Source: Cercozoa sp. M6MM
Lineage: Eukaryota > Protista > Endomyxa: Ascetosporea
Assembly (NCBI GenBank): GCA_040357565.1
Contig: JBDODJ010000035.1
Direction: 5' to 3' (one strand)
DNA: 64,000 bases
The notes beneath the pieces were generated by a model, which was not told the origin of the DNA, made no database searches, and saw only the letters and a list, made by a program, of their open reading frames with translations. Positions 1 through 64,000 of the stretch are shown here, piece by piece (positions within the stretch are counted from its first letter, which is position 1; each line of letters starts with the position of its first letter). The translations under genes were made by a program, and so were the position numbers.

Positions 1-1578
1 CGCCTCGACTGCCGGGCAGACCACCCACGTGCAGTGACTTGGTCGGGTAGCTGCGACCAGTCCAGGTGTCTGGTGCTTTACCTCTTACCTTGCCCTTTAC
101 CCCCTCCCCCCCCCTACCCCAGCTGCTAAACTATAGCTACCGAAGGACGAGTTGTCGCTGCGAAATCACGCGTGGCACTGTCTTGCCTGCCTGTGTCCAA
201 GGCAAGTCATCCCCTGTACAGAGTGAGTGATGGCTTCAAGTGTAGGTAGGTACCGAGTAGTTCTTCATGCGGAACCACAGCGGAAACAACAGCGTCACCG
301 TGGCCAACGGCAAGGCACGCACGCTACGCCGCCTGTGCAGATATACATGTAGGGAACGAGGTCAGGCAGGTAGGTAAGAAGGCAGGTAGGCGGAAAGCAA
401 GGAAGGCAGGTCAGGAAGTTAGATAGGAAGGGCATGAGTCGGGTAGATAAGGCGAGAAGGTCGGGTGGCGGGGTAAAGTGGATCCTACCATGAGGCACCC
501 TGCCGAGCCTCACTCTTGCCGGCAGAGATCGAGGTGCGGAACAATCGCATCAAGGAATCTACAGCTCGCTCCAGCGGTGACCTGTTGCATCCCATCCAGA
601 TAAACATGAGAACATAACAGGTGGCACACGAGGCCACAATTTGTTTGTACCGATAGCCAGCACTCGTGTCCTTCCTGCTCTCTCTGCACACAGTTGTCTC
701 TGGGGTGCTGGGTAGGTACACAGAAGTACAAGGTACCGATCGGCAGTATCGGCAGCGAAGGCACACTGCGTCAAATGACGCAACAACAATCGCATCACCG
801 GCAGCCACCAGTTACTGTTGCCTGACGGGTAGGGAGGTAGGGATGGGTAGGGTGGGGGGTCAAAGGGGAGTAAAGCTTCCCCCAGTACCGAGTGTGCGCG
901 CACCCTGCTCGACGTGCTTGTGGAACACGGCGACGGCCTCCTGTGCCGCAGTGAAGCACTCCTCAGCATCGCCTCTCGAACTGGCCAATGCAAGCTACAG
1001 GCACAACTCGACTAAACACCCTTTATGCCTAGCCATAGCAGCACGCTACAGTACCTGCACAATCTGACCGAACGGAGGCGGCAGTCGCACGATCAACTAC
1101 AGTGTGTTAAACAAGAGACTTACAACAGACACAAGCAGACACACTGAAAAGCAGAACATAGAGTGAGTACGTTGGGCATCTCGGAGGCGTGCTGCATGAG
1201 TTCCTGCAGCACGTGCGCGAAGTTGTCACCTGCCGTGCCTGCCTGCGCACTGGCTCTGCGCTCCAACAGCCGCTCGTACCTCACATTACACCGACATTAG
1301 GCAATACAAAAGGTACTGCTGAGCATCTATTCCAGGCGGCGAAGCAGCCGGCACACCTTTGCCCTGAGAGATCAATGCGCGCAACTGCTGCATCCGCGCG
1401 GACACGTCCATTGGGATGAATTGGATTGCTGTGCTTTTTCTGTCTAGTTCAGCTTATCAAATGCACTAAGTACACTCTACAACACACGCATACGACAGGG
1501 CACACCTAGTGGCACAGAAAGCGGCGTGTTGGGCTGCGGCTCATGCTTTGAGTCGGTAACGGGTTTAGGTTTCGACAT
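1..1578 (-). CDS. Spliced hypothetical protein, 3' part runs off the window
   Basis: ATG at 1578 (MSKPKPVTDSKHEPQPNTPLSVPL). GT-AG-bounded exons include YERLLERRASAQAGTAGDNFAHVLQELMQHASE, LALASSRGDAEECFTAAQEAVAVFHKHVEQG and SPLERAVDSLMRLFRTSISAGK. No family motif recognised. Confidence 0.45.
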
Positions 1579-1861
1579 TGACAATTCGCTCGAGTGACAA
1601 GAGCACTCACGGCACCACACTATACGTGAAACTCGCCTGAACTTTTAGCACTGCGAGGCACAAGAAAAACGTGGGAGTGTTTGGCAACACTGGGCAGCCA
1701 ATTTGTTACGATCGTCACACTTTCCCAGGTGGGAGGTGCTCGCTTACCTCGTGTCTGTCTTGTTCCAGTGAAGGCCAACGTTCCCCTGTGCAGTTGGACA
1801 GCAAGGGGTGCCAAAGACGCGGGAATCTTAGTTGTGTCTGTGTGCGGCCGTACGGGTCAAC

Positions 1862-3878
1862 ATGGAGCACGTGCAGGCGCAGTTGCGCGACGCGCAGCAC
1901 ACGGGCGACCCGGAGAAGGCGGTGCGAAGTGTGAATGCAGCACGTGAGGCCATCCGCGCGGCTGTGAGTGGCTCGGTTGACCAGGGTCAGGTGGGCGGCG
2001 TGCTGCACGAGCTGGCATGTGTGCTGGATGACCTGCCGCAGCTGCGACTCGAGGCCACGCACGGCCAGGCGTCATCACAGGTCCACCCCCATTTACCCCC
2101 CCTGTTTACCCCCTGTTTACCTCCCTGTTTACCCTTTTAACCTCCAATCGCACTCTGTGTTTACCCCTGTTACTTCTCTTATCCGCATCCCTCTTGTGCA
2201 GGCCGCTCATGCCGGCGAATTGGAGGCACTGCAGGTCGCCAGTGCGGAACAACTGGCGAAAGGCGAGCACTACTGCGTGCGCCGACTGCAGCGTATCGAT
2301 GCACTGCTGTCGCATGATACTGCGTGCAGTGACCTGTGCGACCTGCTTACACCCAAGGTAGCTAGTTGCTTCCTTCCCCCTAACACCCCTGTGACCCCCT
2401 TGACACCCTTCCCGTAGACCTGGACGGAGGAGTCGGTGGCATCCATGAGCGGCGCCGTGGCCGTGCTGCATGTTGTGCACCGCCGCGTGCGTCGCAAGGT
2501 GCTGCTGTCGCGACTGCTACTGCCGCTGGCGCGACTGCTGGCCAGTCTGTGCCTGGCACAGGAGAGCGCACTCCGCCTCATAGAGCAGCTGTCGGTACAC
2601 ATGCTCCCTGTACTGTACCAGTGTACTGTACCAGTGTACTGTACGAATGTATACTGTACTAGTGTACTGTACCAGTGTACCGTACCAGTGTACCGTACCA
2701 GTGCACTGTACCAGTGTGCTGTCCCAGTGTACTGTCCCAGTGTACTGTCCCAGTGTACTGTACGAATGTATACTGTGCTAGTGTGCTGTACTAGTGTACT
2801 TTACTCATGTATACTGTACTAGCATGTATACTGTACTAGTGTACTGTACGAATATTAGTGTACTGTACTATTGTATACTGTATTGTATACTGTAGTAGTA
2901 TACTGAGTGTACCGACCGTTGTACTGCACAGGTACTGCGCGTGGCCTGGCAGCGTGGCACCGAGGTGCTGCGGGTCTGCCTGCTGGCCGCTGAGCACGAG
3001 CGCAGTCAGCGCCGGTCGTCGGAAGACTACGGCGCCCTTCTGCTGCCGCTGCTGCGCACCGTCGATGACACTGTGGTACGGGACACTGTACGGGACACTG
3101 TGGTACGGGGGTAGGATACGGGCTATGAGGTGAGGATACGGTGCTCTATGGTGGGGACAGGCGGACCTGCCGTCGCTGATGCACGCGTGGACGCGCTTGG
3201 AGACAGCGCTGACTCGTCGACTGCTGCAGTGCGACAGCGTCACTCTGCGTGCCTCGGCACTCGCCCTCCTGGCCGACGCCCTCGCTCTTGTGCGCCGATA
3301 CGACCGCTTTCGACTCGCTCGCGCACTCGCTGTACTCACCCCCCCCCGAGATGCCTCTGCTTTTATTTGTGCTTGTAGCTTTATACATTTACTGAGCCCT
3401 ACTGGTGTGCATATACCTATATACTCATACCTATATACCTATACCTTTACCTATACATATTCCTATACCTCTACCTCTACCTCTACCTCTACCTCTACCT
3501 GTACACGTATACCGATCCACCTATACTTTTATACACATGTACCTTTTCGCCCTCCCCCATGATCTTCATGTACAGGAGAACGTGAGGCAGCGAGTGCGCG
3601 ACCTGATGCTGCGACGAGCGCACGCACAGATGCACGCGCACGTGCGCGAGGTGTTTGCCTTCATGGTAAGTCCTGTGTACTGAAGAGGGCGTGTCTGTGT
3701 ATACTTAAGGCTGCTGTCTGTGACTACAGGCCAAGGAACGAGCCGATGCGAGCGACATACGGGCTCTGTGGACGGCCTGCGTAGCCGCCGACGCCGAGGC
3801 GGACGCGCGGCGGCCCTTGCTGGCCGAGGCACTGCGCTCCAAGGCGTACGACCCGCTGTCCATTGCGTCCTTCCTGGT

Positions 3879-3922
<44 letters not shown>

Positions 3923-4022
3923 NNNNNNNNNNNNNNNNNNNNNNNNNNNNNNNNNNNNNNNNNNNNNNNNNNNNNNNNNNNNNNNNNNNNNNNNNNNNNN
4001 NNNNNNNNNNNNNNNNNNNNNN

Positions 4023-4070
<48 letters not shown>

Positions 4071-7000
4071 TGGCATGTGTCATTGGCGTGTGTGACACAT
4101 GCCAAGTGACTGACGGTATCTGGGGGGGGGGGGGCGATAACTAGGACGGTGTGCCACGTGCGCAGACGCAGAGCAAGGTGATGGAACTGCCGCGCAGTGC
4201 CAACTCGGCGCGACTGCTGTGCACCGTGGCACGTGCGCTGCTGCAGCGAGGCGATCCCAGCGTGCCACGTGGCACCGAGCAGATCATCAACCGCGTGGCC
4301 ACGTGGTCACTTCAGGTACCACATGCACACGATCATGGGTCACTGGTGTCACTTGGGTCACTGAGAGACGGTGTGAGTGTGCAGTGGCCCAACGACGGTG
4401 ACGACGGTCCGCGTGCGTGCGCCTCGTTGCTGCGCGAGCTGCCGCGCCTGCTGCCCGAGACGTCGCTGCTGCCGCTGCTGCGCACGTGTCTGCGGCCGTG
4501 GTTGCCGTCACTCTTCCAGAGGTACACTCTCCCAGGGTACACGGAGGGGGCGGGAACTAGGGGCTAGGAGGCAAGGGGCTAGGAAGCAACACGTGTCTGT
4601 GCAGGCCGTCGCACCTGAAGCTGCTGACGCAGGTGCTGGAGTCGCTGCGCGCACGTGACCTGAACGACGGTGAGTCACATGGGCACAGTCGCGTGGCTAC
4701 GCTGCTCAAGTCGCTGGTGCCACCGTCGACGGTAACATCATCGGTGGCATCATCGGTGGCATCATCGGTGCCACCGCCAGTGTCACCGTCGGTGACTGCA
4801 GGGTCACCGTCGGCATCAGCGACCGCGGTCTCGTCCGCCGGGTCGGCTTGGGGCACCGGCAGGCCCAAGTCGGCCGCGTGGCTGCGCGCGCACTGCGTCG
4901 CCTCGCTCACGCGGCACGCCGCCTCACTGCACCGATTCCTCGACCTCGACGGCGACGCCGTGGACGCCAAGGTGCCGCTTTACCCCCATTTACCCCCCTA
5001 TTATTCCCCTATTATCCCCCTATTAATCCCCTATTAATCCCCCTATTAATCCCGCTATTAATCCCTATTTATCCCCCCATTAATCCCCCTATTTATCCCG
5101 CCATTTATCCCCATCTATCCCTCTATTTACACCCATATTTATCCCCTATTTAGTCCCTATTTACCCCATATTTATCCCCTATATAGTCCCTATTTACACC
5201 CGTATTTACCTGCCGATTTACCCCTATTTAGTCCCATCTTACTCCCCTATCTACCTCTCTCTATCCTCCTCTTTATCCCCTGACGCCCTATGGCAGATGC
5301 GGCAGGAGGCGCAGACGCAGGGCGAGTCGGTGCAGCGACTGGTGTCTCTGCACCTGCGACTGCTGCGGCAGCACTCGTCTCTCCCGCTGTCTGACAACGA
5401 CGCCTGCCAGCTGCTGCATGCTGCTGCACAGGTGCGGCCTTTACCCCTGTTTACCCCCCTCCCGTTTTAACCCCCTGTTTACCCCCGTGTTTACCCCTAT
5501 TTACCCCCCCCCCCTGTGTGCAGCTGCTATGTGCGCCAGAGTTTCTATCGTCGGCAGTGTCAGTGCGCAGTGCGATCCTCGACTTTCTGTGTACGCTCCA
5601 TCTCATCAGGGGGGGGGGGGGGTGTATAAGGGTATGGGTATTGGAGTATTGGGTATGGGGGCATAGGGGTATGGGTATAGGGGTATAGGAGTATAGGTCA
5701 TAGGGGTAAAAGGGTATGTGTGTGTGCAGCCGACGAGTACGCGCAGGCACACGCGGCGGTGCAGGTGCCGGTGCAGCCTGCTGCCGACGGTGCCGACAGC
5801 AGCTGTCTCAGCCGAGTGGCCTGTGAGGCACTCGAGGTGCTCATGCTCGCCGTGGATGTGCAGTCGCCCAACGACCCTGCTATTGAGGTAGCCTGTTACT
5901 TCCCTGTTACTCCCATCTTACCCCGTCTTACTCCCCGTCTCACCCCCATCTTACCCCCCCCCCCGTCTCACCCCTCTTAACCTTCTCTTCCCCCATCTTA
6001 CCCTCGCCCCGACAGGACATGAAAGCGGCCTTTCTGGACGAAGCGGCATGGCGACTGTTCCAGCGTTGCTTCATCACTCGCAATAGGTATTACCCCCTCC
6101 CTCATTGCCCCCAGTGCCCCCATTGCCCCCATTGCCCCATTGCCCCATTGCCCCATTGCCCCATTGCCCCCATTGCCCCCATTGCGCCCATTGCCCACAG
6201 TGTGCCCTCTGATTTACCCCCCCCCCGTGTAGACTGGACAACACGCTGCGTGTGCAGCACCAGCGTCTGCAGCTCGTAGTGCTGGACGAGGGCGACGGTG
6301 CGGCGACGGTGCCGACCGGGTGGGACAAACTGCTGGCCGTGGCCGTGACCTGCGACACGGACGGTGTGGCACGTGCTGCCTCCGACCTCGTGGCGCGCCT
6401 CGTGCGTCAGTCGCCTCTGCGTGCCTTCAGTGCCACTGGTACGCACTGTCCCCATTGATTCCTACTGGTCCTTATTGATCCCTACTGGTCCCACTGGTCC
6501 CAATTGATCCCTACTGGTCCATCTCGGCTCAGGCGGACGGGACGCACTGGTGGTGTCGCTGCTGCGGTCGCTGCAGGCGCTGCTGGGCGACGTGGTGGCG
6601 GCCGGACAGCTGCACCGGCCCGAGCAGCGACGACTGGCGACTCGCGCGGCCGCTCTGCTGCGCCACGTGGTGCTGGCACGTGTGCCCTCACTGAGACAGC
6701 ACATGACCACTCAGGGCTTCCAGCGCTGGCGACTCTGGTCGCACGAGTCGGCTAGACTCTGCGAGTCGCCGCTCGCCGAGTCCTCCGCGCGGACGCTACC
6801 CGGACACCTGTCCTTCGCCACTGCTGCTGTACACCCTTGTGTCTCACGTGCTATCGTGCTCACGTGCTACCGTGCCCACGTGCTACCGTGCCCACGTGCG
6901 CAGGTCATGCCGGACGAGATGGCCGACCCGTGCCTGCGCGAACTGGTGTCGTCGAATCTCTCGCTGCCGCGCAGTGCCACCGTGGCCGACCTGCGTGCGA

Positions 7001-10000
7001 GGTTTTTACCCCCCCCCATCTTGCCCCCATCTTGCCCCCATCTTGCCCCCCATCTCACCCCACCTTGCCCCTATCTTACCCCCTGTTACCCTCCCTCCAG
7101 TGCTGCGAGGTACCTCGGCGTGCCTCCCGACAGCGTGCGTCTGGCCATCCGCGCGGCCGACTGTGCCGCCGATGCCTACGACCAGCCTGTCAGTCTGACC
7201 ACAAGTGCCACTGGCGACGACAGTCCTGTCGGTACCACAGGTACTACGGGTACAGGTACTAGAGGTGCAGGTACTAGAGGTACAGGTACTGCAGGCACCT
7301 GGCGTCCCGTCGAGGGCAGCGAGTGCCTGCCGCTCGCCATGTTCCTGCGCGCACCTGTGCCGTCCGAGGCGCACGTGCTCGTATGGCCGGTAGAACCCTC
7401 TCTCTCTCTGTGGCTGATCTCTCTGTGTGACTGGACTGACTGGTGTGATCAACTGACGGTGTGACTGACTGACTGGTGTGACCAACTGACGGTGTGACTG
7501 ACAGGTGCACGAGTGCGACACGGCCGACGAGAGCGAGAGCGCGGAGACGCAGCTGCTGGCCAAAACGCCGCCCGAGCTCTGGCTGCCCGAGGACCTGTGT
7601 GTTTTACCCCCTGTTTACCCCCCCCCCCATTTACCCCCTATTTACCCCTCTGTTTACCCCCCTGTTTACCCCCATCTTTACCCCTCTTTCCTTCCTGTTT
7701 TCCTCCCTGTTTACCCCCCTCCTCCCGGGCAGTGCCCCGCCAGTGACGCCGTCCTTCGTGGCCTGGAAGTCGCTGCTGTCGCCGCAGGAGCAGCAGCTGC
7801 TCTTCACATGGACTGCGCCGCTCGCCTGGCTCTCGCCCGACCTGGCTGGTGGCTTTACCCCTCCCCCTGTCCCCCTGTTCACCCCCCTATCCCCCTGTTC
7901 ACCCCCTATCCCCCAGTTTACCCCCCCAGTGACCCCCCCCCCCCCCCGGGACAGAGCTGGCGCTGGTGCTGCAGTACCGCGAGGGAGCGCCGGCACTGAC
8001 GACGTCGGAGGACACGGCGTCGCAGTCCAGTACGGACGATGCCGTCGGTCAGTACACGGTCCAGATGGACGGCGAGACGGTCCGTATGTACGACCTGGAG
8101 GACAGCAGTAGCCAGGAGGACGAGTGCTCGGACGCGTCCGCCGAGTCGTCCGAGTGGGACGACGGCGCCTACTTCTCGGACACCGAGTCGGACGCGCTGT
8201 CGGAAGCGGCCTCCTCCGACGACGACGATGACTGGTACCAGCGCACGTGGGTCTCACTGGGACACGTGGGTCTCACTGGGACACGTGGGTCTCACTGGGA
8301 CACGTGGGTCTCACTGGTGGGTTCCACTGGGCACGTGTGCCACTGGACAGGCCGCAAGGCCGACTGGGCGCCGAGTGGCCGCGGCTGCAGGACGACGCCG
8401 TCGACGTGTCCGCGCTGACGCCGCTGCTGTCCGCGTGGAGCGATGCGCCGCTGCACCTGGCGCTGGCGCTGGAGCGACTGCTGCTGCGCCGACTGCACGC
8501 GCGCCAGCTGCGCCACCTCGCTCTCCGACGGCGCAGGTGCTACCCCATGCCCTAATATCCCATGTGTATACCCTACCCATGTACCCCTACCCTATGTACC
8601 CCTACCCTATGTACCCCTACCCTATGTACCCCTACCCTCTGTACCCCATGTACCCCTACCCTATGCACCCCTACTCCATGTACCCCACCCTCAGAGGCAA
8701 ACGTCGCGGACGGTCACCGGCGTATGCGCGGCCCAGCAGCGGCGGCGGCGTGGTGACGCGCGCGCAGCGGCGGCGTGCCTCGGCGTCGCTGGCGCTGCTG
8801 GCCGCCGTGGCCGTGCCCTTCGCGCAGTCGCTGCGGCAGCGCGTCGCTGCGGCCGACGGTGTGTTTTACCCCCCTGTTTACCCCCCTCCCCCGTTTACCC
8901 CCCCCCCCCCCGTTTCCCCCTGCAGGCGACCTGGCGGCAGTGACCGCGCTGGTGAACGACGGCGACTGCAGCCGTGCGCGCGGACTGCACCAGCTGCTGG
9001 CGGTGGCACAGGCACTGCGCGCTCTGGCACAGGACGCCGTGCGTGTCACCGTGACTACCAGTGGTATCAGTGGTGGTATCAGTAGTGGTATCACCACTGG
9101 TGGTACCACTGGTACCGAGTCGCAGCAGCAGCACCGTCTCCTTCTGCCGTCGTCGGACCTGCCGACACTGGATGAACTGTTGCGCACGGTACCCTGTCTT
9201 ACGGGGGGGGGGGGGTAACACGTGTGTGCACGTGTGGACACGTGGGCACGGTGCAGGTGTTCCGCATGGCACTGGCCGTGGTTGATCTGGGCGGGCAGGA
9301 CGGTGCCGCCGTGGACGAAGTGATCTACCGCACCGGCATGGCCACGGTGGTTCGCTGCGGCGCCTCGCTGCTGCTGGCACGTGCGGCACCGTGGCAGCCG
9401 GAGGAGCAGGCACAGGGGGGTAAAAAGCAGACGCAACTGCTGGCAGACGTGGCAGGCGACTACGCGCGGCTGCTGGCGGCGCTGCTGCACGACGAGACAC
9501 GCGCCGCACTGCAGCACTCGGCTCTGCTGTCGCTGCGCACCTTGGTAGCTTGCCCTCCAGTTGGCACGTGTGCTCCAGTCCAGTGAGCCAGTTAGTGATC
9601 CCACTGGGCACATGTGAGCAGGCCAGAGTGAAGTCACGTGGCGCCAGTGGTATGCACCATGCCTTGGTGGAGACACTGGCGTCCTACCTGACCACTGCCG
9701 ATGACACCGAGGACGACGAGGCCTTTGACGGACAGGACACCATCTTCGAGGCACTCTCGGCCTTCTTGCCGCTGCTGTCGGCGCTGCCGCGGTGCGTTTT
9801 TNNNNNNNNNNNNNNNNNNNNNNNNNNNNNNNNNNNNNNNNNNNNNNNNNNNNNNNNNNNNNNNNNNNNNNNNNNNNNNNNNNNNNNNNNNNNNNNNNNN
9901 NCGTTTACTCCCCTGTTTACCCCCTAACTCCCCGGGCAGGTGCGGCCGGAACTGCTAGGCGGCGACAATGCACTAAACTGCGAGCAGTGCGGTACCTCTG

Positions 10001-13000
10001 TATGTACATAGGGGGGATAGTACAGATGGACCGGTGTGCATGTGTACAAATGGTGTGTACAAATGGACAGGTGTGAAGCGAGACACGACACGGCGCTCCT
10101 CGATGCTCGAGCTGCCGGACACGCTGCTCATCACGCTGAAGCGATTCGACTTTGATCTGCACACGCTGCGTCGTCGCAAGATACAGCAAAGGTAGACTAC
10201 ATCTTACCCCCCCCCATACCCCATCTTTCTCCCCATCTTGTCCCCTTGTATACCCCCTATATACCCCATCTTGCCCCCCCTTGATGATTAGGTTCCCTTT
10301 CCCTCACGCACTGGACATGGCGGAGTTCGCGTTTGGTTCGTCGGCACGTGGCGCGGCACGTGCGCAACTGGACGGTTTGGTATGTGTGGCACACAGCACA
10401 GTGCGAGTGACTGAGTGGGACGCTCTGATCACTGTGGGTTGGCACGTGTGCGCATCAGCAGGTGCAGTACGAGCGCGGCGACTACGAGTACGAGTGTGTG
10501 GGCGTGGTGGTGCACAAGGGCGGCGCCGACTCGGGCCACTACTTCTCGCTGCTGCGCGCACGTGCGCCGGGTCCACTGGAGGACGGTGACGTTGATGTCT
10601 TCCAGGTGGAGTGTCTCCTTGATCTCTCTCAGGGGAAGGGTACTTGGTGTGCGCGTGTGTGTGTGCACGTGCGTGTGTGTGTGCACGTGCATGTGTGTGT
10701 GTGTGTGTGTGTACAGGGCACTCAGGAGGAGCGGTACGACTGGTCGAAGGCACGTGGCCAGTGGTTCGAGTTCAACGACCGCGACGTGCGGCCGCTGCCG
10801 TCGGCGGCTCTGGTGCCTCGCCTCAGCTTCGGCGGCGGCGGCGACGGCGGCGATCAGTCCCAGTCGGCCTACGTCCTCGTGTACCAGCGCCGCCGGCCGC
10901 GCTCGTCGCTGCTGCCGCTGCACGTGCCCAGTGACAGTGCCCACGTGCCCAGTGGCAGTGACCACGTGCCCAGTGACCACGTGTCCACTGGCACTGCCCA
11001 CGTGTCCACTGGTCACACGGACCGACTGGTGCTGGCGCCGCACCTGCGCGACGAGTGGCGCCGCATCCGCGCGGACAACGACTCGCTCGTGCAACGCGCC
11101 AAGCTGGGCAACCTGGAGGTGTGTCCTCCTTGACCCGCTTTACCCTCCCCCCCCATCCCCTTTACCCCCATCCCCTTTACCCTCCACCTCCTTTACCCCC
11201 ACCCGCCCCCAGATGGCCAACTTCGTGGCCGCCATGGCTGAGCGAATCCGTCGACGCGTGGCACAGGAGACACAAGAGAAGGGGACCCATCAGCGGACAC
11301 AACAGGGGACACAACAGGGGACGCATCAGGGGACACAACGGACAGGACTGTCGGCCGGCCTGGTGCATGCGTTCGGCACGTGGTTCGACCTGTTCGTTCG
11401 TGTGACGGTGCGGTACGGCGGCACTGATCGCACCGGCACTGATCGCAGAGTGCAGGACGGTGTCACTGGCACTGATCGCAGAGTGCAGGACGGTGTCACT
11501 GGCACTGATCGCACTGACGGTGACACGTGCCAGGCCATGTGCCGACTGGCCGAGCACGTGGTCGGCGTGTCGTCGCAAGCGGCGCGACTTGTGCTGCGCC
11601 GACTGCTCGAGTCGGCCGACGGTCTCGGTATGCCCCTGTGTCCTGTCTGTCCATCTGTCCTGCCCATCTGACCTGCCCATCTGACCTGTCCGTGTGTACC
11701 TGTTCTGTCTGTACACCTGGGTCCATCTGGACAGACCTGGACAAAACCAGCGATCCGGCCACTCTGCTGACGCAGATGGTCGTCGAGGCGCCGCGTGAAT
11801 CCGTGTGTTTTACCCCCCTGCTTACCCCCTGTTTACCGCCCTGTTCACCCCCCTTAGGTGCGTCGGTTCTTCGCGTCGCTGGTGGTGCGATGCAGCGTCC
11901 GCGCGGACGGTTCGCTGGACCGACGACGGTGTCTGCGCACGTGCGCGACGGTGCTGCGACGGCAGTTTTTGCAGCGACACCTGCGCTCGCTGGCGCCGCT
12001 GGACGGTGTGCACAGGGTACCTACCTTGTCCTACTTGTACAGTCCTACCTGGCCTGTCTATCTGGCCTGTCTATCTGGCCTGTCTATCTGGCCTGTCCAT
12101 ATGTACCCCTGTGTGCGTGCGTGTGTCCGTGTGGACAGGTGCAGTGTGCCACGCAGCTGCTGGACACGATCGGCCAGCTGCTGGACAGCGAGGACGACGG
12201 CCCCGTGGCGCGCGACGTCGCCACGCAAGTGCTGGCCACGCTGCAGGACATCCTGATGGTACTTTACCCCCCCCCCCCACTCCTCCCTACCCCTTTACCC
12301 CTACCCATTTACCCTATCCCTTGAGCCCTACCCCCTTTACCCTATCCCCTTAATCCTATCCCCTTTACCCCCTTTACCCTATCCCCTTAACCCGTACCCC
12401 CTTTACCCTATCCCCTTAACCCCTATCCCCTTTACCCTATCCCCTTAACCCCTACCCCCAGGAACTGCGTCGCATCGCGCCGCATGCAGCGTTGGCGGCG
12501 GCGACGTCGGCTCGCGCGTGTCCGAGTCTGCGCGTGGGCCTGACGCCGGTGGTGCGACTGCTGCGGCAGCGCAGTGTGGCCGCCGTGGTGGCCGACTTGG
12601 ATGCCACGGCCGCACTGCGACTGGCCACGGCACTGGCCACGGCGCCTGTCCTCAGTGCCGCCGACTTTGACGCCAGCACGCAGCGCGACCTGGTGCGCAT
12701 TTATACTCCCATCTTACCCATCTTGGTCCCATCTTACCCCCACATTGGCCTCCATCTTACTCCCATCTTACCCCTCTCTGAGCCCACCCTGACCCTCACA
12801 CCCACAGGTGAACGACGCCGTAACTCTGGCGCTCGATAGTGGTCGACTGGACGACCTGGTGCGCGAGGTGTGTCGCCACCTGCTGCTGCAGGCCGACTTT
12901 GATGGCGCTGTGCCTCTGCTGGCTGTGTTGGTAGCTTTACTCCCTTACTCTTATTCTCCAGTTACCCCCTCTTCCCTCCCCCCACCCACAGTACCGAGCA

Positions 13001-13394
13001 GCCACCGTGCGCGTCTCTGTCGCCGTCGATATTGTGTGTGCCCTTGTGGAGGTGCCCTAGCTGTCTAGTCTACACTATATATCTTTATATTTGTTTTTAT
13101 ATCGATAGATGTATAGATGTGTATCTACAGTATTTGTAGATATACTTTATATGATAGACGTATGTGCAATGTGTATGTATAGGCCGCACTGCCGACGTCG
13201 AACCTGGTGTCGCACCGACTGCGCCTGGTGCTGCTGCAGTGTATCAGCAGCGTCGTGCAGCTGCGCGACGTGGCGGCCTCGCTGCCACCGGCCACGGTGA
13301 CTGCCTTGTCCTCGCTGCTCGACTGGCTCACCGCCGCCCTGCAGGGACAGCCCAAGTCCTCGGTAGTCTTCTCTATCTACCCAGCTGTCTATCA

Positions 13395-13441
<47 letters not shown>

Positions 13442-13988
13442 CTCTGTCTATCTAGCTCTCTATCTATCTATCTCTCTATCTATCTGTCTGTCTGTTTGTA
13501 TCTGTCTGTATCTATCTATCTATCTGTCTCCTATATCATATATATATATATATATATATTTAATATATCTTATATATACAGGCGGAGCCACCGGCACCAC
13601 CAGGCTCGCAGGAGTTGCGACACGCGCCTCCACCCGGCGTGTCGAGCGACCTGCGGCGCCGCTTTCTGCGCAAGCGTACGCAGCGTGCCGCTCGCTACCT
13701 GTCCAACTGGTTGTCGGACGCGCGAGGTGTGTCCCCTTCCCTCGCCCTTTCTATCTCTGATAACAATATTGCTGGACCATTTCGTGCCCAGGTGCCTTCC
13801 GCGGCGTCGGCGCCAGTGACAGCAATACAGACACAGGCAAGGGCGTCGCTCGGATTGGTAGCTCTCCTCACTGGTTTAGCCTGGTGCGTTTTTACAGACG
13901 GCACCCTTTGCTTGTCGCAGGCCGCCGTTGGGACAGCGTCCGCAAGTCGCTCGCCAATGCCCGCCGCAACGCCATAGCGTCCGTTTAA
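1862..13988 (+). CDS. Large ubiquitin carboxyl-terminal hydrolase (peptidase C19, USP9/USP24/USP34-like), many introns
   Basis: Spliced exons give ELLGGDNALNCEQCG-VKRDTTRR, LPDTLLITLKRFDFDL, FPHALDM, the His box YECVGVVVHKGGADSGHYFSLL, WFEFNDRDV and SAYVLVYQR, flanked by long helical regions. The Cys box is not visible and may lie in the gap at 9802-9901. Confidence 0.85.
8243..8317 (+). repeat. Intronic 19-bp minisatellite (CACGTGGGTCTCACTGGGA), ~4 copies
   Basis: Direct tandem copies start at the splice donor at 8246. Confidence 0.9.
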
Positions 13989-14150
13989 GTTATCTTAGCA
14001 CTTTCGATCGTGATAAATCGCTGTTAAACCCCTCTGTCGTCGGTCGCGCCTGCCGGCAGCCGGCGCCGAACAAAAAATAACGGGAAAAAGTCTGGACGTT
14101 GAGTCTTTTAGATTTGTGTGCGTTCGCAAAGTGACATGCGGGAACTCTAG

Positions 14151-15704
14151 ATGGCCAAAATCGCTGAAAGGGACGCGATTGCGCAGTCAGAGTTTTTGTT
14201 GGATGTGCGCGCTGCTGAGGAAGCTCGTGTTGCGCACGCCTATCGTCTGCCTGCCTCCTTGGTTGGACACAAGCGCGAAGCCGAGCTACCAAAGAAGGAC
14301 GATGCGATGTACAACACGTTTCTTTGTGCCGCTTGACAGAGGCACGTGCCTGTCTTTCTTAGAACCATCCTGGTGTCTAATCCCCCGACCGAAGTAGAAA
14401 ACGAGGCTGTGGCATTCTTGCGATCGCGTGGATATTCGTACTTGCGCCCACATTAAAGGTCACACAAAGTGCAAAACACATGCAACCTATTGACAGAGTC
14501 AAAGCCGTCCTGCAAGTCCCTGAAGAGCACACGATTCCGGCAGCGGAGGAGAGACCGCTGTGGCGGCCGTGTCCGTTCTTGCAACGCAGTGTGGCATCAC
14601 TGTCACCTGGCACGGTGCTGGACGTGGTGCGATCTCACACATACGTTATGTTTTTTATGCTTTGGAGTTTGTCTCTCTCGGCAGGGCTGTGGAAGTGGGC
14701 GTGACAGCGTGTTTCTGGCCATGCAAGGCTGGCAAGTGACCTCTCTCGATCACCTTAGCAAGATGTGTCAGCGCACACAGGTATGACCTTGTCCTTGTTG
14801 TACGCATAATATGGTGGGCACCTGTTGTTGGATACAGACACTAGCAGAGCGCCACAAGGTCGCAGTGCGTACAGTGAAGGCCAAATCGTCTCCCGATGCG
14901 ACACTCGCTTTCTCTAGCCGTGAGGGTACGCTTCTCCATTTAATGCATCCCTTGTCCCGGGGACAGATTTTGATTCTGTCGTTTTCTAGACCTTGATCAT
15001 GTAAAAAACACGCAGTTCGATCTTGTTGTCTGTGTGCGCTTCTTGCAGCGTGAGATGTACAGTTTATTTTCACACTGATGATCAGTCAAAGTGGTGCTGT
15101 GCCTTGTAGCCTGCCCATGCTGGCCCAGATGGTGAAACCCGGCGGTCGGTTCTTGTGCCAGCAGTTTAGCGACGGCTGTCAGCACGTTGGTCCGTGTTCA
15201 CCATCCGATCCGCAAAGGATACTCCAAGGTAACAGCACTAGCGCTGCCAGGTGAGGCACTCACGTAGTTTGCTTCCCTGAAGAAAAAGAGTTGACTCGCA
15301 CCTTTGAGTCGTTCGGTTTCCTTGTTGGTAACAGCATCTGATGCTTTCGGGATTGCCTTAGATTGCGTCGCATATAGAGCAAGACGAAGTGGTTCACTTA
15401 AGCGATGGACGACCGGTGTGCAATTTTCGGGCAAGAAAGCCGCTTTGCGACGATGATACTGCCGCTACTCGTGACACTCTCTCGACTGCGAGGTATGTTT
15501 GTCCTCGGATGCACGACTGTGTCTCAGTTTGTTCTACTGTCGTAATTTCACAGTGCATGGGCGCCCGTACTGCAGCGTCACCGCGCCTTCGTGCTGCAAC
15601 TGCGGCGTGGCAAGAAACATCGCGTGCAGCGTCATTTGCACAAGCTAAACAAAAGACGCAAGAAAAAGGCTGCGGTTGATCGCGTTGACACAGATCAACG
15701 GTAA
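14151..15704 (+). CDS. Rhodanese-like N-terminus fused to a class I SAM methyltransferase (TehB-like)
   Basis: N-terminal FLLDVRAAEEARVAHA..LP..L..REAELP. Then LWRPCPFL, motif I TVLDV|GCGSGRDSVFLAMQGWQVTSLD, FDLVVCVRFLQR and VKPGG. Confidence 0.7.
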
Positions 15705-15741
15705 TTTCCTCGCGGTAGTCACGAGCGGCCACCGATTGCAT

Positions 15742-15990
15742 TGGGACCTTGGTCTCAAGGTCAACGACATGCATGCATCGGTGGCCGCCGCAAGCTTCGC
15801 ATTCCGTATGTTCCCTCAGTAGCCCCGATCTCTCAGTGTCTCGTAACTTGACTTTGACTTTGACTTTGTTGGTGTTTGGGAGATGCACAGTGCTGCCTTG
15901 GCGTACGGCTCGCGTGGTGCAGGTGCCGACATCCCGCCCAACTCGGACCTCGTGTTCACCGTCAAGGTGCTCTCGCAGAGCAACACGTGA
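15742..15990 (+). pseudogene. Duplicated 3' fragment of the FKBP gene (last two exons plus intron), with a disrupting insertion
   Basis: Near-identical to the reverse complement of 39392-39632 (WDLGLK...IGGRRKLRIP | AALAYGSRGAGADIPPNSDLVF). It has no upstream exons and has extra bases after CTCAAGG. Confidence 0.85.
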
Positions 15991-16225
15991 TCATGGTTTA
16001 ATCTAACGTATCGTGAGTAAGTTACAATTACCGTCTCATCTCGTCCGATGGCTGACTGGCTTTTGTCAAGTTGGGTGCATTGGCAATGAACTCCCCCGTC
16101 AAGTAAACAAACTGTACGAGAGTGGCTTTCAGCAGCGCAGCGCAGAAAGGGACGGTATAAGACTGGCTGGAACTGTTAAAACAAAAAAAACTGCAAAAAG
16201 AGGAGTAAAACTGCAAAAAGAGGAG

Positions 16226-16377
16226 TGCCAACGCCCGGACTCGAACCGGGATCCACCCGCTTTACCCACAACAACTTAATCGGTCGCCTGTACGGCGGCC
16301 AAATTTTCCAGAAAGAGAAAGATCGATTGGGGTGTCCCGAAGGACAGATGGGCGCTCTACCATTGAGCTACGCCGGC
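16226..16377 (-). ncRNA. tRNA-like RNA with ~79-nt structured insert in the anticodon arm (copy 1)
   Basis: Acceptor GCCGGCG/CGTTGGC+A, D arm GCTC-AATGGTA-GAGC, T arm CCCGG-TTCGAGT-CCGGG, T5 terminator just downstream. Differs from the 39028-39179 copy at 2 positions. Confidence 0.75.
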
Positions 16378-16550
16378 AACTGAACAATGATTATCAGTTA
16401 TATCAACCACATTAAAAATTGTCAACTTTGAGTTTCCGTGTAACCACATCATGGGCTAGTTTTGCTCGATCCGAACTCCCGTGGGGCGGAAACTTAATCA
16501 AGCAGACGATTAAATAATGGTAAATGCCATGCGTGACAAAGCTCTGGTGT

Positions 16551-19500
16551 TAAATAGGGGCTTGCTTTTTCGGACTGGGAAGGACAATGTGAGGACGACG
16601 GTCGGTTGACTGACTCACTCGTTTGGCGCCGAGTTTGAGGCGAAACTGTTGTGCAGAGGGGTGGTGGGCGAAAGACGTGAGTTTGCGCGCTGTCCAGGTC
16701 GTTAACAGCCAGAAGTACACAAACTCAACAGTGGAGTGTTGGGAGATTTTACATGCACCGCAGAGATAAAGAAGCTGGGGTCGGGCACACGGTGACGGCG
16801 TTCAGGTCGGCGTTGCTTGCGTGGTGCCATCTAAATAAACAACGCCGAATGAACTACGAGCACCGCAAGGAGGCGTGCATAATGTGGAGATTTACTGGAG
16901 GAAACTGCTGTGCCGAATCGGCAAGGACATTGGACGCAGAACTCCAAACAGCTTCTTGCTGACGTTGAATCGGTACCTACTCCAGCACACTGATAGTCAC
17001 CTCGCCTTCTCTGTCATTTTCGGTACCTGTGGCACCAGTTTTGAATGCCTGAACGGCATGATGTTGCGCAGGTTGAGACTCCGCGCCAGCAGAGCAGAGC
17101 TGTCCATTACGCTGTAGCACCCGGCGCTGCTCGACGTCGAGTTGAGTGTGTCCATGATGCTCAGATTGCCGAGTACGGTGCGCGCATCGGTACCATAGCG
17201 CACAATGTTGGACAGACTTGGGGCGGCACTGCGCGTGCTGCGCCACTGCTGCGAGTTGTTGCTGGCAATGCTCACTGCGTCACGTGCTTGTGAGCGCAGC
17301 ATGCACGGCGTCAGAAGCGACAAGTCGAGTGCTTGCAACTGGAGGAATGGAACATGCACATGTTCAATGTAACTCCCTGTGCGTGTCGAAGCGCATATAC
17401 CGGAGGTTGCTGCTGAACGATCGGTAGGGATGCCTGTGCTGCTTGCTGTGCCGCTTTGCTCGCGGACTCCTTTCGCAGCTTAGCCTCTAAGTGCAGAATT
17501 TGAGCGCGTGTCCACTGGTCGCAACTGCATCACAAACACGTCAGTCGGAGAGTGGTACAGGTGGCTATAGAGACAGTACGTGAACTGCGGTAAGTTGTCT
17601 CCAGCTGCGGCGCGTTGCAGCTCGCCGCTGAACGAGTGCACTTGCGTTCGAACCGAATCGACGTCGAGTTTCTCTAAAGCCGTGCGGTGTTCCATGTTCA
17701 GTTCGCGCAGTAGACGCAGATGCATTAGTGTGCCTGTAACTCAAGTTGACATTTTCGTTACTAAAAGGCAGGAAGAATCGGTAGTTTGTACCAGTGTAAA
17801 GGGAGCGATTGAGTCCACCCAAACGGCAAAGATTCTCGTAGTTGCACAGGTGAGAAAAGTGACCTCGCTGCTCCAGGTCCTGTGCCACTAGCAGAGTCAG
17901 CGACGACGCCGTCTTGGCTGCCGCCACTTCGAGCGGGTTTTCGTTAGCGCTGCCAGGCAAAGCGTTGCTGTCATCCTGTTTGAGGGGTCGTACCTTGTAT
18001 TAAGCCAGGCACAAGGCACTCTGCTAATACTGTTGGGAGTACCCGAGGGACAAGCTCTGACGCAGGTGCCGCATCGGTCACGGACACTGGAAGACCTAGG
18101 TGCTCCAGCACCAAAGGAATCGATACACGTGCCTGCCACATTTAAAGTAGTCATACAATACAGTGACACCTACACAGCAAATAAAATTGATTTACCAATG
18201 CGAGGGTATCCAACACGATGCAGCACACTTGACGCGCGAAGGCACGTGTGGCAGGCAGCAGTTGCTGGAGTTTTTCAATAATCTGAGCCGCTTGCGCACG
18301 GTGCAGTTCGCCTAATAAAAACAAACACACATCTTCTTCTGTTGTACAGACAGAGTAGGCGTGCGTACTTGCTGTACCTAGCAGGTGGCACACTTGCATG
18401 GCACTCTGAGCGTCCACACAAAGCAGTCCATCGTTCACGAACAGGTGGTGGCGCTGCTGGATGAAGCCGGGAATACTCGTGTCCGGCTGCAGGGCGCGCA
18501 GTTGTTCCATGTCGTGCTGCTCATTCGGAGTGCAAGAGTACAGGCTGTGACAAGAGAGAGAGAGCGAAACATTTGACACACCTCTTTCTGCCGACCTGGG
18601 TCGTCCGTAGACCACGCGAATGCTTGTGCTCCAGGCGACGACAACTACAAAAAAACAGTAAATCGACATGTGCCTGGTACCATATGTTCCTAGAAAGCCT
18701 CACCACACACAAATTCTGGGCTTTTGGCCGTCTCGACTGAGTCTCCAGACCTACACAAGGTCAGGGGTGCGCGGGGTGAGGTGGAAGAACATGCAGAAAC
18801 TACCAAGTTTTCGCAGTGCATCTTCGACTCGACTGACCGAGGTGCAGAAGGTCAGATGGGTCGCCGTGGACCACAGCAGTGCCTGAGATTATGTAAGTCT
18901 AGTTCCCTTTTGTCCTCCCCTTCTTTCACTCCGAGCTGGCAAACCTACCTTTCGAATGACTGAACGAGACGCCATGCGCGTGGAGACCAAAGACAGCACG
19001 GGTGCCTTTGCTTGCAGCTGCTGCACTTGTTGTCGTACTTGAGGTTGCACCTGCGGCACGCTAGCACTCGTATCGACAGCAACGAGCGGCTGAGCGATGC
19101 ACTGCTGCAGGGGGGCATGTGGGATAGTAAACTTACAACAATATAAAAACATGTGGGTACCCTCGAGTGAGCCGGCGTTGGAGCGACGGTACCTGCCAGA
19201 TTCGGAACATTTTGCCGAGAGACAGCGCTAGCTGCCAGTTGCGACTGCAGGAGCAGTGGAAGCACGGCTGACATCGTGGACATTGGTGGTGTCGCTGGCC
19301 TAAACAATACACTTGGGTACTTTGGGACTTTGATCCAACGATAGTGTGTGGAAAGCAGTTTCACCGTTCACTGTTTACAGTTCGCAGTCGTTTCACAGCT
19401 GGCCGAGCCATCGTACTTGTCTAAACAGATGCCAAGCACTCATCAACCCTTCAGGGAGAGAGCACGGTTGACTGGACCTTACCGCCGATTGAGCCACTGA

Positions 19501-20415
19501 CTGCGTCATCTGTGAACGTGCGCGCTTGAGCTGCATCTGCAGGATCTGACTTAGTGTCGCACTCGGCGGGGCCATCGGACACAATTCCGAGAACAACGCT
19601 GCTTGTGCCTGTACAGAGTTCGAGCAAGTAGAGCGTGTACTACTGACGCAGCAGAGGTATAAAACAACAACTGACAACCGAGCTTACCCCGATCCTGGGA
19701 GGAGCTGCAGGTGACGCGCCATGTGCTGGCGTGGTATGGAACGCCTGCTTGTTGTTCGGAGGCAGTCGAGGCAACGTGTTCGGCGGCAGCGGTGAGTAAA
19801 GCAGCGTGTCTTTGCCATCTTCTCCTAGACCCGACTTCTTGCGCTTCGACTTTGACTTGCGGCGGAAGTTGGCGCGTGGTTCCGGCACCAAGTGCGCCAA
19901 GCCACGCCGACGCAGTTTCTGGAAGTACTTTTGCGCATGAGAGCGACACTGGACGACGTCCTATTATTTATTTTCGAGATCAAAGACCCTTTAAGTCACA
20001 GGGTCACCAACATTGGTTTTGCGGACCTTGGTTTCGACGAGGCGAGCAACACGCGTCCACTCACGGCCAAAACGCTCGACGCCAGTGCAAAAACGCTCGT
20101 GCTCTTCCTGCCAAACGCAGTTGTTGTTTGTGTGGTAGTCCCGTCATCCCAGTGGTGAGCGATCAGTTCAAGGGAAATAAGTAAACTTACCGGCGACCAA
20201 GGCAGCCGCTCGCGCTTACGAACGTACGGTTTGCGAGAACGTGTGCCACCATCAGCTTTTTTAGCACTGTCATCCGAGGTGGTCGTCTCAAACGCACTGC
20301 TATCAAAGCTTTGATCACTCACGAGCATCGACTGGGAACCGGCAGGCAAACCGTCCGACTCGGAAACACGCTGGGACGAAAGAGGGGGAATCCGCGAGAC
20401 CTCCTTCGCGGCCAT
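16551..20415 (-). CDS. SHAQKYF-class single-repeat Myb transcription factor (CCA1/LHY/REVEILLE-like domain) with long C-terminal region
   Basis: Spliced RKPYVRKRERLPWSP|EEHERFCTGVERFGREWTRVARLVETK|DVVQCRSHAQKYFQKLRRRGLAHLVPEPR. Further minus-strand exons run to ~16550, so the 3' extent is inferred and could be a second gene. Confidence 0.75.
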
Positions 20416-20911
20416 GGTGCTTCGCCCGTCTTGAAGTGCAATGCGAAACTACCCCACACTAACGGCACTCTTGGGGGCTTTGTGGACCCACTTCCCACTT
20501 GCTGCTTGTGTATCAACGTATCACGCTGAAACTGCCGTGATCGATCACGGCACCACTGCGGTACCATGGTACTTTTCGCAATGCAAACTAGATGGCAGCA
20601 CCGATGCGAAGGTAGTTTAGCTTTAACCGACAAAAGGTCATGCTGAAGATATTGTTGTTTAAAATATGGAGCGACCGTCGCGTGAGCTGTACGCTAATTT
20701 TGCATTTTTATTTAACTCGCTCGAAGTATACCTCCAGATGGGAACTACCCTTTAATTGCAATTCGGAAGCACGTGCGTGTCGATCGTCGTATTCAGTGAC
20801 ACCATACACACGACAGTCGACGGCAGTCGCCGGCAACTTGCGTGTTCTCTCGCTAATGATCAGTTTCGTTCGCCACAGTCACGTCAGTCGGGGACCACGG
20901 GCAGCTGGAAC

Positions 20912-24398
<3,487 letters not shown>

Positions 24399-24905
24399 GA
24401 CGAGACCCCACACACTACTCCACAGTCGCTGCTCCGACTGCTGCTGCTGCTGCTGCTGTGAGTGTTGCGGCGACACCTTGTTTGACACTCGCGCGTGTGC
24501 GCTCCGCCGCTGCACATGCCAAGGATCTTAAACGATCACCCGGTACACTCACACCTCCAAGTAAATCCTCGTGTGCAAAACAGTAGAGAGCGTGGAGAAA
24601 AGGGAGCGAGGACAGATGCGTTTCTGGATCTCGTGGTGGAGAGGTGACCAAACAAGAAACTGTTCCCCTGCAAGCTAACGCACCAATCGTTGAGCAGGCA
24701 CCCAATAACTCAGTCACACGTCTTATGACGACCAGACCTCGACCGGGAGCCGTCACGTGCTCCAGTACTGCACAGACCCACATCGGCTCAAATGATCCCA
24801 GACGAGCCGAACTTTCTCTGGTTTTCTCGTGGGCCGTGTTGGAGGTCCCTGGCGTACGGTAGTGTGTGTGTAACCCCATCTTTAACGCCTGAAAAGCCCT
24901 AGACG

Positions 24906-26629
24906 ATGAGCAGTCACGCGTTCTTGTTGAAGAAGGCATGGCACCCCCAGCGCTATGATAACCAGGTGCGTTTTGTCTTCGTTCTTGCTTCCTTCCTGTG
25001 TTCAGCACCAAGTTATGCTTTGCCATGGACAGGCCAAGGTCTTCGAGGCCGAGCTTCAGCGCGACAGGCGCGAGAAGGACATCGCTGAGCACCAAAAACT
25101 GTAAACTGCATATATGGGCTGGCAGATTGATTTAGACTATGATTATGTTTTGCGTTTTTACAGTCTTAAACAAGAGCGCGAACTTGAAGAGTTGCGAAAG
25201 CTGCAGGAGGAGGCTGGTTTGGTGACGAAGCAGCGCAAGCGTGTCGAATGGATGTATCAACAACCGCTTTCGAGCAGCGATATGGCCAAGAAGCACGAAG
25301 AGTACCTGCTTGGCAAAGGTGCCTTTCCTTCCACACAGTGTTTTTGGTGGTTTCCATTGTTATCGTTATTTAGAGGCTGATGCCACGGCTATTCGCGAGG
25401 CCGATGAACAGGCCGACAAGGCAAATGCCGAGCGTCGTCATGGCGCTTTCCGCTACGCCGGCAGTGGCGACGCCCTGCTGCAGCAGCTCGATCAGGTAGC
25501 TTATTCTCTGCCTCTTCCTGTTTCTTTTTTAGCTCACTGACTCGTTGTTGTGCCCGTGCACAGGAAGAGAAATTGCGACACGATCCGCTGATGAAGATGA
25601 TGCAAGCACAACGCGAGAAGCAACTGGTAGACACAAACATTTGCACAGCTTCCAGTGCCTGTTCCGATGCTGTCACTCTTGCATTGTTCACAGGCGATCC
25701 TGCGCGATCCTCGCCGATTGCGACAGCTTCGAAATGAAGTCGAGACCCTGCGCCTCTTGCGTCGGCAGCAAAAGTACGCTACTTGCTTTGTATGTGTTAT
25801 GCTTCCCCTGGGACAATCAAGTTCGACCATTTTGCAGGCGAAACGAATCGGACTCCGAGTCGGAATCTGATCACTCTGACACCGAAGAGAGGTTGACTTG
25901 TGTTTTTTTGTTGTCGTTCTGCACTTTCGTTTTAAGTTTGACACTGTGCTGCAGAAGGCGCAAACGTCGCAAGAAGTCGTCCAAGAAGGAGAAGCGTAGC
26001 GTTTACTTTCCTGTGCTGTGCTGTATGTCCTCCGTGTCAAGATAACTGGCATTCCTCCCTTGCAGGCAAGGACAAGCGCAGCAGCCGAAAGGAGCGAACG
26101 CGCAGCATGCTGAGCAAATCGAACAAGTTTCGCAACTTTGGTCTCGTGCACGAGCACGTCGTCGACCACCCGATGCACGAGTTGGAGTACCACTTCCCCA
26201 TTTCCCTTCAATCCTACATCTAGCCTTTACTTCGCTTTGCTTGCAGAAGCTCTCGTCGGCGCAGTCGCAGTCGCAGCCGCGGACGTCGGTATGTGTGCTC
26301 TTGTGTCTGCCTGTAGGTACTGTTGTGACTTTGCCCATGTGTTCAATCACGCTAGTCGCGAGAAACGCGAGCGATCGCGCAGTCGGAGTCGGCGGTATCT
26401 TTCTATCTGCGGTCGGTTGTGTGTGTGGTGTGTGTGTGTGTGAATGTGTGTGTGTGTCTTTGTGTGTGTATGTGTGTGTATGTGTGTGTGTGTGGTGTGT
26501 GTATGTATGTGTGTGGTGTGTGTGTGGTGTGTGTATGTATGTGTGTGGTGTGTGTTTGTATTTGTATGTGTGTGTGGTGTGTGTGTGTCGTTTCTATTAG
26601 TGTATGCATGTGTGTGTCGTTTCTGTTAA

Positions 26630-26665
<36 letters not shown>

Positions 26666-27196
26666 TTGTTGCTTGCAGTCGTGAGAAGCGCGAGCGTCGT
26701 TCGCGCAGTCGCAGTCGCAGCAAGCAGTACCACCCGTATACCTATAGTCTCTCACGCTTATGGTCCCATCATATCCGTGTGTGCGCAGTCGTGTCAAGCG
26801 CGAGCGCTCTCGCAGCCGCAGCAGCGAATGGCTGTACTTTGTCTGTCCCATCATGCATTTCTATGTCTATTCGCTTACTATCTTATGAGCCTGCTCAATG
26901 TGATCCAGGGACAAGCGTCCTCGTTCCCGCAGTCGCAGTCGTCGTCGGTACTGCCTCCTCTCCCTGTGATCAATCTTCTTTATGGGTGCGCACGTGTGCA
27001 GCATGAAGCGCAGTCCGCAGCGTTCGCCGCCTCGTCGCACTCGACGCGTCAGTCGCTCACCCCCTTCGCGGTACACCCGATTATGCTCATACCATGGTGT
27101 ACCATACGATAATACCCCCCTGTAGACGCAAAGCACGTGTCGATTCACGCGAACGTGAGCGTCGCATCAAAGAGTAACACGCACAAACACCTTTTG

Positions 27197-27245
<49 letters not shown>

Positions 27246-27255
27246 NNNNNNNNNN

Positions 27256-27304
<49 letters not shown>

Positions 27305-27595
27305 GAACTGATCCTGTGCAGAATGCAAGAGCTGGCAGAACAGGAGAACCAGCGCTACGACCAGCAACTCAAGGAGAGTCGGAAGCGACACGAGGTGTGC
27401 CTCCTTGGTTCTGACATGTGCCTGTTCTCCCTTCCTCATACCATACCTTGTGGGCAGGTCGAAAAGGTGCGCCGTAACGCGCAGCACGTCTCCAGCGCAC
27501 TCGAGCAGCCAACCTTCATCTCGCAGACTGCCGCCAAGGCGTACATGCAAGGCGACCTGCAGGATGCGCTGCGCGGCAAAAAGGGTGCTGAGTAG
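24906..27595 (+). CDS. CWC25: Pre-mRNA splicing factor CWC25 with RS-rich C-terminus
   Basis: FLLKKAWHP..NQ|AKVFEAE, KRVEWMY, EEYLLGK and RHDPLMKM, followed by RS-repeat exons. Confidence 0.85.
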
Positions 27596-27885
27596 ACAAC
27601 TGCAGACTGCGTGCTGCACACGGCGTCGAACCAATCCGATCGATTGTTGCTTCCGTTCGCTTCAGGTCTTCGGTTTCGCAGACACGACACTTTGGCTACG
27701 CCAGTCAACCATTATAGCTACTTTTAGTTAACGCTGCTATACGAGAGCAGCTTAGCACTAAATTGGGTAACTAGTCGGAACCAATTAGTAAATTAATCTT
27801 ATGCAATCATTGGTTCAGAGTCAAGGACTGCGGTCGTCTGCAAACAGCTTTCCGTCGTGTTTGGATTGCAAGCAAAGCGATCGAG

Positions 27886-28685
27886 CTACTTGGAAGCACC
27901 GGCAGCACTCGCAGTGTCATCACTCGTCTTCTTGGACGAGGAGGACTTGGTGCTCTTCTTCTGTACCCACACAGACGACGTACATTAGAAACCGAAAGAA
28001 AAGAAAAGAAAAGAAACCTTCTTCTTCTTGCCGCTCTTGCTCTGTCGGTACGAGTCTGGAATCTTGGGCGCGAACATGAACTGCCAAACACGCACAGACG
28101 TCGCACAAAGATATCAAAGGTAGAGTTAGAAAAAGGTAGGCCTGTACCTGCTTGGCAGCTCGGAAGGTCGAGCCATCCTGGATGGCGGCCGAGAAGGCCT
28201 TGTACTCGATGCAAGTGCTGGCGTCCAGGTTGAGGATCACCTTGAGTTTCTCGCCGATCTTGAAGCGCGTCGCCGGGTTCGTGTTGTCGCTGTTCCAGAT
28301 GGCCACCACGTCGTCCTGTGCAGGCCAAGCATTGATACGAGTCAACTGGGGACAGACGTGCGGACAGAGACAGGACACAGGGCAGAGGTAAAGACAGAAA
28401 GCACACCTTGGCACGCGTGCTGACCGTGACACCAACGAGCGTGGGCTCCTCAAACATCTCGCCGATGGCGGCAAAGGCGAGCTCCTCCCACAGGCGGTCG
28501 ATCAGTCCGTTGCCTTTGCGCACCTTGATGATCCAGCAGCCGCCGGCCGGGAAGCTCTCCCACGCCGGCACCATGTTCTTCCGGAACATGAAAACGTCGT
28601 AGTCGCGCGGCAGACGCGACGGCTGCGCCAGGAACGAGAAGCTGTCCAAGCACGCACACATAGCACCAAGTTCAACAGGCACAAT

Positions 28686-28739
<54 letters not shown>

Positions 28740-29111
28740 NNNNNNNNNNNNNNNNNNNNNNNNNNNNNNNNNNNNNNNNNNNNNNNNNNNNNNNNNNNNN
28801 NNNNNNNNNNNNNNNNNNNNNNNNNNNNNNNNNNNNNNNGGGGGGGGGGGGTACGAGCGCCAGAAGCCCTCGACGCTGCCAAAGCGTGACACCTGTGCCA
28901 GGTTCGCCTTGAAGTCCGCAAAGTTTTTGCAGTGCACTTCCTTCTTCTTGTCGAGCCAGAGCCTGCGGGACAGCCAAAAATCACAACCAATCACAATCAA
29001 CACCAAAAACATGTCAACGCACGTCCAGTCCGTCTCCAATCGGTGCTCGTTCTCTGGCACCTCGACATTCTCATAATCGGCGATCTGTTGCTCCCACTGC
29101 ACATACGCCAT
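27886..29111 (-). CDS. EIF4E: Translation initiation factor eIF4E family protein
   Basis: HRLETDWT|LWLD, FGSVEGFW, YDVFMFRKNMVPAWES, GGCWII, DRLWEELAFAAIGEMF, VGVTVSTR and VAIWN. Confidence 0.92.
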
Positions 29112-29526
29112 CGGGGTAGATTTTACAACACACGGGGAAAGATCTCGGTTGTTTCAAAAAAAGAGTGTGATCACTGATCTTACCGTCGTGGGAACTTCCT
29201 CCACTGTGGCCTCCGGGGCCTATAAAAGTGTAAGAATAAACGCAAACACAAGTGCGCACACACAGGCGCACGTGCGGCCTTCAAAAACCTTCAAAGAATC
29301 GGTCGGCCGAAGAGACCACAGGAACATCTTCTCGGATAACTAACCGGTGTTGCTGCGTCAGCCATAATCTAAACACACGTGTGTGTACGATGGTGAGTGC
29401 GCTGGCACGTGATGACACTCCCGGAGATTCTGGCTCGACACTGAGCCGGAATTCGCGAGTGAGTAGTTCTGGAAGGATGAGCTGCCAGGGCATGTGCACA
29501 CGCGTGGCTCGTATTCTGTTGGTGTG

Positions 29527-31064
29527 ATGAGCAGCGAGTAAGCTTGTTTAGTTGAGCCCGATCTCAATGTATTTTTTCTGGATAGAGTAACTTGTTTGTG
29601 TCGATGTTCGTGCCAGCAGGGGCAACCAGGCGGTTGATCAGCCACCGCAACGCGCGTACTTTCTGCTCCACGTTTCGCAGTACCGAAACGACTGTGCGAT
29701 GTCTGTAAGTGCAGAGCGCGAAGCAAGGCGCATGAAACACTGACGAAACTGAGCAAGCTCGACTTGCTGAAAATGCTCAAGTCTCTCAGGGCACAGCTGG
29801 CCCAAAAAAGCGAAGTTCTTGCACTGACAACGTATTTTCTGCATTGCTGCTAAATTTGGTTTGTGTCAGCACTTGCTTGTTCCAGCGAAAATTTGTGCGA
29901 ACAAGCGTCGATCCAAGATGAGCTGAAGAAGGAGATTCGGCATCTCCAAGAGCAACTGCAGAGGTGCCGTGTGTCTTACTTTAAATGTCGCACTTTTTGA
30001 CTCTTTTTCCAGTCGCCGACATGAGGATTCAGAAGCCAAAGACGACGAAATCCAACGACTCAAAGTTCGTCTCGATGCCTCGCAGCGACTCGGTTTGTTT
30101 CATTCTTTGACTTTGACTGGTGGACTTTCGCTGTTCTAACGTCGGTGTTTGCAGCACAAAAAAGAGCGACCGAAGTGGAAGAATTGCGCGAAAAGTTGCG
30201 TGTCTTGCGACCGAAACTGCAGTAGTTTTCTTCAATGTTTCCATTCGAGAAGGTCTCGCTGTCACTCTCTCACTCTCTCTCTCTCTCTCTCTCCCCGTAG
30301 ACAGCAACAGCGTCAGCTGTCCGAAGCACGCAACGACGCCTCTGTCGCACTTGAGCGTTTAAAGTGAGTTTGTATCCGCGCGGACACTCAGATGTGTCAC
30401 GGTCATACAAGTATTTGCAGGACGGCACACGAGGCGCAGGTGCAAGCGCAGGAGACGGCGTCCAAGTCGCAGCGCGAGTTGCGGCAACTCGAGAGTGCCG
30501 TGGCTGCGCGGGTGGCCGCCGAGCAGCGTCGACTGCAGGAGATCCGCACGCAGCTCCAACATCAGGTTGCTGCTTCGACGCAGGTACCTACTGTCCTACC
30601 CGCCCGATACACACTGCCGGAATGCTGGGCAGCAACACGAGGCAGACACGGCCAGGTGGCGCGACACGGAACGCGACCTGCGCAGTCGCGTGCAGCAACT
30701 CGAACAAGAGAATGCGCAGCTGCGCGAGGACATTGAAAGCGGTACAAGAGGAGTCGAAATGACCCGCCCCCTCCTTACCAACCAGTGGAACAAAGCCGTT
30801 GTCGCACTGGACAGGTGCCGCCGAAGACAGACGATTCAACAAGCTGTGCGAGGTGCAGGCCAGACTGGGTGGCGCTTTGTTCGATCGCTCAGAACGAGAG
30901 GTAGCAACCGTTAGTCACTCGTGATCATTATCAGTGTAATCGTTCAGTGTGATGGATCAGTGCACTACTTATTGAACCATTAGGCACGCGTGGCTGAGTT
31001 GGAGATGCGGTGCCGCCAGCTGCTGCTGCGTGACAGTGCGTTGTGCTTTCACTGTCCTCCCTCC

Positions 31065-31114
<50 letters not shown>

Positions 31115-31124
31115 NNNNNNNNNN

Positions 31125-31176
<52 letters not shown>

Positions 31177-31953
31177 ATATATATATCGTGTTCGACAACA
31201 GAAGCGCACCGGAGACGAACGAAGCGACTGCAGGCGCAGCTGGAACTGCTGCAGGGCGGCAAGGATGCCGACAGCGGCGGCAGCAGCAGCAGCGACGACA
31301 CTGGCGTCGTCGGTGGCACTCCGAGCGACCTGCGCTACGTGCGCAACGTGTTCGTCAAGTTTCTGCAACTGACGCCGCTGTCGCCGCCGCAGCAGCAGTT
31401 GCTGCCTTTGTACCATGACTTTACCTTTCCTTGCCCCTGCCTACCTTGGTCTCTCTTTGCCTCAGGCTGGCCTCGCTGCTGCACTTCAATGACGACGACC
31501 GCGATGTTGTCACCGATGCTGTGAGATCACTTTGTCTATGCGCTTTTCTCCTTTGCCTTACCTTAAGTCCCCTCCCCTCACCCCTGTAGTGGAGAAGACA
31601 CCGTGCCGAACGCGCCGCGGCCGAGACGAGTGGCGTCATGGCGACGGCGCTGTCACTTTTCACCAGCGGCGCCGTTGTCGGCACCGACGACGTCATCTTC
31701 CCACCTTCTGTACCTTCTCCTCTCCTCGTGTCCTCGAGTTTTTGTCGACTGTTCTGTAGAAACCGTCAACGCCTGCGACCCCTGTGCTGTCGGAACCGAC
31801 CACCAAGGATGTAACTTGACTATATCACCCCCTCCCCTGCTTTGAGTCAAAGGCATGCTCCTGCAGCTGGAAGCTGCGCGCGACGAGATGCGGAGGAGGC
31901 GGCAACAGCGCAATCGTCTCTCTGTCGCAGAAAACGACGGCAATGCCAATTGA
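29527..31953 (+). CDS. Coiled-coil golgin with GRIP domain
   Basis: Heptad E/Q/R/L-rich exons, then GRIP-like DLRYVRNVFVKFLQL...QQQLLP|LASLLHFNDDD. The start is approximate. Confidence 0.65.
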
Positions 31954-32202
31954 GTCATTGCCCAAGATTTGGTTTCGTTATTTGCCGTCGTGATTATTAC
32001 CAGTACATTCACGAAAGAGCCTTTGTAATTAGTTCTATATTAGTAAAGTCTTGGAGAAAACTGTGAGTAGTTATTTCCGGCTCAGTGCTTGCCCGGCTCA
32101 GCCGAAGCCAAGTTGGCTTTTTGGGGCACGAACGGCGCCAGCAGCTTCTACGCAGTGGTGCTTGTTGTTATAGCTTGTAGTTACTACTAACGACACTCCA
32201 CC

Positions 32203-32869
32203 ATGAAGCTCGTGCGGTACGCTTGTTTTTTCTGAGTCGTTCCCGTTGTCCCCAGGCTGCCGGTCATGCCTGCCACCACGTGTGGCACACCTGCGTTATT
32301 GCTTTGTTGCTGGGTCATGTGGGGCACAGTGCCATTTTCTCTTTTTTTTTGTGATAAATTCGAAAAACGAAAATGTGTTTTCTTGTTTGGTTGATTTCGG
32401 CTTGCTTACTGCTATTGTTGCTGCAGGTTCTTGATGAAGCTGAGTGGTGACACAGTGACGATTGAGCTGAAGAACGGCTCGGTAGTCCACGGCACGATTA
32501 CTGGCGGTGCGCTCGTTTTGTCAGCTGTGACCTTTTGATTCTGGTGGGAAGAATGTGTTTGTACAGTTGACCACAGCATGAACACGTCGCTGAAGAACGT
32601 GAAACTGACGCCGCGTGGCAAGAACCCGGTGCACTTGGACGCGATCTCGCTGCGCGGAAGCACGCTGCGTTACGTGCTGCTGCCAGAGTTCCTGAACCTG
32701 GATGCTTTGCTCAAGGACGACGTGCCGAAGCCCAAGCCGCCACGACGCACCGGTACGCATCCCGTCTGCCTCTCTTTCCACTCAGTATCTCTTATGTCTG
32801 TCTACAGGCCGGCCTGGCGCGGGTCGCGGTGGCCGAAAGGGTGGCCGAATGCGCGGCGGCCGTCGCTAA
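32203..32869 (+). CDS. SNRPD1: Small nuclear ribonucleoprotein Sm D1
   Basis: MKLVR|[26 protein letters not shown]|[15 protein letters not shown]...[13 protein letters not shown], with a short RG tail. Confidence 0.97.
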
Positions 32870-33158
32870 CTCTGTGGCAGCACACACACACACACACACA
32901 CACTAGTAAAAAAGACACACGCGCTTGTGCCTTCTGCCTCAACACAGTGCGATGTCGTGCTTGAGCGAGCGAGCTGCATTCGCACGTCGAATTATCATGC
33001 AGTCTGTTCAGTTCGAGTTGTTCGTTTGCTTGTTCCTCCGCTCGCTTTTCGTTGCTAAGTCGGTCGACTTGACGAATGCGATGCAATGATAAATTACTCA
33101 ACGACTATAAGTCGAGTCCAATCCATCGAGCACTGGACTCGGCAGACTTCAGTTGAGA

Positions 33159-35440
33159 TCAGTCGATAAGGAAGGGGTTGTCGCTCTGAGTCGATCGCGG
33201 CTGGCTCACGGGCGGACGTGGGGGAGGACGCGGCTGCAAGGGACGAGTCGGTTGAGCCGGCATGTCGTCCATGCCGTAGTCGATGCCGGCAGGTTGGGTC
33301 GGGACACCTCGCGCAGGTGCTGGAGGCGCAGGGGGCGGACGCGGTGCAAATGGAGCTCTCTGCATGCGCACGGGGGGGGGGGGATAAACATGAGCTGTAC
33401 ATTGTGAAGTGGGGATAATAATCTACCTGCGGCGCGGTGGGCGGCGTGGGGGCATAGGGTGATCTCTGCACATGCAGGCTGGTAAGACATGGTGAGACAA
33501 ATGCGAGAGTATCGGTACGCTGGGTGCGGGCGGCGGAGTCGGCTTGGAGAACGCATAGGTCGTCGTGGTGACAGAGCCTGTGGCAGTGGAGGTCGTCGTC
33601 GATGTCATCGGGGCAGGCGGTGGTCGCAACGGTGCCTGGGGGAGGGGAAGGTTCCACAGGCGATGTGCTAAGATATAGCAATCAATACCGTAGGAGTGAA
33701 AGTCGTCGTTGTTGTTGCGGTAACGTCACTGCAGTCCACAGGGGGAGGGGGCGGTAACACAGAGAACACCACGAGGTACAGGAGGCGCACCTCTCAGCCG
33801 GCAACTCCTCGTCGGTTTGCGACTTGTTTCGCTTGTTGTGGAACCACTTGCTCACCTTGTTCTGCCGATACACAGGAAGGACAAGTTCAGGTAGGACAGG
33901 GTCAGGTAGGACACAAGGGGCGGCAGTAGGAACTACTTGGTGTCGCTCGCGTGCCTCCTCCTTGTGCACAGCGAAGGCGTCCACGCCGGTTGACTGAGGC
34001 AGCGTCGTCGCACTCAGCGACAGCGCCGACTGGCAGTGCGGCAGACGTCGCGCCAGCACCTCCACGAACGGATTCAGCGACACCTACTTGGAGGAAGGAA
34101 GAGGGTAAAAGTCAGGGGTCAGGAGTCAGGGGTCAGGGTAAGGGGTTAAAATAAGGAGGCTAGAAGGGCAGGGGCTGTGAGGACTACCATCTCAAGTGCA
34201 CACGCATCAGCCACCTCGATCTGCACTGACACGAGGTTGCAGAAGGCGGCATCAATCACCTCGAACCGTCGTGCCCAGTGATCTGTCATCTGCACCGTGG
34301 CACCCACGTGTCACACTGAAACTAACCCCTCCTCCTCCTCCTCCCCAACTTGAATTTGATTGAGAGAACGTACCTGTTTTTTGGCTTCCATGGTGGCCTC
34401 TTCGAATTTCTGCTTGGCTGTTCAGACAGGTCAATCGGTAAGGCACACAGTGTCATCAACAAAGTGTCGAGTGATGTCAAGATGTACACTCGGTCAGTTT
34501 GGTTTCGTTTCGCGCGAGTTTCTCCTGTGCCTTAGCATCGAATCCGCCGTCCTTCTTGAGTTTTCGCACCCTTGACAAACACACAGGCAGGCACACTTAG
34601 TCCAGAACATGTAGTGTCCGTCTATACGGTCCACGCAGACCAGAGAGAAAGACAGAGAGGGGGGAGAGAGAGAGAGGGAGAGAGAGAGAGGGACTACTTG
34701 AAGCGGTAGTGATCGTACTCCTGACGTCGCTGCTCACGATCCTTGCAGAGTCCGAAAGTGGCGTCCACCTGTACCGTTCCATCAGTACTGTACAATAAGT
34801 ACAGCACAGAGGTTGGCATGTTTGTACCGCACGGAGGTACTCCAGAAGTGGTCCTTCGACGTGATCGTTGAACTGCTTCTCCATCCACGTGGTTCTGAAC
34901 CGGAGGCAGTAAAGGAGGCAGGAGTAATCTGCAAGGCAGGGATGTCTACCTGTCCTCAGCCACGTAGGCAGTGGCATGGTGCAGTTTCTGCACTGCACGT
35001 GTCATTCTGCAGTCGGGATAGTAGAGAATAACATGAAAGACACTGAACAACCTGGATAGAGGTACCGACTGGGATGTGCCTCGTAGAATGTCTTGAGTGC
35101 CTCAGTGCTCTCTTTGTCGGCTGTGAGCTGACGACTCATCTCGACTCGCGTCGCCTTGATGCGCTTCAGCGTATCGCGCAGCAGCGTTGCCAACTGTTCG
35201 CACTGTGCGAACTGCGAGTCCTACTCACAACACATAGCACCCATTGCTCACCCACACCCCCCCCCCCCCGGTGCCATTTTATGCTACACCCTACATAAAC
35301 AGTGTCCTCCGATTTCTCGACTTGTTGCGTCTTGGACTCGAACTTCCGCATAAACGATTTCTGTCCCAAGGTGTGCGATGTGTTATTGTCAACAGAAAGC
35401 GTACAGAGGAGAGAACGCGGAATGATACAAACACAGGCAT
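33159..35440 (-). CDS. BAR-domain protein (amphiphysin-like) with Pro-rich tail and C-terminal NPF
   Basis: MPVF|KSFMRKFESKTQQVEKSED, VEGPLLEYL, KDREQRRQEYDHYR, EKLARNETK, a Pro-rich tail and SDNPFLID*. Confidence 0.7.
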
Positions 35441-35744
35441 CGTCGGCGTTTCTCTCCAGCAGAACGACTCCCACGAAAACCGTGCAAATTCAGGCTCTAA
35501 GTCAACCGATGTGTTTTCTTGTGCAGTGCGCACACACCTGGAGTGCTTGGAAACTACCAATGCAACAATCTTTAGAGCTCGAGCTTGCTGATCGCACTGT
35601 GTCGACTCAGCTGCCATGTGAGCCGAAACTGCCCACAACATTCTTAACAACACACGGCATCAACAGGCGCGGGCACGTGAGCACTGAACTGTGATACAAG
35701 ACTTGTGCGGTCACCCTGCCTCTTGGATTTATTTCAACACAGCG

Positions 35745-38653
35745 ATGATCGCGTCAGCGCAGATGCTGCGCTCGCAGCGGCGTTTCTTCCTCCGCTCGCT
35801 GTTTGGTGCAGACAAAAAAGACCATGAGTCGAAATCGAAATCACAGACGAAATTCGGCGCAGTTAGAGCACAAAATGTGAAGCCGATTTCTAAGCCGAAC
35901 CCGAAAAAGATCGACGAGTTTTGGGCGGTGCGGTCGGACGCCATGCTGCGTATTTTAGTTTTTTGTTGTTGTTGGTTTTATGACCTGTGGCTTTCAGCAT
36001 CCGCGCGGATGCAACAAATGGTTAATGAGGGCCGTTTAAGGCCAGACCCGGCACAGCTGCGCGTGGCACAGGTGCTTGACAGGTGCTTTCGCCTGTGTGT
36101 CGTGTCGGTGTATTTCTAGTCTTATTGCGTTTCTTGCCTTCTTTAATAGACTTGCAAAACGAGCAATGAAGAGTGCTGAGGTACTCATGTGCACTATTCG
36201 CAGTGTGTTCCTCATTCGTGTTTGCGTTGGACATAGGGCGATCAGAATTCGCGAGGCGGCGGCGTTTACGTATCCTTCGCCATGCCTTCAGCTTGTTTGT
36301 CATTCGTTCTGTTGTTGCAGATCTACGGCAGTCCGGGAACAGGCAAAACTCTGGTGATGGACGTGCTGTACGAGTGCGGCATCGTGACACGGCAGGTAGT
36401 GCCTTTTCTTGTAGTCTGCTGGTTGTTTATCCTTACGGGTTGGCTCTGTCCCGCACGTGCAGAGGAGGGTGCACTTCCACGAGTTCCTCGTACAGATGCA
36501 CCAGCGCATCGCCGCCTTAAACAAGCTGCGTCGTGACCCCGTAAGCACCTGCCTTTTACCCGACCCGTCTGACCTCCTCTTCATTTTACTTTGTGTCCGC
36601 GTTGGACAGAGTCTCAGGGATGGTGTGCACGACGAGTGGCTCCAAGATATTCTGGACTCGTTCGATCTGTACCCTCTGTCTGTATGTTGTGTATGCTGAT
36701 CGGTTGGTCTTTTTGATCGCTGTGACCTGTAGTGACAGTGACGAGTTCGACGTGATCAAAGCCCTTGCTTTTGCCGTGTCTAGGTAGGCTCACGACAGGA
36801 TATGTTTGCTGTGCACGTGCCTTGAATATCTGCACGTGACATGGCTACAGAGAGGCGCAGCTGCTGTGTTTCGACGAGTTCCAACTGACCGACATTGGTG
36901 ATGTCGTGCTTCTGACGAGGCTGCTCGAGGAGACTTGGAAGCTTGGTGTCACCGTGTGTGCTACGAGGTATTGACCGTCGTTCATCATGCACACTGTTTT
37001 TGTCACCGACCCTTCTGACATCGTGGGCCTCTGCAGTAACCGACACCCGGACGAACTGTACCAAAACGGCATCCAACGACAGGAGATTCTTGTGCCCTTC
37101 CTGCGTCGCTTCCTGCACGCCCAGATGGACATTGTCGACCTCGACAGTGATCGGTAGTGTGTCCCCGTTGGTGGCATGATATTGTGTGTTTGATGCGTGC
37201 GTGTGTGTGTGTGTGTGTGTACACGTGTGTGTATGTTGGCAGTGACTACCGACTGCTGCACGACGATGTCGTTGACGATGGTGCCCATACTGTTGCTGAC
37301 AGTACCGATGGTGACGTTGGTGTTCAGGAGGAAATCCAACACACAAAAGGTACCGTTGATGGTGTTGTCCAGTCGGTACCAATACTGGTTCCCTCGCTGT
37401 GGCGTGTCACTTTGCAGGCGGTCACTTGCCGCCAGTGACACGTGACTTGAGCGACTTTGAGCACATGTGGCAACACTCCATTCTGCACCTGGAGCAGGAG
37501 GTACGGTGACTCTTTGCCTCCTTAAGGTTGCTCAGTCAGTGCACTGGTGCGTGTGTGCAGACAACACTCGATCTTGAGGTCGGTTTTGGCCGAACGATGC
37601 GCGTCGATCGGTGTGCACACCGTGCGGCGTGCTTCGACTTCAACGCACTCATGGATCAGCCGCTGTCGGCCGTGTACCAATTACTTTTAATCACTCGATT
37701 TTTGTTGTATGTTTGTGTAAGTATTTCATGCACGCGTGCCACACAGTGACTATCAAGCTGTCATGCGACAGTTCGACACGGTTTTGTTGGCCAACGTGCC
37801 CAAGTTGACTCTGTAGTTGCAGCTTTAATCTTCTGTTTGATGACCTTGCTCCTGGTAACTGTACTATCTTGTCTCGACAGGGCTAGACGCGATGTGTTGC
37901 GTCGGTTTATCACGTTCGTGGACGAAGCGTATCAGCACTCGTGCCGTCTGTTGCTGCACGTGCCAACTCGCATTGATAGAGTGGCCGACATATTTGCCGA
38001 CCGACAGAGCGACAGCGTTGTTGATGAGGTATCTCACCGTACGCAACCCCACTGCTCTTATTGTACTTGTCTTTTCGACAGGTCTTTGCGTGGCAACGAA
38101 CTGCCTCTCGTCTGTCAGAGATGGGCTCGATTGAATGGTTGTCTCGCTTTGAATCTTCGCCTAGTCTCCTCTACCCTTGTTATGTGTTCCTTGTTTAACA
38201 CAGGCAAGAAGCACGTGCACTGGATCGCGAGCGTCACGCGCACCTCATCAATCTTGCACGACGTGTCTACCACGAAGCTGACTCTGGTACCGGCTGTTAT
38301 CCTCCCCCGCTCGCGATTTACCATTTGAGACACAGATCACGACGGCAAGGCCTCACCTTCTGAGGCTGCCGCCGCCGTGCAGCATGTGCGTCAAACCATG
38401 GGCGATATCGATGTACCTTATCTCAGCTTGTTTCTCTCCGCACTTGTCTTGCCATGCAAAGCTGAGAGTGTAGGCCAATAAGGCCGAGAACGACGTGCAC
38501 CTGCGGAAGGCCTTGCAAGCCCAAACCGTTGACGAATTCGTCGCGTGTGTTGCGCGAGTGCGACTGCGTCCGACACTGCTGGACAAGAGCGGCAAGACTA
38601 AGGAGACAGAGGCCACCAGGTGCGCTGTCCAGGCCACGCCGGCGCCGCTTTAG
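35745..38653 (+). CDS. AFG1: AFG1/LACE1/ZapE-family ATPase, probably mitochondrial
   Basis: LRPDPAQ, Walker A IYGSPGTGKT, RRVHFHEF, Walker B LLCFDEFQLTDIGD, NRHPDELYQNGIQR, DYR and RRFITFVDEAY. Arg-rich N-terminus. Confidence 0.93.
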
Positions 38654-38749
38654 CGCCACAAGTACATTTTGAGTATCAGCGCGCTGATGTGAAAGTCGGC
38701 CCCACCGAGCCATACTGGAGATGTTTTGTGGTAGTAACACTCTGCATAA

Positions 38750-38909
38750 ACACCAATCATGAAGTCGACTTCGGTGTCTTGGGGAACGTCAAAAGGGGAG
38801 TTGTATGGTCCTACCTGAGCGGACGGTAGACACGGCCATGCTGTTGTGACCCACCCCGGACTGGTGCAGGGGAACTTTCCTAGAAGACTCAACTAACTAA
38901 CTAACTAAC
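38750..38909 (+). mobile_element. Short retroposon (SINE or 5'-truncated LINE tail) with (TAAC)n tail and 15-bp TSD
   Basis: Flanking direct repeat TAACACTCTGCA(T/C)AA at 38735-38749 and 38910-38924. Second copy at 62637-62809. Confidence 0.8.
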
Positions 38910-39027
38910 TAACACTCTGCACAAGCAATACAGCTGTACATGAAACTAGCCCATGATGTGGTTACACAGAAACTCAAAGGTTGGCAATTTTTAATGTGGT
39001 TGATGTCTAGTAAAACATTGCTCAGTT

Positions 39028-39179
39028 GCCGGCGTAGCTCAATGGTAGAGCGCCCATCTGTCCTTCGGGACACCCCAATCGATCTTTCTCTTTCTGGAAA
39101 ATTTGGCCGCCGTAAAGGCGACCGGTTAAGTTGTTGTGGGTAAAGCGGGTGGATCCCGGTTCGAGTCCGGGCGTTGGCA
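39028..39179 (+). ncRNA. tRNA-like RNA with ~79-nt structured insert in the anticodon arm (copy 2)
   Basis: A box TAGCTCAATGG at 39035-39045, B box GGTTCGAGTCC at 39158-39168, 7-bp acceptor stem plus A73, T5 at 39186-39190, and no internal T4 run. Confidence 0.75.
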
Positions 39180-39391
39180 CTCCTCTTTTTGCAGTTTTAC
39201 TCCTCTTTTTGCAGTTTTTTGTTTTAACAGTTCCAGCCAGTCTTATACCGTCCCTTTTTGCGTGCGCTGCTGAAAAGCCACTCTCGTACAGTTCGTTTAC
39301 TTGACGGACGGAGTTCATTGCCAATGCACCACATCGGACGAGATGAGACGGTAATTGTAACTTACTCACTATACGTTAGATTAAACCATGA

Positions 39392-41443
39392 TCACTTGTT
39401 GCTCTGCGAGAGCACCTTGATGGTGAACACGAGGTCCGAGTTGGGCGGGATGTCGGCACCCGCACCACGCGAGCCGTACGCCAAGGCAGCACTGTGCATC
39501 TCCCAAACACCAACAAAGTCAAAGTCAAAGTCAAGTTACGAGACACTGAGAGATCGGGGCTACTGAGGGAACATACGGAATGCGAAGCTTGCGGCGGCCA
39601 CCGATGCGCATGCCCTTGAGACCGAGGTCCCAGCCCTTGATGACCTCGCCGCGACCCAGTGAGAACGAGAAGCCTTGCTCAATGTTGTGATCGAACACGT
39701 GTCCGTTGAGCAGCTCGCCCACGTACTGCCATTGTCACCCGCACACGTGTAATATGACTAGAGAAGAGACAAAAACAAGGTGGCTGGGCGAACCTGAACG
39801 CGCGTGCGACGTCCGTTCTTGAGCACCTTGCCATCGCCAACCGAGAGATCGCGGTACTGTGTGCGCGCCCGAAATTCGAGAGATGTACAACCACAAATAG
39901 TGTTCAGACATACCTCAAGGCCTCGCGGGCCCTTCTGCCACTTCTTGTCCTTCTTGCTCTTGTCCTTCTTGCTCTTGTCCTTCTATACGTACAGGCAGGT
40001 ACATGCCAGAAGAAACTCAAGCCCAAACGAGACACACACAAGGCACCTTCTCGGACGGCGAGGCGTCGGCGGACTGCTTGCGCGACTTCTTGGCCGGCTC
40101 GTCGTCCTCGTCGCGCTGCTCAATGCTGCGCTTCTTCTGGTTCTCCTTGTCCTTCTTGGTCTCCTTCTTCTTGTCCTTCTTGGTCTCCTTCTTCTTGTCC
40201 TTCTTCTTGGTCACCGGAGCCTCCTGCACGTCCTCGTCATCCTGTGCAGTTACAAAACTGGTGACTACGGACGGCCACATACGGGGACAGACCAAAACAA
40301 AGGGGTACCGACGCGGCATCGCCGAAGAGTCGCTGCGTGTGCTTGCCGAGCTCCTGCGCCTGCAGGGCATCCAGCTGTGCCAGCGACATGTCCTCGTCCT
40401 CGTCCTCATCTTCGTCCTCCTATTAGGGCGGGTCGGGGGGAACACAGGTCAACAGAAAGGCAGAAAGGCGTAACATGTGAAGTAGGTACATCAAAGTCGC
40501 CGCCGACGTAGTCGCTGTCGTCTGCGTCATCATCGTTGTCGTTAATGTTGTGCAGTTCGATGTCGTCGTTGTTGATGAAGCTCTCGTCGTACACGTCCTC
40601 CTCCTCGGCCAGTTCGTCCTATTGCACGTTGTCCAGCAGTCCATAAATAACACCAGCAGCATACCATGAGGAATTACCTCCTCGGCGACCGAAGGCGTCT
40701 CCGGGTCGTGCGGGAAGTTCTCCGTGTCCTGGGCCGTGTGGCCTGAGGGGGTGGGAGGTTAGGTGGAGCAAGAGCAGAACAGGTGGTTGTTAAGAGAAAG
40801 ACAAGCAAGTACCCACAAGAGACAGCTCAGCGAGCTTTTCCTCATCGTCGCCCTCAGCAATCAGAATGATCTACAATACAGGAAGTGTAGAGACAGCGTG
40901 TATGTACAGAGGGGAGGATACGTTGTCCAGGCCCGAGAGCGGCAGGTCGAGCGAGAATTGCTCCGTCTGGCCGCTACGAAGCGTGCAAACCTGTGACACA
41001 GACATTAAACATACACATAGCTATATATATATATATATAAACATGCATATTATACATACCTCGTAGATTTCGCTCTCATCAACGCCCTCGTCATCCTGCG
41101 CACCAACCATTCTTCAACAACGCAAGAACAGTTTAACAACGACATAGAAGCATACCTGATCCTCGAGTTCCGTCGGGGCCGACAACACCTTAAGCACGAC
41201 CTTGTCGGCCTCATTGCGCGTCGACAGCGAGACACTGCCCACACAAAAACATGACACTTTAAAATCGGTGAAGGTTCGCAGGGGCGCGCCTTACGTCTTG
41301 AGATGGAAGACAAACTCCTCCGGCACCGGAAGGGCCAGCGGCTCCTCCGAATTCACCTGCGCACACAGGACAGTGATACCACTGGAACATCGGCATGTGG
41401 AAGATCAAGACAATTCTCGCACCTTGACGGCAAAGAACTCCAT
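39392..41443 (-). CDS. Nucleoplasmin-like-domain FKBP peptidyl-prolyl isomerase (Fpr3/Fpr4/FKBP39/FKBP53 type)
   Basis: MEFFAVK, VCTLRSGQTEQFSLDL, acidic and Lys-rich tracts, then the FKBP domain YVGELLNGHVFD, FSLGRGEVIKGWDLGLKGMRIGGRRKLRIP, LAYG and IPPNSDLVF. Confidence 0.92.
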
Positions 41444-41698
41444 ATGAGCGCGCAATTATACAAAGTGCACAAAAACACAACAGGTGTCTGCGTACGCACT
41501 GTCGCACAGGCGGAGGCGCGGATATCTTTATTGGCTCCCGAAGAGCCGAAACTGAGCCCATGCACTTATTCAGAAGTCCGTAAGCTCGAGACAAGAGAGC
41601 AGGCGATCGCACGTGCTGTTACGGCAGCTATACTGTCAGTGCAGGCTAGAAGCTTCAAAGTTCAAAGCGTGAGCTGCCGGGAGTCTGGTGGATCCGGA

Positions 41699-43116
41699 AT
41701 GATTCGCCGCTGGCTCGAGCAGCGCCGGCAGCAGCAGAAGTACTCGCTGGGTGCGTTGAGGTCCTGTCCTTCCTTCCATCTGCAAACGTTGATGTTAAAG
41801 TCATCTATTTCCTGCAGAGGCTCTGAAGCGGCATCATACGACTCTGCTGCGCGAGCCAGAAATCACAGCGCGCAACTGTAGTCTTGTGATCGAGGTACAG
41901 TCACATAGTTCTTCCTGTACACTTCCTGCATACACTTGTACTTTTGTACATGATGTCCGTCCACATGTATCTGATTGTTCTGATTCAGACGCTGCGTGCG
42001 ATTGCCGAGCTGCTGATCTGGGGTGAGCAACAACGCGATGCGCGCTTCTTCGCCTTCTTTGCCGAGCACTGTAGTTTTACCCGCCTTTTTCCCCCCCCCC
42101 CTTTACCCGCCTTTTACTCTCCTTTACCCCGCCCCCTTCATCCCTGCCCCTCTGTAGCCATGCTGCAGCACTTTGTGCGCCTGCTGGACCAGGAGCACGT
42201 GACGTCGGCCGTCAAGACGCAGATTCTGCAGTCGCTGTCGATCATCGTGGCCAACCTGCAGCAGGACGTGTCTGGTACAATTGTACCTGGCCTGTTTGCC
42301 CCCCTTGACTAGCACGGTGTGCACCCCCTTAACTGCGTATGTGTGTCCGACAGTGTACTACCTGCTGTCCAACAACGTCGTGAACGATCTGATCGTGCAC
42401 CGTCACTTTGACTTTTCGGACGAGGAACTGCTCGGCTACTTTGTGTCCTTCCTGCGCACGCTGTCCTGTCGCCTCAATGTCAACACGGTACCGTTGGTTT
42501 GTACCGGGTCCGTTTGTACCAGCCTTGTCCATTTGTACCTGTGGTTCTGCCTGTGCACAGCTGCAGTTCTTCTTCAATGCGCAAGCCAATGACTTTCCGC
42601 TCTACTCGGGTACGCTCTGAGTGATCGCACCGTCACTGAGTGATCGATCAGTGATCGACACTGACTGGACTGACTGAGAGCTAAATTGACACGTGCGCAG
42701 AGGCCATTCGGTTCTTCCACCACCCGGAGCGCATGGTGCGCGTCGCCGTGCGCACCGTCACGCTGCACGTGTAGTTTGGGGGGGGGGGGGGGGGGGGGGG
42801 GGGNNNNNNNNNNNNNNNNNNNNNNNNNNNNNNNNNNNNNNNNNNNNNNNNNNNNNNNNNNNNNNNNNNNNNNNNNNNNNNNNNNNNNNNNNNNNNNNNN
42901 NNNTCGGCCAGTTTCCGTCTGTCGGTGGCGGATTCGGAGCTGCGTCGCTTCATTCTGGATCAGTACACACTAGACACTTTTGCTGGGTGGTCCAGATGGA
43001 CGGTACACTTTGTACCTGTAGGACAGCGGTGCCGTACTTTTCCAACCTCGTGTGGTTCGTGCGACGCGAGTGCGTGGCCTTGTCGGCGCTCACGCAGCGG
43101 CACCAGGTGTGTATCT

Positions 43117-43156
<40 letters not shown>

Positions 43157-44338
43157 NNNNNNNNNNNNNNNNNNNNNNNNNNNNNNNNNNNNNNNNNNNN
43201 NNNNNNNNNNNNNNNNNNNNNNNNNNNNNNNNNNNNNNNNNNNNNNNNNNNNNNNNCCCCCCCCCCCGCAGGAGACGCCGCAGAAGAACACAGCGACTCG
43301 CATCAGGTACTGAGTGACCACGTGGCTGACAGAGTGAGCACGTGGTCGATCACGTGGTTGAGTGAGCACGTGGTCGATCACGTGGTTGAGTGACCACGTG
43401 GGTGACTGAGTGACCACGTGACTGGGTGATCAGTGCCAAGAGCGACGAGATTCTCGACTTTCTGTTCTACTGCAACGACATCTTCGCTCTCGGCATCGCC
43501 GATCTGTCGCAGGCGCTGCTGGACCAGCTGCTGTCGCATCTGGTGTCTTACCCCCCTCCTCCTGTCCGCGCGGATGCACACTGGCCCCTTTATCCTGCTG
43601 CACCCCCTGATTCTTGACCCTGAACCTTGGACCCTTGACCCTGTACCCTTGACCTTGGACCCTTGACACAGATAGTGCCGGTACTGGTGGGTTCGCTGTG
43701 GTCGCCCGAGATGCCAGCGCTCGACCTGGAGGGTTTTACCCCCTTCTTCCCCCCCCCCCCCCTTCCCCCTTCATACTCCCCTACCCCTCCCCTCCTTTTT
43801 CCCCCCCCCCCCGCGTCGGTAGCCGATGTCGAAGTGAAGCGCTGTCCGTCGGCGCATTTTGAGTTTCTGACACAGGTGTGTTCCATGTGTACACTGGTCC
43901 GTGTGTACACTGGTCCGTGTATACTGTCCATGTGTACACTGGTCCGTGTATACTGTCCATGTGTACCTGTCCATGTGTACACTGGTCCGTGTGTACACTG
44001 TTTCTATGCTGGGCCGGGTCAGAGCAAGAGCACGCCGCGACTGCTGCCGCGCGTGGCGGCGTATCTGCTGACGCAGGTGACCTGTTTTNNNNNNNNNNNN
44101 NNNNNNNNNNNNNNNNNNNNNNNNNNNNNNNNNNNNNNNNNNNNNNNNNNNNNNNNNNNNNNNNNNNNNNNNNNNNNNNNNNNNNNNNCCCCCCCCCCCT
44201 CTGTTTACTCCTCTGTACTCCCTCTTACCGCTCTCATTTACCCCCCTCCCCCCAGGTGCTGGACGTGTTCGACTATGACGTGCTGGTGAATGCCGTTGTC
44301 ACATGTACCCTCGCTTCTTGTGGTATGTGTGTGTTGTA

Positions 44339-44370
<32 letters not shown>

Positions 44371-44744
44371 GTTGTATTGGTGCGTCCGCGCGGACACAGG
44401 CGTGTTCAACGAGCGGCCGCCGCAGCTGCTGCGGCAGCTGATCGAGGAGCCGCCGGCCTTCCCGGTGCAGTGCTCGGTGGCGGTGGCGACGGCGCTGTGT
44501 CCGACACTGTACGTGCAGCAGCGATCGCCTCATTCCTACGCAGCGATCACTGATCGATCAGTATCATCGTCACCGTCAGTGGTTACTCCAGTGGTCACTC
44601 AAGTGGTCACTCCAGTGGTCACTTCGGCCGTCACTCCCGTGGGCAGTCCGATGGGCAGCACACCGACGCGCGAGGCGCCGCCGTGCCAGCCGCACCCGCA
44701 GCAGCTGCTGGACGACCTGGCACAACAACAACAACAACAACAGC

Positions 44745-44817
<73 letters not shown>

Positions 44818-47092
44818 CAATGATGCCAGTGACGGTGTCACCGATGATACCACTGACACTGACGGTGACACTAACGGTGACACGGACGGTGACACCACAC
44901 TCCTGGACCGCAATGTGCTGCAGCCGCGCGGACAGCTGCCGCTGCTCCAGCAGCTGTCGTCGCCGATCTCGCGTCGCGACGACCTGCGCGCCTGCCTGTC
45001 GCGTACACTCTGCCCCCCCTTAACCAACCTGCCCCTTAACCAACCTGCCCCTTAACCGACCTGCCCCTTAACCAACCTGCCCCTTAACCAACCTGCCCCT
45101 TAACCNNNNNNNNNNTAACCAACCTGCCCCTTAACCAACCTGCCCCTTAACCAACCTGCCCCCTTAATCCTGCTCCTTAACTGACACTCCCTTAAGTATA
45201 CATTGTTGTAGGCAACCGCGCGCGCAGTTTCGTCGTGTCGCAGCTCAACGGCGACGACGCCTCTGTCGCTGTGTGGTATGCCCCCTTAGCCCCCTTACCC
45301 CTTTACCCCCCTACCCCCTTACCCCTTTTACCCACGTTACCCTCTTACCCCCCTCTTGCCTCTCCCCCTCCAGTGCGGCATTGGCGCTGGCGGCGACGTC
45401 GTCGGTGGCGCACGCCGACGTGCTCAGTGGGTGCGTGGGCCTTTCTGGTATTTGTCTGGGTGGGGGTGCTGTGTCCGCGTGGATGTGCGTGTCTGTGCAG
45501 CTGCGGTCTGCTGCCGCCGAAGCGACTGCGGCGACGCCGTCTGCTGCAGTCGCTTCTGCTGGACGATGTGGCTGATCGATCAGACGGTGTGGTTGATCGA
45601 TCAGACGGTGTGACTGACGGTGACACTACTGATACCGACGGTGGTGATACTGAGTGCCCGGAGTACTCTGACCTGGTGGAGTCGCTGGTGGCGGTGCTGT
45701 CGCGCGACTCGCTGCGCGTGGCCTCACTGTACCACTCTCTGACTGGGGGATCATCTCTGACTGGGGGATCATCTCTGACTGGGGGATCATCTCTGAATGG
45801 GGGATCATCTCTGAATGGGTGATCATCTGGGTGCAGGTCGCTGCTGTGCTCGCTGTGCGACCGACTGGCCGTATGCCCTTATGATTATAGGTAGACTTCG
45901 GTCTGTGTGTGTGTGTACATGTGTGTTCGCGCGGAGCAGCACCCGTCGCTGATACCGTCGCACGCGGCGGCACTGGCACGTGCGCTGGCATGTGCGCGTC
46001 GCCACGTGGCCACTGTGTTCGGTTGCGAGACGGCACCGTCGCAGTCTGCCGAGACGAGTGAGGAGGAGGAGTCGCCGCTGGCTGGCATGCTGCTCGACGT
46101 CGTCGAACACGAGTGGCTCGCGCTGTGCAAGGTGTGATTACCCCCCTGTTTACCCCCCTGTTTACCCCTCTGTTTACCCCTCTGTTTACCCCCCTGTTTA
46201 CCCCTCTGTTTACCCCCCTGTTTACCCCNNNNNNNNNNNNNNNNNNNNNNNNNNNNNNNNNNNNNNNNNNNNNNNNNNNNNNNNNNNNNNNNNNNNNNNN
46301 NNNNNNNNNNNNNNNNNNNNNNNNNNNNCCCCCCCCCCCGTGTTGTTAGGTGGTGCGCTACCTGCTGCTGCGTCGGCTGTCGCAGCGACTGGGCGACGGT
46401 AGTGCCGAGTTGGCGATCTTCGAGGCACCGTCGATTCGGGCCTGTCAGGTAGACCACGCGCACTTCGACTCTCTCTTTCTGGTCTTGTGTTCTTGTATTT
46501 GTGTTCTTGTATTTCTTTTGTTGTGTTTCTCGTTTGTATTTGAGGATGGGGTGTGTGTCAGACGCTCAGTTCGGCCAGTCTGTCGCTGGTGCCGGTGCGC
46601 GTGCCGTCGCCGGGAACGCCGCGTGGAGTGCGACTCTTCGCGTGGCTACAGGATGACTTCCTGTGCCTCGTGACGCCGCATGTATTCTTTACCCCCTCGT
46701 CCCCTGCCTTCCCTCCAACCCCCCCCCCCCCCCGCGCTGTAGGAAGAGGAACACGTCAAGGTGCTGATGGCCGTTCCGATGCACGCTTTGACGGCACGCG
46801 AGGACGGTATCAATACGCTGAGTCTGCGGATTCGTGCGCCACATAAGGTGCTTGCATAATGTACATGGATGGACATGCATGTCTATGTATATTGTATATG
46901 TGTATTATATATATATATCGAATGTATAAAATGTCTGTGTGTGGGCAGCCGCATGCCTCTTGTCGCATCGTCGAGGGCACGCATGACCGGCCGCAGTGGC
47001 TGCTGCGTCTCGCCTTCTTTGGCGACGACATGGCTCTGCGTACCACGCTTGCTTTTGTGCAGCACCACCGCACGTACATTGTCCCTCTGATT

Positions 47093-47153
<61 letters not shown>

Positions 47154-47163
47154 NNNNNNNNNN

Positions 47164-47213
<50 letters not shown>

Positions 47214-47357
47214 CCTCGGCATTGCACTGCTTGCTACAGGAGGAGGCGCCGCCAAATGCTGCGGCAGCTGCGCGCCTTGTTCGCCGGCGAGTCGACCGCG
47301 CCTCCTGCTGGAGCTGCCGAGCACGTCGGCCCCACTGACAGCCAACCGCGGAAGTAA
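41699..47357 (+). CDS. CLEC16A: CLEC16A/GOP-1/TT9 family protein (FPL domain)
   Basis: LRAIAELLIWGEQ, QILQSLSIIVANL, YYLLSNNVVNDLI, FDFSDEELLGYFVSFLRTLS, FFFN..DFPLY and FFHHPERMVRVAVRTVTL. Confidence 0.92.
44723..44815 (+). repeat. Exonic (CAA/CAG)n repeat encoding a 31-residue polyQ tract
   Basis: In frame within a CLEC16A exon. Confidence 0.85.
45017..45165 (+). repeat. Intronic 16-bp minisatellite (TTAACCAACCTGCCCC)n
   Basis: About 8-9 tandem copies, interrupted by a 10-N gap. Confidence 0.9.
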
Positions 47358-47524
47358 CGCAAGTCTACTGTACGAGTCGGTCACGTCACAGCTCTAAAGC
47401 GAAATCTACTATCTGTGTACTCGGCGGCGACCGTACCGCGACGGTACGCCGTATGATTGGGATTTAATGTCGAGCGGTCTGCGCTGTCTGACGGGTGCTC
47501 CAGTCAAGTCAAAAACAAACTATG

Positions 47525-50500
47525 TCAGTGGCGGAAGGGTTGAAGGCGACCAAGGTCAAGTTTTAAACTTTGCCCGCGCCTTGCTGTACATTTGAATACA
47601 CGAGGCAAAGATACAGCAAACACCGTTGATGGGTTGAAAAAGAAGCGTAAAAGGTACGTACACTGTGGAATATCGTCACGTGGCAGAAGGTCGTGATCTC
47701 CGACTTCGAGTTCGTTAAAGCCAAAAAGTGCGAGGTTCGCATCAGACAAGGCGCGGTCCAGTCGTCGTGCTTCAAATGAGTCAGCGTAAAATGCTATCGT
47801 TTGTAACCCAAAACAAACGAAGGTGTGGCACTGCATACCAGAACGCGTTGTGTCGTCGCCGTGGCGTTCAAGTGTGCGCACGACACTCCGAGAGAAGAAG
47901 GTACGGTTTTCCACAGGCTCTCCGTTTTCTTCAGAGACAGTACACTCATTGCACAGATAGTCGGTACAGTAGCCTTTTGGTGTATCCCAAAACCTACCGG
48001 AGTCAGAGAAGCGAAACGTTGGCTTCGGTATCAACTGATCGGCGAGTGCTGCCCACCCAAGTTTCGCTTGTGGTATCGCTGGTGCAGATGCCAGGTGCTT
48101 TCTTGCCTCCTCTCCCTTGCCTGTAAGAAACGCTTCACACTTTAATATCTACATATATCGGTCTAAATCAAGTACGAACCATTTGCGCGCAGACGCCGCG
48201 CACTCATGGTGCGGCGCAAGTTTGCACGTTCGGCATGTGTGCGATTACGCGAGCGGAGAAATGACATTGACGTCTCTGAAAGTAGCATCTTGAGATGCAG
48301 AATCGCAGGCAAGTGTATCATCCTTAAACCCACCTGCAGTGTACTGTTGCTCCCGATGCGAGTTGAGGCGTCGTATCGCCGAACGACGGGGTGTCGGCTA
48401 AAGGCAACATAGCAAAAATGGCACGTTGTTTTGTCATGCACATGGCGACAGCGAATGACTACCGAGGTAGCAGCACGCTGATGAGAATACAGTGTGGGTG
48501 CACTGAGTTGCAAAAATTGCTTGTGGGGAAGGGAGTGCGTGGGGAGGGACAATCGAGGCACTGCAGAATGTACAACGCACAATCAAATATGCGTATAGTA
48601 ATGACATACCGTTGGTCATACGCAACGGTACTTTCAGCTGCAGGTCCCACATGTTTCCTGGTGCAAGGTCTCCGATTTTCGTGAGACACGCTTTGCATGA
48701 ATCCATAAAACTAATCTACTTCTACTTCAAACATTGCATTTTTGAATTGCACCTGTGCGCGAGAAAGAGAGGACCGAAGGCACGCTCTTCGGCTCAGTGT
48801 TGGAGGCCACAAGCAGCGTGTCTGCCTTTTGGAGTCCGTTAATCACACCTACACAGATTAACGCTTTCAGTTCTCTTCCATACCACACTGGCAGCGTACC
48901 GTCACTGACGCGACAGGAGGCGGTGACAGGAATAGATGACTTCGACACCAAGCGACGAGCTGCATACAACGAGGCACTTTGTTGGTTTGCGACGTTGCGG
49001 CACACCTGCAGTAAATACCACAAACTGTCAACAGGCAAGCTACTGGTGCAGTTCGAACCAGGTTTACCTGAGAAAAGTCTAAAAGTGCGACGCGACCATT
49101 TGAGAGTCCAAGTGCAACAAAAGCACCCTCAAGTTCGCATATCGCTGATACATAAACGCGTGTGCAGTGTTCGTCGCTGTCGCGCGGAGAAGTTGTCTTC
49201 CCCCGAAAACTCGACAATTTGTGGTGCTTTGTAGATTTCCGCAAAACGTCGCCAATTCGACATCGCTGCAGCATTTGAAAGCGCATTAAGCTAGGCGGCA
49301 GTCCCCAGATGTCAAGTTCACCATTGTCCCAGCACAGTAACAGAATGGGTGCGAGCGTGCTGTCCTCAGGATGTAGAACCGTGGCTGTAGTTACTTGAGC
49401 GACGCTTTGAGTGACAACTTGACTGCGGTGAAGTCAAGAGGCCTCTGTGAATGCAGTGAGAAAAATGAAGTGGAAGCAGTAAGTTTACACGTGTTCGCCG
49501 GTGCGCGATGAGTCAAACTGCGATTCCGGTGCCAAATAGCTGACGGAAGGAAGTGTATCTGTTTTTCGCAGTTGTCGTAGCTAAATATACACAGTGCCAG
49601 CGTAGCGAATTTCTATTTACCAACTCGTATACTTGATTTACGGAATCACAAAATTGATATACGGTGTGGGAGTCGTAGAAAACGAGAGAAGACGAGAGAA
49701 TAGCAATACAGACACCATCTTTCGGGTCCAGCAGGCAGTCCACAATGGGCTCGTTTACATCCTGGAGACAAGGGATATGACAGATTCACTGCCCTTTCGC
49801 TAGGAAAAAGCAAACACACCTCCATTCGTAATGCCCAGATTCGAGAGACATCATCTTTGCCGATGTTGCTGTCGTTTTCAGGTGCAGGAGGCGAAATGTT
49901 TGGAGGTGCATACCTTGCGTGAGACAAGTCTCCACCTCCAGAAGCGGCGATGCTGTGAAGACAGCAAGGGAATACAGTGGGCACACTCATCCCACCAGAA
50001 GCGCAGTTTAGGAGTGTTTGAATACCTAATCAGAAGCGAAGAACTAGAACCGTATGCAAACAACCGCTCTCCCACAGGGTCAAAGCGCACGTGCTGCATG
50101 GTGTCGGCAGGTATTCTTAACTTGACCGCCGCGTTGGGGCGAAGTCGCAAGTCGAGTCGTCGCACAATCTCGCCAGCTGCTGCGTTGCATTCTAGCAGCA
50201 CACCTCCAAGTAGCACGATCCAAAGCAGGTCTGGTCTATCATCTCGGTGGTCACAAAACTGCAAGTCCTGAATACGTGCCCATGCTGCGAGCGAGACGAC
50301 GTGTTCAAGTGCACCATCTGCGAGATTGAAGATGCGTACTTCGCGAGAATTTTTAGGTGCCGTTGCAATCAAGTGCGATGCCGGCTGCGTCGACATCAAC
50401 AAGGCCACACCTCCAACTGCGTCAAAGGTTTCTTTCGTCGAAGACTCATCGCAAGTGTGCACCTGAAGGACCCCTGTTCCCAGACTCATGAAGCGCACCG

Positions 50501-53020
50501 TCGTTGTTTTTGAAAGCACGCCTCCAAATACGCTGCCGAGACCCTTCTTGCTGCCAGAGGTGCTAAGTGACTCTGAATCGCTGCCATTGACAATTGAAAG
50601 CTGTGCGGCACGAATGCAGTTGCCCGTGCTGAGGTCCCAAGTGCGCAACCATCCGCGCGAATCGAGTGACACCAAGAAATTCGACCACGGATCGAGAGCA
50701 TCGACCGACGGTATTGTCCAGCAGCCACGAACAGGCACGGTGTGCCCTGTCATGGTGGCCATCACGTCACCTGTTAGTACTGAAGCAGCTACAATCGTTC
50801 TGTCAATCGACGCTGAGCAGAGTAGCTTGTGTCGAGGCGCGTAGGTCAGTGCTGTTACTGCACGTTGCTGCCCAAGTCCATAAGGTAGATTCAATTGTGG
50901 GATCATCTACATACTGAATTCAACAAAGTGTCATTTACATGGCTCCGCCAGCGTTGCCAAACACTGCGAGTGCAGCGTGGCACAAATCTTGAAGCCTTCC
51001 GACGCTCCACGACGGCACGAAGTCCTCGAGTTCCCGATGCCTGGCACAAAAGATGATGTTCATAGTGCAACAGCAGCAAAACGGCAGATCCAACACACAA
51101 GCAAGCGCAAATTCGCACGAGCTCGCGCACTTGCGTCGCAACGCGACTTGTCGAACTCTGGTGAGATGTTCCTGTAATACCCGAAAGTCGATGGAGTCAG
51201 GTTTATAGCATTGTATACAACTGTAAAACCGAATTACGAGCGGCTTGCTTCAAAAATAAACCCGCGGACGTTAGAAGTGTATCTGTCAGCACAAACTTGG
51301 CCATCTGCTGATGCTGCGCACAGCGCCCCGAACTCTGGAGCATGTTAGCATAATATAGTAGTAAACTTACACATAATAGCAATACCAGGCAGCCACAGCA
51401 GCGTACTCACGGCGTGGGCCATCTCGCCCAACGATGTCGTGCCTCCTTTCGAGAAAATGTGCCACGATGCGAATGGCCCTTCAACGTCGAGTTCTCGTCG
51501 CATGTGGTGAGGCTGCTTCTGTTGCTGACGTAAACGTGCATCGACATTCGCACCTGTGTCACGTTTCCACAGTGCGAACAGTCCGTAGGCTAAGCTCAGT
51601 TGCTCAGTACTGAATACGCCTCCATTCTGCAAGTCGCTGTTGTTATTTTTGGCCATCCACGAGGCAACTTGACTGTCCACAAGACCGAGGCGCAAGCCCT
51701 GGAACTGAAAGGCGCGCACCGAACGGAAGATGTCCCAAGCATTGACGACGCCACCTGCAGTTCCCGCAAACAGGACACCGAGAGAAGGCGCCCACTGCAA
51801 GGAGAGAATGGCTTCCTCCGGGTACCAAATCCGAAACAATCGCGCTGGCAGTGACGTTATCCGGACATGTGATGACGCACGAGAAAACAAGGTTTTAGTG
51901 TTGACCCACAAGCCTATGAGGCAAGACGGAGTGGCAAGCACAAGCATGCATGAGGAACTGTCCGGCAGTATGACTTCGTCAGGAATGTCGTGGCTTCGAG
52001 CACGTGGCTGAATCGGGGACGCAAAGAAGTCGAAAGCCTCAACGTGCGAAATCTTTGGTGGCGATACATCATCCATACCGTGCGGTAGGTATTCTACTGC
52101 CGGGTTACCTCGTATTGCACACAGCATTCTGTACTCTTTTTGAATGGCCGAGTTGAAGTCGATGCGAGCCCGAACTGAACCACTGAATGCTGCGACCACA
52201 AAGCAGTGAGAATGCAACCAATTTTATCGTGGAGAAACAGAAAGGGGATAGCCATCGCTACGGTCGCAAAATCTCAGTGAGGAATCATCGCAAATCACAA
52301 TGTGGTTCACTCCAGCAGACGGTATTTCAACTCGCTTCATTTTTCGTCTAGTCGTGTACGAAGAAAGCCGTTGTTGCCTCTTTTACGGGAGAGTAGTAAG
52401 AATACTACATTAAGTGTTTGTAGCTCTGCAAAGTTACCACAACATGAAAATCGAGACTTGGAAGTTCAGGAGCTGCGAGACGAGCAGTCCAACGTTGGTT
52501 CCAAGCAGAAGTGGCGGCCAGGAACTGCTCAAAACCGATTTTCTTCGTCCCATAGTGCGCTCTTGTCACTATGCACGCGTAGTCACAGCTTCAGGTTGAC
52601 TAGGATAAATTAAGAAAACGTACAAAACAATAACTTCGCGGCAGCAAGTTTGACTTGCTTTGAACTCATTTTTGGTGTCCTCTCTCTGTCTCTGGCACGT
52701 TGTTTGCGCTTCGATAGGGATGATTCGATAGGAAAGAATTGAGAACAGGTCTCAATAAACTTCTTCAGATCCATTCGACCATCGCAATGCTCCTCGAAGA
52801 TATCACGAATGCGAACGATGACCTGAGGCGACCAGCTCGCACAGGCCCTCGCGCAGTAGCTCTCAACAGCTGCATAAAAACTCCGAGCTTCTGTCCAGTC
52901 CACCAAAGCCTGGGTGTGGCGGCGCCGACCGTGGCCTGGCATACTGTGCGCCCGTCGTCCTAGGTCAGTCCTATCGGCCTTCAATGTGGGACAATCGTCG
53001 AGAATTAAACACTGGTATTG
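47525..53020 (-). CDS. Large WD40-repeat protein with N-terminal EF-hand-like region (WDR49/EFCAB8-like)
   Basis: IRDIFEEHCDGRMDLKKFIE, then WD-type motifs LFAGTAGGVVNAWD, LCSASIDRTI..MTGHTVPV and LVSLDSRGWLRTWD. Long exons. Both ends are approximate. Confidence 0.6.
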
Positions 53021-53139
53021 CTGTCATTTTCTTGAATCCGCGCTGAAGGAATGACTGAATCACAACTTTGGAAAGGAGTATGAGACTGAATCCAGTAATT
53101 TTAGCGAGGTCTCGTTGTGCAGGACTTTAATCTCTCGAA

Positions 53140-54192
53140 ATGAGCGCATTCTGCGCGTCCCAAGTGCTGGCAGTCCGCAGTGCAGAAATTTTGCGAGAAA
53201 CGCCGACTGTGATAAATGTATTCCTTGAAAACCCTGCCAATTGGCCCGGGTTGGTGCCTATACCTTTTTGCTACTGCTGCAGGAAGAAAGGACGCTCCCA
53301 AGAGTAAAGTTTTGCGTCAGCAAGAGCACCGAAGCTGGTATTGATGGGAGTGACGTGTTCTATGCCCGACTAACAGGCCTTACCGGGGCCTCACTTCCCA
53401 GCGTGTTCCATGCTATAGTCGACGTGAAAAATTGTAATTTTATATCCCAAACACTGATGCTTGTGAGCAAATCTGTTCTAAATTACATAAATTAATTGAC
53501 ACATTTATTAAATTCATAGTTTTGCATATGTCTCGCAGACAAGGAGTTTGTTCCGTTTTGCAAAGCTTCGCGGTGCATTCGCCAGCGTACGTGTGAAGAT
53601 GACGAATTCGCACGTGACAATGATGTAAGCTCGGTGTAAATTTAGGAGAGAGGACTAAATAACTGATGTACAGGTACAGTCAGTACATTGTCTGTTGAAA
53701 ATGCAGTACGAATTGAGTGGCGGCATTTCCTTCTTCAAAGTCGCGTGGTGTTCTCGCGTGCGAAGTAGACGCGGTCTCGTGAGTGCTGACGACACGAGTG
53801 ATCTGGGCACTGACGGTGAGACGACTCGGATCGAGGAACAAGGTGGCAGTGCCAACACCTTTTACGACGAGGAGGACATCGACGGAGCCACCGTGGAGGC
53901 GCAGCTGCTCCCGCACCGGCCACGCTCGCCTTTCGTATGGCGTGGTGTCGCTGCTGCCGTGTTTCGTTCGCTGCATGCCAGATGGCGCATCGATCGAGTG
54001 TGCGTTCCCTTCGTCAGTTCGTTTTTCTATTGCACTGTAAGGTTACGTCGTATGTACAGGAACGAAGACTCTCGTGTGCGGTTCGAGTGCTGGTTCTCCT
54101 TTCGTAGTCCTCTGATCACACGTCTCGCGCTTTACTTCTTTGGCACTCCGGCCGGCGACATCATTGATGAGATAGCCGCCTTCACGCTGTAA
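53140..54192 (+). CDS. COQ10/RatA-like START (polyketide cyclase) domain protein
   Basis: Spliced VFHAIVDVKN-Y-KEFVPFCKASR, FRSLHARWRI and VRFECWFSFRSPL match the DV..Y.EFVPWC and F..L...W.F pattern of COQ10. Confidence 0.7.
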
Positions 54193-54807
54193 CCACTACA
54201 AACCCTTGTGTCGATGTCACAACTAAGCTAATTTTGCTGTAGGTGGCATGCGTTTGAAGAACGTGCCTTCCAGTTGGACGAGGAAACCCCCATGCTGCCT
54301 GCAGAATGATCGGATCGATTCTTCCACAGTCACAACCCCTGTCCGCTGTAAATTTACTATACGTCGCCCGACATAGCGAGCGACTCGTAGTCGTTCGGTA
54401 AGCGTTGCAGTTGACCAAAATGATGTTATGTTTACCGTACCGCACCGCCCGGCGTAGCATAGTGCTGTATGAGAATGTACAGTCTCCACATCTCGACTTG
54501 CCGGTGAGTGGGTGGCCATAGCGTACTAGTTTGGGGTCCAAAACTGATGGAATACGCCAAATTAACACATACTGAGCAAAATCGGCAACTCAGAGCACTT
54601 GCATGCATGTTATCTCGAAAGTGGTATGGACTACTACGGCCATGCGCTCGTGATGCACCCCGGGATTGGTCAGGGAAACTAAGTTTACATAAGTTTAGTT
54701 GGTTTCTTCGTAGACTGAACTAACTAACTAGACTCAATGGCAACCGCGACGCAGAGGCGAATCTCCACTCTCTTCTGAGTGGGGACGGTAGTACAGGCGA
54801 ACGGCTG

Positions 54808-56603
54808 CTATGTAGAACCCACGAGCTGGTCGCGACAGCGGCAGAATCGAACATCCTGCTCGGTCGCGTTCACTTGCGGTGACAAGAGCACACCACTCAC
54901 CGGCGGCAGTGTTCTGTAAAACAGACAACATGGCATCATGGTTGGCTATGTCAGTTTAAGTGTATATTTGGATACAGATAGAGTCGTGGCGCGCCTGTGA
55001 ACGCAACTTGAATATCGACAAAGAGCTCGTTCTTGCGTGCGAGTGAAAGCATACGTCGCGCTTGACCCACAGTGGGCGACATGTCCAGGTTGAACATCAG
55101 GTCGCTCACTGTGTGAAAATATACACACCGCGCAGTAACCAGTCAGTGTGCTGCGTACGCTAAACGGAGCATACCTGTGCCAGCCGGGAAGGTGACGTAC
55201 GGCATAGAACCTTTTCCGACCACAGATTGTTCGAACAGCACCGACACTGCGTGTTTACAGGAGGGATAATGTTTTAAATAAAAAGAACGGCATCAATACA
55301 ATGGTGCTAATCTACCTTCAGCTTTGTGCACAAGAACGTCAGCTCGGTTGGGATTGTAAATCGCCAGTTTGAACTGCATTGCCACCTCACCGCGTGTTAG
55401 GAACAAACCTGCCTTGTCGCAGTTCTTGAAACAGCGAACAAACACACTTGCTTAAAGTGCGGTACTCAATGTGCGTGCCATGTCGAGATCGCGACTGCAC
55501 ACGGAGAAGTCGGGAGCGTGTGGCCAGAACAGCACCGCCACTGCAAGTAATTGATTCCACCCCCAGGTGAATTCTACCAAAATAGATTTTGCAGAGTAAA
55601 TTCACCAACGCAAGTGGTGACTGCGACAACAGTGGTCAAGAAGAGGCACATGACTTCGCAGTAGGAAAAGTGGCGCATGCGCTGCCACAACGTCTTGCGA
55701 TAGGACGCACCACTTTCGCGCAAGCTTTCTGAGAAACAAGGGCATGTCGCGGACAAAACAATGACATTAAATGCATCAGCACTGTATTACGTCCACTACC
55801 TTGAACACTCGGTGGCTCATGGTTGATGCTGCTATAGGGAGCCGGGTCCATGGCACCGGAAAAACTGTGCTCCTCCGGCTCCAGCAAAGCTTCGTTCAAG
55901 TTGTTTGCTGCACATGCGTGTTCAAGTACAGTGTCACTTGGCACTCAAAGAAATCGCACATTCTGACTCAGGGGGTCTGTTGAGCAGGTTGAGTCGCAGG
56001 TTGTGACGACCGTCGTCGCCTGGCCAGATGTCAATTTAACTTGGTACATACACACCAATTTACCTGAGTAAGCACATAAATTTAGTATCCTCTGTGGATA
56101 AGATACCTCCACATGCCGCGTCGGCATAGCCCTTGGCACGGCAGCACTTGCAGCACAGGAAGCATCCGTAGCAGCAAACAAGAATGCCGAGTACGAGGCC
56201 AATTATTCCCCATGCACCTCCATCACCCGGCCCTGTGATGTAGCCTATAAACTCGGGTTCCTTGCGCAAGCATTGATCCGACACGGCGCAAGAGATCCCG
56301 ACAAAACAGCCATAGATGGAGCCAACTACCGAATGAAACCAACCCTCGAGCACACTGGGAAATAACGGAGCAAAAGGACGAACGAACACGCATGGCACGC
56401 CTGATCCGCGCAGTAGTGGCAACCTGTTGTTCTTTGGCAGTCAAAGCAACTATCCAGCGACGCACAGCTCTGAAAACCGCCAGTTTTAGGTACAACTACT
56501 GCAACGAAACTGCACTAGGAAACCTGACTGACCTGTTCTGCGAACAAATCGTCCTCTCGTCGATCGAGGAACTCGATTTCCCCGTTTTCGCTTTTGGTTC
56601 CAT
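54808..56603 (-). CDS. Membrane protein with Cys-rich TM segments and a C-terminal LEA_2/WHy-like domain
   Basis: ATG at 56603. TM segments GAWGIIGLVLGILVCCYGCFLCC and VMCLFLTTVVAV, then LAIYNPNRADVLV..VSVLFEQSVVG (NPN motif). May be two genes. Confidence 0.4.
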
Positions 56604-56644
56604 TTAGCGAGTTCAGCCGGAGCACAGTAGCTCTTTCTACCTGC

Positions 56645-58226
56645 ATGGCATTATTTGTGTGCTAATCAGCGCGTTAAGCTTCGTTTTAACCACATCAGGG
56701 AGGAGTTTTCGTTTTCGGAGTGACAGGTGACCAACGAACCATGGCTACAGCCTGCTTTGCTGTTTTTAAAGCTACGACAGTCTGTTAGTGCCTGTGCAAG
56801 TACTGTGCCTAGCACGGTTAAATGTACAAATTTAAGCTCAGCTGCGAGGGCAGGCAAGCATTTGGTATATTATTGTATCGCTAGTTTTCTTCTTTCCCCC
56901 AGCAGTGTTTTGATTCGCGTGAAGAAATCGTGGAGTTGCCGGCGAGCGCGCCTGTGCAGCGGCTGTTTGACACAGCACGCGACATCGCTGGCACTGCGGT
57001 TCACCTGCGTGCAGGCTTTCCTCCCAAGCAACTGTCGGAAGACGCAGTCTTCTTAGCAAGCACACTTGAAAACTGTAGCTTTGATCTGTTCTTCTGTCTG
57101 TTTGTGTGACTCTACACCCAGAGCTGAAATGGGACTATGTTTTCTGTAGCTGGTCTTGCGAGACAATGCGTGGTGTACATTGTTAAACGCGAGCAGCGTC
57201 GTTTCTCGCTCCACAAAATTCCCGACGACAACAGCGTACACATGTTCCGTTTTGCCATCTCATTGGCATGTGTCGTACAGAAGCTTACCTGTTCCGCGTG
57301 CTGCAGTGTCTGTTTCATGCGGTGGCCTACTGCATGCAAACTGGCATAACTGCTGATGATCTGCGACAAGTGGTCGCGGCGACAGTCCTCGGCAACAAAC
57401 AGAGGTTCACAGAGGTAGCTTTGTGGGACTGCGACCACTTGTGAGGTGGCTGATGTATGTGTGTGCTATAGGCCTTGCTCGAGAAGGCGCCGGAAGAGTA
57501 CGCACAGTGGATTCTGCACCCTCAGGTACTCTTGTTGGAAGAATCCCAAGTCTGTTGTGCACCCTACCTGTGTGTTTGTGAAGCACTGGGGCGGCTCAGT
57601 GGAACTGCTGATTTTGTGCGAGGCTCTCGATGTTACCATTGTCGCCATCGACATTGAGTCGCTGCGAATCTCGCGCTTTCCGCACCATGTAGCTTTTCAT
57701 GTTCTCTGGTGACGACTGCGATTTGTGGCTTTGGAGGCATTTGCATATACGTGCGCAGAGAAACTCGAACCAGATAATGTACCTTTTGTACAATGGCGTG
57801 CACTACGATGCCTTTGAGGAAGGCGCACGCCGACTCTTCGACTGGTCTGATACAGAGGTATACAGACAAATCCGGACCCGACTTGTCGACTGCAAACCGC
57901 TCGTGTTTGCAGGCAGAACAACTCGTGATGGAAATTGCAACCGCTAAGAACAAGGCCGGTGCAGCACATTGCTCATTCTTATGTTCGTCGAGGCGTTTAA
58001 CATTGAAAATGTGCACGAAACTCGATCTTAGGTGCCTTCACAAACGTGCGCACTTCAAGCTTCACTTGCAAGCTGTGCGGCCAGGACGTCACCGGGCAGC
58101 AAGGCGCGCAACAGCACGCTGGTAGCGCTTACACTTCTGCTTCCGATAAACTATCCATGGTTTGACTCACTGCAACCAACCGTAGAGCTGACTGGACACA
58201 CAAAGTTCGAACAGACCCAGCAGTGA
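56645..58226 (+). CDS. OTU1: OTU1/YOD1 deubiquitinase (UBX-like, OTU and C2H2 zinc finger domains)
   Basis: AGFPPKQL, catalytic IPDDNS|CLFHAVAY, EYAQWI, WGGSVEL, YLLYNGVHYD and CKLCG...AQQHA|ELTGHTKFEQ. The start is approximate. Confidence 0.88.
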
Positions 58227-58931
58227 AAACTTCCTTTGTCGTCCTGAGGCACCAGCATCGACGACCTTCTGGAGGCATGGCCTGCAGCCTGGTCGCCGGC
58301 GTCGCCATTGCGCAATTTAACGATTGCTGTGGTGTGCGAGTTCAACGTTGGCTTTCGTCGATGATGGACGGAAAATCAATTGAAAACTGTATTTTTACTC
58401 AGATCTGGCCAAAACCGCGTTAAGCAAGACCCGAGATACCCAAAAGGGACACCCGGCGACCCCGCTGGCGACCAGCTTGTGTGCATAGGAAAATGTAATA
58501 GTATCAACAAAATCCTGAAGAAGAGAGTATCTCAGTTTTTAAACCCCGGATTTTTAAAAGTGAGAGGCAATGTTGTAAAGCGTATTACCACAATATGCCT
58601 TGTGTTAATGTTGTGTGAGCACTCGTTCAGCCTTGAGCTCCCCTTGTGTTTGCTCTAGTTCGAAGTAGTACAATAGGTGCGATAGGAAGCGTCGGTCTGC
58701 CGCCCGAGACTTTGGAGCGGAGCGTCAAACGTTGACGCCAAGGGAGTTTGCGTGGACGTGTAGTGAATGACCTCGCACCCCAATGACTCACGTTTGACGG
58801 CTTCGTGTCGCCAAGCTTCAACGTTCTTAGAAGGCGATTTTTGATCAACAGGTCAATAGTGGGAAATCTCAAGAAATTTCGCGCTTGCCGAGAAGTGCTA
58901 GTCGCTGTCACAGTGTGTCACCAGTTGTGAA

Positions 58932-61190
58932 ATGGCATCTAACGACGATTTTGACCTATTTACAAAGCGCAGTGGTGTGCTTGGGCAATAAAATAGTTGG
59001 CGATCAGGGAGACTGGTTTGTATCGATATTTTTCCCTGTCATGTTCGCAGGCAGGAAGAAGGGCCGCCATGAAGAGAGCAACGCGAGTCACAGTGGTGAT
59101 CAGAGCGATCAGCGCGCGGCGTTTCTCGGGCAACAGTCGCATCACCTCGGGCTGCAGCGACAGAAAGCCCAGGAGAGAAGGCAAGAAAAACTGCGTCAGG
59201 AGATGGCAGTACACCATTCTATATAGCCGTCTGTTTCGTCCATGTTGGGCATTGTTTGGACAGGAGACACTCGGCAGCACAGCGGTGTCGGCGAAGCGAC
59301 CCTCTCGTGCTGGCGGTAACTTGCAACAGCACCCTAGTGTACTGTACAATGTGAGATGCGCTGTGCCCATGCAGGTGCACTGACGATCCAGGAGAGCAGC
59401 GGCAACAGCAAGCAGCGACGACGCAAGAAGCGACGCGACAAGCGTGCTCAGACTGACGCTGCTGACGGTAGTGCTTCTCCCTTGCTCCGCCTCTGTGTCT
59501 GCCTGCAATTCCTGTGCCTGGTGTAGCCACCTTGAGATTCGATCCCAACGCACCCGTACTTGAGTCCGTGACGAAGGCTATTGTCAGCCCCTCTGTATGC
59601 GTGTATGCTTGTACAGGTGACATCGCGACGTGCCTGTGGGTGCCAGGCGCGAGGTGGAGGTACTCGCTCTGTGTCGGTGTGATTTGCACGTGTCATACCT
59701 CACGTGTCATACCTCACGTGCCATTCAACAGAGGGTCACGAGATGGTTGCCATGTGCACACAGGTGTGTCTGTTGCTTTAGTATGCTTGTTCTCTCGTGT
59801 ATGTACCGACCCCTGTTGGTATGTGCAGTGCGGGTATGTGGTGTGCGGTGCCGAGGCTCGTTCGTCGCCGTCGCAGCGAGCGCCTTGTCTCTTCTGCTGC
59901 GCTCTCATTGATGCCTTGTCGTAGCTTTACCCTCCTTGCTTCCTGCCCCTCTGTACTGTGTGCGCACTGACAGAGGCGACACCATAGTGTCAGACGACAT
60001 GGCATTTGCGCATGCCGAACTGTACACACGCTTGCAATGTCGGTACGGGCCTTTCATGTTTGCACATGTGCAGAGGACCCCTGGGTACCGGCGAAGGTCG
60101 CCTGGCCACCGAGGTGGCCGTTGTGGTACGTAAACATCATAAGAAAATCTATCTATCTATACATCTCTATGGATAGTATGTATACATATATACATATATA
60201 CGTAATTGTTTGTGTGTTGTATGTATACAGCACAAGGTGAAACAAGAGGCGGCAAAGGACGCGCTGCGCCGACGCGACGAACTGCTACTCTTCCAGCAGA
60301 CACGTGCGCAACGCACCGCCGTATCTTTACCCCCCCTCTTTTACCCCTCCCCTCTTCCGCCCCGTTTACCCGTATGTTATCTGTCCTGAAGGTACACGAC
60401 ACACAAAGTGACGTCATTGCCGATGCGCACTCTGTCTGGGTACCTTTTTTGTGCTATGTTGCTCCTGTCTGTAACCTCTTGTTTTAGGCATCGGAGGAGG
60501 ACAGAAAGCGACACCAACGAGAGGCGAAACAACTCATCAGTCGTCTCGAGTATGTGTGTCTTGCTTTGACTATTTTGCGAGGGGAGGGGTGTGTATATAT
60601 ATATATATATCATATATATCTATATATATATATATCTATATATTTATATATTGACAATGTATGTATGTGTGTGTTTGACAGGAGGAAGGCGATGCACCGC
60701 ACCAGATCTCCTTTGCTCTGGGACCGCGTAGCTTTTCTTACCCTTCCGTATACCCCCCTGTATATTCCATGTACCTATGCTTGTGTATGGGCAGAAGGAG
60801 AGGTCGTCGTAGTCGAACATGATGAGTCGGTACTGCATATTCTCTCTACTATTTACCCACTTTACTCTTTACCACTCGACAGCAAACTAAGGACGTTCGC
60901 AAGCGCATGCACCGCATGCTGGAGGGTCGTGGTACTTTACCCCCCCCCCCAACGTTACCCCTTCGCCTATGTGCGTATGCGTGCAGAGGCAGACGATGAC
61001 GTCGTCGCCGTTATTTCCGACGTGCCTGCCGCCGATCAAAGTACGTGTAAATATATGTATGTATGTATGCATGTATGTATGTATGTATGTATGTATGTAT
61101 GTATGTACGTATGTGTATGTGTATAGAGACATCGGAGTACTTCCGACGACACAACATGAGCGATCACGCTAAGAAGGGTAGTTGTGTTTG

Positions 61191-61221
<31 letters not shown>

Positions 61222-62050
61222 CCGGGGCCCCTTACCCCCTATCGCAAGCAGTGTACGACCACATCCAGCGCGCAATCGACCCGTCGTACGGCGACACTGG
61301 TGACACGAGTGATCGCACCAGTGATCGCACCAGTGACCACGTGGATGACCACATGGGTGACCACGAGACGGTGTGTCTGTCCATGCACCAACCGTGGGCG
61401 TCGCTGTTGGTGCGTGGCATCAAGCGCATGGAGGGTCGGCAGTGGCCCTGCGACCACCGCGGCCGCCTGTTTATTCACGCCGCCGCGCACGTGCCGTCGC
61501 CTGCCGTATGCCCTGTTTACACCCCTGTTACCCCTGTCACCCTGCCATCCCCTATTTACTTATTGCCCAGGAGATCATGGAGGTGGAAGCCGAATACAGG
61601 AAGGTCTACGCTCCGGCCAAGGTGGCCTTCCCTGAGACCTACCCCGTGTCGCGTCTCTTGGGTTCTACTCACTAATACCTATCGATCTATGTGTCTGTAT
61701 CTATGTTTGTATATGCATATGTGTATCTGTGGATGTGTGTTTGTATATTGTACATATTTATGTGTCTGTGTGTATGTGTACGTGTGTGGATGTGTCTAAG
61801 TAGGCTGCGTAACAGTGACGGAGACTCTGCGCGGCGCCGAATTCAACCAACGACAGCGCGAGCGTCAGTGCCGCGAGCTTTCGTCCTCCGAGTACGTCAT
61901 GCTGTGCCGCGAGCCTCGTGTGCTGCCCGACGATGACGACGTTTTCCGCCTCTCGGGCCAGCACAAGTTCTGGCACCTGCCGCCTCACGTACCTTCATAC
62001 ATATATATATATATATATATGTCTACGTCAACGATAGATGTTTATGTCTA

Positions 62051-62107
<57 letters not shown>

Positions 62108-62402
62108 CTATCTATCTGTCTACATCCTTTGCTTTGTAACAACCCAGGTTTGCAAGCACGCCCTGCGGCGACTCCAGCCGGCACCGCAAACCCTGCTCTC
62201 TGACAACAACGCCAAGCCCGACACTGCAACGACAAAGAAACAACCTGCCGCTGCTAAGGAAGGAGAGAAAAGTTTGAAGAAGAAAAAGAAGAAAACGAGA
62301 CGCGGCAAAAATAAGAGCCAGCGCAACAACAAGGACAAGAGCGGGTCTTCCACTGCAGCTGCTGCGCCAACAGATGAAACTCTCGACGAGCCGCTCTGGT
62401 GA
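58932..62402 (+). CDS. TRIP4: Activating signal cointegrator 1 (ASC-1/TRIP4): C2HC5 zinc finger plus ASCH domain
   Basis: Spliced CGCQARGGEGHEMVAMCTQ|CGYVVCGAE..PCLFC, VAVISD, and the ASCH domain CLSMHQPWASLLVRGIKRMEGRQW..HRGRLFIHAA, FPETYPVSRLLG. Confidence 0.88.
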
Positions 62403-62636
62403 TATCGTATTTCGTGTATACTGTAGCGTAACGTAAACTGAACCTACGCTAACGGAAACCGTAACGGCACGTCTACGTACACAATATGGTTCACTAGCGT
62501 AATCGAAGTTGCCTGCGTTGCCCGGGTCAGTGCAGCAGGCAACTCGAATCAACCTAATGTTAACGTTGAGAGACGAGGACGACGACGGGACGACCCGACG
62601 CGGTCTGCGACGCCTCCCTACTTGTAGCCCTACCTG

Positions 62637-62809
62637 CACCAACCATGAAGTCGACTTCGGTGTCTGGGGAACGTCGAAAGGGGAGTTGTATGGTCCTACC
62701 CTAAGCGGGCGGTAGACACGGCCATGCTCTTGTGGCCCACCCCAGACTGGTGCAGGGGAACTACATACTGTAGTTGGTTTCCTAGAAGACTCAACTAACT
62801 AACTAACTA
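62637..62809 (+). mobile_element. Second copy of the (TAAC)n-tailed retroposon
   Basis: Aligns with 38751-38909 with a few substitutions and a 16-bp insertion that forms the hairpin AACTACA-TAC-TGTAGTT. No TSD found. Confidence 0.75.
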
Positions 62810-63000
62810 TTAAGACCACTTTTACGGTGAATATTTAGCGGATAAGTTAGCTGAGACGTCTGATGGGTACTAGAGCAATTTAATGTTAACCTTACGATAC
62901 CGTCAACTAAGAGAGTGTGCGATATAGACAGAATCATTGAACGACGGTGAGTTAGGTCTAGATGCGCTACACTAGTCGAGTATGTAGGGGGGGAGGTAGA

Positions 63001-63091
63001 CTAGGCGTCGATGAGCCAGGCAGCGCAGTCGAACTCGTCTCGCGTCCACAGCGCCTCGGCCTGCTGCTGCGACGGCGGTGTGCCTGCTGCA

Positions 63092-63144
<53 letters not shown>

Positions 63145-64000
63145 CCAGCCACACACACAACAACATCAACACATATACAGGGACATACCAGAGTGCACGC
63201 GCAGCACCTCGACACCAGGCACGGCGTCCAGCGAGTCGGGCCGCACCGGTCCAAACACCGTCACCAGGTCGGTCTGCCATCACAATCACTCTCTTAGTTA
63301 AGGGGCACGGGGGCAGGGGGGAATACATCCTCAGCCTGCAGTGGCAGCGCAAACGACTGCAGCAATCGCTGCACCCGCATCTCCTCCCCGGGCCCCGGGC
63401 CCCCCCCCCCCCCCCCCGCGCGGGCCCCCTAAAGTTACCTGTCGCTGCAGCAGCCAGCGCTGCGCCAGGAGTTGTCGCCGCAGCGACGGCAACAGCGCCA
63501 ACTCGACCGGCTGCAACGAGCAGCCGTAGTCCTCCTGCAGGGGGGGGGGGGGGTATAGGGGGGGTCGGCGGGGAGGTAGGGGGTAAAGGTGGGGTAGGTA
63601 GGGGGGGGTAAAACCGGCGTCTTGTTCCACGGCTTGCCGGCAGCAGCAGCGGCGTTCTGTTCGAGTCGCGCCGTCACAGCGGCTCGCCAGTCGATCGGTT
63701 GCATGTCCTGTCCATATGGACGGTACACTACATCTGTACAGATGTACAGTACACATGGACAGGGTACATGCAGAGCCAGCAGGTGCCGACCCAGGTCCAG
63801 CATGGCATGCCGCGCCTGCAGCTGCGTCGCCTGCAGCAGCGACACGCCCGCCCACAACACACTGTCCGCGAACCGCGACTACAGGGGGGGGGGGGGGGGG
63901 CAAACGGGGGCCCCGCGGGGGGCGGTAGGGGGTATACCAAGTCGCCGCCGGCAAAGTCGGCGTCGCTGCCACGTAGCGCCAGTGCTGCACACACACAGGG
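63001..64000 (-). CDS. 3' end of a spliced hypothetical protein
   Basis: Exons DMQPIDWRAAVTARLEQN, EDYGCSLQPVELALLPSLRRQLL, TDLVTVFGPVRPDSLDAVPG and AGTPPSQQQAEALWTRDEFDCAAWLIDA*. Confidence 0.55.

Follow-up and report, generated by a model that had tools for sequence, protein, structure and literature searches.

Six tRNA-shaped genes under snRNA-type promoters

Within the 64,000-nucleotide stretch of Cercozoa sp. M6MM DNA analysed here (contig JBDODJ010000035.1; hereafter the window), two copies were found of a tRNA-shaped gene whose anticodon loop is replaced by a structured insert (Table 1). Copy A is a unit of 152 nt, i.e. 79 nt above a 73-nt tRNA, as proposed in a first-pass annotation made from the sequence alone, and all the sequence elements listed in that annotation were present at their given positions. 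The Rfam tRNA model (RF00005) matched copy A end to end and well above chance expectation (45.4 bits against a gathering score of 29; E = 1.9e-6 for the whole window) and left 84 nt of the anticodon loop unaligned. Its acceptor stem GCCGGCG/CGUUGGC carries G4.U69 and G5.U68 wobbles, with A73 at 39179, and the A box TAGCTCAATGG and B box GGTTCGAGTCC lie inside the D arm (GCUC-AAUGGUA-GAGC) and the T arm (CCCGG-UUCGAGU-CCGGG), respectively. At E values up to 10, tRNA was the sole Rfam family matched at the locus, with no vault, Y, ribozyme, snoRNA or SRP match.

Table 1. Positions of the two tRNA-shaped genes and their elements in the window
Feature	Position	Strand	Remarks
Promoter box TAGCCCATGATGTGGT (snRNA-type PSE), copy A	38947-38962	+	Starts 81 nt before mature 5' end
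A/T-rich box AATTTTTAATG	38986-38996	+	About 35-40 nt before mature 5' end; read from sequence
Copy A, tRNA-shaped gene	39028-39179	+	G1 to A73
Acceptor 5' strand (39028-39034), U8 A9, D arm with A box (39037-39051)	39028-39051	+	
G26-C27-C28-C29-A30-U31	39052-39057	+	5' strand common to canonical anticodon stem and insert-closing helix
Hairpin 1, GUCC-UUCG-GGAC	39060-39071	+	Directly after C32 U33
C-rich strand ACCCCAA, then pyrimidine tract UCGAUCUUUCUCUUUCU	39072-39095	+	Conserved in part among paralogs
AAAAUUUGG and variable hairpin GGCCGCC-GUAAA-GGCGACC	39098-39123	+	
GUGGGU	39136-39141	+	3' strand of insert-closing helix, partner of G26-U31
Canonical anticodon-stem 3' strand GCGGG (39145-39149), variable loop UGGAU, T arm (39155-39171) with B box, acceptor 3' strand, A73	39145-39179	+	
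T5 run, terminator, copy A	39186-39190	+	7 nt after discriminator; further T runs downstream
T5 terminator, copy B	16215-16219	-	
Copy B	16226-16377	-	2 positions differ from copy A, both in or next to variable hairpin
Promoter box TAGCCCATGATGTGGT, copy B	16443-16458	-	

Beyond the two window copies, four paralogs (C55, C30, C119 and C1) are located elsewhere in the genome, with inserts across the family ranging from 55 to 115 bases; in the genome search, copy A scored 171.4 bits with the family model, R1. Copy B belongs to a segmental duplication that runs from the promoter box through to the 3' exons of an FKBP gene. The genome-wide copy count suggested in the first-pass annotation thus gave six genes in the small, 23.6-Mb genome of this marine eukaryote, all intact up to and including the discriminator, and every one equipped with a promoter box and terminator of its own; no decayed copies were found, contrary to the many expected of a SINE-like element. 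A tRNA-derived SINE or retroposon, which would in addition have a 3' body and tail unrelated to tRNA, was rejected on the same grounds. Among copy A, C55 and C119, the insert is more conserved (69-76% identity) than the flanks (55-68%). A metagenome scan with a family-specific pattern returned 0 matches outside this genome and, with a body-only long-gap pattern, none of the matches listed carried this insert. The matches listed for the body-only pattern were unrelated to the family, being neighbouring tRNA pairs and a few tRNAs with long inserts.

The promoter box occurs as an exact 16-mer upstream of four family genes, and its core, (T)RRCCCATRA, lies 70-78 nt upstream of the mature 5' end in all six. 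The same box is found at about -68 from the U1, U2, U5 and U6 genes of this genome, and the difference in spacing implies a leader of 2-10 nt on the family transcripts. C55 and C30 carry CATTTGTRGATATGG at the place equivalent to the A/T-rich box AATTTTTAATG, which may have a TATA-like function. At the 3' end, the T5 terminator previously annotated in copy A was recovered, and every copy has a run of at least 4 Ts no more than 12 nt from the discriminator. Ordinary tRNA genes form a full set, with Tyr-GUA, Asp-GUC, Gly-GCC and Cys-GCA among them; they occupy dense clusters elsewhere and lack the promoter box. The shared snRNA-type box, the second window copy and the four paralogs had all been missed in the first-pass annotation.

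Comparison of the six genes revealed a 7/5 fold with a 4-bp D stem and all tertiary-interaction positions kept. Acceptor pairing was retained in 42/42 cells with four pairs changed on both sides, T-stem pairing in 30/30 cells with two pairs changed on both sides, and the D arm was invariant. For the fold that includes the insert-closing helix described below, 100% of 156 cells were paired and eight pairs were changed on both sides, a result reached by 0/500 shuffles; these counts come from six paralogs of one genome and hence do not represent independent events. By this alignment, selection acts on the structure of the tRNA body. Between the copies there is free variation at acceptor pairs 2-71 to 6-67, and at the discriminator five copies have A whereas C1 has G73, so that no aminoacylation identity is shared.

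Architecture and variation of the insert

The insert is closed by a 6-bp helix between G26-U31 and GUGGGU, which was absent from the first-pass annotation and competes with the canonical anticodon stem for the same 5' strand. The closing helix is the better conserved of the two: it is paired in 36/36 cells across the six copies, with C-G to U-A and G.U to G-C changes in C1, and is the helix picked by RNAalifold. The canonical anticodon stem is paired in 24/30 cells, with an A30.C40 mismatch in five of six copies. A true compensatory change in this stem (C28-G42 to U28-A42, in two paralogs) indicates that it too is under some constraint. Nevertheless, a perfect closing helix beside a mismatched stem in the supposed mature tRNA fits better with an unspliced product.

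Inside the closing helix, the UGUCC-UUCG-GGACA hairpin noted earlier at 39059-39072 was present in copy A, and its 4-bp core (hairpin 1) was paired in 24/24 cells across the family, with a U-A to C-G change in two paralogs. Its loop is UUCG, CUCG or UACG, a UNCG-type loop being kept in all six copies, and the hairpin always starts right after U33. In C119, the 13-mer UGCCCUUCGGGGC of hairpin 1 matches the 5' stem-loop of U6 from this genome letter for letter, and C1 has the same stem as C119 with a UACG loop. Downstream, ACCC of the C-rich strand can pair with GGGU at 39138-39141 in a nested fold, and the pyrimidine tract was found as annotated at 39083-39095. The GGCCGCC-GUAAA-GGCGACC hairpin was likewise present at 39105-39123, with one C.A mismatch.

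The place of this last hairpin is variable, and it bears on whether the genes could be evolutionary by-products, transcribed to this day yet functionless in themselves, with a decaying inner part. The hairpin is missing in C30; C119 has in its place a D-arm-like hairpin (GCUC-GUUCUA-GAGC); the window copy has just the 7-bp hairpin; and in C1 the place is taken by a whole circularly permuted cloverleaf, in the order 3' half, 7-bp acceptor hairpin, 5' half. When joined, this inner cloverleaf was folded as a tRNA by ARAGORN, the join being the one joined sequence given to the program. The series speaks for the by-product reading, as does a published tandem-duplication model (PMC3978253). Whether or not the genes are spliced, C1 offers a living example of the tandem-dimer intermediate that has been proposed for the origin of permuted tRNA genes. 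We nonetheless consider the by-product reading unlikely. Each dispersed copy has a correctly spaced box, a terminator and D and T loops free of defects, and four helices show compensatory changes; this points to purifying selection rather than decay, and the origin of the genes is a separate question from their present function.

An Sm-site-like element had also been reported in the insert. The sequence AAAAUUUGG is present at 39098-39106, but its AAUUUGG is confined to the two window copies and is not conserved: C55 has AAUCUCUGG at this place, and C30, C1 and C119 have AAUCUGUUG, AAUCUUCAGG and AAACUGG. Sm sites follow the consensus RAU4-6GR, are single-stranded and adjoin a 3' hairpin; in this genome the U5 and U1 sites read AAUUUGUG and AAUCUCUA. 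The two window copies combine AAUUUGG with a hairpin, and C30 has no hairpin.

We regard it as highly improbable that the family is a tRNA-bodied, snRNA-like RNP component acting in the splicing of this genome's peculiar introns. Many of these introns start, directly after the exon, with GT(N0-6)TTTACCCC(N)TTTACCCC..., and their 5' splice-site consensus is almost nil beyond GT. The window RNA GGGUAAAGCGGGU at 39138-39150 is complementary to 1.5 units of this intron satellite, and is bound in a helix by an internal C-rich mimic. If the reading were true, the RNA would pair with the donor-proximal satellite and help to define weak donors. Other features of the insert in keeping with it are the U6-like 5' hairpin, the pyrimidine tract and the Sm-like site followed by a hairpin.

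Several more specific roles were rejected. For a guide to the intron satellite, agreement with GGGTAAAG, the abundant unit, is limited to the window copies, and the variants found in the paralogs, GGGTAATG and GGGTAGTG, are rare in the satellite. For a retroelement primer, the complement of the 3' end plus CCA was found only at the genes themselves and at chance level, and a telomerase template built on CCCCAA was dropped because the motif differs in every paralog.

A vault RNA or Y RNA of this organism would share the hybrid promoter of internal boxes and an upstream element, the terminal stem, the variable centre and the pyrimidine-rich internal region. This identity is extremely improbable, given that Rfam assigned the locus to tRNA alone and that a six-frame search of the genome, whose assembly is fragmented and intron-rich, gave no match to the major vault protein shoulder domain (searched without a positive control) or to TROVE.

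Splicing models and decoding capacity

Removal of the insert at the canonical 37/38 position would leave, as the first-pass annotation had worked out, the loop CUGUCCA, in which the anticodon is GUC and position 37 is C, together with an A30.C40 mismatch. Across the family, the same cut gives GUC in four copies and GCC in two (C119 and C1), in loops reading CUGUCCA, CUGUCCU or CUGCCCU, and always with C37, whereas position 37 is a purine in essentially all decoding tRNAs. Maturation to such a GUC or GCC tRNA is therefore very unlikely. The 37/38 position is where the eukaryotic tRNA splicing endonuclease would cut, since the enzyme works by a ruler mechanism and needs no local motif (PMC4090602), and the nested fold of the window copy would put the 3' site in a 3-nt bulge (AAA) by the 4-bp ACCC/GGGU helix. 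By hand analysis, however, the register of this 3'-site helix is not conserved in C119 and C1. Moreover, the anticodon differs among paralogs and covaries with its hairpin partner, thus behaving as a stem base; A73 is unsuited to Asp; and canonical Asp and Gly tRNAs already exist in the genome.

A cut at 33/34 changes the outcome, yielding GUA in five copies and GCA in one (C1), with G1-C72. In copy A, G-U-A-A-A at 39140-39144 (+ strand) would supply the anticodon GUA with A37 and A38 if cut at 33/34 or 34/35, and the resulting loop, CUGUAAA, equals the one in the canonical tRNA-Tyr of this genome. All six copies retain G34, A36 and R37 at the insert's 3' end, with U35 changed to C in C1. The genes could accordingly be read as tRNA genes with an unusually long intron at 33/34 or 34/35 whose product is a 73-nt tRNA-Tyr(GUA)-like molecule, a possibility that we consider doubtful although it is the chief rival to an unspliced RNA. 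In such a gene, C32-U33 would be joined to G-U-A-R-N, the closing helix and hairpin 1 would be precursor structures presenting the splice sites, and the excised intron might persist as a circular RNA.

Several features argue for a Tyr-like tRNA. Five of the six inserts carry G-U-A-R at their 3' end, A73 suits Tyr, both the T stem (CCCGG/CCGGG) and the D stem match those of tRNA-Tyr, which is the next-best match of R1 (23.8 bits), and the tertiary-interaction positions of the body are all kept. Ectopic introns and upstream-promoter-dependent disrupted tRNA genes are, moreover, known in Cyanidioschyzon merolae (PMC3728597, PMC3978253). On the other side, the 33/34 and 34/35 junctions have no bulge-helix-bulge, and 37/38 is the site expected for a ruler-type enzyme. 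G1-C72 is found in every copy, whereas this genome's tRNA-Tyr has C1-G72, the Tyr identity pair of eukaryotic and archaeal tRNA-Tyr. The paralog C1 would give GCA with G73, five of the six mature stems would contain A30.C40, what would be isodecoders differ widely in their acceptor stems, and a canonical tRNA-Tyr is already encoded. Should splicing nonetheless occur, the family would provide a eukaryotic nuclear tRNA with a 33/34 intron lacking a bulge-helix-bulge, which would challenge the ruler model of the endonuclease, and a second, G1-C72 type of tRNA-Tyr.

Over all cut-site pairs in five copies (the two window genes, C55, C30 and C119), no bulge-helix-bulge was found that gives a tRNA-sized product with an anticodon loop. 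The sole such motif common to these five copies excises the anticodon region and disrupts the D arm; reading by hand showed a perfect bulge-helix-bulge in the tRNA-Tyr intron of this genome. Lack of the motif is still compatible with splicing, because the eukaryotic enzyme uses a ruler (PMC4090602). A spliceosomal intron was dropped as an explanation of the insert for want of an AG at a usable 3' end. ARAGORN, one of the programs put forward for checking the locus, found no gene there in its default mode; in intron mode it did detect the genes, but its calls (Gln(UUG), Asn(GUU), Gln(CUG) and Gly(GCC)) were inconsistent among paralogs. The six copies do not share the single anticodon and identity set of isodecoders. 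Within the sequences compared, every splicing model fails to yield a consistent decoder, which bears out the earlier description of a poor decoding tRNA.

A candidate unspliced RNA and its known counterparts

As the reading as a normal decoding tRNA fails, the genes probably encode a new tRNA-bodied ncRNA. In its full form, this interpretation is of a stable, unspliced, non-decoding RNA of ~150 nt, which we favour tentatively, at somewhat less than an even chance. Of the two readings offered in the first-pass annotation, the ncRNA is thus preferred on account of the snRNA-type promoter, the perfect closing helix and the mismatch-tolerant canonical stem, whilst the non-canonical intron is kept alive by the conserved G-U-A-R.

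For this RNA, taken to escape splicing, we infer the following polymerase, maturation pathway and role of the insert. Transcription would be directed by the snRNA-type upstream box and, to judge from its spacing, start 2-10 nt before G1; the enzyme would probably be RNA polymerase III, possibly helped by the intact A and B boxes and stopping at the T run. The L-shaped body, with its 7-bp acceptor stem, D/T elbow and A73, would bring in RNase P, RNase Z and the CCA-adding enzyme and lend the RNA stability and export. In lieu of a 7-nt anticodon loop, the 6-bp helix G26-Y31/GUGGGU would close an insert that displays the UNCG-capped hairpin, the C-rich strand, the pyrimidine tract and the variable module, leaving about 8 nt (A-R-N-GCGGG) single-stranded beside the variable loop. 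The insert would be the working part, presumably binding protein or RNA, and the tRNA body its processing and stability chassis.

Among known systems, the nuclear tRNA genes of C. merolae, some with introns that are ectopic or multiple and others circularly permuted (PMC3728597, PMC3978253), come close in gene layout. In both, the tRNA coding sequence is broken at unusual places and expression relies on an upstream promoter and a downstream T stretch, and the permuted cloverleaf within C1 is a layout of the kind that the published tandem-duplication model explains. The C. merolae genes, however, have a bulge-helix-bulge at every junction and supply ordinary decoders as a full set, whereas here there is neither the motif nor a consistent anticodon, a complete canonical tRNA set exists in parallel, and the promoter is an snRNA-type box rather than a TATA-like element.

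In Drosophila and other metazoans, the long conserved introns of tRNA-Tyr become stable circular RNAs (tricRNAs). The family resembles these in having GUA beside an intervening sequence that is long (about 100 nt), conserved and structured, and the intron could likewise be the product. Those introns, however, lie at 37/38 with the usual helix-bulge geometry between C1-G72 tRNA-Tyr exons, so that the position, the 1-72 pair and the promoter are all unlike those found here. The selenocysteine tRNA gene also has a PSE-type upstream promoter and is similar to the family as a tRNA-shaped gene with an snRNA-type proximal element upstream; it differs in its UCA anticodon in loop context, 9/4 or 8/5 geometry, 6-bp D stem and long structured variable arm, none of which the family has. 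With Sm-class snRNAs, the family shares the snRNA-type promoter box.

Vault RNAs, BC1, mascRNA and the tRNA-like domain of bacterial YrlA are non-decoding RNAs that borrow promoter or processing features of tRNAs, and vault RNA genes combine internal boxes and upstream elements with a variable centre. The family is set apart from vault and Ro-associated RNAs by the lack of a vault or Ro protein match and of an Rfam match to those families. To our knowledge, none of these RNAs has a complete covarying cloverleaf with a payload inside the anticodon loop. That architecture, an intact tRNA body with a structured passenger, is the one reportedly engineered in the tRNA scaffold of Ponchon and Dardel in 2007, in which the anticodon stem-loop is said to be swapped for a structured passenger that gains processing and stability. 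The engineered scaffold is artificial, whereas the family described here is natural, multi-copy, promoter-equipped and, by its pattern of substitutions, under selection. If the ~150-nt RNA is the mature form, it would be the natural counterpart of that scaffold, with an snRNA-type promoter and six diverged copies, in which a complete, selected cloverleaf is used solely as the chassis of a passenger domain.

A family of tRNA-shaped genes with long inserts

Reading of the sequence bore out the first-pass annotation of a tRNA-shaped unit in the window (copy A), which carries a 7-bp acceptor stem (GCCGGCG/CGUUGGC) with G4.U69, G5.U68 and discriminator A73, a D arm (GCUC-AAUGGUA-GAGC), a T arm (CCCGG-UUCGAGU-CCGGG), a downstream T5 run and ~79 surplus nt in place of the anticodon loop. 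The hairpin UGUCC-UUCG-GGACA (whose GUCC-UUCG-GGAC part, directly after U33, is termed hairpin 1), the pyrimidine tract, the motif AAAAUUUGG and the hairpin GGCCGCC-GUAAA-GGCGACC are all present in this insert as described. The Rfam tRNA model (cut-off 29 bits) aligned copy A end to end (45.4 bits, E = 1.9e-6), leaving out an 84-nt stretch at the anticodon loop, and also found a second copy in the window (copy B), from which copy A differs at 2 positions; ARAGORN in default mode called zero tRNAs in the window. Both copies lie inside a segmental duplication that begins ~85 nt upstream of the gene and continues for several hundred nt past it, into the final exons of an FKBP-type isomerase gene. 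A (CTAA)n run just upstream of the copy A promoter box is missing upstream of copy B, where the similarity stops, which fits an insertion beside copy A later than the duplication.

The assembly (23.6 Mb, 2235 contigs) is eukaryotic and rich in introns, with the window on contig 35. Five related loci were recovered by DNA search of the genome and a sixth by R1, a covariance model built from the first five; the members, named here by contig, are 127-187 nt long. Below the family, the R1 genome search matched a canonical tRNA-Tyr (23.8 bits) and then a tRNA-Lys (22 bits). The many decayed SINE-like copies raised in the first-pass annotation were not seen, this search having given six members and no decayed cloud, and the copy number, completeness and promoters of the members speak against a SINE reading. 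Ordinary tRNA genes occupy dense arrays on contigs C314, C53 and C1320, where each anticodon is served by one or a few genes, including Tyr-GUA (18-nt intron at 37/38), Asp-GUC, Gly-GCC and Cys-GCA. Two arrays (31 genes on C314, 17 on C53; both strands, spacing ~10-200 nt) hold nearly the whole canonical complement, and portions recur as duplicates on further small contigs. No family relatives outside the genome were found among the matches listed in two metagenome scans. Matches to a body-only pattern included a eukaryote-type tRNA-Tyr with an intron of ~66 nt. Several high-GC units among them are tRNA-shaped and have inserts of 60-70 nt that follow the anticodon-stem 5' strand; in sequence, these have no relation to the six-member family.

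Coordinates of the features discussed (C, contigs of the genome; L, extracted sequence segments)
Feature	Location	Remark
Copy A	C35, window 39028-39179 (+)	
Copy B	C35, window 16226-16377 (-)	
Member C55	C55:43490-43643	
Member C30	C30:103639-103765	
Member C119	C119:27464-27617	hairpin 1 in L160
Member C1	C1:258950-259136	L162:1501-1687 (-)
UGUCC-UUCG-GGACA (hairpin 1 with its flanking U and A), copy A	39059-39072	
AAAAUUUGG, copy A	39098-39106	
GUGGGU, copy A	39136-39141	3' strand, insert-closing helix
GCGGG, copy A	39145-39149	3' strand, canonical anticodon stem
T5 run, copy A	39186-39190	
(CTAA)n run	~38890-38914	within 38735-38924
Satellite arrays at exon borders, window	2098-2166, 4985-5506, 7609-7923, 8871-8900, 11145-11198, 12269-12437, 42082-42129, 45308-45333, 46155-46227, 60332-60371, 63581-63606	
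U6 genes	L165-L168	5' stem-loop 1501-1514
U2 gene	L033:1573-1773	
U1 genes	L169-L170	
U5 genes	L171-L172	
tRNA array, C314	L007:1107-7902	
tRNA array, C53	L008:1493-4456	
Canonical tRNA-Tyr	L007:2372-2464	
Metagenome matches, body-only pattern	L043:1489-1629, L087:2751-2889, L139 (-), L082:18-156	

Promoter and terminator signals

The 16-mer TAGCCCATGATGTGGT lies upstream of four family members, with the variants TAACCCATGAT in C119 and TGACCCATAAG in C1. A near-copy was found by genome search upstream of a U2 snRNA gene, and (T)GACCCATGA is common to all spliceosomal RNA genes inspected (U6, U1, U5 and U2); of U6 itself the genome has no fewer than nine identical copies. The CCCATGA core precedes the RNA start by ~68 nt in these snRNA genes, and the family's box core precedes the mature 5' end by 70-78 nt, a shared geometry that predicts a leader of 2-10 nt on family transcripts, as expected of an RNase P substrate. 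In all members, four or more consecutive T follow the discriminator within 12 nt. T runs also occur just downstream of the U1, U2 and U5 genes, and shortly after the 3' end of all U6 genes inspected, so a T run alone is no proof of Pol III and, with box and T run common to all, Pol II-type and Pol III-type snRNA genes are indistinguishable by these features in this genome. By the upstream box, its spacing and the T runs, the family comprises promoter-equipped small-RNA genes of snRNA type with perfect A and B boxes, any assignment of a polymerase being putative.

Competing helices, decoding and splicing

In the six-sequence alignment, whose pairing counts are not independent events as the copies are paralogs of one genome, the acceptor helix (42/42 cells paired, four pairs changed on both sides), the T stem (30/30, two pairs changed on both sides) and hairpin 1 (24/24, U-A to C-G in two members; loops UUCG, CUCG and UACG) are fully paired, and the D stem and both elbow loops are invariant. 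The canonical anticodon stem (27-31 with GCGGG) and the insert-closing helix (G26-Y31 with GUGGGU) are mutually exclusive because they have the 5' strand in common; their 3' strands form a 9-nt tandem repeat (GUGGGUAAA + GCGGGUGGA). The former is paired in 24/30 cells, with an A30.C40 mismatch in five of the six members and a true compensatory change, C28-G42 to U28-A42, in two, and the latter in 36/36, with C-G to U-A and G.U to G-C in C1. With the insert-closing helix, which RNAalifold chooses, 100% of cells in the whole structure are paired, values reached by 0/500 shuffles. Single-sequence folds place the competing helices ~2 kcal/mol apart, overall fold energy is ordinary (z = -0.75), and conservation falls from body to insert to flanks. 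We conclude that the family is real, multi-copy, under selection and unusual; that it represents a transcribed evolutionary relic seems improbable.

Canonical removal of the insert at 37/38 would, as first proposed, leave a poor decoder, with loops CUGUCCA, CUGUCCU or CUGCCCU across the six copies. Both the C at 37 and the differing anticodon (GUC in four copies, GCC in two) speak against canonical splicing to an odd GUC or GCC tRNA, which we consider very improbable; moreover, the middle base of that anticodon covaries with its hairpin 1 partner and hence acts as a stem base. If U33 were joined instead to the conserved G-U-A-R-N at the insert 3' end, the loop in the window copies would be CUGUAAA, matching that of the genome tRNA-Tyr exactly, as would suit a tRNA-Tyr-like gene with a long non-canonical intron. 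This reading, second in likelihood of those considered, is nonetheless unlikely: it requires a cut at 33/34 or 34/35, retains A30.C40 in five of six products, yields GCA with G73 in C1, and meets G1-C72 in all members, whereas the genome tRNA-Tyr has C1-G72, the pair typical of eukaryotic tRNA-Tyr.

An exhaustive search of five of the six copies (all save C1) for a bulge-helix-bulge (two 3-nt bulges, 4 bp between) found none giving a tRNA-sized product with an anticodon loop. Read by hand, the intron in the canonical tRNA-Tyr gene (18 nt) folds into a perfect h-B-H-B-h' motif (CUGU with GCAG; bulges AA/U and AC/A; inner helix UGG with CCA), which is unusually archaeal-like for a eukaryotic nuclear intron. 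ARAGORN, suggested earlier as a check, gave no consistent call, its intron mode naming a different amino acid for nearly every paralog. The eukaryotic splicing endonuclease acts as a ruler and does not strictly require the local motif (PMC4090602), so splicing as such may still occur; any splicing rule yielding a consistent, ordinary decoder is excluded. The most likely reading, held tentatively, is that the family encodes a stable, unspliced tRNA-bodied ncRNA, as favoured by the snRNA-type promoter, the perfect insert-closing helix against a canonical stem that tolerates mismatch, the freely varying acceptor pairs and discriminator, and the fact that every splicing rule fails.

Insert motifs and resemblance to known RNAs

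Identity with vault or Y RNA is highly improbable, with zero Rfam matches for either even at E up to 10, and neither major vault protein nor a TROVE domain in a six-frame search, a weak negative in this fragmented, intron-rich assembly. A retroelement primer reading was rejected after a search for primer-binding sites found none. As regards a possible Sm-class identity, the window motif AAUUUGG resembles the U5 Sm site AAUUUGUG, as does AAUCUCUGG in C55 the U1 element AAUCUCUA; C30, C1 and C119 carry degenerate forms of the motif, and C30 also lacks the hairpin after it.

A short satellite is abundant in the genome (G-strand unit GGGGTAAA(N), plus 1-3 nt in the window arrays), the pattern GGGTAAAGNGGGT having 608 genome matches when up to one mismatch is tolerated, compared with 17 for the control. 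Every window array checked abuts an exon, the sense-strand intron reading exon/GT(N0-6)TTTACCCC(N)TTTACCCC..., and beyond GT these introns show almost zero 5' splice-site consensus. The window RNA holds GGGUAAAGCGGGU, complementary to the intron-start motif TTTACCCC. Paralogs instead hold GGGUAAUG, GGGUAGUG or GAGCAGUU, all rare in the satellite; the complementarity is therefore not a family property, and pairing with the satellite would be a novel, low-probability case, retained solely as such.

Hairpin 1 of C119 (U-GCCC-UUCG-GGGC) is the same 13-mer as the U6 5' stem-loop (UGCCCUUCGGGGCA); in C1, UACG caps an identical stem. Coincidence, conceivable for a hairpin as stable as the UNCG type, or a protein-binding module common to both RNAs may explain the match.

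Conservation is seen in the body, in hairpin 1, along the C-rich and pyrimidine stretch, and in the closing helix. At the insert centre, copy A, copy B and C55 have a 7-bp hairpin, C30 lacks one, C119 has a D-arm-like hairpin (GCUC-GUUCUA-GAGC) and C1 (insert 117 nt) a complete circularly permuted cloverleaf. The latter runs from anticodon 3' strand, variable loop, T arm and acceptor 3' strand through a tight turn to acceptor 5' strand, D arm and anticodon 5' strand, the turn closing a 7-bp acceptor hairpin between inner 3' half and inner 5' half. When the inner halves are joined in a script, ARAGORN folds a 73-nt tRNA whose reported anticodon depends on the chosen join point. The topology of C1 is that of a spacer-less tandem dimer, in which the outer halves pair mutually and the inner halves likewise. 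This layout bears on the origin of the family, and the insert centre evidently tolerates large change. A tandem dimer so arranged is the proposed intermediate in the origin of permuted tRNA genes (PMC3978253), and by analogy the layout of C1 looks like that intermediate.
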